Below, piece by piece: positions 1 to 64,000 of a stretch of 64,000 nt of DNA. Below the pieces are notes generated by a model. The model had not been told where the DNA came from, did not search any database, and worked only from the letters and a program-made list of their open reading frames with translations. The position numbers were made by a program, and so were the translations under genes. Position 1 is the stretch's first letter; the number at the start of each line of letters is the position of its first letter. Origin of the DNA: Mustelus asterias (Eukaryota); contig NW_027590818.1 in NCBI RefSeq assembly GCF_964213995.1, positions 62,001 to 126,000 of the forward strand, in the 5' to 3' direction.

Positions 1-787
1 CACCATCTGTGATTTTTTTTAAATTCAGGAACTCTCAACAGGAACTTCTTTATAATAAGTTTATGAACTTTTCCTGCAATCTGAAATTGATGTTTGGTGC
101 AAACTGTACAATTCAGTGTCTGAAAGGTTCCACTGCTTAAGATTTCCAATGAGAAAATGCTGACAATTCTTACTGACTTGCACATTATTCACAGTGACAC
201 TTCCACGATCATATTTAATTATCAAGGAACATAAAACAATGCACAGATACTTGTTAGAACTGAACTTGAATATTGCTGAAAAGAGAGATCTGTTGCTGAA
301 TCTCTTCATCATGCACTCACCAGGACAAACAGAAGAATGCCAAATTTCAAATGATCACAATAGGTGGACTCTCATTGACTTGAAGCATCACCATGGAGAA
401 ATCAATAGAAGACTGTAGGTTTCTCAAGCTTCTGGGAAATTCAAAAAAGGTGCAAGGCTTGAAAATTCTCGTTTTGTTTGCAGGGAAAGGATCGCTGCGT
501 ATAAATGTAAGTTGCTTCTTGCAACTATAACTGATCCGTATTATGAACTCGACTGATTATCTTCAATTGATTATGTGTAGCTATTGACACACTCAGGATT
601 GTTCAGCAAGTGCTGCCCAATCTGTAATCACAGTAAACATTGTATTTTTGGTTTTGTGAGTGTGGGCTGCTGAAAAAAATCATGACCTATTCTGACAAAT
701 CAAAGAACATGCTGTCTTATTCTATCAGCCACTCACTGGGATTTACAGCCTACGACCCAGCACTGCACTGGCAAAGATATTCAGAAT

Positions 788-972
788 GTGGAGATGCCGG
801 CGTTGGACTGGGGTGAACACAGTAAGAGTTTTAACTATACCAGGTTAAAGGAGACACTCTGTGCACTGTTTGAGGGCACATTTCCACTCCATCTGACGAA
901 GGAGCAGCGCTCCGAAAGCTAATGGTATTTGCTACCAAATAAACCTGTTGGACTTTAACCTGGTGTTGTTAA
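788..972. mobile_element. Short dispersed repeat (Penelope-associated type)
   Basis: GTGGAGATGCCGGCGTTGGACTGGGG...CTCCGAAAGCT...AATAAACCTGTTGGACTTTAACCTGGTGTTG. Related copies at 6963-7147, 39910-40075 (inverted) and 60893-61420. Confidence 0.55.
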
Positions 973-1483
973 AAGATATTCATACCCAGCCTTGCTCATT
1001 TGTGTGGGAGGCTGAATACCTTTTTGGTGCTGGCAGCTAATTCGTGGAAAGTATCACTCGTGTAACCACGACATAGTCGCAGAATGAAACAGATTAGTGT
1101 TCCCTCTGTATTGTGCAGCCTTGTGATTGTGCTAAAGGCCATCACTTTCAGATCTGAAAAGTGCCTGGGTCAAGGTCAAATTACCCCAGAAAGGGACATT
1201 TTCTCTCAAATCTGAAGCAACAGGTTAAACAAATCATTTCACACTGAAACACATCTTCAACGTTGCGGTAGTTTGTTCAGTTACACACTTGGTGGTCACG
1301 TGACTCTGGTTGTCGCATTCCTGAGCTTCATTGGAGGGATTCCTCACATGAGCCGAGTTTGAGGAGAGTATCTCTGGCCTCCAGTGATGCAGCCGCTGAA
1401 TCTATTCCTGGAAAAAACACATTTGGAATATTGTGATCATGCTGCCTGAATCCATCAGAAAATGTTGTATTCAAGTGTGGGGG

Positions 1484-2843
1484 GGATAATGTTCACTGTT
1501 TTATATTCGGGTCTGGGTGGGATAATGTTCACTGTTTTATATTTGGGTCTGGGGGGATTAATGTTCACTGTTTTATATTCGGGTCTGGGGGGGATAATGT
1601 TCACTGTTTTATATTCGGGTCTGGGGGGGATAATGTTCACTGTTTTATATTCGGGTCTGGGGGGGATAATGTTCACTGTTTTATATTCGGGTCTGGGGGA
1701 TAATGTTCACTGTTGTATATTCGGGTCTGGGGGAGATAATGTTCACTGTTTTATATTCGGGTCTGGGGGGATAATGTTCACTGTTTTATATTCGGGTCTG
1801 GGGGATAATGTTCACTGTTTTATATTCGGGTCTAGAGGGGATAATGTTCACTGTTTTATATTCGGGTCTGGGGGGATAATGTTCACTGTTTTATATTCGG
1901 GTCTAGAGGGGATAATGTTCACTGTTTTATATTCAGGTCTGGGGGATAATGTTCATTGTTTTATATTCGGGTCTGGGGGGGATAATGTTCACTGTTTTAT
2001 ATTCAGGTCTGGGGGATAATGTTCACTGTTTTATATTCGGGTCTGGGGGGGATAATGTTCACTGTTTTATATTCGGGTCTGGGGGGATAATGTTCACTGT
2101 TTTATATTCGGGTCTAGAGGGGATAATGTTCACTGTTTTATATTCAGGTCTGGGGGATAATGTTCATTGTTTTATATTCGGGTCTGGGGGGGATAATGTT
2201 CACTGTTTTATATTCAGGTCTGGGGGATAATGTTCACTGTTTTATATTCGGGTCTGGGGGGGATAATGTTCACTGTTTTATATTCCGGTCTGGGGGGATA
2301 ATGTTCACTGTTTTATATTCGGGTCTGCGGGATAATGTTCACTGTTTTATATTCGGGTCTGGGGGGATAATGTTCACTGTTTTATATTTGGGTCTGGGGG
2401 GGATAATGTTCACTGTTTTATATTCGGGTCTGGGGGGGATAATGTTCACTGTTTTATATTCGGGTCTGGGGGATAATGTTCACTGTTTTATATTCGGGTC
2501 TGGGAGGGATAATGTTCACTGTTTTATATTCGGGTCTGGGGGATAATGTTCACTGTTTTATATTCGGGTCTGGGGGATAACGTTCACTGTTTTATATTCG
2601 GGTCTGGGGGGATAATGTTCACTGTTTTATATTCGGGTCTGGAGGGGAGATAATGTTCACTGTTTTATATTCCGGTCTGCGGGGATAATGTTCACTGTTT
2701 TATATTCGGGTCTGCGGGATAATGTTCACTGTTTTATATTCGGGTCTGGGGGATAATGTTCACTGTTTTATATACGGGTCTGGGGGGAGAATGTTCACTG
2801 TTTTATATTCGGGTCTGGGGGGGGATAATGTTCACTGTCTGGG
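1484..2843 (+). repeat. Minisatellite, ~35-bp unit GGATAATGTTCACTGTTTTATATTCGGGTCTG(G)n, ~38 copies
   Basis: Direct head-to-tail repeats varying mainly in G-run length; no unique spacers. Confidence 0.97.
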
Positions 2844-3499
2844 GTTTGTGAGCTCGGGTTGATTCTGCCGACGGTGCATTCTCACTCGGCCCCGGTGACT
2901 GCTGCATTTTTCCAGCACCTTCTGTTTTAATTTTAAGTGGAACCTTAATATCTGCTTAGTACACAGGACAATTTATCTTTCCAGGGGTGAGTGTGTCTGA
3001 GAGGTATGCAACTGGAAAACATTTTCCATTCATCTCCTATATTGCTGCAGTATATATACATTGTTCTCACTCTGCCAGCAGGGCTGAGAGATTAATTGAT
3101 CAATCTTAAAGACATGCTGACTGGGCAGGATGAGCCAAATGGTTTCCATCTGTGATGTATCATTCCATAAAACAGAATATTCAGCATCAGGAGAAAGAAA
3201 GTGAAAGAAACCAATCTCTGTGTGATTTACCCAACCAATGTGAGCACCTTCAGGGGAGCAGAGAGAGAGGGAAACCAGTGGGAAAAGTTTTAAAAGCTCG
3301 GAGTATTCCCACAGGAGAGCACTGGTTGAAATCAATTTTAGAAATAGAGAATGGCAGCGCACAAATTCCGAGGAATGCATTTAAAAAAATTAATTGATCT
3401 TAATTGCACAAGATAATTTTCTATTATTGTCTTTGATTGACAATGACGCCTTTAATTCCCAGGTGCCCCTGCGGGTGTGAAAGTGTCCTATTCATTCCA

Positions 3500-3835
3500 C
3501 AGGAGCCGATTGCGCAGGCGCAGTGCTGTATCTGGAGCATGCGCAGTGTCACTTTGCTCGGAGTCCTGTGAATGTGGGAGACGCTTTTTTCAGCGGGTGA
3601 ATCAGTGGGGCTGCAGAAGAAATGGAGCCGGGAGTCGGGGTAGGGAGGGAGCTATGGCTTCACAAACATCCGCTGTAGGCCGCACGGCCCGAATAAGACC
3701 CTGCAGGTCCCGGGTTTACAGCTCCGAGGCTTTTATCCCGGGAACAGGCCCCGGTTATCGGCCGCCATCTTGTTTCAGCGGAGAGCGCATGCGCTGCTGT
3801 CGGTGGCGGGTCACAATGGGCGTGGTTTCAGGGGC
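3500..3835. promoter_or_regulatory. CpG-rich, probably bidirectional promoter / first exon of a ZNF gene
   Basis: NRF1-type TGCGCAGGCGCA 3511-3522 and GCGCATGCGC 3785-3794; YY1 motif GCCGCCATCTTG 3761-3772; GC box GGGCGTGG near 3818; candidate donor CGG|GTGAAT at 3597. Confidence 0.7.
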
Positions 3836-3865
3836 TGGTTCAGAACCTCTGTCTTCAGAGGGACA

Positions 3866-4201
3866 ATAGAATCATAGAAACCCTACAGCACAGAAAGAGG
3901 CCATTCGGCCCATCGAGTCTGCACCGACCACAATCCCACCCAGGCCCTACCCCCACATATTTACCCGCTAATCCCTCTAACCTACGCATCCCAGGACTCT
4001 AAGGGGCAATTTTTAACCTGGCCAATCAACCTAACCTGCACATCTTTGGACTGTGGGAGGAAACCGGAGCACCCGGAGGAAACCCACGCAGACACGAGGA
4101 GAATGTGCAAACTCCACACAGACAGTGACCCGAGCCGGGAATCGAACCCGGGACCCTGGAGCTGTGAAGCAGCAGTGCTAACCACTGTGCTACCGTGCCG
4201 C
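3866..4201 (-). mobile_element. HE1-type tRNA-derived SINE, full length
   Basis: Minus strand: GCGGCACGGTAGCACAGTGG (A box), GGTTCGATTCC (B box), conserved core, and a TTCTATGATTCTA tail. Confidence 0.9.
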
Positions 4202-5070
4202 ATATCAGTTTGCATTTCAAAATTGAATTGAGAATGTCTGGGAGCAAATGGTAAAATGAGGTTTGAGACACCAGCTGCAATTATTTTCTGTGACTGATGA
4301 TACCTTTGTGCCTGTGCAGGAGGTAATTCCCCTGCTGTTGTGGCACAAATAAAATGGAGCCTTTCCAAGGAACAGGCCCATGTTAATGGTCACCGTGGTG
4401 TTTCATTGGTGGGCAGAGCACATGTGCCTATTGTGGTAACAACAGAGTCAGTGGGGCTGCACGTCCCCTGACTTGGAAGGAAAATAGTTGACTCCTTGAT
4501 TGTACTCTCAATCTGTACATGGTCTGGAGGACTGAATCCAGCTGGAGGGAGAGGGAGCTGGGCTCAGAGTGGAGATGGGGCAATGAGTTTGATTTCAGCT
4601 CAGGGACAAGAGAGAGTGTGTGGGATGGGGATTACAGCTCAAGATAAATAAGATGGAGAAATGTTTCGTGGAAACTGAAATTGTCTGTTCTTAAGTATTT
4701 TTTAAAAACTCTTTTTGCAGGGAACTGGAAGAGGAAGATTCACAGACAGGAAACTCAAACTAAACTTCAGATCAAAGTCTGACAGAGCCATTCGATTCAT
4801 CATGACCTGAATATGATTGCTTTTGACAGTGGAGGGAGAAATCATTCACCGTTTTGTCAGTGGGAGAAAATTGCAAAATTCAATGTGACAGAAAAAGAAC
4901 TGAGACACACACACACTCCAGTGAACTGACTGTGAATCGAGCTTTAACCAGTTACACAGCCTGAAAAACATCACACCATTCACAGTGGGGAGAAACCATA
5001 CACATGGTCTGTATGTGGATGAGGCTTCAACTAATCATCCAACCTGGAGAGACAGAAGGACACCAGCACC

Positions 5071-6060
5071 GTGGACAAACCGTGGAAATGTGAGGATTGT
5101 GGTAAAGGATTCAATTATCCATCCCGGTTGGAAACCCATCGACACGGTCACATTGGGGCAGGGAAAATGGAGAAACCATGGAAATGTGATGATTGTGGTA
5201 AAGGATTCAATTATCCGTACTTGCTGGAAAACCATAGACACAGTCACACTGGAGAGAGGCCATTCATCTGTTCTGTGTGTGGGAAAGGATTCACTACCTC
5301 ATCCCACCTGCTGTTACACCAGCGAACTCACACTGAGGAGAGGCCGTTCAGCTGCTCCACCTGTGGAAAGGGGTTCTCATGTTCATCCAACCTCAGTGCA
5401 CATCAGCGAGTTCACACTGGGGAGAGATCGTTCACCTGCTCCTTGTGTGGGAAGGAGTTTGCTGGGCCATCCGGTCTTTGGTCACACCAGCGAATTCACA
5501 CAGGAGAGAAGCCATTCACCTGTTCTGTGTGTGGTAAGAGATTCACTCTGTCATCTAACCTGCTGTCACACCGAGTTCACACAGAGGAGAGACCGTTCAG
5601 CTGCACTTCCTGTGGAAAGAGGTTCAGGTCTTCATCCAACCTCAGTGCACACAAGCGAGTTCACACTGGGGAAAGGCCGTTCACCTGTTCCACGTGTGGG
5701 AGGGAATTCACCAATTCATCCGGCCTCCTGTCACATCAGCGAATTCACACTGAGGAGAAGCCATTTATTTGCACCTACTGTGGAAAGAGTTTCAGGCAGT
5801 TATCAATCCTCACTGCTCATCAACGCACTCACACTGGGGAGAGACCATTCACTTGCTCCATGTGTGGGAAGGGATACACTCAGTCTGGCAGCCTGCATTT
5901 ACACGAGCTCACCCACACTGGGGAGAGGCCATTCACCTGCTCTGTGTGTGGGAAGGGATACACTCGGTCATCCCACTTGCTGACACATCTGCAAGTTCAC
6001 AATTGCCTCCAGGAGTTGGATTTTGCAGTTCCTGCCGCTGTTAATCACATCCAGGATTGA
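5071..6060 (+). CDS. C2H2 zinc-finger protein, 11 fingers, no KRAB/SCAN/BTB seen (first ATG 5167)
   Basis: Repeated CxxC-x12-HxxxH with TGERPF linkers; finger 6 has HxxH spacing. Splice acceptor TTTTTGCAG ends at 4720. Confidence 0.9.
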   Translation: MDKPWKCEDCGKGFNYPSRLETHRHGHIGAGKMEKPWKCDDCGKGFNYPYLLENHRHSHTGERPFICSVCGKGFTTSSHLLLHQRTHTEERPFSCSTCGKGFSCSSNLSAHQRVHTGERSFTCSLCGKEFAGPSGLWSHQRIHTGEKPFTCSVCGKRFTLSSNLLSHRVHTEERPFSCTSCGKRFRSSSNLSAHKRVHTGERPFTCSTCGREFTNSSGLLSHQRIHTEEKPFICTYCGKSFRQLSILTAHQRTHTGERPFTCSMCGKGYTQSGSLHLHELTHTGERPFTCSVCGKGYTRSSHLLTHLQVHNCLQELDFAVPAAVNHIQD

Positions 6061-7658
6061 TAGTCTGACAATATTTGGTTTGTTTCTGCTGACATTAACA
6101 ATCGCTACAACTGGCTGAAGTTTAATATTCTGAAATGTCACTGATTTTCAGGGCTGTTGTGTCCCTTTTTAAAAGCACCATCTGTGATTTTTTTTAAATT
6201 CAGGAACTCTCAACAGGAACTTCTTTATAATAAGTTTATGAACTTTTCCTGCAATCTGAAATTGATGTTTGGTGCAAACTGTACAATTCAGTGTCTGAAA
6301 GGTTCCACTGCTTAAGATTTCCAATGAGAAAATGCTGACAATTCTTACTGACTTGCACATTATTCACAGTGACACTTCCACGATCATATTTAATTATCAA
6401 GGAACATAAAACAATGCACAGATACTTGTTAGAACTGAACTTGAATATTGCTGAAAAGAGAGATCTGTTGCTGAATCTCTTCATCATGCACTCACCAGGA
6501 CAAACAGAAGAATGCCAAATTTCAAATGATCACAATAGGTGGACTCTCATTGACTTGAAGCATCACCATGGAGAAATCAATAGAAGACTGTAGGTTTCTC
6601 AAGCTTCTGGGAAATTCAAAAAAGGTGCAAGGCTTGAAAATTCTCGTTTTGTTTGCAGGGAAAGGATCGCTGCGTATAAATGTAAGTTGCTTCTTGCAAC
6701 TATAACTGATCCGTATTATGAACTCGACTGATTATCTTCAATTGATTATGTGTAGCTATTGACACACTCAGGATTGTTCAGCAAGTGCTGCCCAATCTGT
6801 AATCACAGTAAACATTGTATTTTTGGTTTTGTGAGTGTGGGCTGCTGAAAAAAATCATGACCTATTCTGACAAATCAAAGAACATGCTGTCTTATTCTAT
6901 CAGCCACTCACTGGGATTTACAGCCTACGACCCAGCACTGCACTGGCAAAGATATTCAGAATGTGGAGATGCCGGCGTTGGACTGGGGTGAACACAGTAA
7001 GAGTTTTAACTATACCAGGTTAAAGGAGACACTCTGTGCACTGTTTGAGGGCACATTTCCACTCCATCTGACGAAGGAGCAGCGCTCCGAAAGCTAATGG
7101 TATTTGCTACCAAATAAACCTGTTGGACTTTAACCTGGTGTTGTTAAAAGATATTCATACCCAGCCTTGCTCATTTGTGTGGGAGGCTGAATACCTTTTT
7201 GGTGCTGGCAGCTAATTCGTGGAAAGTATCACTCGTGTAACCACGACATAGTCGCAGAATGAAACAGATTAGTGTTCCCTCTGTATTGTGCAGCCTTGTG
7301 ATTGTGCTAAAGGCCATCACTTTCAGATCTGAAAAGTGCCTGGGTCAAGGTCAAATTACCCCAGAAAGGGACATTTTCTCTCAAATCTGAAGCAACAGGT
7401 TAAACAAATCATTTCACACTGAAACACATCTTCAACGTTGCGGTAGTTTGTTCAGTTACACACTTGGTGGTCACGTGACTCTGGTTGTCGCATTCCTGAG
7501 CTTCATTGGAGGGATTCCTCACATGAGCCGAGTTTGAGGAGAGTATCTCTGGCCTCCAGTGATGCAGCCGCTGAATCTATTCCTGGAAAAAACACATTTG
7601 GAATATTGTGATCATGCTGCCTGAATCCATCAGAAAATGTTGTATTCAAGTGTGGGGG

Positions 7659-8807
7659 GGATAATGTTCACTGTTTTATATTCGGGTCTGGGTGGGATAA
7701 TGTTCACTGTTTTATATTTGGGTCTGGGGGGATTAATGTTCACTGTTTTATATTCGGGTCTGGGGGGGATAATGTTCACTGTTTTATATTCGGGTCTGGG
7801 GGGGATAATGTTCACTGTTTTATATTCGGGTCTGGGGGGGATAATGTTCACTGTTTTATATTCGGGTCTGGGGGATAATGTTCACTGTTGTATATTCGGG
7901 TCTGGGGGAGATAATGTTCACTGTTTTATATTCGGGTCTGGGGGGATAATGTTCACTGTTTTATATTCGGGTCTGGGGGATAATGTTCACTGTTTTATAT
8001 TCGGGTCTAGAGGGGATAATGTTCACTGTTTTATATTCGGGTCTGGGGGGATAATGTTCACTGTTTTATATTCGGGTCTAGAGGGGATAATGTTCACTGT
8101 TTTATATTCAGGTCTGGGGGATAATGTTCATTGTTTTATATTCGGGTCTGGGGGGGATAATGTTCACTGTTTTATATTCAGGTCTGGGGGATAATGTTCA
8201 CTGTTTTATATTCGGGTCTGGGGGGGATAATGTTCACTGTTTTATATTCCGGTCTGGGGGGATAATGTTCACTGTTTTATATTCGGGTCTGCGGGATAAT
8301 GTTCACTGTTTTATATTCGGGTCTGGGGGGATAATGTTCACTGTTTTATATTTGGGTCTGGGGGGGATAATGTTCACTGTTTTATATTCGGGTCTGGGGG
8401 GGATAATGTTCACTGTTTTATATTCGGGTCTGGGGGATAATGTTCACTGTTTTATATTCGGGTCTGGGAGGGATAATGTTCACTGTTTTATATTCGGGTC
8501 TGGGGGATAATGTTCACTGTTTTATATTCGGGTCTGGGGGATAACGTTCACTGTTTTATATTCGGGTCTGGGGGGATAATGTTCACTGTTTTATATTCGG
8601 GTCTGGAGGGGAGATAATGTTCACTGTTTTATATTCCGGTCTGCGGGGATAATGTTCACTGTTTTATATTCGGGTCTGCGGGATAATGTTCACTGTTTTA
8701 TATTCGGGTCTGGGGGATAATGTTCACTGTTTTATATACGGGTCTGGGGGGAGAATGTTCACTGTTTTATATTCGGGTCTGGGGGGGGATAATGTTCACT
8801 GTCTGGG
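7659..8807 (+). repeat. Minisatellite, second copy, ~6 units shorter
   Basis: Same 35-bp unit and same order of variant units as 1484-2843. Confidence 0.97.
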
Positions 8808-9463
8808 GTTTGTGAGCTCGGGTTGATTCTGCCGACGGTGCATTCTCACTCGGCCCCGGTGACTGCTGCATTTTTCCAGCACCTTCTGTTTTAATTTTAA
8901 GTGGAACCTTAATATCTGCTTAGTACACAGGACAATTTATCTTTCCAGGGGTGAGTGTGTCTGAGAGGTATGCAACTGGAAAACATTTTCCATTCATCTC
9001 CTATATTGCTGCAGTATATATACATTGTTCTCACTCTGCCAGCAGGGCTGAGAGATTAATTGATCAATCTTAAAGACATGCTGACTGGGCAGGATGAGCC
9101 AAATGGTTTCCATCTGTGATGTATCATTCCATAAAACAGAATATTCAGCATCAGGAGAAAGAAAGTGAAAGAAACCAATCTCTGTGTGATTTACCCAACC
9201 AATGTGAGCACCTTCAGGGGAGCAGAGAGAGAGGGAAACCAGTGGGAAAAGTTTTAAAAGCTCGGAGTATTCCCACAGGAGAGCACTGGTTGAAATCAAT
9301 TTTAGAAATAGAGAATGGCAGCGCACAAATTCCGAGGAATGCATTTAAAAAAATTAATTGATCTTAATTGCACAAGATAATTTTCTATTATTGTCTTTGA
9401 TTGACAATGACGCCTTTAATTCCCAGGTGCCCCTGCGGGTGTGAAAGTGTCCTATTCATTCCA

Positions 9464-9800
9464 CAGGAGCCGATTGCGCAGGCGCAGTGCTGTATCTGGA
9501 GCATGCGCAGTGTCACTTTGCTCGGAGTCCTGTGAATGTGGGAGACGCTTTTTTCAGCGGGTGAATCAGTGGGGCTGCAGAAGAAATGGAGCCGGGAGTC
9601 GGGGTAGGGAGGGAGCTATGGCTTCACAAACATCCGCTGTAGGCCGCACGGCCCGAATAAGACCCTGCAGGTCCCGGGTTTACAGCTCCGAGGCTTTTAT
9701 CCCGGGAACAGGCCCCGGTTATCGGCCGCCATCTTGTTTCAGCGGAGAGCGCATGCGCTGCTGTCGGTGGCGGGTCACAATGGGCGTGGTTTCAGGGGCT
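9464..9800. promoter_or_regulatory. Duplicate of the CpG-rich NRF1/YY1 promoter; probable promoter of the ZNF at 14856
   Basis: Identical to 3500-3835 at offset 5964. Confidence 0.65.
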
Positions 9801-10174
9801 GGTTCAGAACCTCTGTCTTCAGAGGGACAATAGAATCATAGAAACCCTACAGCACAGAAAGAGGCCATTCGGCCCATCCAGTCTGCACCGACCACAATCC
9901 CACCCAGGCCCTCCCCCCCTATCCCTACATATTTTACTTTGCTACCCCCACCCCGTCCATACCCTTGACTTTCTTGTGGATCAAAACTTCAGCTTTGAAT
10001 ATATTCAATGACCTGCCTCCAATCCTCACTGGTGAAGACAGAGTTCCAGAGATCAACAACCCGCTGAGAGAAAAGATCTCTCTTCATAAATTTGAGATCC
10101 TTTATTTTTACTTGATTTCCACACCAGAGGAAACATCCTCTCAGCATCTACCTTGTTAAGCACCTTATATCATA

Positions 10175-10465
10175 TGAATCATAGAATCCCTACAGTGTAG
10201 AAGGAGGCCATTCGGCCCATCGAGTCTGTACTGATCACAATCCCACCCAGGTCCCATCCCCACAACCCCATGCATTTGACACGAGGGTCAATTTAGCATA
10301 GCCAATCCACCTAACCCACACATCTTTGGACTGTGGGAGGAAACCAGAGCACCTGGACGAAACCCACGTAGACATGGGGAGAATGTGCAAACTCCATACA
10401 GACAGTGACCCAAGGCTGGAATTGAACCTGGGACCCTGGCGCTGTAAGGCAGCAGTGCTAGCCAC
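10175..10465 (-). mobile_element. HE1-type SINE
   Basis: Same core and tail as 3866-4201. Confidence 0.85.
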
Positions 10466-10489
10466 CCTTAAATTCCCAGATGTTTCAAT

Positions 10490-10888
10490 GTTTCACTTGG
10501 GCTTTTCTCTTTGGAGCGGAGGAGGTTGAGAGGAGACTTGATAAAGGTTTATAAGATGATGAGGGGGATAGATAGAGTGAACGTTCAAAGACTATTTCCT
10601 CGGGTGAATGGAGCGGTAACTAGGGGGCATAACTATAGGGTTCATGGTGGGAGATATAGGAAGGATGTCCGAGGTAGGTTCTTTACGCAGAGAGTGGTTG
10701 GGGTGTGGAATGGACTGCCTGCAGTGATAGTGGAGTCAGAAACTTTAGGAACATTTAAGAAGCTATTGGATAGGCACATGGAGTACTTCGGGATGATAGG
10801 GAGGAAATAGCTTGATCTGGGTTTCAGACAAAGCTCGGCACAACATCGTGTGCCGAAGGGCCTGTTCTGTGCTGTACTGTTCTATGAG
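10490..10888 (+). mobile_element. CR1/HER1 LINE 3' fragment
   Basis: ERRRLRGDLIKVYKMMRGIDRV...FFTQRVVGVWNGLP, typical of the CR1 ORF2 C-terminus, followed by a TTCTATG tail. Confidence 0.9.
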
Positions 10889-11687
10889 ATTACTTCTCAA
10901 TCTTCTAATCTCCAAAGAGTACAGGCCCAAGCTGCTCAACCTCAAAGACAAAACTCCTCATTTCAGGAATCAACCAACTGAATCTTCTCTGAACTGTTTC
11001 CACTGCAATTTTGTCCCACTAAAGTAATTCTGTGCCAGGTTAAAGGAGGAGGGAATGTTTTGAATCTCTGTTCTGGACAGATGCTGATGGATTTTGGAAA
11101 CTCCTTTTACAGGGGGTTAGAAGGGGAGGATTTACTCACAGCAAACTCAGACCAAAAGAAATGTTTGTGTGTCTTGAATTTCTAACCTTGAATTACACCG
11201 ATAACTTTCCTCATTTACAGGGACAAGATCTGAAGATTGCAACATTTTTCCCGGACACCAATCTCTCTGAGATCTTTTCAGCTGCAGCAGATTTTAAAAT
11301 GTGAAAACAGTGAAATGGTTTTGGGGTGAGTGTTAGTGAGCATTAATTTAAATTCAGAGCATGCTCTGATTCATTGGATCTCAGGCTATTATGACTCCTT
11401 TACCATGGATGGGGAGGCAATGGTGCAGTGATAGTGTTATTGGATTAGTAATACAGGGATCCAGGGCAATGCACTGTGAACCCTGGGTTCGAATCCGACT
11501 GTGGCAAATGTTGAAATTTGAATTCAGTATAAATCTAGAATTAGAAGTCCATTGATGATAATTGTCGTAAAAATCCATCCGATTTAATAATGTCCTTTAA
11601 AGAAGGAAATTACCACATCCCCCAGCAATGCAAACCACTCAGTTCAAGGGCAATGAGTTATGGGAATAGATGCTGACACTGCCAGCA

Positions 11688-12928
11688 CATAGAGTCATAG
11701 AGCAATACAGCACGGATACAGGCCCTTGGGCCCAACTGATCCATGCCAACCATGGTGCCCTCCCACCTAGTCCCATGTTTGGCTCATATCCCTCTAATCC
11801 TTTCCAATTCATGTACTTATCCAAATGCTTTTTAAATGTTTAAACCTCCTGTTTGAACCTGCCTCAACCACTTTCTCTGGCAGCTCATTCCATGTACACA
11901 CCACCCTCTGCATGAAGAAGTTGCCCCTCAGGTCCCTTTTAATCTTTCCCCTCTCATCTTAAACCTAGGCCCTCTAGTTTTCAATTCCCCTATCCTGGGA
12001 AAAAGACAATGTGGGTTCATCCTATCTATGCCCCTCATTATTTAATACACCTCAATATGGTCACCCCACACTCTCCTACATTCGAAGGAATAAAGCCCTA
12101 GCCTGTCCAACCTCTCGCGATCACTCAGGCCCATTAGTCCCGGCAACATCCTCATAAATCTTCTTTGCACTCTTTCCAGTTTATGAATGTCTTTCCTATG
12201 ACAGGGTTACAAAACTGTACACAATACTCCAAGTGCAGCCTCACCAACGACTTATACAACTATAACATAATGTCCCAACTCCTATACTCAGTGCCCTGAC
12301 TGATGAAGGCCAGTGTGCTAAATGCCTTCTTCACCACTCTGTCTACCTGTGACATCACTTTCAACAAACTATATACTTGTACTCCTGGGTTCCTCTGTTC
12401 CTCAACACTCCCCAGGGCCTTACCATTCACTGTGTAAGTCCTACCCTGGTTTGACTTTCCAAAATGCAACACTCACACTCAAGACCATAAGACATAGGAG
12501 CAGAATTATGCCACTCAGCCCATTGAGTCTGCTCCGCCATTCAATCATGGCTGATATTTTTCTCATCCCCATTCTCCTGCCTTTTTCCCATAACCCCAGA
12601 TCCCCTGATTAATCAAGAACCGATCTATCTCTGTCTTAAAGACAGTCAATGACCTGGCCTTCACAGCCTTCTGCGGCAAAGAGTTCCACAAATTCACCAC
12701 TCTCTGGCTGAAGAAATTCCTCCTTATCTCTGTTTTAAAGGATCGTCCCTTTAGCCTGAGGTTGTGCCTCTGTACTCTGTATTACCTGTACTGAAATCCA
12801 TTTGCCAATCATCAGCCCACTTCTCTAACTGATCAACTGATCAAGATCCCCCTGTAATTTTTGATAACCTTCTTCACTATCAGCGATACCTCCTAATTTA
12901 GTATCGTCTGCAAACTTGCTAACCATGC
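11688..12928 (-). mobile_element. CR1/HER1 LINE 3' fragment with a second LINE tail nested at ~12483-12770
   Basis: LHFGKSNQGRTYTVNG...VDRVVKKAF; KFADD-like codons near 12905; CATAGAGTCATAGAG tail. Confidence 0.85.
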
Positions 12929-14855
12929 TTTTTATGAATTTTTAAACGGCCATCCATTTCTCTGTTTCACCTCTGCCCTCCCTGATCAGCTCTCTGCCAT
13001 TGTCTACCTTCCTCTGCCTCTAATAATGGGTGTATTTTAACTATTATTTCCGCAAGCTATGTCTTGATGAGGTTTTTACCACTTCACAACTCTGTTCACT
13101 GCTGATTTACCAGCTTAGTCTCACAATGTTCAGGAATTGTTTCTCTTCCACTGGAGATCATTTCCCTTCCACTTCTGAGCTTATATTGACCAACAAAATC
13201 TGATACATTTTTATTTCCTGTAATTCATTCTGCCCACCCTGAAACATTAATCTTCTTTCTGTCTAAAAGGATGGTCTCTTTCCAAATGTTCACAATTAAA
13301 GGGCAGGAGATGGCTGACATTTAAGGGGACAGTAAATTAATATAGGAGAGAGATATGTCCAGTGTTATTATATGGTACCCAGATTAGATATTTATGTTGC
13401 TGTATAAAATATATTTATTATTATTTCTTGGATTGTAATATAATCCTGTAGCGATGTTATACATTTCCAGTCATAAAGTCATTACAGCACAGAAGGAATC
13501 CATTCGGTAACTCGAGTCCATGCTGACTCTCTGTATAACATTCCAGTCCCATTCCCACTCTATATCCCCATTCTCCTGAAAGTTTATTTCCTTCAAGTGC
13601 CCATCCACTTTCATTTTTAAATAGAATCCATAGATATGGATGGAGATTTACAACTTTTTGGGAATGAAGTAGGAAAGAATGTTCCAGAGAAACTAGAATT
13701 GTCTGCTCTGAATTTCTATCCTATACTGACTGTGATGACTTTTGCAAACTCATTTCACAGGATTTTGAACGAGGAATCACAGGCAAAAATCTCAACCGTT
13801 CTGAATATCTTGTAATATGGAACGGTAGCTACGTTATATATTTCCAGACGTCTCTTCCCTCAGAGGGTTGTTAGTCTTTTGGATTTCTCTTCCCCAAGGA
13901 CCATTGGAGGCTGAGGATCATTGAATATATTCCAGTTAGACAGATCTTTGACTGACAAGGGTGTCAAGGGTTATGGGGAACAGACAAGAAGATGGAGCAA
14001 AAGCTAATATGTGAGGGGATTTCTTCACTCAAGGATGTGGTAAAGCTTTGGAATTCTCAACCCCTGAGGACAGTGAAGCCTCAGTCATCAACTATTTTCA
14101 AGAGAGAGATTGATTGGTTTCTAGATATTGAAGATATCAAGGGATATGGATTTAGTGCGGGGAGAATGATGCTGAGGTAGATGAACGAATTATCTCATTG
14201 AATAGTTTAAAAGGCTCGATGGGCCAAGTGGCCGACTGCAGCTCCTATTTGTTATGGTCTCTGTGTCCAGGACATGAAGCAGTGAGCATGGATCTGTCAA
14301 TCAGCCTCAATCAGCACCTTCAGGAGAATTGGGAGGGTGAATATTAGATACAGCAGAGTGAGAATGGAGGGAGAGTGTGTGGGATGGAGATTTACAGCTT
14401 TTTGGGGAATGAGAGAGGAAAGAATGTTCCATAGAAACTAGAATTGTCTGTTCTGAATTTCTATCCTGTACTGACACTGATGACTTTTGTAAACTTGTTT
14501 TACAGGATATTGAAAGAGGAATCACAGGCCGAAATCTCAAACGTCACGTCAGATCTGACAGAGTTATATTCCTTGGGAGCTGAATATCATTGGACTTTGA
14601 ATCTGGAAGGAGAAATGATTGTCCGGTCTGTTGATTTGAAAAGATTTGAAATGTCAGTGTGACTGGAAAAGCACCAACACACGGCCACACTCGAGTGAGA
14701 GTGTTCCAGTGCACTGACTAAAGAGCTTTAACCAGTTACACAGCCTGAATAAATATCACACCATTCACAGCGGGGAGAGACTGTACTCGTGTTCTGTGTG
14801 TGGACGCGGCTTCAACTGATTGTCCACCCAAGAGAGTGGCAAGGACACCTGCACC

Positions 14856-15698
14856 ATGGAGAAACCATGGAAATGTGGGGACTGTGGGAAGAGATACAGA
14901 TACCCATCAGAGCTGGAAGCTCATCGGCGCAGCCACACTGGGGAGAGACCATTCACCTGCTCTCAGTGTGGGGAGGGATTCACTCAGTCATCCAGCCTGC
15001 GGTCACACCAGCGAGTTCACACTGGGGAGAGACCATTCACCTGCTCTCAGTGTGGGAAGGGATTCACTCGGTCATCCGACCTGCGGTCACACGAGCGAGT
15101 TCACACTGGAGAGAGGCCGTTCACCTGCTCTCAGTGTGGGGAGGGATTCAGTCATTTATCCACCTTGCGCACACACCGGCGATTTCACACTGGGGAGAGG
15201 CCGTTCACCTGCACTGTGTGTGGGAAGGGATTCACTCGGTCATCCGACCTGCGGGCACACCAGCGAGTTCACACTGGGGAGAGGCCGTTCACCTGCTCTC
15301 AGTGTGGGGAGGGATTCACTTGGTCATCTGACCTGCGGGCACATGCATGCGTTCATACTGGGGAGAGGCCGTTCACCTGCTCTCAGTGTGGGGAGGGATT
15401 CACTCGGTCATCCCACCTGCAGAGACACCGGCGCGTTCACACTGGGGAGAGGCAGTTCATCTGTTCTCAGTGTGGGAAGGGATTCTGTGATTCATCCAGC
15501 CTGCTGAGACACCAGCGAGTTCACACTGGGGAGAGGCCATTCACCTGCTCTCAGTGTGAGAAGGGATTCACACGATTATCCAACCTGCGGACACACCAGC
15601 GAGTTCACACTGGGGAGAAGCCGTTCACCTGCTCTGTGTGTGAGAAGAGATTCAGTCTTTCATCCGCCCTGCTGAGACACCAACGAGTTCACGAGTGA
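14856..15698 (+). CDS. C2H2 zinc-finger protein, 10 fingers (MEKPWKC start)
   Basis: Ten intact fingers with TGERPF linkers; ACCATGG Kozak context at 14856; acceptor TTTTACAG ending 14505; AATAAA at 16265 and 16361. Confidence 0.92.
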
Positions 15699-17223
15699 TT
15701 CTAGGAATTATGGGACTGGACTTTCTTGACCACATTCCTGTTATTGTTTCTGCTCTCAGTTACATCCAGGACATTTTGTTCATTCTCACAGTTGGTCAAT
15801 GGGGAGGGTCGGAGGGTTTCTTTCTGCTGGACTGGCCGGTCTCATGACTTTACTTCCAGTGGACTGATGGTATTTGAGTCTTGTTGCGAATACCTAGTTT
15901 CAAATTTCACACGGATCACAGAGCGACAGGGTGTTAGGAAGTTAAGAGTCGCTATTTCTGTTTGAAACTCCCCCAGATGCCCATCCAATTTCCTTTGTAA
16001 TTGCTTATTGACTCCACTTCCTCCACCCTCGTAGGCAGCGAGTTCCAGGTCATTACCATTCGCTGCATCAGAATATTCTTCCTCACATCCCCCCTGCATC
16101 TCTGGCCCAAAACCATAAATCCCCTCGTCCTTGTCCCATCAGCTAATGGGGAACAGCTTTTCTTTGTCCACCTTATCTAAACCTGTCAGAATCTTGTCCA
16201 CCTCGATCAAATCTCCCCTCAACCTCCTTTGCTCCAAGAGGAACAACCCCAGCCTGACATCGACAATAAAGAACAAACTAACAGAATATGTTAACACCTG
16301 AAATCAAATGGGAATGTTTAATTTCTGTTTTAAAGATATTGTGAATATATTGTCCTGGACAATAAAGGAATTAGAATAACTCACCTTGGGAGTAGTTGAA
16401 TGGAATATATCAATCTGGTATCCACCTATAATCTCGTGAAAGTCTGGAATGTGTAGCTGGAAATCCCTCCCTAACAGCACTGTGAGTGTACTTACACCTC
16501 AGGCATTGTAGCAGTTCAGGAAGGCAGTGTTGGCGCTGATCGTGGCCGAGGCAGCTACATACAGCCACATATTCTGTTATAATTGAAGGACTGCAGATTG
16601 AATGTGAGGCATTGTGGGACTGGACTATCTTGACCACATTCCTGTGACTGCTCAGTTTCTGCAATCACGGACCATTAAAGCTGCTTAGCAGGGTCCCAAC
16701 AGAGGACCTGGTGAGAATATTTACTCAGAATGAGTTAGATGATGATGATTTCTGTTTGTCAATTTTAAATTTTTAAAAAATTTCATTGGTCTGTTTTTTT
16801 TCTGTCTGTTTCCATGCTGTAAACCTCTATGCCTGTTTGCCCTGGATCAAACTGACACCCAGGAACTCTCAAATGTTGCAGCTTGAATGTGGACTAATAA
16901 ACTATTTCTTTTATCCAATGATAATTTATTTTTGTTTTTAAGTAGTTTATTAACCTTACCACCTCTTGCTATACTATTTTGATCCTTAGGAACAGAATAA
17001 ATCTTAGTCACTTAGCAGATACTCACCAAAAATCTAGCTTCTTCTCCTGTGGAAGAGTAAGATCACTTCCTAAAGGCTGGGAAAGTTAGAAAGCACAACA
17101 GCACCTCTTTTCCTTCCTTCCCTGACTCCCTTAATTACCCAACTCTCAGCACTCTATTCTAAGCTGCTCAAGTGATGCCGGTTCAGAGCTGTTTCTGAGC
17201 TGTCGATTCAATACAATACTCAC

Positions 17224-18413
17224 TTGCTGACATGGACATCAAGGCCTGTATGGGTCTCCAGGCCATCATGCACACCATCATGATAAGGAGGATGGAGCTG
17301 GTGTTGCCAGCCATGTACATGATGAACAGATTCATGGGCAGCTGTTTCAATGGGCCCAAGGCGATGAAAACAGAAAGTGAGCAGGGTATCAGTAAAGGGG
17401 ACCGGTTAGGGGAGGCCATATACTGATCTTATACCCAGGCCTGGAAGTAAGGATGATGATTAACCCTTTATCACACAGGCTGCTGTGGTTCACCAAGGTG
17501 CTTTATCACCATGGACAAACCAGGGGCGTTGTCAGTCACACACTAAAGGCACATTCAAATCCAACTTACTTTCTCAACCAGGATCCGGTCTGTTTCTTGG
17601 ATGCAGATGTCCGGTAGCTGTTTGTCTGAATATACGACTGGGTACATGGAGACTCTCTGGCTATACTGTTGACCACGGCTCCTATGAGAAACAGAAAACA
17701 CAAATTGGTCACCCTTTCAGGACCTTCTTTAAAGAGGGAGTCTCTCTGTTGAGGACCCCAATGTGGTGACAATAGTGCCAGCATGAACTAAAGCTTGGGC
17801 AAACCTCGGACACACACTGCCGTTGTGTCCACTGAACTGCCACGGGAATGGAGGATGGCAGAAGTGGATTAGTGTCAATTGATAATCAGGGTGCCAATCC
17901 ACTTGCCCTCCATTTAGGGACAAAGCGACAAATCACCACATGTACCAAATTGTGTCTTGAAAACAAACACTGAGGGACATTGAGAGAGATCCAGTTCAGC
18001 ACCGGGTCCTGGAAACGAGCAGTCGTTCCTCCAACCACCACCGCAGTTGGCACCTGATCAGGTGGAGGGGCCGAAACCAAAAGGGCATCTCAGGGTCATG
18101 ACCTGGGGAAAAGATGCCAAGTGGGGTCTGAGTGGTTTCTGGGGGATTTGAGGGGCTGCTTTGTGCTGAGGAGCTCGGTGAGGGGTAAAAGAGGCGTGAA
18201 AAACCCAGGGTTGGGAAGTTTTGGGTTGGTTCCACATCCCTGGGTCAGTGTGCGGTGGCGTCCCCTCGGGAGAGGCGGGCCGGCCCCGCTTGCCGCCTAC
18301 TCGAGCCCCCGGCTCCCCGCGCGGCCTCCGCACTTGCTGCTGCCGCTCAGGTTAAGCTCGAGGGTCCACTTGCGCCAGCGAGCACGCTTGACAAGCCCCG
18401 CCCCTGCAGCCAT
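17224..18413 (-). pseudogene. EMC4: EMC4 (TMEM85) unprocessed pseudogene, exons 1-3
   Basis: Exon 1 18413-18334: MAAGAGLVKRARWRKWTLELNLSGSS. Exon 2 17681-17570: [37 protein letters not shown], with AG acceptor and GTAAGT donor. Exon 3 remnant 17366-17224: [47 protein letters not shown]|GTGAGT. The exon-3 acceptor AG and the RCWD codons are deleted, and no clean exon 4/5 is seen. Confidence 0.88.
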
Positions 18414-18665
18414 GGCAACGCCGCCGATCGTTAACCGTCCCCCGCTTTCAAATCTGATTCCGATCAAGAGAAGAAGCCGCGCGCTTCCGTCAACAAAACA
18501 CTCCCGCTGCAATGCGCATGTGCAAGCCCAACCGCCTGAGCGTTCTGCGGGCACCGCCTAAAGTCCCGCCCCACGTCGTCGCCATCTTTGTTAGGGGCAC
18601 ACCTGTTCCGACTCTCCACCTTCTGTCCAAATGGAGCACATTTGCCCCGCACAAAGATGGACATC
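18414..18665. promoter_or_regulatory. CpG-rich promoter upstream of the EMC4 pseudogene
   Basis: High CpG density; GCGCATGTGC (NRF1-like), CCCGCCCC (GC box), and YY1-like CGCCATCTTTG / CAAAGATGG in opposite orientations. Confidence 0.55.
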
Positions 18666-19820
18666 ACTTAACGTCAGAGATATTTGCAATATTGAGTCCA
18701 GATGATCCTTTGTCAAAGCAAAAAGACATAGAAAGTGGGAGATATTTATACTGCAGGGTGAGGGGATGAAAGATGAGCTGTAGCCACAGAAACCAGGGGA
18801 AAAGACTGCGAATGGCCGTCACATTCTCTCTTTGGACAGCCATTACAGCACCAGGGACTCAGGTTTGTTTCTCGGCTTGGGGTGTCTGTGCGGAGTCCGC
18901 ACGTTCTCCAGGTGTTCCTGCTTCCTCCCACACACCACCTTTTTCTTCTCATGAAAATCCAGTATTTCCGATCGCCCTGAATGAATTTTGAGGTTCAGGT
19001 CAGAGCGAAGAAATAAAAGCAAAAATCTGTGGATGCTGAAATCTGAAACAAAAACTGAAAATGAACCACTGTGGTAAATGCATCATTCTCAATCTATTTT
19101 ACCAGGTATTTGTTTCATTATTCAACATTTAATATCGATACATTTATTTATTCTGCATCTCCTGATTCTGAATTGAATATCTCTGACATATGCAGCATTG
19201 AATTGCAACTATGACTGACCAACAAAACAGATCGAGTCACTGGTTAACGCACACCCCATGATGCTCATTTGAGATTGACCACAATCAGTTTATAAACAAA
19301 ATCAAATATCTTTAATGGGAAGAGATTTAAGAATGACCAGTTAGTTTATTCTGGGTGTGAAATATCCTGGTGCCTAAATCCCATTCATCTATAGGAAAGT
19401 CCAGTAGATCTGCACTGAGCCTCGATTTCCTCATCAGCATGAATGGTTTTCCCGATATCTTTATTATGAAAACCGATTTTAAAAAGATGTTTCTGTGCAA
19501 TGTGCACCAATTCCTCGAGTTCAGTTACAGTATCACTTGTGTCTGTCTTTATGAGCACACACTACTATTAGACATGTTTCAGATGGTGATTAACAACATT
19601 GGTCTACATCTATAAAGCCATGCATCGAACAAGTTGCTAATATATGCACGGTGTCAAAATACAAACATTTCTTTCCTGCAACTGCATCTAAAAATGCAGC
19701 ATTTCTGATTTTCCTGAAAGCATTTGAGACTGAGGTCAAAACAAACATAATATGGCAACATCGAGAATTGGATAATGTTCAGCAAATAACCAACATTATG
19801 CATACTTCCTGAAATGATAA

Positions 19821-19893
19821 AGTTTCTGTCTGGTTTTGAACCAGGGACTTCTCACGCGTGAGGCAAACACGATAACCACTACACTACAGAAAC
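19821..19893 (-). pseudogene. tRNA-Val(CAC) pseudogene
   Basis: 73-nt Val-CAC homologue with many CpG-type substitutions that break the anticodon stem and B box. Confidence 0.8.
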
Positions 19894-19956
19894 TACCAGC
19901 AGTTAGGTGCAGCCAATCGACCTGTCTGCAAGGTTCAACTCTGCTGTGTTGCTGCA

Positions 19957-21260
19957 GGTTCTCATGGTTAGACTATCCACCAGTATCTATTACAAGCCCA
20001 CCGACTTCCACAACTATCTTGGCTGCAGCTCTTCACACCCCACATCCTGAAAGGACTCCATCCCATTCTCTTCATTCTTTCAACTCCGCCGCATCTGTTC
20101 TGATGATGCCACTTTCCTAAATAGCGTTGCAGATATGTCTTTCTTCTTCACCAGTTGTGGTTTTCCACCTAATGTTGTTGACAGGGCTCTTGCCCCTGTC
20201 CACCCATCCCCCGAGCCACTGCTCTCACTCCCTCCCCTTCCTCTCAGAACCAGGACAGGGTTCCCCTTGTCTTCACTTTTCACCCAACCAGCCTCCGCAT
20301 TCAAAGGATCATCCGCTGCCATTGCTGCCAATTCCAGCATGATGCCACTACCCAACACATCTTCCCCTCAGCCCCCCGCCCACTTCCCAGCATTCCACAA
20401 GGATCGTTCTCTCTGGGATACCCTGGTTCATGCCTCCATCCAACCAACATCCTATCCTCTACCCATGGCACCTTCCCATGCCATCGTAGAAGGTGCAACA
20501 CCTGCCGCTTTAGCTCCTCCCTATTCACTTCCCGGGTTCTAAACACCCCTTTCAGGTGAGGCAGCGCTTCACATGCACCTTCTTCAATCTGGTCTATTCA
20601 ATTCACTGCTCCCAATCCAGTCTACTCTACATCAGAGAGACCAAACACAAATTGGGTGACCACTTTGTTGAAAACCTTCAGTGCGTCCGCAAGCAGGACC
20701 CAGACCTTCCTGTCACTTGCCACTTCAACACACCACCCTGCTCTCCTGCCCACATGTCCGTCCTTGGCCTTTTCCAATGTTCTAGTGAACCCCAATGCAA
20801 ATTGGAGGAACAGAACCTCATCTTCCGATTGGGCACTTTACAGCCTTCCAGACTGAACATTGAGTTCAACAACTTCAGAGCATGATTCTCCCCTCCACCT
20901 TCACCCCATTTCCATTTATTTTATTTCATTTTGTTTCTTCTTTTCATCTCATTCATCCATTTTATCATACTTCTTTCTCACTTCCATTTTTCAACTTCTT
21001 CATCCCTGCTCTCCTTCTCGCCCGCACCCGCCCCCTCCCCCCCACCAACCCCCCCTCCATTCAGGGCAAACCATCTGTACCTCTGCTCTACCATTCTGAT
21101 TAACACTTTTCACACCTCTCTCAGCCTTCTGCATTCTCCTTTTCATTCCCCTTGTCCAATTACAGCATCCCCCCTTCCACCCTCATAATATAAATCTTGT
21201 CTGATTTTCTTTGCCCTTAGCTCTGATGAAGGGTCATCCAAACTCGAAACGTTGGCGAGT
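19957..21260 (+). mobile_element. Penelope-like retroelement fragment (RT C-terminus + GIY-YIG)
   Basis: FTCTFFNLVYSIHCSQSSLLYIRETKHKLGDHFVE...RLGTLQPSRLNIEF, a degenerate GIY-YIG; 3' CTCTGATGAAGGGTCATCC...CGAAACG hammerhead-like motif. Confidence 0.8.
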
Positions 21261-22019
21261 TACTCAATATTTGTTTCGTTATTCAATATTAAATATGAAT
21301 CCATGTATTTAATACATACATCTTCATTCTGAGTTGAATATCTCGGGAATATGCAACATTGCATTGCAAACATTACTGACCAATAAAAGAAATCGAGTTA
21401 CTGGGTAATACACATTCCATGGTGCTTATTTGAGACAGTCAGCTTTTAAACAATATCAAACATCCTAAAAGGGAAAAGATTTAATAATGATTTGCCAGTT
21501 ATACTTGATCCCTCTTTATTCTGCATGTGAAACATTCTGGCGCCTAAATCCCGTTCATCTATAGAAAAGTCCAGCAGATCTACACTGAGTTTCGATTTAC
21601 TCATCTCCCTGAGTGATTTTTCCCCATTTCTTTATTATGAAGAACAATTTTAAAAATATGCTTCCGGGAAATGTGCGCCATTTCCTCTCGTTCAGTTACA
21701 GTTTCACTTGTGTCTGTCTTTATGAGCACACACGACTATGACACATGTTTCAGATGATGATTAACTATGTTAGTCTGCACTTGTAAAACCATTATATTCT
21801 GTTATGGACTGAACAAGTTGCTAATATGCGCACAGTGTCAAAATACACACATTTATTTCCTCATTGCGTCTTAAAACACAGCATTTCTGATTTTGCTGAA
21901 AGCATTTGTGGCCGAGTTCAGAGCAAAGATAACATGGTTACAACATGGAGAATCGGATAATGTTCAGCAACAACTACCATGCAAAACTTCCCTCACGCTA
22001 AATGAAGAACTATGATTAA

Positions 22020-22092
22020 TGTTTCTGCCCGGTTTCGAACCGGGGACCTTTCGCGTGTGAGGCGAACGTGATAACCACTACACTACAGAAAC
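22020..22092 (-). tRNA. TRV-CAC: tRNA-Val(CAC), apparently intact
   Basis: GTTTCTGTAGTGTAGTGGTTATCACGTTCGCCTCACACGCGAAAGGTCCCCGGTTCGAAACCGGGCAGAAACA; full cloverleaf, with a compensatory U-A pair in the acceptor stem relative to the common vertebrate Val-CAC. Confidence 0.93.
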
Positions 22093-22312
22093 AACTGATA
22101 GCATAGCGCCGCCAATTGGCCTGGCCACAATGTTCAACACCATTGTGTTGCCGCAGGTTTGAATGGTTATACTGAGAGCCCATGTCACTCAATACAAGAC
22201 AAAAACAGTTTCTTTCAACCTGCTTTCTCAACTTATCTTGAACTTCAACCTTTAAAAGCGGTCGCCCGGCAAATATCGAAGGAAGCAATGATTTCTGCTC
22301 AATCATTAATGC

Positions 22313-22505
22313 ATCATTCTCATCTTCCTTCGAATAATTTCAACCAGTTCTACCCAGTATTTGTTCGTTGTTCAATGTTTAATATTAATATATTATTATT
22401 ATCATTCTATGATGATGATCATTCTCATCTTCCTTCGAATAGTTTCAACCAGTTCTACCCAGTATTTGTTCGTTGTTCAATGTTTAATATTAATATATTA
22501 TTATT
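22313..22505 (+). repeat. Local ~105-bp tandem duplication in the tRNA-Val flank
   Basis: ATCATTCTCATCTTCCTTCGAATA...TATTAATATATTATTA occurs twice. Confidence 0.85.
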
Positions 22506-23198
22506 AATTACATATCTCCTCATTCTGAATGAAATATCTCCGAAGTCGACAATATTGAATTGCAAACATGAATCGAGTCACATGTCACGGTGCTTAATTG
22601 AGATTGACCACAATCAGCTTTTAAACAAAATCAAATATCTTTCAAGGGAATAGATTTAAGAATGACTTGTTAGTTATACTTGATCCCTCTTTATTCTGTG
22701 TGTGAAACACTCAGACGTCTAAATTCCATTCAGCTGCAGGAAAGTCCAGTAGATCCGCACTGATTCTCGATTTCCTCAACTGTCTGAGTGGTTTTCCCTA
22801 TTTCTTTACTCTGAAGAACGATGTTAAAATAATGGTTCCGCGCAATGTGCGCCATTTCCTCGAGTTCAGTTACAGTTTCACTTGTGTCTGCCTTTTTGAG
22901 CACACAATCCTATTAGACATGGTTCAGATGATGATTCACTTTGTTAGTCTGCATCAACAAAGCCATTAAATTCTGTTGTGGACTGAATGAGTTGCTGATA
23001 TGTCCACGGTGTCAAAACAGCAGCATCTATTTCCTCTCATTGCGTCATAAAAATACAAGATCTCTGATTTTGCTGAAAGATTTTGAGGCCGAGGTCAGAG
23101 CAAAAATAACATGGCTTTAATATTGAGTTTCGGATAATGTTCAACAACAAATTTCAATCATGTAAACTTGCCTCACCTTAACGAACAAATTTTAATAA

Positions 23199-23271
23199 TA
23201 TTTCGGCATGGTTTTGAACGAGGGATTTTCCGTGTGTGAGGCGAATGCAACCACCATAACACTACAGAAAC
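23199..23271 (-). pseudogene. tRNA-Val(CAC) pseudogene
   Basis: Degenerate 73-nt Val-CAC copy in the same flanking duplicon. Confidence 0.75.
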
Positions 23272-23356
23272 TGCTGGCGTCCCTAGGACCCAAGGGGAAT
23301 CTCTTGAAATGTTGCAACACTCATTGGGACTGCTGTAGACATATTGATCCAAGAAT

Positions 23357-24760
23357 GATTTTGATTTGATTTGATTTATTATTGTCACATGTATTAACGT
23401 ACAGTGAAAAGTATTGTTTCTTGCGCGCTATACAGACAAAACATACCGTTCATAGAGAAGCAAATGAGACTGTGCACTTTGCAATGTTACAGTCATAGCT
23501 AGGGTGTAGAGAAAGATCAACTTAACGCAAGGTAAGTCCATTCAAAAGTCTGACAGCAGCAGGGAAGAAGCTATTCTTGAGTCGGTTGGTACGAGACCTG
23601 ACTTGTGTATCTTTTTCCCGAAGGAAGAAGGTGAAAGAGAGAATGTCCGGGGACGTGGGGTCCTTAATTATGCTGGCTGCTTTGCCCAGGCAGCGGGAAG
23701 TGTAGACAGAGTCAATGGATGGGAGGCTGTTTGTGTGATGGATTGGGCACAATCACGACCTTTTGTAGTTCCTTGCAGTCTTGGGCAGAGCAGGAGCCAT
23801 CGCAAGCTGTGATACAACCCGAAAGAATGCTTTCTATGGTACATCTGTAAAAGTTGGTGAGAGTCGTAGCTGACATGCAAAATTTCCTTCGTCTTCTGAG
23901 CTCGTGGAGGTGTTGGTGGGCTTTCTTAACTATAGTGTCGTCATGGGGGGACCAGGGCAGATAGTTGGTGATCTGGAGACCTAAAAGCTTGAAGCTCCCG
24001 ACCCTTTCTACTTCGTCCCTGTTGATATAGACAGGGACATGTTCTCCTTTACGCTTCCTGAAGTCGATGACAATCTCCTTCATTTCGTTGACATTGAGGG
24101 AGAGATTATTGTTGCTGCACCAGTTCACCAGATTCTTTACCTCATTCCTGTACTCTTTCTCATCATTGTTTGAGATCTGACCCACTACGGTGGCATCGTC
24201 AGCAAACTTGAAAATCGAATTGGAGGGGAATTTGGCCACACAGTCATAGGTATATAAAGGAGTATAGTAGGGGGCTGAGAACACAGCATTGTGGGGCACT
24301 GGTGTTGAGGATGATCGTGGAGGAGGTGTTGTTGCCTATCTTTACAGATTATGGTCTGTGAGTTAGGAAGTTCAGGATCCAGTCACAGAGGAGGTGCCGA
24401 GGTCCAGGTCACGAGGTTTGGAGATGAGTTTCGTGGGAATAATAGTGTTGAAGTCTGAGCTATAGTCAATAAATAGGACTGTGTCCTTGTTATCTAGGTG
24501 ATCCAGGGTTGAATGCAAGGCCACGGAAATGCCGTCTGCTGTGGACCTGTTGCGGCGGTAGGCAACTGTAGTGGATCCAGGTAGTCCGGGAGGCTGGAAT
24601 TGATTCGTGCCATGACAAACCTTTCAAAGCACTTCATAATGATGGATGTCAGAGCCACCGGCCGATAGTTATTAAGACACGCTGCTTGATTTTTCTTAGG
24701 TATCGGGATGATGGTCGCCTTCTTGAAGCAGATAGGGACCTCAGATTGTTGTAATGATTG
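23357..24760 (-). mobile_element. Rex1/Babar-type LINE, 5'-truncated
   Basis: [53 protein letters not shown]; (AAATC)n tail. Confidence 0.88.
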
Positions 24761-25348
24761 AAAATGGTTGGCAATGGCAGAGAACAATAAGAGGCCCTTC
24801 GACCCACCATGCCTCTGCCAGTTATTTTATGACGAGCTACCAAACTGCTGTGTCGGTGCGGGCTTGGTGGGCCGAAGGGCCTATTCCTGTTCTGCACTGT
24901 TCTTTGTTCTCATTTCAATTTCCTCCTCTCATTCCATGAAGCTGATTTTTCTCCCTTTCAAGTCATTGTCCAATCCCCATTTGAAGAAGGAGTTTCTGTG
25001 GAGTCCTTGTACAGTTTGCTTTAAGTATCAACGTTTCCCTGACCCGATGGCATGAAGTATTGGATATAGCTTCCCAATATAGTTTTCAATGTAAACATAT
25101 ATTTATTTATGCAATTGATCTCATATCAAATTTGCAAAACGACTTTAATCGGATGAAGCATCTCCTCACTATTTCGGAATCATATCTAATGTAACTACAT
25201 TAACACCACAACTTTCCACAGAGTGTGGAATATAACAGAGGAGAATGAATCACCTATACCTGAAGCAATTTCCTTGTGTTGTCCCGAACATCCGATCTGA
25301 CAACCTCGAGAATGGGTGGGGAACCTGTCTTACCTACAGTGACCTCAC

Positions 25349-25642
25349 ACGGGGTGGCACGGTGGCACAGTGGCACACTGCTGCCTCACAGCGCCAGGAA
25401 CCCGGGTTCGATTCCTGGCTTGGGTCTGAGTGGAGTTTGCACGTTCTTCCTGTGTCTGTGTGGATTTGCTCCAGTTTCCTCCCACAGCCCGAAAGACGTG
25501 CTGGTTTGGTGCATTGTCATGCTACATTTCTCCCTTAGTGTACCCGAACAGGTGGCGGAGTGTGGCGACTAGGGGATTTTCACAGTAACTTCATTGCAGT
25601 ATTAACGTAATCCTACTTGTGACATTAATAAATAAACTTTAA
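25349..25642 (+). mobile_element. tRNA-derived SINE (HE1-like head, different tail)
   Basis: GGCACGGTGGCACAGTGG...GGTTCGATTCC head; 3' ATTAATAAATAAACTTT. Confidence 0.75.
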
Positions 25643-26247
25643 ATAAGATACGGACACATCCAGAATATGTTTGGCTGTAAAAATAAATACATCCATTATT
25701 GCTTATTCTCCAAAAGTGCCGACCATTGATGAGAAATAGATTTCTGGCTGTCCTTGTTGCTAAAATGGACAGTTCCATCGCAATGAATATTTAACACGAT
25801 ATTGCCGCACTGACATGACCCCAGGGAATTCCAGTTCAGGAAGTTTACTCTGGAGCTAGTACGTTTTTGGGATTGTCAATGAGTGAACTTCTCTTGAGTG
25901 TGTCAGTGGCTGTGTTAATCTGTTTGTTTATCTTCCCCAGTGATTGTCTGTGTGTCTATGTTTGAGTCGATCAGTTTGAGAATCGATCACTGTGTTTACT
26001 TGTCCCTGTGTCTATGCTTTTGTTGATTCTGTGCGGTATACGAGGCTTCTAGTGAACACGGAGTTGGAGTTATTCATGTATTTTCATAGTTAGCAACTCA
26101 GACTAAATGTGTCAGAAATCTACAGAATAATTCTGGATTTATAACGAGGGACGTTAGAATTGATGTCAGTGTCTGGGCATATATCTATATGGTTATATAT
26201 CCTTACACCTGTTGGTCTTTGCATGTGGCCGTGTATGTATCTGCTTT

Positions 26248-26470
26248 CCCCGTGTCTGCGTGGGTTTCCTCGGGTGCTCCGGTTTCCTCCCACGGTCCAA
26301 AGATGTGCAGGTTAATTTGATTGGCCATGCTAAATTGACCCGAGTGTCGGGGGATTAGCGGGTTAAATGTATGAGGTTACGGAAATAGGGCCTGGGAGGC
26401 TTGTGGTCGGTACAGACTCTGTGGGTCGAATGGCCTCCTCCTGTACTGTAGGGGTTCTATGATTCTATGA
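26248..26470 (+). mobile_element. HE1-type SINE, 5'-truncated
   Basis: Core plus TTCTATGATTCTATGA tail. Confidence 0.8.
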
Positions 26471-26746
26471 TTATCTGATCTCTATATGTGTCAGTCTTTG
26501 CAGGTGGCCGTGTGTGTACCTGTTTCCAAGATGCGGCAGTGCTGTCCACGGGAGGGCGCCCTCTGATCACTTATGAAATATCACGATCCCCTTCCAATGG
26601 AAGCGCCTGTTTGAAGATGTAAACATGGGGGGAGAGAGGGAGTCACCTTCGACCTCATAACATCCCACTGACTGTTTCAACTTCTCTAATTGCAGATCTG
26701 ATGCTGGCAGTGATGACTCCCTGTTTCTGGTGTTCAGACTCGAACC

Positions 26747-27250
26747 ATGGGGGTGAAACTCTTTCTTACTCTGATAACAGGTCTGTAATTTTGAACTTCT
26801 GCGTGAAATCTGCCAGTCACCATATTCATTCCCCATTTCCATCTCGAGGGGATTATTCCGTTGTTGTTACTCGTTCTAACCCGCTGCGTGTCTGTTGTCT
26901 ATTTTCAGACATGAGTAACGGTGACTCAGTGTCCCAGTCAGAACCAGGAGTTGAAGCATCAGAGGGTGAAGATTCAGCAATACCCGGCAGTTACTCGGTA
27001 CCGAGTACAGCTATACAACATTACCTGTTCTGGTATCGCCAGTATACACATCGAGCTCCTCATTAACTGCTCAGAGCCGCTAATTTACCGATACGGCTCC
27101 AGGTTTTGAACACTTCAGCAGGAATCTCAACCTGAAACAAAGCACTTTTCACTTGTCCATGAAAGATGAGAAGGTGACAGACAGCGCCGAGTATTACTGT
27201 GCACTGAGAGCCACAGTACATGAGGCTCCAGCGGGCCTCAGACAAAATCT
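26747..27250 (+). pseudogene. TCR alpha/delta V pseudogene (leader 26747-26780, V exon 26909-27211, 23-RSS 27212-27250)
   Basis: Leader MGVKLFLTLIT|GT in phase 1; V DSVSQSEP...LFWYRQY...DSAEYYCALR. First Cys is replaced by Gly, TAA at 27064, and a frameshift. RSS CACAGTA-23-ACAAAATCT. Confidence 0.9.
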
Positions 27251-27821
27251 GGCACAGGTCGATAATCAATGATTCATTGTCAGGACAACACATGGGGTTA
27301 AAACTCACAGAAAATCTACCCATAGTGAGCGTGACAATACAGCCCCGTCTGAGTGTTTTCCCTCACTGAGGTTACTGATTGTCAATGTTGAGAAATTTGA
27401 CATATTTTTACTCATATTAATAGCAGATCAAGTCCAATCGTTCCCCGACCCCATTCACACAAACCTGCAGATCACCCAGGAGAACAAGGCCATCAATCTG
27501 TACTTTAAATGTTCCAGATCAGTTAACTGTGTGACAGACCACACCTTTCAAAAGTGATCAAATATCAAAGGCAGACTCAGAGTTGTCACATGTTGAAGTC
27601 GCTGGGTTAGAATTATTGACTGCAACATGTGTACTTTATAAACAAAAGCCCCCAGTTGCAAACAGTCGAGGTAACAATATTGGGCGGATATTTTGCTGGA
27701 GCTTAAAGTCCACAAATGCTGATGCGGTGAGTTATTGAAACAATTTCGTCTTTCACTCGAGGTGTCAGAACTGCTTTGTAGAAAGCTAAACAATTTTTAC
27801 TTTGCTACCGGCTGACGTGCA

Positions 27822-27911
27822 GGCTCGTTGGTCTAGGGGTATGATTCTCGCTTAGGGTACCGCAGTCCATTAACGTGCGAGAGGTCCCGGGTTCAAATCC
27901 CGGACGAGCCC
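27822..27911 (+). tRNA. TRP-AGG: tRNA-Pro(AGG) with an 18-nt intron at 37/38 (27858-27875)
   Basis: Exons match the canonical vertebrate Pro-AGG. The insert TACCGCAGTCCATTAACG starts one base 3' of the anticodon. T5 terminator at 27929-27933. Confidence 0.9.
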
Positions 27912-28234
27912 ATGAGGGTATCTGTTTCTTTTTGACCAAGTCAGATATTGTGATTTGTTTCAGGTGCAAAAGGCGGGATGGCTTTCTGCTGACTGGCTCC
28001 GAAAAAGAGTCAAAGAGGCACAGAGATTTACAGCACGGAAAGAGCCCACTCAGACACCCACATGGCAGGCGCGGACAGCCATCATGTCCGCGCCTTCCAT
28101 GTGACATCTGGACGGGAAACACTAGTTCAGATTCTCACTCTACAGACAGTGCCAGAAATACTGACAAAACCCAGTATTTTCTGTTTTTATTTCAGATTTC
28201 GAAAGTCCGCAGTATGCTGCACTATATTAGACTT

Positions 28235-28860
28235 TATGTTTTGGGCTGACAAGTGGCAAGTAGCATTCGCTCCACACAAATGCCAGACAATGTCTATCAC
28301 CAATAAGAGAAAATCTAACCACCGCCTCTTGACAGTCAATAGTTTTTCCATCACTGAATCCCCCACTGTCAACATCCTTGCGGTTACCATTGACCAGAAA
28401 CTCAATTGGACTCGGCACATAAACAGTGGTCACAAGAGCAGGTCAGAAGCCAGTAATACTGCGGCGGATAACTCACCTCTTGCCTCCCCAGTGCCTGTCC
28501 ACCATCTACAAGGCACAAGTCAGGAGTGAGATGGAATATTCTCGAGTTGCCTGGATGGGTGCTGCTCCAACAACACTCAAGAAGCTTGACATCATCCAGG
28601 ACAAATCAGCCCACTTGATTGGCACCACATCCACAAGCATTCAATCCCACCACCACCAACGCTCAGGAGCAGCGATGTTTATCTAAAAGATACACAGCAG
28701 CAATTCACCAAAGATCCTTAGACAGCACCTTCGGAACCCACAACCACTTCCTTCCAGAAGGACAAGGGTAGTAGACACATGGGAATACCACCACCTGCAA
28801 GTTCTCCTCCAAGTCACTCACCATCCAGACTTGGAATTGTATTGCCATTCCTTCGCATGG
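28235..28860 (+). mobile_element. Old CR1/L2-group LINE 3' fragment
   Basis: WADKWQVAFAPHKCQTMSI...IYKAQVRSEMEYS...LDIIQDK. Related fragments at 31430-31900, 39290-39740 and 52840-53210. Confidence 0.75.
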
Positions 28861-28957
28861 CCTCATTCTGTGGTCTAATCATTTTCTGATTTAATGCGTA
28901 CCTCACTCTGAGGCCTGTGAACCGCAAAGTATTTTCTCATTGATCATTTCTCTCATC

Positions 28958-29710
28958 CCTCCCTCAATGTCAACAAAACGAAGGAGATTGTCATTGACTT
29001 CAGAAAGCGTAGAGGAGAATGTGCCCCTGTCTCCATCAAAGGGGACGAAGTAGAAAGGATCGAGAGCTTCAGGTTTTTCGGTGTCCAGATCACCAACAAC
29101 CTGTCCTTGCCCCCCATGCCGACACTATGGGGGGAAGAAAGCCCACCGACGCCTCTACTTTCTCAGAAGACTTAGGAAATTTGACATGTCAGCTACGACT
29201 GTCACCAAGTTTTACAGGTGCACCATAGAAAATAATCTTTCTCGTTGTATCACAGCGTGGTTTGGCTCCTGCTCTGCCCAAGACCGCAAGAAACTACAAA
29301 AGGTCGTGAATGTAGCCCAATCCATCACTCAAACCAGCCTCCCATTCATTGACTCTGACTACGCCTCCTGCTGCCTCGGCAACGCAGCCAGCATAATTAA
29401 GGACCCCACGCACCCCGGACATTCTCTCTTCCACCTCCTTCCTTCGGGAGAAAGATACAGAAGTCTGAGGTCACGTACCAACCGACTCAAGAACAGCTTT
29501 TTCCCTGTTGCCATCAGACGTTTGAATGGACTGAACTTGCATTATGTTGATCTTTCTCTACACCCTGACAATGACTGCAACACCACATTCTGCACTCTCC
29601 CGTTTCCTTCTCTATGAACGCTACGCTTTGTCTGTATAGCGTGCAAGAAAAAATGTTTTTCACTGTATACTAATACATGTGACAATAATAAATAAAACCA
29701 AATCAAATCA
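28958..29710 (+). mobile_element. Rex1/Babar-type LINE 3' fragment
   Basis: KKAHRRLYFLRRLRKF...RTNRLKNSFFP; AAATC tail; homologous to 23357-24100. Confidence 0.88.
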
Positions 29711-29754
29711 TTTCATTTCTCCTGACTTCCAGACTATTCCTGTTGTTATATTTC

Positions 29755-29951
29755 CTCCCTCCTGGGTCCAAAGATGTGCGGGTTAGGTTGATTGGCCATG
29801 CTAAAATTGCCCCTTAGTGTCCTGAGATGGGTAGGTTAGGAGGATTAGCGGGTAAATATGTGGGGATATGGGGGTAGGGCCTGGGTCGGATTGTGGTCGG
29901 TGCAGACTCGATGGGCCAAATGGCCTCTTTCTGCACTGTAGGCTTTCTATG
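29755..29951 (+). mobile_element. HE1-type SINE 3' part
   Basis: Core and tail match the other copies. Confidence 0.75.
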
Positions 29952-30157
29952 TTTCAATCGTTTCAAATTCCCACATTTTTCACCTTTCCCTGTTGTAATG
30001 TAAGGCTATGGACGTAAAAGATTAGCTTTGTTTCCCTGTCCACAAATTCTGCCTGAATTCCTAAATTTCTGCATCATCTTCCACCTTCGCTGCAGTTATC
30101 TGATCGGCTTTGAATGGCCATGAGAGCATCTTTTCTTTCAATCAGTGGCTGCTTATA

Positions 30158-30238
30158 GGCTCCTTGGTGTAGGGGTATGAATCGCATTTTGGTATGCCTT
30201 AACCACCGAGATCCCGAGTTGAAATCCGAGACGAGCCC
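30158..30238 (+). pseudogene. tRNA-Pro pseudogene with a probable intron remnant
   Basis: GGCTCCTTGGTGTAGGGGTATGA...GAGACGAGCCC; 81 nt, with extra bases ending TTAAC in the anticodon region. Confidence 0.7.
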
Positions 30239-30585
30239 TACTGTTTCGTCCTGTCCCATTTACATCAAAACATCGAAAACAGAAATAGGTCATTGGAACA
30301 TCAACTACCACTTATTGTTGTCATGCCTGATAATCAAATTCAATATCCGGATTCGCCATTTAGCCACAAAAGCTATATTAAATTTCTCTTGCTATCACAG
30401 GGTTTGGCCTCAACTACTTTCTGTGGGAGTGAACTCTGCAGATTCACCACTCTCTGGCTGAAGGAATTCTCATCACCTCAGCCGTTATCCTCAAACTATA
30501 ATCCCTAGTTCTGGACTCCCCACTAACGAGAACATTCTTCCGAATCCACCCTGTTTCATCTGGTCAGAATGTTATAAGGTTCCAT

Positions 30586-30905
30586 TAGAATCATAGAATC
30601 CGTACAGTACAGAAGGAGGCCAATTCGGCCCATCAAGTCTGTACTGACCACAATCCCATCCAGGCCCAACTCCTGTAACCCCATGCATTTACCCTGCTAA
30701 TCCCCCTGACACTAGGGCCAATTTAACACGGCCAATCAACCTTAGCCGCACATCTTTGGACAATGGGAGGAAACCGGAACACCCGTAGGAAACCCATGCA
30801 GATGCGGGGACAATGTGCAAACTCCACACAGACAGTGTCCCGAAGCCAGAATTGAACCTCGGACCCTGGCATTTTGAGGCAGCAGTGCTAACCACTGTGC
30901 CACCC
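30586..30905 (-). mobile_element. HE1-type SINE
   Basis: Head, core and tail as in the other copies. Confidence 0.85.
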
Positions 30906-32355
30906 AAAACATATCTGCCCAGAAATAGCCAGGATTAGTTGATTAGTTGGCAGGAAATGCATTTGTCAGTGTTGGACGCCTAAGTGTTAAAATAAGCTGG
31001 GACTCGAACACTCACTGGTTCAGAAGGCCGCTGCTTTTCCCAAAAGATCACTGGGACGATAGGTGAGCTACTGCTGCAGCTTTAAAAAGCTGCATATCTC
31101 CATCCACATAGACAGTGACTAATCCAGAAATCAGAACCAGGTCCCTGGCATTGTGACCCAGCAGAATTAACCACTGTGCCGCCCTCTCCCACAGAGATTC
31201 TATGAGCTGCTGATTTTGTTTATTTCTTGGCATTGCAGATTGAGGGATTGGTTCACATGGGGTTTGGTTTGAGAACCTGAGCACAAACTGTGGGGAATCT
31301 ATCAGCACAACACACTCGCTCGAAAATAAAGATATGTTCAACAGGATTGGCAATGTAACATTCATTTAATCCCCATTCACCTCTTCAGCTGACCCCATGA
31401 TTGCGGGTTCAGGGAGCTGGCTGGTTGTTTCTTTTTGTTCATGTGGGTGTCGCAGGCTAGATCAACATGTACTGCCCATCAGTATTTAGGCTTGAGAATG
31501 TGGTGGTGAGCTCCCTTCTTGAAACATTGCAGTCCATGTACAGGTACACCCACAGTGCTGTTAGGGAGGGAATTCCAGGAGTTTGTCCCAATAACAGTGA
31601 AGGAACGGCTATATATTCCCAAATCAGAATGCTGAGGAGACTTGAGGTGGTGTTGCCGATGTGGCGTTGGATGGGGGGGGGGGGGGGGAGGTGGGGTGGG
31701 GGGGGGGGGCTGCTGCCAGGTGGAAGCGGTCTTGGGTTTGGAAGATGCTGTCTCAGGTGCCTTTGGTGAATTCCTGCATCATGCAGACAAGTGAGGAATA
31801 TTCTATCGCACTCCTGATTTACGCCACGTAGATCGTGGACTGGTTTTTGGGGGTGAGGAGGTGAGATACTCCCGCACGATTCCCAGCCTCTGACCTGCTC
31901 TTTCAGCCACGGAACAAACTGATAAAATGTGTGCTGAGTCAAAATAGGTGTGCCTTCTTTCCTGCTCAGCTTGTCGTGAATTTTTAGCACTTCTGTGTTT
32001 TCCTGAATGTATTTTGAGGCTCAAATAAGAGCCGATGTCATATGATTGTAAGGTACTATGTTCAGGTAATGTTCAATAGTAGATTCACTGAGGGGAGGGT
32101 TACGGTTTCGAGTCCTGTTGTTGGCGCTGGACTGATAACGCAGAGAAGCAGGCTGAAGCTTTGGGCACTCAGGTTTCGAATTCCAACACAGCAGGTTAAC
32201 TCACTTCAAGGCAAAGTAGAATGACTGTAAGTGAGTATAGAAAACATTAATTATGCAACATTTCCTCACTAAAACGAATCTGTTTTGACCATGTGTCTCC
32301 CCGATTTTGAAGCCTCGCACCGATATGTAAACAATGCTGCATCTTGTGTTACTAT

Positions 32356-32424
32356 GGGCCAGTGGCGCAATGGATAACGCTTCTGGCTACAGATCCGAAG
32401 GTTCCACGTTCGCCTCATAGCTCG
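32356..32424 (+). pseudogene. tRNA-Arg(ACG)-derived pseudogene
   Basis: GGGCCAGTGGCGCAATGGATAACGC... matches the Arg-ACG 5' half; anticodon reads ACA and the 3' half is degenerate. Confidence 0.8.
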
Positions 32425-33443
32425 TTGTGATATATTAACAACAGTTCACCAACTCCATGTTAGTTCCGATGCAAAATGTATTTCCACTAATTTTAGACCA
32501 ATTCAGAGAAATATTGACCAAATCCAGCCTGCTTCTATGAAGAAATTTATCTTCGCTAATTATTTTCAGAAAAGTTTTACTGGTTTATGATGCTCGGATT
32601 GTTGTCCATTGAAACGAAGGAGATTGAGGGGAGATGTAATCGAGGTGGACTAGATTAGGGCAATTTCGAGGGGGAGGGGCAAATTTTAAGATATTGGGCA
32701 AGACGGGGGCGAAGAAGATTTGGAAGCAACATTTTTCCACAGCGAGTGCTCAGGACCTGGAACTCATTGCCTACGAGAGTGTTGGATGCTGTCAATTTAG
32801 GTAATAGTAATTCTGCGGCTGGACATGGACCTCCTGAGAAAGAGGATGGGTCTCCAGGAACATTCTGAGGCAGGTAGATGACATTGAATCTGGAAGATCA
32901 ACCTGTGGAAGCACATCCCTTCCCCGGTCCCCGCCCCCACACACTGCTGTGATGTTTGATAAGAACCCCGCTGATGTTCAATGCGAGGCATACCAAAATC
33001 AAAGAGGGTATTTTGGAACATTGGTACTTAGTTGTGTATATTATCAATTTCATATAACGTGAAAAAAGAATATGCAAAATATTCAGACTGTTACAGTCAT
33101 TGTTACAAGGACAACATTAACCATTGCCCCTCATTGCCACCACCTCAGAAGCTGTCTCGGCTAAAAAGCCAACATTGCGGTGAATTCTCGTTTCGGTCCC
33201 GCTGTGGGGAAAACAACTTCATTGATTCGCTGGCCCTGCTCTGACGTAATAAACTGGAGAACAAAGGGTCTGTGAGCTGATTGGATGAATTGGAGAACCA
33301 GGGAGATGACTGGTCGTCACCAGTTGACTTTTTTGGTAATTAACCAATGGCTGGAGAGACCGGATATATATGTAAATATCTTCACACAAACAATTACAGA
33401 TTGAACCCATTCTGTTTAATTCCGCAATAAACTCGCTGCAAAC

Positions 33444-33998
33444 ATGTCGGGTCTCATTTTGTATTCATTTTTCACAGTTTCAGCTCTCTTGACTGGTAAG
33501 TCTGCAAGGGACATAAGCTTCTTCTTACAAGCGATGTCGACAGTAATTTAATTCCGCTTTGATGCTGATGATAATGTGATTCGTGTTCTGATGTTATGAG
33601 TTACAGTAAAATGACAATAACATCTTAACTTTCAATATTTCTAAATATCTGCCGGTGTCACTGCAGCAGACTCCGTATCAGAGAAGCCAGCTACAGCGAT
33701 GAAGTTTGAATGGGACTCGGTGACCAAAAGGTTCAACTTCTCAGCAGCTGGTGCATATTACATTCAATTGTACCGCCAGCACCGAGAGAAGGCTCTCACC
33801 AAAAAGAACGGAGAAAGTCAGGGAGATATCAGGGAGATATTTCCAGTGCAGAGGGAGTGGGCACTCGACTTTCTTCATATATCGAGAGGTCGAAAAGCGA
33901 GGGGAATTTTACCATGTGTGAAATTCGGACAGCGCGGCGTATCACTGCGGAGTGACACACATTGTGACAGAAACCAGAGGGAGCCTGGTATTTAAAAT
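33444..33998 (+). pseudogene. TCR alpha/delta V pseudogene (leader 33444-33495, V exon ~33655-33959, degenerate RSS)
   Basis: Leader MSGLILYSFFTVSALLT|GTAAGT; V remnant DSVSEKP...IQLYRQH...DSAAYHC. Acceptor mutated, Cys23 and Trp41 lost, frameshifts. CRE-like TGACGTAA at 33242-33249. Confidence 0.78.
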
Positions 33999-35167
33999 AA
34001 AACACTGCCGCAGAGTGACAGGGTGAACGGAGCAGAGAATGGTAATAATATTGGGCTCTAAATAGAGCATGATTCAATCTGTGGTGCTTCTATACATATT
34101 CGGTATTGCTGATATTCACAACAGAGGAGGCGATGGCCTATTGGTATTATCTCTCGGCTATTAATCCAGAAACTAAGCTGATGTTGTGCGGACCTGGTTC
34201 AATGTAAGCAATATCTGCAATTAAGAATCTATTGATAACCATGGTGCCACTGTCGGTTGTCGGAAAAAACCAACTGGTTCACTTTGCTTTAGAGAAGGAA
34301 ATCTGCCGTCTTTACCCGGTCTGGCTGACATGTGACTCCAGAGCCACAGCAATGTAGTTGACTCTCAGCTAATGATGGGCAATAAATGCTGGCCAACCAG
34401 TGGCACCCATGTCTCACATACAGAAAAAGAGAATCAGTGGAATCGCGGCTGAAACTGTCCTGATAATAAGGCTCATGCACGGATTGAGGAAAAACAAGGA
34501 CAGAGATATTTAAATAAAAGCAAATTACTGCGGATGCTGGAATCTGAAACCAAAAGAGAAAATGCTGGAAAATCTCAGCCGCTATGGCAGCATCTGTAAG
34601 GAGAGAAAAGAGATGACGTTTCGAGTCCAGATGACCCTTTGTCAAAGCTTTGATAAAGCGTCGTCTGGACTCGAAACCACAGAACTATTTTGCCTTCCTT
34701 GCCTTCCGGGTCACAGTAAGAAAATAAGCGTTTTTTGTGGAATGTCATTAATTGAGCATGTTCAAAAAAATGAATAGCTTTATGGAGCCCTTTGGAATTA
34801 AGGGCTATGCAGATAGCGCTGAGATGTGGCGTTCAGGCTGAACAGCCCTGATCTAACTGAATGACGAAACAGAATCGAAGGACAGAATGGCCTACTGCCC
34901 TCCCCATGTTCCAATAGTCCATTTTTCTATATTATTCCCCAAATCAATCTTTAAATCCAGAGGTTCTCTGTCAGAATAGTGATTGTAATCCACCTCACAG
35001 TCTGTTTACTGTCTGTTATCTCACCACCTGGGTGTCACACAGCACCACGGGGGACAGAAGGGAAGGAGCTGAGAACATCCGGAAACAGGAAGCTGATTAT
35101 TGAAGACGGGGATTGGACCCAATAAATTCAAACACACAGCCCCCCTTTTACAGAGCGGACAGCGACA

Positions 35168-35627
35168 ATGTGGCTGCTCGGTGTGTGGGTAATGTGGGGA
35201 CCATTCCTAACAGGTAATTATGTGCAAAATACATTCCACCGTTTCTTACATTTCCCAAGCATGGCTCCAGACCAAACTTTTATCATACGCACGTCTGACC
35301 ATTTTCTGTTTTGTTATTTCCAGATCTGAGACATGGAGATTCTGTCACCCAGCCGCTCTCATCAGATGTTAAGAGAGAAGGCGAGATCGTGACTTTAACC
35401 TGTAGCTATCAAACCACTGAGAGCGATTATAGGCTGTCCTGGTACCGACAATATCCAGACACGCGTCCCATGTTTATAGTGCGGAAAGGTCCTGGTGGTT
35501 ATGAATATGAAGATGTTTATAAAAGTCGGTTCTACGTGGATCTCCAGGCCTCGAACAAATTCATCAGTTTAAATGTATTCGATCTGAGCCTGACTGATGC
35601 TGCCGCTTATTGCTGCACGTTCAGACG
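35168..35627 (+). CDS. TCR alpha/delta V gene segment, open frame (leader 35168-35213, V exon 35324-35627)
   Basis: MWLLGVWVMWGPFLT|D-LRHGDSVTQ...LTCSY...LSWYRQYP...DAAAYCCTFR; GT/AG phase-1 intron; ETS-like CCGGAAACAGGAAG upstream. Confidence 0.9.
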
Positions 35628-35666
35628 CACAATGATAGAAAGAAGGCCCACCTTCATGCAAAAACC
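35628..35666 (+). other. 23-bp-spacer RSS
   Basis: CACAATG-23-GCAAAAACC. Confidence 0.9.
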
Positions 35667-36981
35667 TGCTTACACTGGATAGATGAGCCCGTGACGATTG
35701 TGGATTGCTTCGGCTCATGGCCAGATGTTAAGTGAGTTTTCAACCGCTCAAACACATACAGAGGAAACCAAGTTAACCTCAGATGAAACTGGCACCAAAC
35801 TGTTACCAGCAGCAATGGAGAAAACAAACTGCAGAATCCAATCTGTCAGGCAGATCCAGCACAGAACCATACTCGACTCATTCTTCCAAAAGACAATCAT
35901 GCCACTTTTGTGGTCTTGCTGCACCAGTCGGTGGTGAGCTGGGAGACAGTGAATGGAAATACCTCAAGCTGCGACACATTCAATGTCCTGGTAGTGGGAA
36001 TGTTTCCATTGTTTGCGACCGCGGTTGGGAATACAAGCCTTATTTGTTAATTGGGGACAGTTCCCGAAACATTACAGACATTAAATCCACCATCATTGTA
36101 CTCACCAGCACATTCCAAAGCTATCTGTGTAGAAAACAATTCGCATTCAACTTCACACTAGTCATACAATCTACAGGTTACATCACAATAACAATAATAC
36201 AAATCAGGAAAGATTTGGCAGAAACATATTTTGAAAATATAATGAATACATTGAATCGCCAGTAAGAAGGCCATTTAATACTCACCGCCAACAGAGGGAG
36301 CTCATTCATCACGTTTTCATGACCACTGCAGCTAATCAACCAATAAATCGCATGGCACTGGGGAATGAGCACTCTCATTATTCTCATCATAAGTCACCAA
36401 TTCAGAAATCCGCAAACATCCTTGTAATCTGCACTACTTGTTAGGAGACCACAATATTTGTTTTGGACTCTGTAACATTAGTCAACTTCACTGATCTGTG
36501 CCCCAAATTTAAATTTATTTAAATGAACCAGTGGTCTTATGCTCCACAATCACAATTCAATTTAAATGATATTTCAGGATAAACCTTTCCCATATCAAAT
36601 TGTACTTTATATTGTTGATTTTTTACCTTCCTTGAATTTCTTCTTCCGTCTCAATCCTTGCTTCTCCCTTTGTCTATCTGCTTCTCTCACTGTATCTCCC
36701 CCTAACTCTCTCACTGACTTGTCATTGTCATTTTTTTCCTGTCCATTTCCCTCCCTATTATTCTGTGAATCCTACGCCCCTAAGTCCATCTCTCCTTATG
36801 TCAGGTGAACAATATCTATTTCCAACCAATGCAACAGCAGAGAGCACAAGTGACCTTCAATGGGTGCTGCTGACTTCATTTATCCGTTTCCTATTTACTA
36901 CTGCATCCTCATACTCTCTGATCATTATGAATTCACTGAATGAGACAAATAGAAAGACATTTATTGATTATCAGGCGCCAA

Positions 36982-37043
36982 GTATCTGGAGTATAGTGGT
37001 TGTCAGGTTCGCCTCCCACGCGGTTTGAAACTAGGCAGAAACA
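36982..37043 (+). pseudogene. tRNA-Val pseudogene (inverted copy of the Val duplicon)
   Basis: Val-like ends with an internal deletion. Downstream 37100-37300 and 38520-39250 are the reverse complement of the 21.3-23.2 kb flanks. Confidence 0.7.
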
Positions 37044-37303
37044 CTATTCGACATTTTTTGCTGAGCTTGAGCAACGTCTGCATGTTTTCATTTCGTTGCT
37101 AAAGATGATCCGAATCGTGATGTGGCATCCATATTATACTGGTGTCACCTCAGCCTCAAGTGCTTTAGGAAAATCAGAAATGCTGTATTTTAGAACGCAG
37201 TGGCAGGAAAGAATTGTTTGTATTGTTTGTACACATTCTCAACTCGTTCAGTCTACAACAGAAATTAATGGGTTTATAGATGCAGAATAACATGTTAATC
37301 GCC

Positions 37304-38512
37304 ATAGAATCAAAGAGTCACGGAGAGTCGTAGAGGTTTACAGCATGAAAACAGGCACTTCGGCCCAACTTGTCCATGGCGCCCCTTTTTTTAACTCCTA
37401 AGCTCGTCCCAATTGCCCGCGTTTGGCCCATATCCCTCAATACCCATCTTACCCATGTAACTGTCTGAATGCTTTTTGAATGACAAAATGGTTCTCTCCT
37501 CTTCTACTACCTCTGCCAGCTTGTTCCAGACACTCACCACCCTCTGTGTGAAAAAAAATACCCCTCTCGACCCTTTTGTATTTCTCCCCTCTCACTTTAA
37601 GCCTATGCCCTCTAGTTTTGGACTCCCCTACCTTTGGGAAAAGATATTAACTATCTCGGTGATCTATGCCCCTCAGTATTTTATAGACTGCTATAAGATC
37701 ACCCCTAAGCCTCCTACGTTCCAGAGAAAAAAAACCCAGTCTATCCAACCTCTCCTTATAACTAGAATCATAGAAACCCTACAGTGCAGAAAGAGGCCAT
37801 TTGGCCCATCGAGTCTGCACCGACCACAATCCCACCCAGGCCCTACCCCCATATATTTTACCTGCTAATCCCTCTAATCTACGCATTTTAGGACACTAAG
37901 GGGCAATTTTAGCATGGCCAATCAACCTAACCCGCACATCTTTGGACTGTGGGAGGAAACCGGAGCACCCGGAGGAAACCCACGCAGACAATGTGCAAAC
38001 TCCACACAGACAGTGACCCAAGCCAGGAATCGAACCCAGGTCCCTGGAGCTGTGAAGCAGCAGTGCTAACCACTGTGCTACCGTGCCGCCCCAACAAACC
38101 ATCAAGTCCCGATTGCATCCTAGTAAATCTTTTCAGCACTATGTCTAGTTTAATAATATCCGTTCTGTAATAGGGTAACCAGAACTGTGCACATTATTCC
38201 AAGTGTGGCCTTACCAATGTCTTGTACAACTTCAACAAGACATCCAAACTCCTGCATTCAACGTTCTGACCAAAGAAACCAAGCATGCCAAATGCCTTCT
38301 TCACCACTCTGTCCACCTCTGACTCCAATGTCATGGAGCTATGAACATGTACCCCTTGATCTCTTTGTTCTGTAACTCTCCCCAACGCCCTAACATTAAC
38401 TGAGTAAGTCATGCCCTGGTTCGGTCAACTAAAATGCATCAGCTGGAAATATCTGAATTAAACTTCATCTGCTATTCATCAGCCCATTGGCCCAATTGAT
38501 CAAGATCAAGCT
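37304..38512 (-). mobile_element. CR1/HER1 LINE 3' fragment with nested HE1 SINE (37763-38091)
   Basis: VDRVVKKAFGMLGF...LYKTLVRPHLE; the SINE interrupts LDGL|SYKERL. Confidence 0.88.
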
Positions 38513-40468
38513 GAAACATGATCAAGATCATCTGAAACATGTCTAATTGTATTGCGTGCTCATAAAGACAGTCACAAGTGAAACTGTAACTGAACTAGAG
38601 GAAATGGCACAAACTTCCCAGAAGCATCTTTTAAAATTGTTCTTCATGATAAAGAAATGGGAAAAACACTCAGACAGATGAGGAAATCGAGAATCAGTGC
38701 GGACCTGCTGCACTTCCAACAGATGAACGATCCAGAATGCTTCACACACAAGTAAAGAGCGATCGAGTATAACTAACAGATCATTGTGAAATCTCTTCCC
38801 TTTTAAGATATTTGATTTCATTTAAAAACTAACTTTGGTCAATCTCAAATAAGCATCATGGGAGGTGTATTACTCAGTGACTCGAATTCATTTGTCAGTC
38901 AGTCATGTTTGCATTTCAATGGTTTATATTTCAGAGATATTCAATTCAGAATGAGGACATAGTGTTAATTAAATGTATAGATAGTAAATGTTGAATAAAG
39001 AACAAATACTGGAAAGAGCCGTTTGAAATTATTCAACGGAAGAGGAGAATGATGTATTAATGATTGTGCATATTCTATGATTCTATGATTTACAGCAGAA
39101 ATCATTGCTTCCTTAGACGTTTTCTGGATGAACGCTTTTAAGTTTTGAAATTCTAGATAAGTTGAGGCAGCACATTGAAAGTAACGGTTGTCTTCTTGTA
39201 TTGAGGTACATGGACTCTGATAGACACATGAATTGCAGAATCACAACCGCGGTCAGTAACTGGATGTTTCTTTTTATTCAACAACGAGATGTGGGTGTAG
39301 CTGGTTGTGACAGCAATATTACGCATCACTAATTGGTTCTTGAGAAGGTGGTGGTGAGCTGCCTTCTTGAACTGCTGCAGTCTATTGGTTTCGGTACATC
39401 CAAAGAGTTGTTGGGGGTGGGGGAGCGGGGGGGGGGGAACGTGGGGGAAGGGGTTCGTTATTCCAGGACCTTGTCCCAGTGACAGTGAAGGAACAGCGAT
39501 ATATTTCCAAGTCAGTGTGGTGATTAGCTTGGAGGGGAACTTCCAGATGGTAGCAGTCCTGGGTTTGAAAGCTGCTCTCTAAGATGGATTTGGTGAGCTC
39601 ATGCATCATCCAGACAAGTGGAGAATATTTCATCACACTCTTGACTTGTGCTTTGTAAATGGTGGACAGGTTTTAGAGACTCAGGAGGTGAATTCCTCAC
39701 CGCAGGATTCCCAGCCTCTGACCTGCTCTTGTAGCCACTGCACGAACTGATAAAATGTGTGCTGAGCCACAATATGAGCATTTCTTTTTGTGCTCAGTGT
39801 GTAGTGGATTTTCAGCACTTCTATTCATTTTTTTTCTGAATGCATCTTGAGGCATATGTAACAGCCAATGTCATACGCTTGTAAAATATTCTTTTCAAGT
39901 AATATTCAGTAAGAGGTCTCACAACACCAGCTTAATGTCAAACAGATTTATTTGGAATCACTCACCTGATGAAGGTACAGCGCTCCGAAAGCTCGAAATT
40001 CCAAATAAACGTGATGGACTTTAACCTGATGTGAGATTTTGTCCACCCCAGTCCAACGCCTGGCATCTCCACCTCAAGTCATATTCGAAATTGGTCCAGT
40101 GAGGGGAGTGGTTAGTGGTTGGTGTGGTGAACCATAGATGGTTACCACTATGGGTACTGAACCATAGATGGTTATCACTATGGGTACTTGTGCATATGTT
40201 ACTCTTGTTACTGTTGGGGTTAGGGTTGGGGTGTTCCACCTGTTGGTATTGTTCTGTGGTACACTCCGGTTGGCTCTGCCTACCTATAGGAGCATAAGGG
40301 TCACTGCGCTGCCTAGTGACCCTTTAGTCTGGGATTGTATTGTTAAGCAGTATGCACAATTCTTGTTACTAATAAAAGCCTTTATTTCCCGGGTACGATC
40401 CAGCCTCCTGAGTGAATTAATCGCGCATCAATTTTATTCGTAACAATTTTGGTTGGAAAAAAAAAACC

Positions 40469-41428
40469 ATGGAGCAAATGTTAAAACCCGATCGGCTCAC
40501 CTTAGATCCGCGTGCCGCTGGAGCGTCGAACACTTTCGACCATTGGTTGAAGTGTTTCCAGGATTATATCGACGCCTCAACAGCAATTCAAAACGACGCC
40601 GATAGATTGCGGGTCCTCCACGCAAGGGTAAGCGACACTGTGAATGCAACAATCCGTGATGCCCAAGACTACAAAGGGGCCATCGAACTAGTTAAGAAGC
40701 TGTACAACAAACCGCCAAACGAGATTCATACTCGGCACCTACTAGCCACTCGACGGCGGCAGCCCGGTGAAACGACGGGACAGTACCTGCGCGAACTTCA
40801 GCAGCTAGCCAGAGCCTGCAATTGCAAGCCAGTGCCGGCTACTCAATATACTAACGATTTGATCCGAGATGCGTTCGTGGCGGGAATCGGCTCATCCTAT
40901 ATTCGCCTGCGGCTGCTAGAGCAAGGTTACTTAGACCTAGCTAAGACGGTGGACTTGGCTGATGCGATGGAAACGGCCTCCAGAATTCTTGAAACTTACC
41001 CTACCGACCACGTGGGAACATCGTGGCAAGTACAGCCACCGACTCAACTCTACCCAGCGGCTCCTAGGAACTGTGCGATCATGCTTTCAGCCTCGGACCT
41101 GACGGCGGCAGCAGCTCCAGGTGGCCTGCGGTGCTATTTCTGTGGATTGGCAAAGCACCCTCGTCAGCGATGTCCGGCCAGAACGGTATTTTGCTCCGCG
41201 TGTGGGAAGAAAGGGCACTATGCTAAAGTGTGCCGAGCTAAACCACCTTCGAAGCCAAGCAGTGCGGCATGTGTCTCTCCAGGATCTGTCTCCTCGTCTC
41301 CGGCTTCGTCGAGGTCTTCAACCACGTGCGATTCACGAGCGCCGTCATTCCTGAGGACGACGACGCAAGACACGTGCGACCTGCGAGTGCCGCCACTTTC
41401 AACGCCATCGACCATGTGCGATCCATGA
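40469..41428 (+). CDS. gag: Gypsy Gag with two CCHC knuckles; the frame continues past a TGA into protease LFDSGSTE
   Basis: CYFCGLAKHPRQRC-PARTVF-CSACGKKGHYAKVC. Confidence 0.85.
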   Translation: MEQMLKPDRLTLDPRAAGASNTFDHWLKCFQDYIDASTAIQNDADRLRVLHARVSDTVNATIRDAQDYKGAIELVKKLYNKPPNEIHTRHLLATRRRQPGETTGQYLRELQQLARACNCKPVPATQYTNDLIRDAFVAGIGSSYIRLRLLEQGYLDLAKTVDLADAMETASRILETYPTDHVGTSWQVQPPTQLYPAAPRNCAIMLSASDLTAAAAPGGLRCYFCGLAKHPRQRCPARTVFCSACGKKGHYAKVCRAKPPSKPSSAACVSPGSVSSSPASSRSSTTCDSRAPSFLRTTTQDTCDLRVPPLSTPSTMCDP

Positions 41429-42089
41429 GCGCAGCCATTTTGGTCGACACCGACCGCAGACGACCAGCAGGGGTCATCATCATCGACCATCTCAGCTGCC
41501 TGCAGTTGCACTCAAGACTCAACGGTGGCGTCAATCACCCTGGACCAGGCCAAGCCTCACAGACTCGACAAGTCTATGATGAACATAGAAGTAAACGGAC
41601 GCCTGATACATTGTCTGTTTGACAGCGGGAGCACGGAGTTTCATTCATCCTGACACCATGAAACGGTGCAGTCTCCGAGTACAGACTGTCAGACAGACAA
41701 TTTCTATGGCGTCGAGGTCCCGATCTGTTACCGTTCTTGGGAACTGCGTGGTAAACGTAACGGTGCGGGGCACAGTTTATGAGAACTTCAGGCTCCTCGT
41801 GTTACCGCACCTTTGCGCTCCGATACTCCTGGGACTAGACTTTATGGTCCACCTGAGGAGTGCGACCCTGCAGTACGATGGGCCACTCCCTCCACTTTCA
41901 GTGGGAGAACAGCAGCCTCCAAATTGCCCAGCGCGCTCCACGTGCAGTCTCTCGACACTCAGAATCACCCTGCCATCTTTATTTGAGAATCTCGTGCCAG
42001 GCTGCAAGCCCATCGCAACGAAGAGCAGGCGTTACAGCGCTGAGGATCGGATCTTTATTCGATCTGAGGTTCAGCGGCTCCTCAGGGAA

Positions 42090-44169
42090 CCATAGAACCA
42101 TAGGAAATTACAGCTCAGAAACAGGCCTTTTGGCCCTTCTTGTCTGTGCCGAACCATTTTATGCCTAGTCCCACTGACCTGCACTTGGACCATATCCCTC
42201 CACACCCCTCTCATCCATGAACCCATCCAAGTTTTCCTTAAATGTTAAAAGTGACCCCGCATTTACCACTTTATCCGGCAGCTCATTCCACACTCCCACC
42301 ACTCTCTGCGTGAAGAAGCCCCCCCTAATATTCCCTTTAAACTTTTCTCCTTTCACCCTTCACCCATGCCCTCTGGTGTATTTCTCCCCTAGCCTCAGCG
42401 GAAAACGCCTGCTTGCATTCACTCTATCCATACCCATTAAAATCTTATACACCACTATCAAATCTCCCCTCTATCTTCTACGCTCCAGGGAATAAAGTCC
42501 CAACCTATTCAATCTCTCTCTGTAACTCAGCTTTTCAAGTCCCGGCAACATCCTTGTGAACCTTCTCTGCACTCTTTCAATCTTATTTCCATCCTTCCTT
42601 TAACTAGGTGACCAAAACTGTACACAATACTCCAAATTCGGCCTCACCAATGCCTTATATAACCTTACCATAACACTCCAATTTTTATACTCGATACTCC
42701 GATTTATAAAGGCCAATGTACCAAAGGCACTCTTTACGACCTTATCCACCTGTGACGTCACTTTTAGGGAATTCTGTACCTGTATTCCCAGATCCCTCTG
42801 TTCAACTGCACTCTTCAGAGTCCTACCATTTAGCCTGTACGTTCTTCTTTGGCTTGTCCTTCCAAAGTGCAATATCTCACACTTGTCTGCGTTAAATTCC
42901 ATTTGCCATTTTTCAGCCCATTTTTCTAGTTGGTCCAAATCCCTCTGCAAGCTTTGAAAACCTTCCTCACTGTCCACTACACCTCCAATCTTTGTATCAT
43001 CAGCAAACTTGCTGATCCAATTTACCACATTATCATCCAGATCATTGTTATAGATGACAAACACCAATGGACCCAACACCGATCCCTGCGGCACACCACT
43101 AGTCACAGGCCTCCACTCAGAGAAGCAATCCTCCACAACCACTCTCTGGCTTCTTCCATTGAGCCAGTGTCTAATCCAATTTACTACCTCCCCATGTATA
43201 CCTAGCGACTGAACCTTCCTAACTAACCTCCCATGAGGGACCTTGTCAAAGGCCTTGCTGAAATCCAGTGAGACAACATCCACCTCCTTCCCTTCATCCA
43301 CTTTCCTGGTAACCTCCTCGGAAAACTCACATAGATTGGTCAAACATGACCTACCACGCACAAAGCCATGTTGACTCTCCCTAATAAGTCCCTGTCTATC
43401 CAAATATTTGTAGATCCTATCCCTTATCACACCTTCTAATAACTTGCCCACCACCGACGTCAGACTTACTGGCCGATAATTTCCCGGATTTCTTTTGGAA
43501 CCTTTTTTAAACAACGGAACAACATGAGCAACCCTCTAATCATCCGGCACCTCTCCCGTGCATACTGACATTTTAAATATGTCTGCCAGGGCCCCTGCAA
43601 GTTCAACACTAGCTTCGCTCAAGGTCCGTGGGAATACCCTGTCCGGTCCTGGGGATTTATCCACTCTGATTTGCCTCAAGACAGCGAGCACCTCCTCCTC
43701 TTTAATCTGTAAAGGTTCCATGACCTCCCTACCTGTTTGCCCTGTTTCCGTAGACTCCATGCCCGTTTCCTCAGTAAAAACGGATGCAAAAAAACCATTT
43801 AGTATCTCCACCATCTCTTTTGGTTCCATACACAGTCTACCACTCTGGTCTTCAAGAGGACCAATTTTATCCCTCACTATCCTTTTGCTCCTAACATACC
43901 TATAGAAGCTCTTTGGATTTTCCTTCACTCTGTCTGCAAAAGCAACCTCATGTCTTCTTTTAGCCCTCCTGATTTCCCTCTTAAGTAGCTTCTTGCACTT
44001 TTTATACTCCTCGAGCATCTGATGTGTTCCTTGCTGCTTGTACATTTCATACAACTCTCTCTTCCTCTTAATCAGTGTTACAATCTCCCTCGAGAACCAA
44101 GGTTCCTTATTCCTATTTACTTTGCCTTTAATCCTGACAGGAACATACAAACTCTGTACTCTCAAAATT
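42090..44169 (-). mobile_element. CR1/HER1 LINE (2.1 kb, RT domain) inserted into the Gypsy pol
   Basis: NYRPVSLTSVVGK, GVPQGSVLGP, KFADDTK; splits Gypsy LLRE|GIIQP. Confidence 0.93.
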
Positions 44170-46545
44170 GGGATCATTCAACCTCGCACTAGCCCATGGA
44201 GAGCACAAGTCGTGGTGGTTAAGACTGGAGACAAGCCCCGGATGGTCAGAGACTATAGTCAGACCATTAATAGGTACATGCAGCTGGACACGTACCCTCT
44301 CCCGCGCATATCTGACATGGTCAACCAGATTGCGCAGTACCGGGTGTTCTCCACCATTGACTTGAAGTCAGCCTATGACCAGCTCCCCATTCGCCCAGAG
44401 GACCGAAAATATACGGCCTTTGCGGCGGATGGTCGTCTCTATCACTTCTTAAGGGTCCCCTTTGGCGTCACGAATGGGGTCTAGGTCTTCCAGCGTGCAA
44501 TGGACCGAATGGTGGACCAAAACGGGCTACGGGCTACCTTCCCGTACCTGGACAACGTCACTATCTGCGGCCATGACCAGCAGGACCACGATGCCAACCT
44601 CCTAAAGTTTTTACGCACTGCGTCTCGCCTGAATCTGACCCAGAACAGGGAGAAGTCTGTATTCAGCAAGCGCCGCCGAGCAATTCTCAGATACGTGGTG
44701 GAAAACGGGGTCCTTGGCCCTGATCCAGACCGTATGCGTCCCCTCCTTGAACTCCCCCTACCCACTAGTGTCAAAGCACTGAGAAGATGCTTAGGCTTCT
44801 TTTCATATTAAGCACAGTGGGTTCCCAATTATGCGGATAAAGCCCGTCCGCTCATACAGTCTACCTCTTTTCCCCTGGCAGCAGAGGCTCGTTTAGCCTT
44901 TGAAGGGATAAAAGCTGACATCGCGAAAGCCACGATGCACGCTGTCGATGAGTCCATCCCCTTCCAGGTGGAGAGTGCTGCATCTGATTTCGCCCTGGCC
45001 GCCAAACTTAACCAGGCGGGCAGGCCCATCGCCTTTTTCTCTCGCACCCTCCAAGGCCCTGAAATTCGGCACTCCGCTGTGGAAAACGAGGCTCAGGCCA
45101 TTGTGGAGGCCGTCCGGCATTGGCGCCATTACTTGGGTGGAAAACGATTTACCCTGTTCACGGACCAGCGGTCCGTGGCATTCATGTTCAACAACACGTT
45201 AAGGGGTAAGATCAAAAATGATAAAATCCTGAGGTGGAGAATCGAACTCTCCACCTACAACTATGATACCATGTAATGTCCGGGGAAGCTCAATGAGCCC
45301 TCTGATGCCCTGTCACGTGGAACATATGCCAGTGTGCAGGAGGACCAGCTACAGGCCCTCCACAATGATCTCTGCCATCTGGGGATCACTCGGCTCTTCC
45401 ATTTTGTAAAGGCCCGGAATCTACCCTACTCCGTAGAGGATGTCAGGTCGATAACTCAAAGCTGCCAGGTATGTGCTGAATGCAAGCAGCACTTCTACCG
45501 ACCTGATAGGGCACACCTCATTAAGGCCACTCGCCCTTTTGAACGACTGAGTGTTGATTTCAAGGGCTCCCTTCCTTCGACAGATCGGAATGTGTACTTC
45601 CTCAACGTGGTTGACGAGTACTCCCGATTCCCTTTTGCCATTCCCTGTTCAGACATGACCGCTGCCACGGTTATCAAAGCCTTGCGGGATCTTTTCACCC
45701 TGTTTGGTTACCTCAGTTATATCCACAGTGATAGGGGTTCGTCGTTTATGAGTAACGACTTGAGGCAATACCTGCTCTCTAAAGGGGTTGCCTCAAGTAG
45801 GACTACGAGTTACAACCCCAGGGGTAATGGGCAGGTCGAAAGAGAAAACGCTACAGTCTGCAAGGCTGTATTACTGGCGTTGAGGTCTAAGGGTCTTCCA
45901 GCCTCCCGTTGGCAAAAGGTACTTTCTGATGCGCTCCATTCAATCCGGTCCCTCCTGTGTATGGCAACCAACGCTACCCCACATGAGCGGATGTTTACCT
46001 TCCCCAGGAAGTCTTTCTCTGGGACCTCACTGCCGTCTTGGTTGACGTACTCAGGACCTGTCCTCCTGCGGTGGCATGTTAGGACCCGCAAGTCCCACCC
46101 TTTGGTTGAACAGGTCCATCTCCTCCACGCCAACCCTCAATATGCCTATGTACCATATCCTGACGGGCGAGAGGACATGGTCTCTATTCGAGATCTGGCG
46201 CCTGCAGGGGACCTGGAATCCCTCGTCGCTCCCGCACCCCTGGTTAGGGACCCCTTGCCCTTTATCTCTCCTCCTGACACGGCGCGGGCAGTATCGGGAC
46301 CACCACTTAATCCTCTTACTCCCGTGTACAGCTTGACTGAGTCCAGGAGATTGTCGCCACCTCGGGGCTTTCCTGAGTCCAGGAGATTGTCGCCACCTCG
46401 TGGTCCACCCGTCCGTGAGGAACTGGAGGAGTCACTGGACACTGCCTTGGAGAGAGGGTCATCACGGTCACCAGAACCGGCGCTACCGCCAGTGTTGAGG
46501 AGGTCACAGAGACGGTGCAGCCCTCCGATACGACTGAACTTGTGA
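44170..46545 (+). pseudogene. pol: Gypsy pol remainder: RT (YLDN), RNase H, integrase (45334-46545)
   Basis: RVPFGVTNG, FPYLDNVTI, FTDQRS, HHCC and VDFKG/HSDRG/GQVER motifs; several in-frame stops. Confidence 0.9.
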
Positions 46546-47123
46546 ATATATGGACAGTTCGTACTGTTTTATTTGCCCCACCGGCCTTTGTTTTTAAAGG
46601 AGGGGTGAATGTGGTGAACCATAGATGGTTACCACTATGGGTACTGAACCATAGATGGTTATCACTATGGGTACTTGTACATATGTTACTCTTGTTACTG
46701 TTGGGGTTAGGGTTGGGGTGTTCCACCTGTTGGTATTGTTCTGTGGTACACTCCGGTTGGCTCCGCCTACCTATAGGAGTATAAAGGTCACTGCGCTGCC
46801 TAGTGACCCTTTAGCCTGGGATTGTATTGTTAAGCAGTATGCTCCATTCTTGTTACTAATAAAAGCCTTTATTTCCCGGGTACGATCCAGCCTCCCGAGT
46901 GAATTAATCGTGCATCAGTTGGGCAGTGTTATTTTCTTTAATCGCAACACGGCAGATTAACTCAGCAACTCAATTCAAGGGCAATTAGGAATGACTGTAA
47001 ATGAATAAAGAAAATCACAATGGTGGAGCCTATCGTCACAAGTAAACAAATAATTTTGACAAAGCTTCTGCCGTATTCTGAAGCATCGACCCAATATGGA
47101 ACAACTGCCGCAAGTTTGTACAT

Positions 47124-47194
47124 GGGCTAGTGGCGCATTGGATAACGTGTCTGATTGGATCAAATGGTTCCAGGTTCGACTTCTGGCTTGCTCG
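47124..47194 (+). pseudogene. tRNA-Arg(ACG)-derived pseudogene, paralogue of 32356
   Basis: GGGCTAGTGGCGCATTGGATAACGTGTCTGA...CCAGGTTCGACTTCTGGCTTGCTCG; anticodon loop partly deleted; flanks homologous to 31.9-33.0 kb. Confidence 0.8.
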
Positions 47195-49145
47195 ATGCAA
47201 CTTTAAAAAAAGTTTACAAGTTCCATGTTACTTTCGATGACTGTCTTTAATAACTTTAGTTTGACTCAGATAAATGCTGACGAACTTCAGTTTGCTTCTC
47301 TCGAGAGATTTATCTAAGGTAATTGTTTTTCAACAGAAACCGACTATTTAAAGTTAAATTCTACTGAAAGATTAGCCTTAAACATATTTAAACGAGTTTT
47401 TTTTCACGAACTTTTGTTATATTGTTTGGAAAACATTTTGATAAGTTTAAGCTATCTTCTAAAAAGTTGGAGCCGTCTAGATGATGGTATGGAAAAGTTA
47501 TTTTGGAAAATACTGAAACTAGTTTCCAAAAAGTTGACCAACACTTGTCAAATTCGAGGGAAGAATTTGTTTCAAGTATGTTTAGTGCGAAGAAGTTCAC
47601 AAGATATATTCAGTTCGATAGCAGTTTTTCAAAAGTTGACCAATTCTAGTTAAACCCCATAGAGAAATATCTGTGAATAAGTCTCGTTTTGAAACGTTCA
47701 CAAATTAGCCAGAAGGTCGAGATGCTGTAGTTCTTCTCGAATGGAGCGGAGGAGATTGAGGAGAAATGTAATCGAGGTGGATGAGAGTAGGACAGGGTTT
47801 TCTCAGGTAGATAAAGGAAAGATGTTCCCATTCGCTGGTGGTGCTAACGGAAGATAGGCTGGGGTATGGAAGGGGTCATTTTTTTAAGATTATGGGCAAT
47901 GGACGAAGGGGGTGAGGGCGATGGAGGAGGAACATTTTTCCACAGTGAGTACTAAGCATCCAGAACACTTTGCCTCTCACAGTGGTGGACGGGGCTCTTT
48001 TAGATAAATAGAAATTCTGAGGCCGGAATGATGACCTCTTGAGAAAGAAAATGGATCTCCAGGAACATTATGGGGCAGCTAAATGGAACTCCTCCATTCA
48101 ATTTAACCTGTAAAGGCACCCACTGCTGTGGTGTTCGTTAAGAACCTCGCTGATGTTAAATGTGAGGGTACCCCAAAGTACAGAAGGATTAATTGGAACA
48201 CCAATTTTTAATTGTGGAAATTTTCAATTTGACACAATGTATATCAAAAAGGAAATGAGTGAGACATGGTCCAACCTTGTTGCAAATAATTAATAATGGA
48301 TAGTTATTAAATTTAAGGCAGGCACACAGCAAGAAAGGCATTTCAGCGGGGCCCTTAACTTCAATAATGGCTACACACACAAAGTATCTCATGAGGTTGA
48401 CCCCTTTTCCTAGCTGTCCAGGTTCCTGACCTCTGAGAACTGCCCCTCTCCCGAACATCATTCGAAATTATAAAATGCAAATTATAGTGACCACCCACGG
48501 GTTATTTTCCAATTTGGAAAAACTTTCTTCAGTCCAGTGTAGCAGTTCTTCTCTGTTAAAGTTTCTTTTTAAACAGCAGTACATTGCCTTTTTGCAGAGC
48601 CTGCTTTTTCCAGCTGGCTGCTGCTTTTGGTAGTCGCTCTTCCTCTCCTCCTGTACTCAGCTCCCATGGCTATAGTTTCCATTCCTTTTGATGTTGTGCT
48701 TTCTTAATTACACCTCTTCATTTCAATCCATAGCGACTCACGTAACCATTTGTTTGCCTGCTGCTTCACTAATTCGCATATCAAAAACCCCTTCAGACAG
48801 TGTACTTTTTAAAATCCAATCCTTCAATTTATTTTATCCAAAGTTGAATTTAAATCTTTATATTTATAAATCTTGTAATGTTCTGGGGACGAAAGTTGGG
48901 GGTGGCCTCCATTCTGAATTGGAGATGCAGGCCAACACCTTGTTCAGGGGAGTCCTGACATCTGTACGTTCTTCCGGCCTGGGTGAAAGATTTTGGTCGC
49001 AATTACGCTGCGAACGACAGCGGAGAAATTGGTGCTCAGCGAAATCTACGTTTACTGCAACGGGACTGGAGAAATCCAGCTGTGGTCGAGAAACTCGTGT
49101 CATAGCATTCTGCATCCACCTGGTGGCAGTTAGATCACAGCTACA

Positions 49146-50650
49146 GAAACATAGAAACATAGAAAAACTACAGCACAAAACAGGCCCTTCGGCCCCACAA
49201 GTTGTGCCGAACATATCCCTACCTTTTAGACCTACCTATAACCCTCCATCCTATTAAGTCCCATGTACTCATCCAGGAGTCTCTTAAAAGACCCTATTGA
49301 GTTTCCCTCCACCACCACTGACGGCACCCAATTCCATTCGCCCACCACCCACTGTATGAAAAACTTCCCCCGAACATTTCCCCTGTACCTACACACCTTA
49401 AACCTGTGTCCTCTGGTAGCAGCCATTTCCACCCTGGAAAAAGCCTCTGAGAGTCCACCCGATCTATGCCTCTCAACATCTTATATACCTCGATTAGGTC
49501 TCCTCTCATCCTACGTCTCTCCAAATGGAAAAGACCGAGCTCCCTCAGCCTATCCTCATGAGGAATGCCACTCAATCCAGGCAACATCCTCGTAAATCTC
49601 CTCGGCACTCTTTCAATCTTTTCCAAATCCTTCCTGTAATGAGGCGACCAGAACTGAGCACAGTACTCCAAGTGGGGTCTGGCGAGGGTCTTATATAGCT
49701 GCATCATTATCCCCGGACTCCTAAACTCAATCCCTCGATTGATAAAGGCCAGCACACCATACGCCTTCTTAACCACCTCCTCCACCTGCGGGGCGGATTT
49801 TAGATTCCTATGGACCCGGACCCCAAGGTCCTTCTGATCCTCTACAGTACTAAGAGTCTTTCCCTTTATATTGTACTCCTTCATCCCATTTGACCTGCCA
49901 AAATGGACCACTACGCATTTATCTGGGTTGAAGTCCATCTGCCACTTCTCCGCCCAGTCTTGCATCACATCTATGTCCCTCTGTAACATCTGACATCCCT
50001 CCAGACTATCCACAACCCCACCAACCTTCGTGTCGTCGGCAAACTTACCAACGCATCCCTCCACTTCCTCTTACAGGCCATTTATGAAAATGACAAACAG
50101 CAAGGGTCCCAGAACAGATCCCTGGGGCATTCCACTGGTGACCGAACTCCATTTAGAAAAAGACCCATCTATACCCACTCTCTGCCTCCTTTGGGCAAGC
50201 CGGTTCTGGATCCACAGGGCAGCAGCCCTTTGGATCCCATGCCCCCTCACTATTTCTAGACGCCTTGAATGGGGGACCTTATCGAACGCCTTGCTAAAAT
50301 GCATACAAACTACATCTACCGCTTTCCCTTCGTCAATGTGTTTGTTCACATTTTCGAAGAACTCCACCAGGCTCGTAAGGCACGATCTGCCTTTGACAAA
50401 GCCATGCTGAGTATTCTTGAGCATACTAAACCTCTCTAAATGCTCATAAATCTTGTCCCTCGGGATCTTCTCCATCAGCTTACCAACCACTGAGGTTAGA
50501 CTCACCGGTCGGTAATTTCCTGGGCTATCCCTATTCCCCTTCTTGAAAATAGGAACCACATCCACAATCCTCCAATCCTCCGGCACATCTCCCGTCTCTA
50601 TCGACGACGCAAAGCTCATCGCCCGAGGCTCTGCAATCTCTTCCCTCGCC
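49146..50650 (-). mobile_element. CR1/HER1 LINE fragment (RT + C-terminus)
   Basis: NYRPVSLTSVVGK, PQGSVLGP, KFADDTK, ERRRMRGDLIEVYK; frameshifts; CATAGAAA tail. Confidence 0.92.
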
Positions 50651-51325
50651 TTGTAAATCTTGGGTGAGTTGATGTTCTTTCACCGACAGGATTAAATATT
50701 TCCTGGTGGGATCAGTCATTCAGTGAGTGCACTCAAACCAGCAAGCTAACTATCTTTACTGAGGTCTGTGATTCATTTCCTGGGGCCACTGATCTTATTC
50801 CACTCATGTGTGATTATATTTAGTGGGGCCACTGATAAAATATAATCACACATTAGAAATAGAATAAGATGATGTTAAAGTGCATTTTTGTTTCTCTGCC
50901 TTTGTCTCAGGCCCTGTCTCGCTCTCTCTCTTATTATCTCCCTATTTTTCCCTCTCCCCCTTCTCTATATTCTTCTCTTACTTTCTTCTTTTCTATTTTT
51001 CTGATCCTAACTCTCAGAGAGTCTTTCTTTAACTCTCTGCGTCCACCTTGACGTCCAGCGCGCTACCTCTTTGTGTCTCACGGCTTTTTGCTCCCTTTTT
51101 TCGCTGTCGCTCTATCTTCCTGTTTATTTTTCCTTGCTTTTCTCTCACCCTATTTTGTCAGGAGCTCAATCATTCAGAATGCCTTTTCACATCGATTATC
51201 TCTATTTTCGACTACATTCACACAGCAATAAACGGTCTCGGTCTGATTCTGCAGCTGCCAGAGGTGAAGGTTCAGAGTTCACACAGTGAACTCCTATCAC
51301 TCGGCTGATGTTGCAGTCCAGTGGT

Positions 51326-51672
51326 AGTTTCCGTAAGGGCCTTGTATCAGTTTGTATCACTGTGAATGATCAGCGCACAATAATACACCTCATTGTCACT
51401 CAGCTGTACATCTGCCAGGGTGAAACTGAGGAAACGATCCAATACTCGGAGTTTTGACCAGAATCGGCCTCCCACACGCTCAGCTTTCTTTGTATTTCCC
51501 TCCGAATTCCTTTTGATTAAAAATACCGACTCCTCCCCCGGATTTTGTCGGTGCCAGAGCAGATAATCGCGGCGGCTGTCTGTGGAGAATGAACAGGGCA
51601 ACACCATGCGTTCTTGTTCTAAACATGATACTGACGGTGCAGTTTGCTTTACAGTATCAGAATAACACAGTC
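51326..51672 (-). other. TCR alpha/delta V exon, open frame (51672-51365) with 23-RSS (51364-51326); nearest leader (51857-51802) defective
   Basis: DTVKQTAP...LPCSF...LLWHRQNP...DNEVYYCALII; CACAGTG-23-ACGGAAACT. The candidate leader contains TAA and is in the wrong phase. Confidence 0.85.
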
Positions 51673-52492
51673 CTTCAAATGGTAACCAGAAAATAGATAT
51701 ACGTTTAAATATGGGGAACCTCAGTCAACATTCATTCATTCTCCTCGACATAGAATCATTAAGTGTTACAGCAAATAACGAGAATATTCAGTATATATTA
51801 CCTGCATTGGCAGACGATGGAGTTACTATTTTATCCTGCAGTCTGTTCTTTCCGCATTGCACTGAAAATCTCCTACCTTCCAATATTCATGCAGTTTCTT
51901 AACTGTTAAGATGAAGTTTACTTTAACTAACATTTCAATCAGCATATAGAAACAGAATCTGCTGCATCAACTCAGCAGGTCTGGCAGCATCTGTGAAGAC
52001 AAAAGCAGAGTTAACATCTGGAGTCCATATGACTTTTGTTCAGATTCTGTGGAAGAATCATATGGACTCGAAACATTAACTCTCTTTCTCCCGTGGTTGT
52101 CATACTTCAACCGAAGCCTGATTATCTGTGAATAAATCTTTTGTTTTGTATTTGCACATTATCAATAGAGGCAAGAATTCTATATGGTTTTTAAAGTGCA
52201 ATTTGAACCAACACCTTCAGCATTTTCCATACATTCATCCAATATTCTTTCCCTCCAATTACCTAAGTTTTAACTGCAGCAAACTATTGTAAACTTCACT
52301 CCAATCAAAGTGAATGGTCACTCAAAACTCGCATCCGTCCATTCCTCCATCCATCCTACTGTCCGTCTGTTCATCCATCCATCCTCTATTATCCCCTTAA
52401 AGGCCCCATAGTCCACCCCTTGTTCACACATCCGCCCCTCCTTCAATAGTTATGTGACAAAACTTCGTTCTAATGAAAGCTAAAGAACTCAC

Positions 52493-52541
52493 CGAGCTTC
52501 AGAACAAGAATCAAAACGGGAGCCCATAAATTCTTTCACAT
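52493..52541 (-). pseudogene. Orphan V-type leader exon with a stop in codon 2
   Basis: ATG TGA then KNLWAPVLILVLKL G|GTGAGT; 49 nt, phase 1. Confidence 0.5.
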
Positions 52542-53409
52542 TTCTGTTCCCTCAAAATTGAATTTCCCACAGACTTTGAACGGTTCCTGAAGTCGAGCTA
52601 CAATCGACCTGTTAGAATCTTCCTAAGTATCCCGCTGTTTCGCAGTTAATATCTCTGTTGTGGGTTTGATCTCATTTGATCCTATCAGCTGCTATTTGAC
52701 TCCGGCTAATAAGGAGTGTAAACTGAGTCAGCTGTTCTGAATAAAACAGGAAGTACAATTAGTCGGATGCGCCTCCAGTGAAGCTGTCCTTCTGACTAAG
52801 ACAAAGGAAGTGGTTCTAAAGTTGCACACTGAGATTCCAACTTACAAGGCGTCGCATTCAGGACAAAGCAGCCCCGCACGATTGGTGCCGCTTGCACCAA
52901 CATTCACTCGCTCCACCAACGGTGCACAGTGGCAACCTTTTGTACCATGTACACGATGAACTGCAGGAACTCACCAAGCCTCCTGAGGCGCTTCATTTCA
53001 GACACAAAACAGCTACAATTTAGAAGGCCATGCGAACACTACCACTATTCAGACTTGGAAATATCCTCCGTTCCTTTACTGTCGCTCGGTCTCGGTAATT
53101 ATACTGGAATTCCCTCCCTAATCGTGCTGTGGGTGTACTTGTACCGCAGGGACTGCAACTCTTCAAGAAGGCAGTTCACCAGCATCTTATCAAGGGCAAT
53201 TCGAGATTGACCATGTCGGCTGCCATCGCCAGCCAAGCCCACATGCCCTGAATTAATAACAATAAATAATCAATTCGAGAGCAAGTAGAGCATGACATTC
53301 ACTGCTGTGGGTCGCGGGATGAGTCTCTGTGTTCTGGCTGCCGGGTAGCTTTGACTGAAAGTTCACAGCTGCGTTCACCATTTAAATCCTTGAATTTAAG
53401 ATGAAGGAT

Positions 53410-53519
53410 GGGCGTGGCCTATCTTACCAATGTTCGGGTCTGAAGTAGTTCAATTCAGCTCTGAGGTCCAGTCTCCCAGAGCAGTCCAGCTCTGCAGTCT
53501 CAGCTCCTCGTCATATAAA
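53410..53519 (+). promoter_or_regulatory. NAR-TCR V promoter
   Basis: GGGCGTGGC 53410-53418, CCAAT 53427-53431, TATAAA 53514-53519; GC box and TATA are retained in the inverted paralogue (~62642-62750). Confidence 0.6.
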
Positions 53520-53542
53520 CCTCAGTTCCAGGCGGCAGAGCG

Positions 53543-54020
53543 ATGGGAATCCTTCTTGTTTTCACCGTGTGTGCCTATTTACCCCGTGAGTACCGATCAA
53601 ACTAACCCACATTGTGTGGATTGAACATAATGCCCCAGTCCATCTCAATTACAGACACTGTCTGGGGTTTAGCCCCGTTGTGCGGTTCGGCTCTGATGGT
53701 CCATTAAACTCTCTGTGCTTAATTTCCAGGATGTTTCAGTCAGTCAGTGACTCAAAGCCCGGCAGCGGTGACCAGGAAGGAGTGTCAGTCTCTCACCATC
53801 ACCTGTGTTTTCAATGGTGTTTACGATTTAGAAAATGGCCATTTCTTCAGACAAACCCAAACTGGGACAGAGCGGGAGCGGATCTCCAGCGGAGGGAGGT
53901 TTGTTGTGTCGGTGAATGAAGCAGAAAAGACATTTTCGCTGGAAATTCGGGACATGAGAATTGAAGACACCGCCACCTATTACTGTAAAGCTCAGCACTG
54001 GTACTACGCACATGGGACAC
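53543..54020 (+). CDS. NAR-TCR V segment (VNAR-like), leader 53543-53585, V exon 53730-54020, intact
   Basis: MGILLVFTVCAYLP|R-CFSQSVTQSPAAVTRKECQSLTITCVF...ERISSGGRFVVSVNEAEKTFSLEIRDMRIEDTATYYCKAQHWYYAHGT. CDR2 deletion and YYCKA as in VNAR; extra FR1 Cys. Confidence 0.92.
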
Positions 54021-54048
54021 CACAGTGGAAGAGAGGAGAACAAATACT
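54021..54048 (+). other. 12-bp-spacer RSS of the NAR-TCR V
   Basis: CACAGTG-GAAGAGAGGAGA-ACAAATACT; no nonamer at the 23-bp distance. Confidence 0.88.
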
Positions 54049-54379
54049 TAAATATTTCTGAACAAGCGAAGCAATAATTTCCAGGACACGGACCATAGCT
54101 TGTCGGGTTGTTGTTATTATCGTTGCAACATGATTTCATTTCGTTGTAATTTCCTCCCTTCAGTTATCTTTCTTTAACTTTTTTATTCCATTTCTACGAA
54201 GCGTCCATCTCCACTCCGTTCCTGGGCCATTTTGCCAAGAGTTCAGAGTGTCCCAAGGAACAGTTTGTTCCAATGGGAATTATAAAACTATCATACTTCA
54301 TTATTGATCTATAACCCCTGAATAATTGATAAACGCTGACTATTCGGTAATTTTTTCCCCATCAGTTTGAGGTGTCAGT

Positions 54380-54471
54380 CATTCTTGTGCTGGGCTGACT
54401 GAGAGTGCTGACACTGTGGGGAGAGTGGAGATTTACAGATGGGTCTGGGACGGTGGTGACTGTCTCAGCTG
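54380..54471 (+). other. NAR-TCR J segment (54419-54471) with 23-RSS (54380-54418)
   Basis: CATTCTTGT-23-CACTGTG, then GEWRFTDGSGTVVTVSA G|GTAAGT (IgNAR-like GxGTVVTV motif). Confidence 0.9.
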
Positions 54472-56510
54472 GTAAGTGACTCCAAATCCCCCCGTATTGC
54501 AGAATGTCCTGGTTCGTTTTCGCCGTCAGTTCATTCTTGTCGTCTGCCTCTCTTCAATCCTCTGTGACTACAATAGCAGCGTGGGGGAAGGGGGTTTCTG
54601 TGGAAGATTTTCAATTGCAGTTTTAGATTTGGGAGCAGAATAGGAAACTGGAGTCGGGTCCATATTTTGAAGCTATGACTTCTGTCCTCGTGTCAACTTT
54701 GATTCTCTCTGTGGCTCTTACGGAGGGTCATCCAGACTGGAAACGTTGACTCTATTCTGTCTCCACAGATGCTGTCAGACCTGTTGAGGTTTGCCAACAT
54801 TTTTCAGGTTTTGGTGTTGATATAAATCTTTAGCATTAATTGATAGATTCATTAATGTACGTGTGGAGAAAATGATTCAGATTAAAGAAACATTTAATAT
54901 GATGCCAGTGAGATAAAAGAAAAAGAAATTAGGAGGAATGTGGAGCGCGCTGCCACATGGAGTGGTTGCAGTCAATGGCGTAAGGAATTTTTCAGACGGC
55001 GTGAAAGATCGAGGAGGGAGAAGGACACAGTGCTCAGTGTACAAAGGTTTCGTTAGGGATCGAGTGTGAGAGGGGAGTAGGTACGTGCGCAGTGCAAGGA
55101 CAAGCGTACTGTGAGCCGACTGGCCTACTTCTGTTCTGTGGAATCTATATAATATAAAATACAGAGAGGATTCTGCCCAGAAAGCATGGGGAACAATCAA
55201 CCAATGGATGGAAGGAATTGAAAATCTCAGGCACCTTGAAAAGGCAATTTTCACAGTGAGTAACAGTGAGCAAGTCGATCGGGGAAACTGAGCATGCTGA
55301 TCTCAACTGACATTGGAGAGTGTCTGGGACAGGTTCTCGTGGTGGCAAGAAATCGCAAGCAGTACAAAGAGAACAACTCAGATTTATAAATACATTGGTA
55401 TTAACTGTAAATCATTCTAATATATAATATAAATTGTAGAATTGATGGACGAAACTGTGCAAAGAGTTGGACTGTAGTCAAAGGTTGATCTTTGACACAG
55501 ATATGCATTGTCAGTTTCGCTTAATCAGTTTCGCTGGGCGAGTATGACCGTCTTTGCCTGAATCTTGATGCGACCCAGCATATAAAACTGCAGGGTTACT
55601 CTCAGTCAATCAACTCTGGACAGCAATTGTTATAGTGAGAAGAGTGAACTTTCATATAATTTCCTCAGGTTTGTAAATCGCCAATATACACAGAAGCAGA
55701 CACTAAATATAAAACATAAAATCAGAAACCAGAGAAGGACATCACTCTGACCAAGTGGCCATTCTTTGCAGGTGCTACTGAACGTTTCCTATTTTACCTT
55801 CCTGCTCTTCAAACCCCCGGAATTCTAATCTGATTCTGTATATTTCTTCCATTTACCGTTCGAAAATGAGTGTTGAATTTGTTTCCAACACACATCTCCA
55901 AATAATCCAGATGAGCAAAATTCGCTGTGTACAAAAAAAATCATCTAAGTATCTGCCCCTCGGCTCTTTTGCCATTTTTTTTCAATTCATCCTCTGGATG
56001 TGGGTGTCCCTAATTGCCTTTGAACAGGATGGCTTGCGAAGCCCATTTTAGAGGGCATTTAAGAGTCAACCGCATTTTTGTGTATCAGGAGCCACATGTA
56101 GGCCAGACCAGATAAGGATGGCAGATTTTCTTCCCTCAAGAACATTAGTCAAACACATGTGGTTTTAACGACAATCGACAATGTTTTCATAGTCATCTTT
56201 GAATTAACATGCTTGTTTTATTGAAATCAATTCAATATTGAATTGAAATTCAAATTTCACCATCTTCCGTGGCAACATTCGTACCCGTGTCCCCAGCGTA
56301 TTACTTGGATTACTAAATCTCTGGATTAAGCAATCCAGTCATAATACCACTTTGCCGCCGTCTCCCTAATTAATTATAGTGAATAAATGTCGCACACCCT
56401 TTAATGAAACAATTACGGGAAAATGGCGAGCTATTGACGCGATTATATTTCCCTGGGCAAACTAACATGCAACGCAAGTAATGGAATCATAGAAATGCAT
56501 TATTTTATAG

Positions 56511-56825
56511 GTTCTGCAGAATCCAGTTCATCCGTGTCACAGAATCCGTCTCTCCAAACCTGTGCTGCTGACGACACCATTACTTTAAACTGTGAATATC
56601 CAGGATTTTGTCAACACACACTCTACTGGTACCGTCACTCTCCAGGACAGACCCCAAAATACCTGCTTAAGAGACACACATCAGGCGAGGCGATCAAAGA
56701 GAACGCTGCCGGGCAGAGAATTTCTGCTTCTGTCGACCCTGTCGAAAAAATCAGCTGGTTAAAGATCTCCAAGGTGCAACTGAGCGACTCCGCTGTGTAT
56801 TACTGTGCACTGAGTGGGCGCACAG
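56511..56825 (+). CDS. TRDV: Leaderless supporting TCR delta V of NAR-TCR, intact
   Basis: TTTTATAG|GT acceptor in phase with the J donor; SVSQNP...LNCEYPGFCQHTLYWYRHSP...DSAVYYCALS; CDR1 Cys; no leader exon found upstream. Confidence 0.92.
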
Positions 56826-57120
56826 CACAGTGATGCAGAACAGGGAGAGAGCCGTACAGAAACTTGAACATGGTGAGGATTACAGACAAAGTGATACAGA
56901 ACACGGAGAGAGCTGTACAAATACCTGGACCTGGTGAGGATTACAGACACAGTGATACAGAATACGGAGAGAGCTGTACAGAAACCTGAACATGGTGAGG
57001 ATTTCAGACAGAGTGATGCAGAACACGGAGAGAGATGTGCAATAACTTGTACATGGTGAGGATTACAGACACAGTGATGCAGAAGACGGGGAGAGTTATT
57101 CAGAAGCCTGAACATGGTGA
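56826..57120 (+). repeat. Tandem array of five 23-RSS units (61-bp period)
   Basis: Heptamers at 56826, 56887, 56948, 57009 and 57070, each followed by 23 bp, a nonamer and a 22-bp linker. Confidence 0.93.
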
Positions 57121-57140
57121 GATCACAAGAATCTGAAATG

Positions 57141-57492
57141 CATGTTCAGGTTTTTGTACAGCTGTCTCCGTGTTCTGTATCAGTATGTCTGTAATCCTCA
57201 CCATGTCCAATTTATTGCACAGCTCTCTCCGTGTTCTGTGTCACTGTGTCTGTAATCCTCACCATGTCCAGGTTTTTGTACAACTCCCTCCGTGTTCTGT
57301 ATCACTGTGTCTGTAATCCTCACCATGTCCAATTTATTGCACAGCTCTCTTCGTGTTCTGTGTCACTGTGTCTGTAATCCTCACCATGTCCAGGTTTTTG
57401 TACAACTCTCTCCGTGTTCTGTATCACTGTGTCTGTAATCCTCACCACGTTCAGGTTTTTGTACAGCTCTCTCCGTGTTCTGTGCGATTGTG
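57141..57492 (-). repeat. Tandem array of six 23-RSS units (61-bp period), opposite strand
   Basis: Heptamers start (minus strand) at 57492, 57431, 57370, 57309, 57248 and 57187; four nonamers are the consensus ACAAAAACC. Confidence 0.93.
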
Positions 57493-57806
57493 CTGTGCGC
57501 CAACTCAGTTCACAGTAATAAACAGCGGAGTCGCTCAGTTAAAGTTTGGAGATCTTTAACCGGCTGATTTTGACGGAAGAATCGATAGAAGCAGAAATCC
57601 TCCCCCCGACCCTGTTTGATTTATTCTCCTCTCCAGAAATGTGTGTCTGAAGCAGGTATTTCTGAGCCTGTCCTGGGGTCTGAGGGTACCAGTGTACTGT
57701 GTACTGACAGAGACCTGAATATTCGCAGCTTCAAATAACCGGTCACCGGCAGCTGAGGTTTGTAGAAGGGAACTTGGTGACACAGCTGGGCTGGAATCTG
57801 CAGTGT
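57493..57806 (-). pseudogene. Supporting TCR delta V pseudogene (inverted paralogue)
   Basis: CEYSGLCQYTVHWYPQTP...ISKL*LSDSAVYYCELS; acceptor CG, FR1 frameshift, TAA. Confidence 0.88.
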
Positions 57807-57904
57807 CGAAATAAAATGAATTGTTTGTTGAGCCACTGTTTACCCGGGAAAACTTGTCAATCGGATGAATACCTGTCTGTTGCGGCAATTTGTTTAATTT
57901 AATT

Positions 57905-58235
57905 AGGGGGTGGCACGGTGGCAGAGTGGTTGCCAACGCTGCCTCACAGCGACAGGGACCCAGGTTCAATTCCGGCCTCGGGTCATTGTCTGTGTGGAGT
58001 TTGCACATTCTCCCCGTGTCTGTTTGGGTTTACTCCGGGTGCTCCGATTTCATCCCACAGTCCAAAGATGTGCAGATTACGTTGATTGGCCAAGGTAAAT
58101 TGACCCTAGTGTCCGAGAAAGATTAGAAGGATAAATATGTGAGGTTATGGGAATATTGCCTGGGACTGGGTGGGATGTGGTCGGTACAGACTTGACGGGC
58201 CAAATGGCCTCCTTCTGTCCTGTAAGGATTCTATG
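57905..58235 (+). mobile_element. HE1-type SINE
   Basis: Head, core and TTCTATGA tail. Confidence 0.85.
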
Positions 58236-60892
58236 AATGTGTTTCAAAATGCATTGATTATTGGAAATAAACAAGCGTGGCAGATCTTCAGATCTTTTTT
58301 TCACAGAGAATTGCAGTCACCTGAAGTGCACTGCGGAAGGGGTGGTTCTGGAAGCAGATTGAACATTATCTTGAGGGGCAATTGAGGGGCAAAAATTTCT
58401 GGGACAGGACAAGATTCCAGTGGGGACAAAAAGAAGAACGAATGGATATATTGGCAGCACCTTCAAATTACAGTCATTATTTTCAGAATTGTGTTTTTTT
58501 TGCAGAGTATGATTTTATTTTTATTAAATATCTGCTAATAAATATATTGGTGAAATGCGAACCAGAAAACTAAATCGCAAAGTTCACTCTTCTCTTCAAT
58601 GAATCAATTGCTGTCTAGATTTGACTGCCCGAAGGAAAATCAGCAGTCTTATATTTCAGTACATACCAAGGTTCAGCACAGAACAGAGATTTTCGTCCAC
58701 ACCTATTAATCCGAAATGACAATGTAAATCTGTGGGTCAAAGATCGACTTTTGGCCGCAGTTCAACATTACAAGGTAAATCCAGTCTGCCGTTGGGCTAT
58801 TTGTCTCTTTCCGTCCATCAATTCTACCGTTTTACTTCTATTAGAAATATTTGCAAGTTGATTTCATTTTATTTCTACATCTGAGTTGTTTTCTGTCTGT
58901 TCATGGCGGTTTCTAACCGTCATGAAAATTTGCCCTAATTTCTCTCAGTTATCCGTTGGTTCAGTCTGTTCAGTTTCCGCAGTGGTTTTACTGTTACTCC
59001 CTGGGAGTTGCCCTTAGGGTATGTGATAATGTCAATCCCTTTAGTCCATTGGCTGATTGTTCCCTGTCCTTTCCGAACAGAATAGTCTCTGAGTTTTATA
59101 TTCTACACTTTCCACTTAGCACGAATAGGCCACTAGGTCCAGATGGTCGAAGATTGTCCTCGTACATCCCCTTCTCCTCTCATCCTCAGCTGTGTGTCCA
59201 TTTATTCCTCTCTCCCGCCCATATATTTCAAGCTGTGCCATAAATTCATCACGCCGTTTCTCCAAAGAGCGAGTTTCACATGCTGATGTGTTTCCGTGTA
59301 AATATACCCGAATGTTTCTATCTCTTCTGATATTCATTTCTTATTTCATATATAAATGTCTACTTCTTCTGGGGACCCTGGTTCGAATCCTGCCTCGGCA
59401 GTTGGTGGAATTTGACTTCAATTTTAAAAAATCTGAAGTTAAGTATCTGCTGCTGACCGTGAAACCATTTCCGATTTTTGGAAAAAGCCACAGAAATGTG
59501 ATTGACTCTCAACTGCCCTTAAATATGGCCTAGCCAGCCATTGATTTGAAGGGCGACCAGGAATGCACAATAAATGCTGGCCAACCAGCGACGACATGTC
59601 ACACGAATGAATTAAAGAAGAAAAAAGAACAACTCTCCCACCGAAGGAACAGTTTCTGCACATGGAGCTCCTTGAAACTACAATATAATGTTTAGTGTTT
59701 CTGTGCTGCTTTTTCATGTCTTACCAGCCTTCGAAAGCCAAAAGGCAAAGCTTTTCCAAACTTTCGATATCCAAACACATTATTGATTTTTTTTTCTCAG
59801 AAGTGTAAGAAATTCATGCTGATAATAAGATACTTAAGAAATAGAAACATGGTAGACTAATCCACCTTGGGGACCCGCTGTACAATTCAGAAATGTTCAG
59901 ATCTGATCATCTACCTTAATGCTAACTGTGCGTCCTATTCCCAAATCCATTATTTCCATTAGCATTCAAAACTAAAATCCATGGAACGGTTCAGCACCCT
60001 CAGCCTCGACACAACCCAATCCTTGAGGGATTCATTATGCTTCAATCAGCACAATCCCATGTTTTTGAAATCGACAAAAAACATAAAGCAAACGGATTTG
60101 TCCACAATTAGCGATCAATATGTGGAAGAGAATGCAATTCAAACTTTTCGCAGTTCTGCCAAAATGATTGTTTATAGGAAGGAAATAAAGATCAGTCAGG
60201 ATATAATTATTTTGAGTCACTGCTGGCACATGAAATGTCACCTACAACTATCAAATAAGCTCTCGAAGCTATTTGTGTCATGTTCCCGTTTTCCTGCCGC
60301 TGCAGGTATTGGACCGGCTGCTGCAATTTTGGGTTACCTCTCCCGGTACCGCGTTGACATTTCCTGGCCTCTTTTAGATCATTTCATGGAGCAGAGAGAA
60401 ATCCTGTGCTCGGTGGCTCCGCTCTCTCCCAGCGGAGAGCAGGGAGCAGGGTTCGGAGTGTCCATAATGTATTTTTATTCATTGATGTGACATGGGCGTC
60501 GTCGCTGGCTTGCTGCCCATCCCCAGATACCTAAGGCAGTTGTGAGTCAACCACATTGCTGTGGCTCTGCTGTCACATGTAGGCCAGACCAGGCAAGGAC
60601 AGCAGGTTCCCTTCCCTGAAGGGCATTAGTGAATCAAATGGGTTTTTCTGACAATCGACAATGGCTTCATGGTCATCAGTAGATTCTTAATTCCAGATAT
60701 GATTATTGAATTGAAATTCCACCATCTGCGCTGGCGAGACTCCCAGAACTTTAGCTGTGTTTTTGAATTCATTGTCCAGCGATAATTCCATTTGGCCATC
60801 ACCTCCCCGAATGTACGCTCACTGAAACCAGTTAGGAGAGTGAGAGAGCAGGATGTTGTGAGGATTACCCGATGCCTTCCTTAAACCATGAT

Positions 60893-61420
60893 TGGAGATG
60901 CGTTGGAATGGGGTGGGCACGGTAAGATGTCTCACAACACCAGGTTAAAGTCCAACCGTTTTATTTGGAATCACGAGCTTTCGGAGCACTGCTACTTCCT
61001 CAGGTGAATGGAGAGTTGGGTTCGCAAACATGGCATATATAGACAGAGACGCAATTCCAAGATAATGGTTGGAATGCGCGTCTTTGAGGACCGGGATCTT
61101 GGGTTCATGTCACACTACATGTAAACTCCACCATTTTGCCTGGGCTTGCAAAGTCCTACCATCTGTCCTGGTTTGAGACAATTCACACGTCTTTAACCTG
61201 TGATTAACCCTCTCTTCACTCGCATTGTCTGCACCTGTAAAGACTTGATTACCTGTAAAGACTTGCATTCCAACCATTTTATTGCAATTGCGTCTCTGTC
61301 TATATCTGCCATGTTTGTGAACCCAACTCTCCACTCACCTGAGAAAGGAGCAGCGGTCCGAATGCTCGTGATTCGATGTAAACCTGTTGGCCTTTAATCT
61401 CGTGTTGTGAGATTTTTTGC
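60893..61420. mobile_element. Penelope-associated repeat with inverted internal arms
   Basis: Related to 788-972; 60930-61080 and 61270-61415 are mutually reverse-complementary. Confidence 0.55.
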
Positions 61421-61702
61421 TGTTCCTTAAACCAATAATAGCTCAGATAGGATCAGCTGAAACTCCTTCCCCGTAGGACACCTGTCCTTTGGGGTCTCAC
61501 TCTGCTTCAATCTGGTCTCACAGCCGGACTCGACTTCGGTTTCTTACTCTGCCCCCAGTCTAAATCTGCAATTGAAAATCTTCCTCAGGAAACCACCCTG
61601 CTTTAGAAGCAGACAATTGAAGTGATACTGATAACGAATTTAAACTGACGGTGAACACGAATCTAAACAGGCTGCAACACACTGGGATTAGGAGTCACTT
61701 AA

Positions 61703-61793
61703 CGGCTGTGACAGTCACCACCGTCCCAGACCCATCTGCAATCTCCATTCGCCCCACAGTGTCAGCGTTCTCAGTCAGCCCAGCACAAGAATG
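61703..61793 (-). pseudogene. NAR-TCR J paralogue (61754-61703) with 23-RSS; splice donor mutated
   Basis: CATTCTTGT-23-CACTGTG; GRMEIADGSGTVVTVTA G|TTAAGT. Confidence 0.85.
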
Positions 61794-62126
61794 ACTGACA
61801 CCTCAAACTGCCGAGCAACCATTCCCGAAGAATCAGTGTTTCTCGATTATTCAGGGGATTTGAATCAATATGAACATTGGTTGTTTAAAAAAAACCTCAT
61901 TGGATCAAACGTTTCCTTGTGACTCTCTGAGTTCCTGGTAAAATTTCCCAGGAACAGGAGCAGAGATGCAAGATTCTTATTAACAGCGAAAAACCTTGAA
62001 GAATTATAACTGATAGGTGGAAATTACAATGAAATTAAACTAGATTGAACTGGGAATAACATCAACCCGACAAGTCAAGTTACCGAACATGGGAATTGCT
62101 GGGAATTACTGTTTTGATTGTCCTGA

Positions 62127-62627
62127 GGTTTTTGTCGATCGCTCTCCCAGTGCGGTGTCCTGTGTGAGTAGTACCAGTGCTGAACGTTACAGTAATAGGT
62201 GGCACTGTCTTCAACTCTCACATCCCGAATTTCCAGTGAAAATGTCTTTTCTGCTTTATTCACCAACACAATAAATCTCCCCCCGCTGGAGACCCGCTCC
62301 CGCTCTGTCGGGGGCTGGGTTTTTCTGAAAACAATTACCATTTTCTAAATCATAAACTCATAGAAAACACAGGTGATGGTAAGAGACTGATACTCCTTCC
62401 TGGTCAACGCTGCCAGGCTCTGTGTCACTGACTGATTGAAAGATCCTGGAAATTAAACACAGAGTTTAATGGACCATCAGAGCCGAACCAAACAAAGGGG
62501 CTAAAATCCTAGACAGTGTCTGTAATTTAGATGGACTGGGGCATCTTTATATTCAATCCACGTAATGTGGGTGAGTTTGATCGGTACTCATCAGGGTAAA
62601 CAGGGTGAAAACAAGAAGGATTCCCAT
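62127..62627 (-). pseudogene. NAR-TCR V pseudogene (leader 62627-62592, V 62445-62155, 12-RSS 62154-62127)
   Basis: Leader donor reads ATGAGT; frameshift with TAG after CDR1; FR1 Cys is Tyr; YYCNVQHWYYSHRT; CGCACTG-12-ACAAAAACC. Confidence 0.9.
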
Positions 62628-62942
62628 CGTTCTGCTGACGGTTTATATGCCAGGGAGCTGAGACTACAGAGCTGGAGTGCTCTGGGACACTGGATCTCAG
62701 AGCTGCACTGAAATACTTCAGACCCGATCAATGGTAAATTAGGCCACGCCCACAGTTTAAAACGAAACTCAAGTATTTAAATGGGGAACTGAGCTGTGAA
62801 TTTTCCGTCGGAACTCCCGGCAGCGAGAATCCAGAATTTCAGCAGGTGACCGACAGTTGTGGGTGGCATGCTCTACTTGGTCTCGAATAGATTATTTATT
62901 GTTATTGACTCAGGGGATGTGGGCTTCGCTGGCGATGGCAGT

Positions 62943-64000
62943 AGAGTCATAGAGTCATAGAAGTTTACAGCATGGAAACAGGCCCTTCGGCCCAACTTGT
63001 CCATGCCGCCCTTTTTTTTAAACCCCTAAGATAATCCCAATTGCCCGCATTTGGCCCATATCCCTCCATAGCCTTCGCATCCATGTAGCTATCTAAAAGT
63101 TTTTTAAAAGACAAAATTATACCCGCCTCACTACTACCTCTGGCTGCTTGTTCCAGACGCTCACCGCCCTCTGTGTAAACAAAATGCCCCTCTGGACAGT
63201 TTTGTATCTCTCCCCTCTCACCTTAAACCTATGCTCTCTAGTTTTAGACTCTGCAACTCTGGGAATGAATATTGACTATCCAGCTGATCGATGTGCCTCA
63301 TTATTTTAAAGACCTCCATAAGGTCATCCCTCAGCCTCCTACGCTCCAGAGAAAAATGTACCAGTCTATCCAGCCTCTCCTTATAACTCAATCCATCAAG
63401 TCCCGGTAGCATCCTAGTAAATCTTTTCTGCACTCTTTCTAGTTTAATAATATCCTTTCTATAATAGGGTGACCAGAATTGCACACAGTATTCCAAGTGT
63501 GGCCTTCCCAATGTCCTGTACAACTTCAACAAGATGTCCCAACTCCTGTATTCAATGTTCTGACCGATGAAACCAAGCATGCCGAATGCCTTCTTCACCA
63601 CTCTGCCCACCTGTGACTCCACTTTGAACATGTACCCCGAGATCTCTTAGTTCTGTAACGCTTCCCAACGCCCTACCATTAACTGAGTAAGTTCTGCCTT
63701 GGTTCAATCTACCAAAACGCATCACTTCGCATTTGTCTAAGTTAGACTCCATCTGCCATTCGTCAGCCCACTGGCCCAATCAATATCCCGTTGCAATTGG
63801 AGATAACTTTCTTCACTGTCCACTATGCCACCAATCTTGGTGTCATCTGCAAACTTACTAACCATGCCTCCTATATCCTCATCCAAATCATTAATATAAA
63901 TGACAAATAACAGTGGACCCAGCAATGATCCCCGAGGCACACTGCTGGTCACAGGCATCCAGTTTGAAAAAACAGTCCTCTACAACCATCCTCTGGCTTG
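62943..64000 (-). mobile_element. CR1/HER1 LINE 3' fragment (runs off the right edge)
   Basis: SVPRGSLLGP, KFADDTK, PHLEYCVQFWSP; GAGTCATA tail. Confidence 0.9.

Follow-up and report, generated by a model that had tools for sequence, protein, structure and literature searches.

The window, by which we mean the whole 64,000-nucleotide stretch of Mustelus asterias DNA analysed, carries an intact-looking cassette made of a leader, a NAR-type V, a 34-nt tail abutting a 12-RSS, a J with a 23-RSS and, further downstream, a supporting V-delta; a D is absent. On inspection of the sequence, all its reading frames and splice phases are mutually compatible. The features of this cassette and of an inverted paralogue are the following:

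53543 to 53585, + strand: leader exon (MGILLVFTVCAYLP), donor GTGAGT at 53586
53730 to 53986, + strand: NAR-type V exon, taken as far as the second Cys; frame open, with an additional Cys in the a-b loop (KECQS) and the WYRK Trp replaced by F
53987 to 54008, + strand: start of the CDR3, encoded by the V (KAQHWYY); split NAR-TCR Vs have homologous tails of 22-24 nt
54009 to 54020, + strand: extra 12 nt CACATGGGACAC, read as junction plus D remnant (TGGGACA at 54013-54019)
54021 to 54048, + strand: 12-RSS, CACAGTG GAAGAGAGGAGA ACAAATACT; homologue in split cassettes, the D 3′ RSS
54049 to 54379, no strand: D-less stretch, read as the former D-J intersegment from interval alignment, tree and RSS scan
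54380 to 54418, - strand: 23-RSS of the J (CACAGTG-23-ACAAGAATG), from the RSS scan
54419 to 54471, + strand: NAR-TCR J (GEWRFTDGSGTVVTVSA), donor GTAAGT at 54472
56511 to 56825, + strand: supporting V-delta exon, putatively leaderless; CDR1 Cys, acceptor at 56511 or 56520
56826 to 57108, + strand: 23-RSS of the supporting V-delta and four more RSS-like copies, 61-bp period
61703 to 62445, - strand: V and J of an inverted paralogue, a pseudogene from this joined clade, whose own V-delta ends near 57512

NAR-TCR is described as the doubly rearranging TCR-delta of cartilaginous fish (PMC1845163, PMC12227049, PMC5931798), with an a-b loop Cys, a missing WYRK Trp and a supporting V carrying a CDR1 Cys as its marks (PMC1845163). 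The window cassette has the same plan of leader, NAR V, J and leaderless supporting V-delta: its V reads KECQS in the a-b loop and FFRQ, without the Trp, at the WYRK position, and its supporting V-delta has the CDR1 Cys (CEYPGFCQ) and a splice phase that fits the J. The best solved-structure matches of the NAR V are VNAR domains (top E 7e-19). Among named proteins the best match, at 99% identity, carries the source label Mustelus asterias. The cassette departs from the published accounts, in which the NAR domain is built by V-D-J rearrangement, in that its V and D appear pre-joined and the V bears the 12-RSS of the D. Having no free D, it lacks the parts for separate V, D and J assembly of the NAR domain, which its split siblings possess. 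Among NAR-TCR cassettes it represents a derived form. Both acceptors of the supporting V-delta, 56511 and 56520, are in frame with the J; among the paralogues read in the acceptor region, only 56520 is retained throughout. A V-to-J intron in the gene model P0002 was rejected as a model artefact, its donor being weak and its pyrimidine tract absent. As a separate observation, 23-RSS copies are stacked at a 61-bp period 3′ of both supporting V-deltas (56826-57108 on the + strand, 57492-57271 on the - strand).

The initial annotation had described an unusually long V tail followed by a 12-RSS and a D-less path to the J, and this anatomy is borne out. The tail after the second Cys, which ends at 53986, is exactly 34 nt long (AAAGCTCAGCACTGGTACTACGCACATGGGACAC), reads KAQHWYYAHGT and runs into a CACAGTG-12-ACAAATACT signal at 54021-54048. 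The 23-RSS of the J is present at 54418-54380 (CACAGTG/ACAAGAATG, nonamer with three mismatches), and between the two signals the interval 54049-54379 contains four words starting with CAC (CACGGAC, CACTCCG, CACTCTG, CACCTCA), none of them part of a scoring RSS, and no D. The 11-19 nt quoted for the tails of the other Vs in the window are correct figures, but these Vs, being of TCR alpha/delta type, are not the right standard of comparison. In split NAR-TCR Vs the tail measures 22-24 nt and the spacer 22 bp, and the true excess is about 12 nt. The 23-bp spacer ascribed to the other scorable Vs in the window holds with one exception, the V at 51364, which can be read as 12 or 23 with three mismatches each. 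The extension, the 12-bp spacer and the perfect nonamer of the inverted paralogue are confirmed, but its heptamer reads CGCACTG, without CAC, its V contains a stop and its leader donor is lost; its J donor, now TT, is lost as well. The first bases of the window J (54419-54426, GGGAGAGT) are the same as the D 3′ end of two split cassettes, L020 and L030, probably by chance.

A search of the same genome gave at least 87 matches, the best 150 of 806 candidates having been scored, and among the matches listed 61 NAR-TCR-type V loci were read. Thirty-four of the 61 are joined like the window cassette (32 plus 2 diverged) and 15 are split, with the layout V-CAC[AC]GTG-22 ... 12-D-12 ... 22/23-J and Ds of 13-19 nt. 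The remainder comprises three loci in which D and J are joined, one separate V-D join, one hybrid, one D joined to foreign DNA, three in which an insertion follows the V 22-RSS, and three relics. A DNA search with the joined interval found at least 40 places (40 of 61 candidates scored), six of which are not among the loci read. Twelve copies are near-identical (97-100% over the interval) and may include alleles or assembly duplicates; contig depth was not taken as a measure of copy number. At L035, L037 and L038 the V 22-RSS is intact, the V-D interval is broken by an apparently LINE-like insertion, and D and J were not seen in the first 1.6 kb.

The descent of the window cassette from a split one could be examined through the intervals, each taken from heptamer to heptamer, with z calculated against 200 shuffles. 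The window V-J interval aligned with the D-J interval in all eight split cassettes tested, out of the 15, at about 66% identity (z 16.5-18.4), and still did so once both RSSs were removed (z 9.9-14.0). No alignment was obtained between the window V-J interval and the V-D interval of the same eight cassettes (z -1.3 to 2.1). Because only the D-J interval is matched, the 12-RSS is that of the 3′ side of the D. The V 22-RSS, the V-D interval and the 5′ RSS of the D are all absent from the window cassette. An interval tree of 44 rows, built without L041, L042, L046 and L053 and without L039, L040 and L047 (insertion), separated the 30 joined from the 14 split-type rows with support 100/100; this tree is unrooted. 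In trees of the V side (V exon, upstream) the joined copies were not resolved as one clade and required 2-4 changes, and a single origin was neither shown nor rejected (p-AU 0.34). The proposal of the initial annotation that the V had been fused to a D, leaving the D's 3′ 12-RSS behind, is thus upheld, the 12-RSS and the interval to the J descending from the D 3′ RSS and the D-J interval, and a germline V-D fusion in the window cassette is well supported by these comparisons.

It had been pointed out from the start that V-12/23-J in every NAR-TCR family would speak for an ancestral layout; split V-D-J paralogues are in fact present in the same genome. One could still suppose that V-12/23-J is the ancestral NAR-TCR state and that the D of the split cassettes arose from a later RSS insertion into the V tail, and the sister-group position of joined and split copies in the rootless interval tree would suit such a history. 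In this genome, however, the IgNAR Vs L058 and L059 have a 22-RSS and go with Ds bearing 12-RSSs, no target-site duplication was seen at the split V and D ends, and NAR-TCR has been described as VDJ-rearranging (PMC1845163). Moreover, the V and D coding ends of split cassettes add up to at least 35 nt, against 34 nt for the joined tail. The split state is therefore favoured as ancestral, because the IgNAR Vs have the 22-RSS with 12-RSS Ds and because the joined tail is shorter than V plus D, and we consider the reverse order very improbable.

The tail itself can be divided between V and D. Split-type Vs read KAQYWYW (L020, L033), KADYWYY (L028, L030) or KAQHWYG (L021) after the Cys, in tails of 22-24 nt; since split Vs already carry such tails, the aromatic motif is V-encoded and not a product of the join. 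Here the initial annotation, which had taken the aromatic HWYY to be made by the join, has to be amended: Vs of this lineage normally end in it, split cassettes included. The D homology it had anticipated for the extension was recovered, the extra 12 nt sharing TGGGACA with a free D, that of L043 and L044 (shuffle p 0.008 over eight Ds, of modest strength). Four nucleotides, CACA, are matched by neither the V nor any extant D, and N bases, D or a heptamer remnant would all account for them; P bases are not recognisable at the joint.

Taken together, the observations make it probable that in this NAR-TCR cassette the V and the 3′ end of a D are inherited as one fused piece, likely the result of an old germline RAG joining; a single somatic VD-to-J join is predicted to complete the NAR domain. 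The RAG recombinase would have made the V-D join once, before the amplification of the clade; we infer its part as the agent. The main competitor is a RAG-independent deletion between the TGGG of the V-RSS spacer and the TGGG of the D, the CAC(A) being then a heptamer remnant, with the same one-junction outcome. It stays a rival because the extra 12 nt begin with CAC exactly at the position of the heptamer in split Vs and have ATGGG in common with the V spacer start, and because shark germline L-chain joints are described with little N addition or TdT activity and no RSS remnant (PMC2193156). The diverged copies L056 and L057 even read CACAG-ATGGG, two bases short of CACAGTG-ATGGG. Such a deletion would nevertheless require a second one of 2-4 nt inside the heptamer, the match to the D (7 nt) is longer than that to the V RSS (5 nt), and RAG-like joins at exact coding ends exist in the siblings L045 and L021. 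We hold this deletion to be unlikely, and a germline V-D joining by RAG remains our preferred account of the fusion.

Several observations bear on inheritance of the join. Its junction recurs in 34 copies that share only 68-78% identity over the interval, and a 380-nt contig from the DNA run X3 (sample S2) spans it and equals the copy L006/L008 at 10 of 10 diagnostic sites. Since both the 34 diverged copies and this contig carry it, the join is inherited and not somatic. Four sequencing runs cover the cassette introns as DNA would; a search for the junction in metagenome contigs gave 0 matches. The protein P0069 also reads across this junction and its RSS but differs in CDR1, and its best matches here are 77-80% identical, a hint that the join goes back further than a single species. 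Gene models of other sharks (67 plus 5 matches) splice V to J artificially and are blind to the difference between joined and split.

Fifteen of the 34 joined copies look intact: their leader, V frame, CAC heptamer, J and donors are all preserved and the supporting V-delta is open. The other 19 are broken. Within this clade the first Cys of L012 is replaced by Trp, and the J nonamer is weaker in L002-L004. Between two intact subclades the V-exon pN/pS is 0.25-0.33; this is no proof of current selection because the pseudogene L019 gives 0.34. A function of the joined cassette is likely.

If the cassette is used, the 12-RSS would pair in thymocytes with the 23-RSS of the NAR J, as expected from the 12/23 rule, and one somatic junction would be formed instead of two. 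In the TCR-delta layout D-delta and J-delta present 12-RSSs, which the V-D 12-RSS cannot join. The untrimmed VD-J join is out of frame, and so is the one made at the longest microhomology (GGGA); small trims are predicted to give KAQHWYYAHG(T)(G)EWRFTDGSG in frame. About 11 V-side and 7 J-side CDR3 codons would then be germline-encoded around the single junction, and the transcript would splice the J to a separately rearranged supporting V-delta-D-J-C-delta. The expected effect is a CDR3 repertoire that is narrower without being invariant and that is reached in one step, with one junction fewer and the frame of the D fixed; no feature of the sequence favours a canonical joint.

A stronger version builds on the initial annotation, which had suggested a possible semi-invariant NAR-TCR whose aromatic CDR3 is hard-wired by the join, and adds selection of this CDR3 for a conserved ligand. 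In keeping with it, intact subclades agree at 88-94% in the 34-nt tail but at only 68-70% in the interval, the clade has been amplified, P0069 reads through the same junction, and germline-joined shark Igs are reported to be favoured in neonates (PMC4279169). But WYY or WYW is encoded by the V in split cassettes, aromatic V tails are general among those shark NAR-TCR gene models whose tails were read, and the tail is equally conserved towards pseudogene copies (88-97%). The GGGA microhomology would not yield a productive frame either, and one junction plus the second V-D-J stay somatic. This version seems to us quite doubtful.

Other joins were met among the sibling loci. In L045 (G000:C110:84783-85100), a separate V-D join consists of the full V end, a C and the trimmed D TGGGACAGT, in a sequence 99.8% identical to the split L043; a contig of X3 jumps over precisely the stretch missing from L045 (1063 to 1461 on L043), weakly supported at a depth of 3.5 and with a short side of 30 letters. 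D and J are joined and the V is free in L021 (C173), L049 (C90) and L054 (C119); the D-J junction of L021 is present in run X1 at a depth of 14. Sequence and reads suggest that the L045 and L021 joins are younger inherited joins. L049 has GC-rich, N-like bases directly after the D 5′ RSS. In L048 (G000:C110, ~113,700-114,500) together with L090, the entire V-D-J interval is in inverted orientation, the V coding end being joined to the signal end of the J; the signal end of the V is fused precisely to a foreign 12-RSS. Such a structure fits a secondary recombination of the signal joint (pseudo-hybrid joint). In L029/L089 (G000:C122, ~393,150) a NAR-TCR D is joined to unrelated sequence, with a CACAGTA heptamer 18 nt on, and the upstream part is near-identical to the split L028. 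L048, L049 and L029 rather resemble somatic events that the assembly has captured. That some assembly loci look somatic, L048 with its hybrid-type and precise signal joints and L049 with its N-like bases, might lead one to see a somatic T-cell rearrangement or assembly artefact in the window cassette too, a notion hardly worth entertaining as it is refuted by the diverged copies: the same junction recurs in 34 of them, at 68-78% interval identity, and in short-read DNA contigs.

Germline-joined receptor segments are known elsewhere. In the partly germline-joined VD-J IgH clusters of sharks (PMC5192425, PMC4279169, PMC2193156), V and D are fused in the germline with split paralogues alongside, and the fusions are attributed to RAG acting in germ cells, but the window cassette is of TCR-delta type, lacks its own C region and exists in tens of copies. 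The opossum MODOVH3-1/GRAG3-1 (PMC12269197) is a VH-DH join without J, flanked by the 12-RSS of the D and reported to be used in V(D)J recombination; it is a single Ig gene in a translocon, whereas the window cassette is a multi-copy TCR unit with its own J. The supporting V of marsupial TCR-mu and the newt TRD V-J (PMC3457774, PMC12698447) likewise have a TCR variable region assembled in the germline, but are described as complete, invariant joins, that of TCR-mu concerning the supporting domain and probably retrotransposed; the window join is partial and in the N-terminal domain. For NAR-TCR itself, the great white shark gene LOC121270133 is labelled 'NARTCR V(gj)V(gi)V' in Table S1 of PMC12227049. 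If '(gj)' is read as germline-joined, the label being undefined in that table, it is suggestive as a prior hint of a germline-joined NARTCR V; it is, however, a bare label on an automatic gene model, without RSS anatomy, and may reflect a full join or model splicing. No description of a V-D-joined NAR-TCR was found in the portions of the literature covered, PMC6795676 included; Criscitiello 2006/2010, Ott 2021 and Wang & Miller 2012 lay outside this scope and may describe one. The supplement of PMC3964593 gave no match to the terms searched.

Germline RAG joining, documented for shark Ig, would extend to the T-cell repertoire through the antigen-facing domain of a TCR. A bolder proposal is that NAR-TCR cassettes are recurrent, still-active targets of germline RAG, as exemplified by the old V-D clade, the young V-D join L045 and the D-J join L021, and that the V-D clade serves a dedicated one-junction, largely germline-encoded T-cell subset, the T-cell counterpart of the neonatal germline-joined shark antibodies; we put this joint reading forward only tentatively, as it is possible but rather unlikely. 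The amplification of the V-D join to a large share of the cassettes, beside split siblings, would offer a natural comparison of the same receptor with one and with two junctions. The NAR-TCR ligand is stated to be unknown (PMC7615758), and the comparison would be useful for asking what NAR-TCR binds. The young joins, one of them 99.8% identical to a split sibling, would let germline RAG activity at a TCR locus be dated and genotyped.

Two further observations were made in the same genome. An IgNAR-like V at L063 (G000:C71:2929530), near the IgNAR Vs L058 and L059, is joined fully and in frame to a J (CRPYTMSWVIGPEHFGRGT). The convergent pair of an intact and a pseudogene cassette seen in the window (49.8-59.3 kb) recurs over several kb on 11 other contigs (L071-L081) at 91-98% identity, which reflects either segmental duplication or allelic/assembly redundancy.
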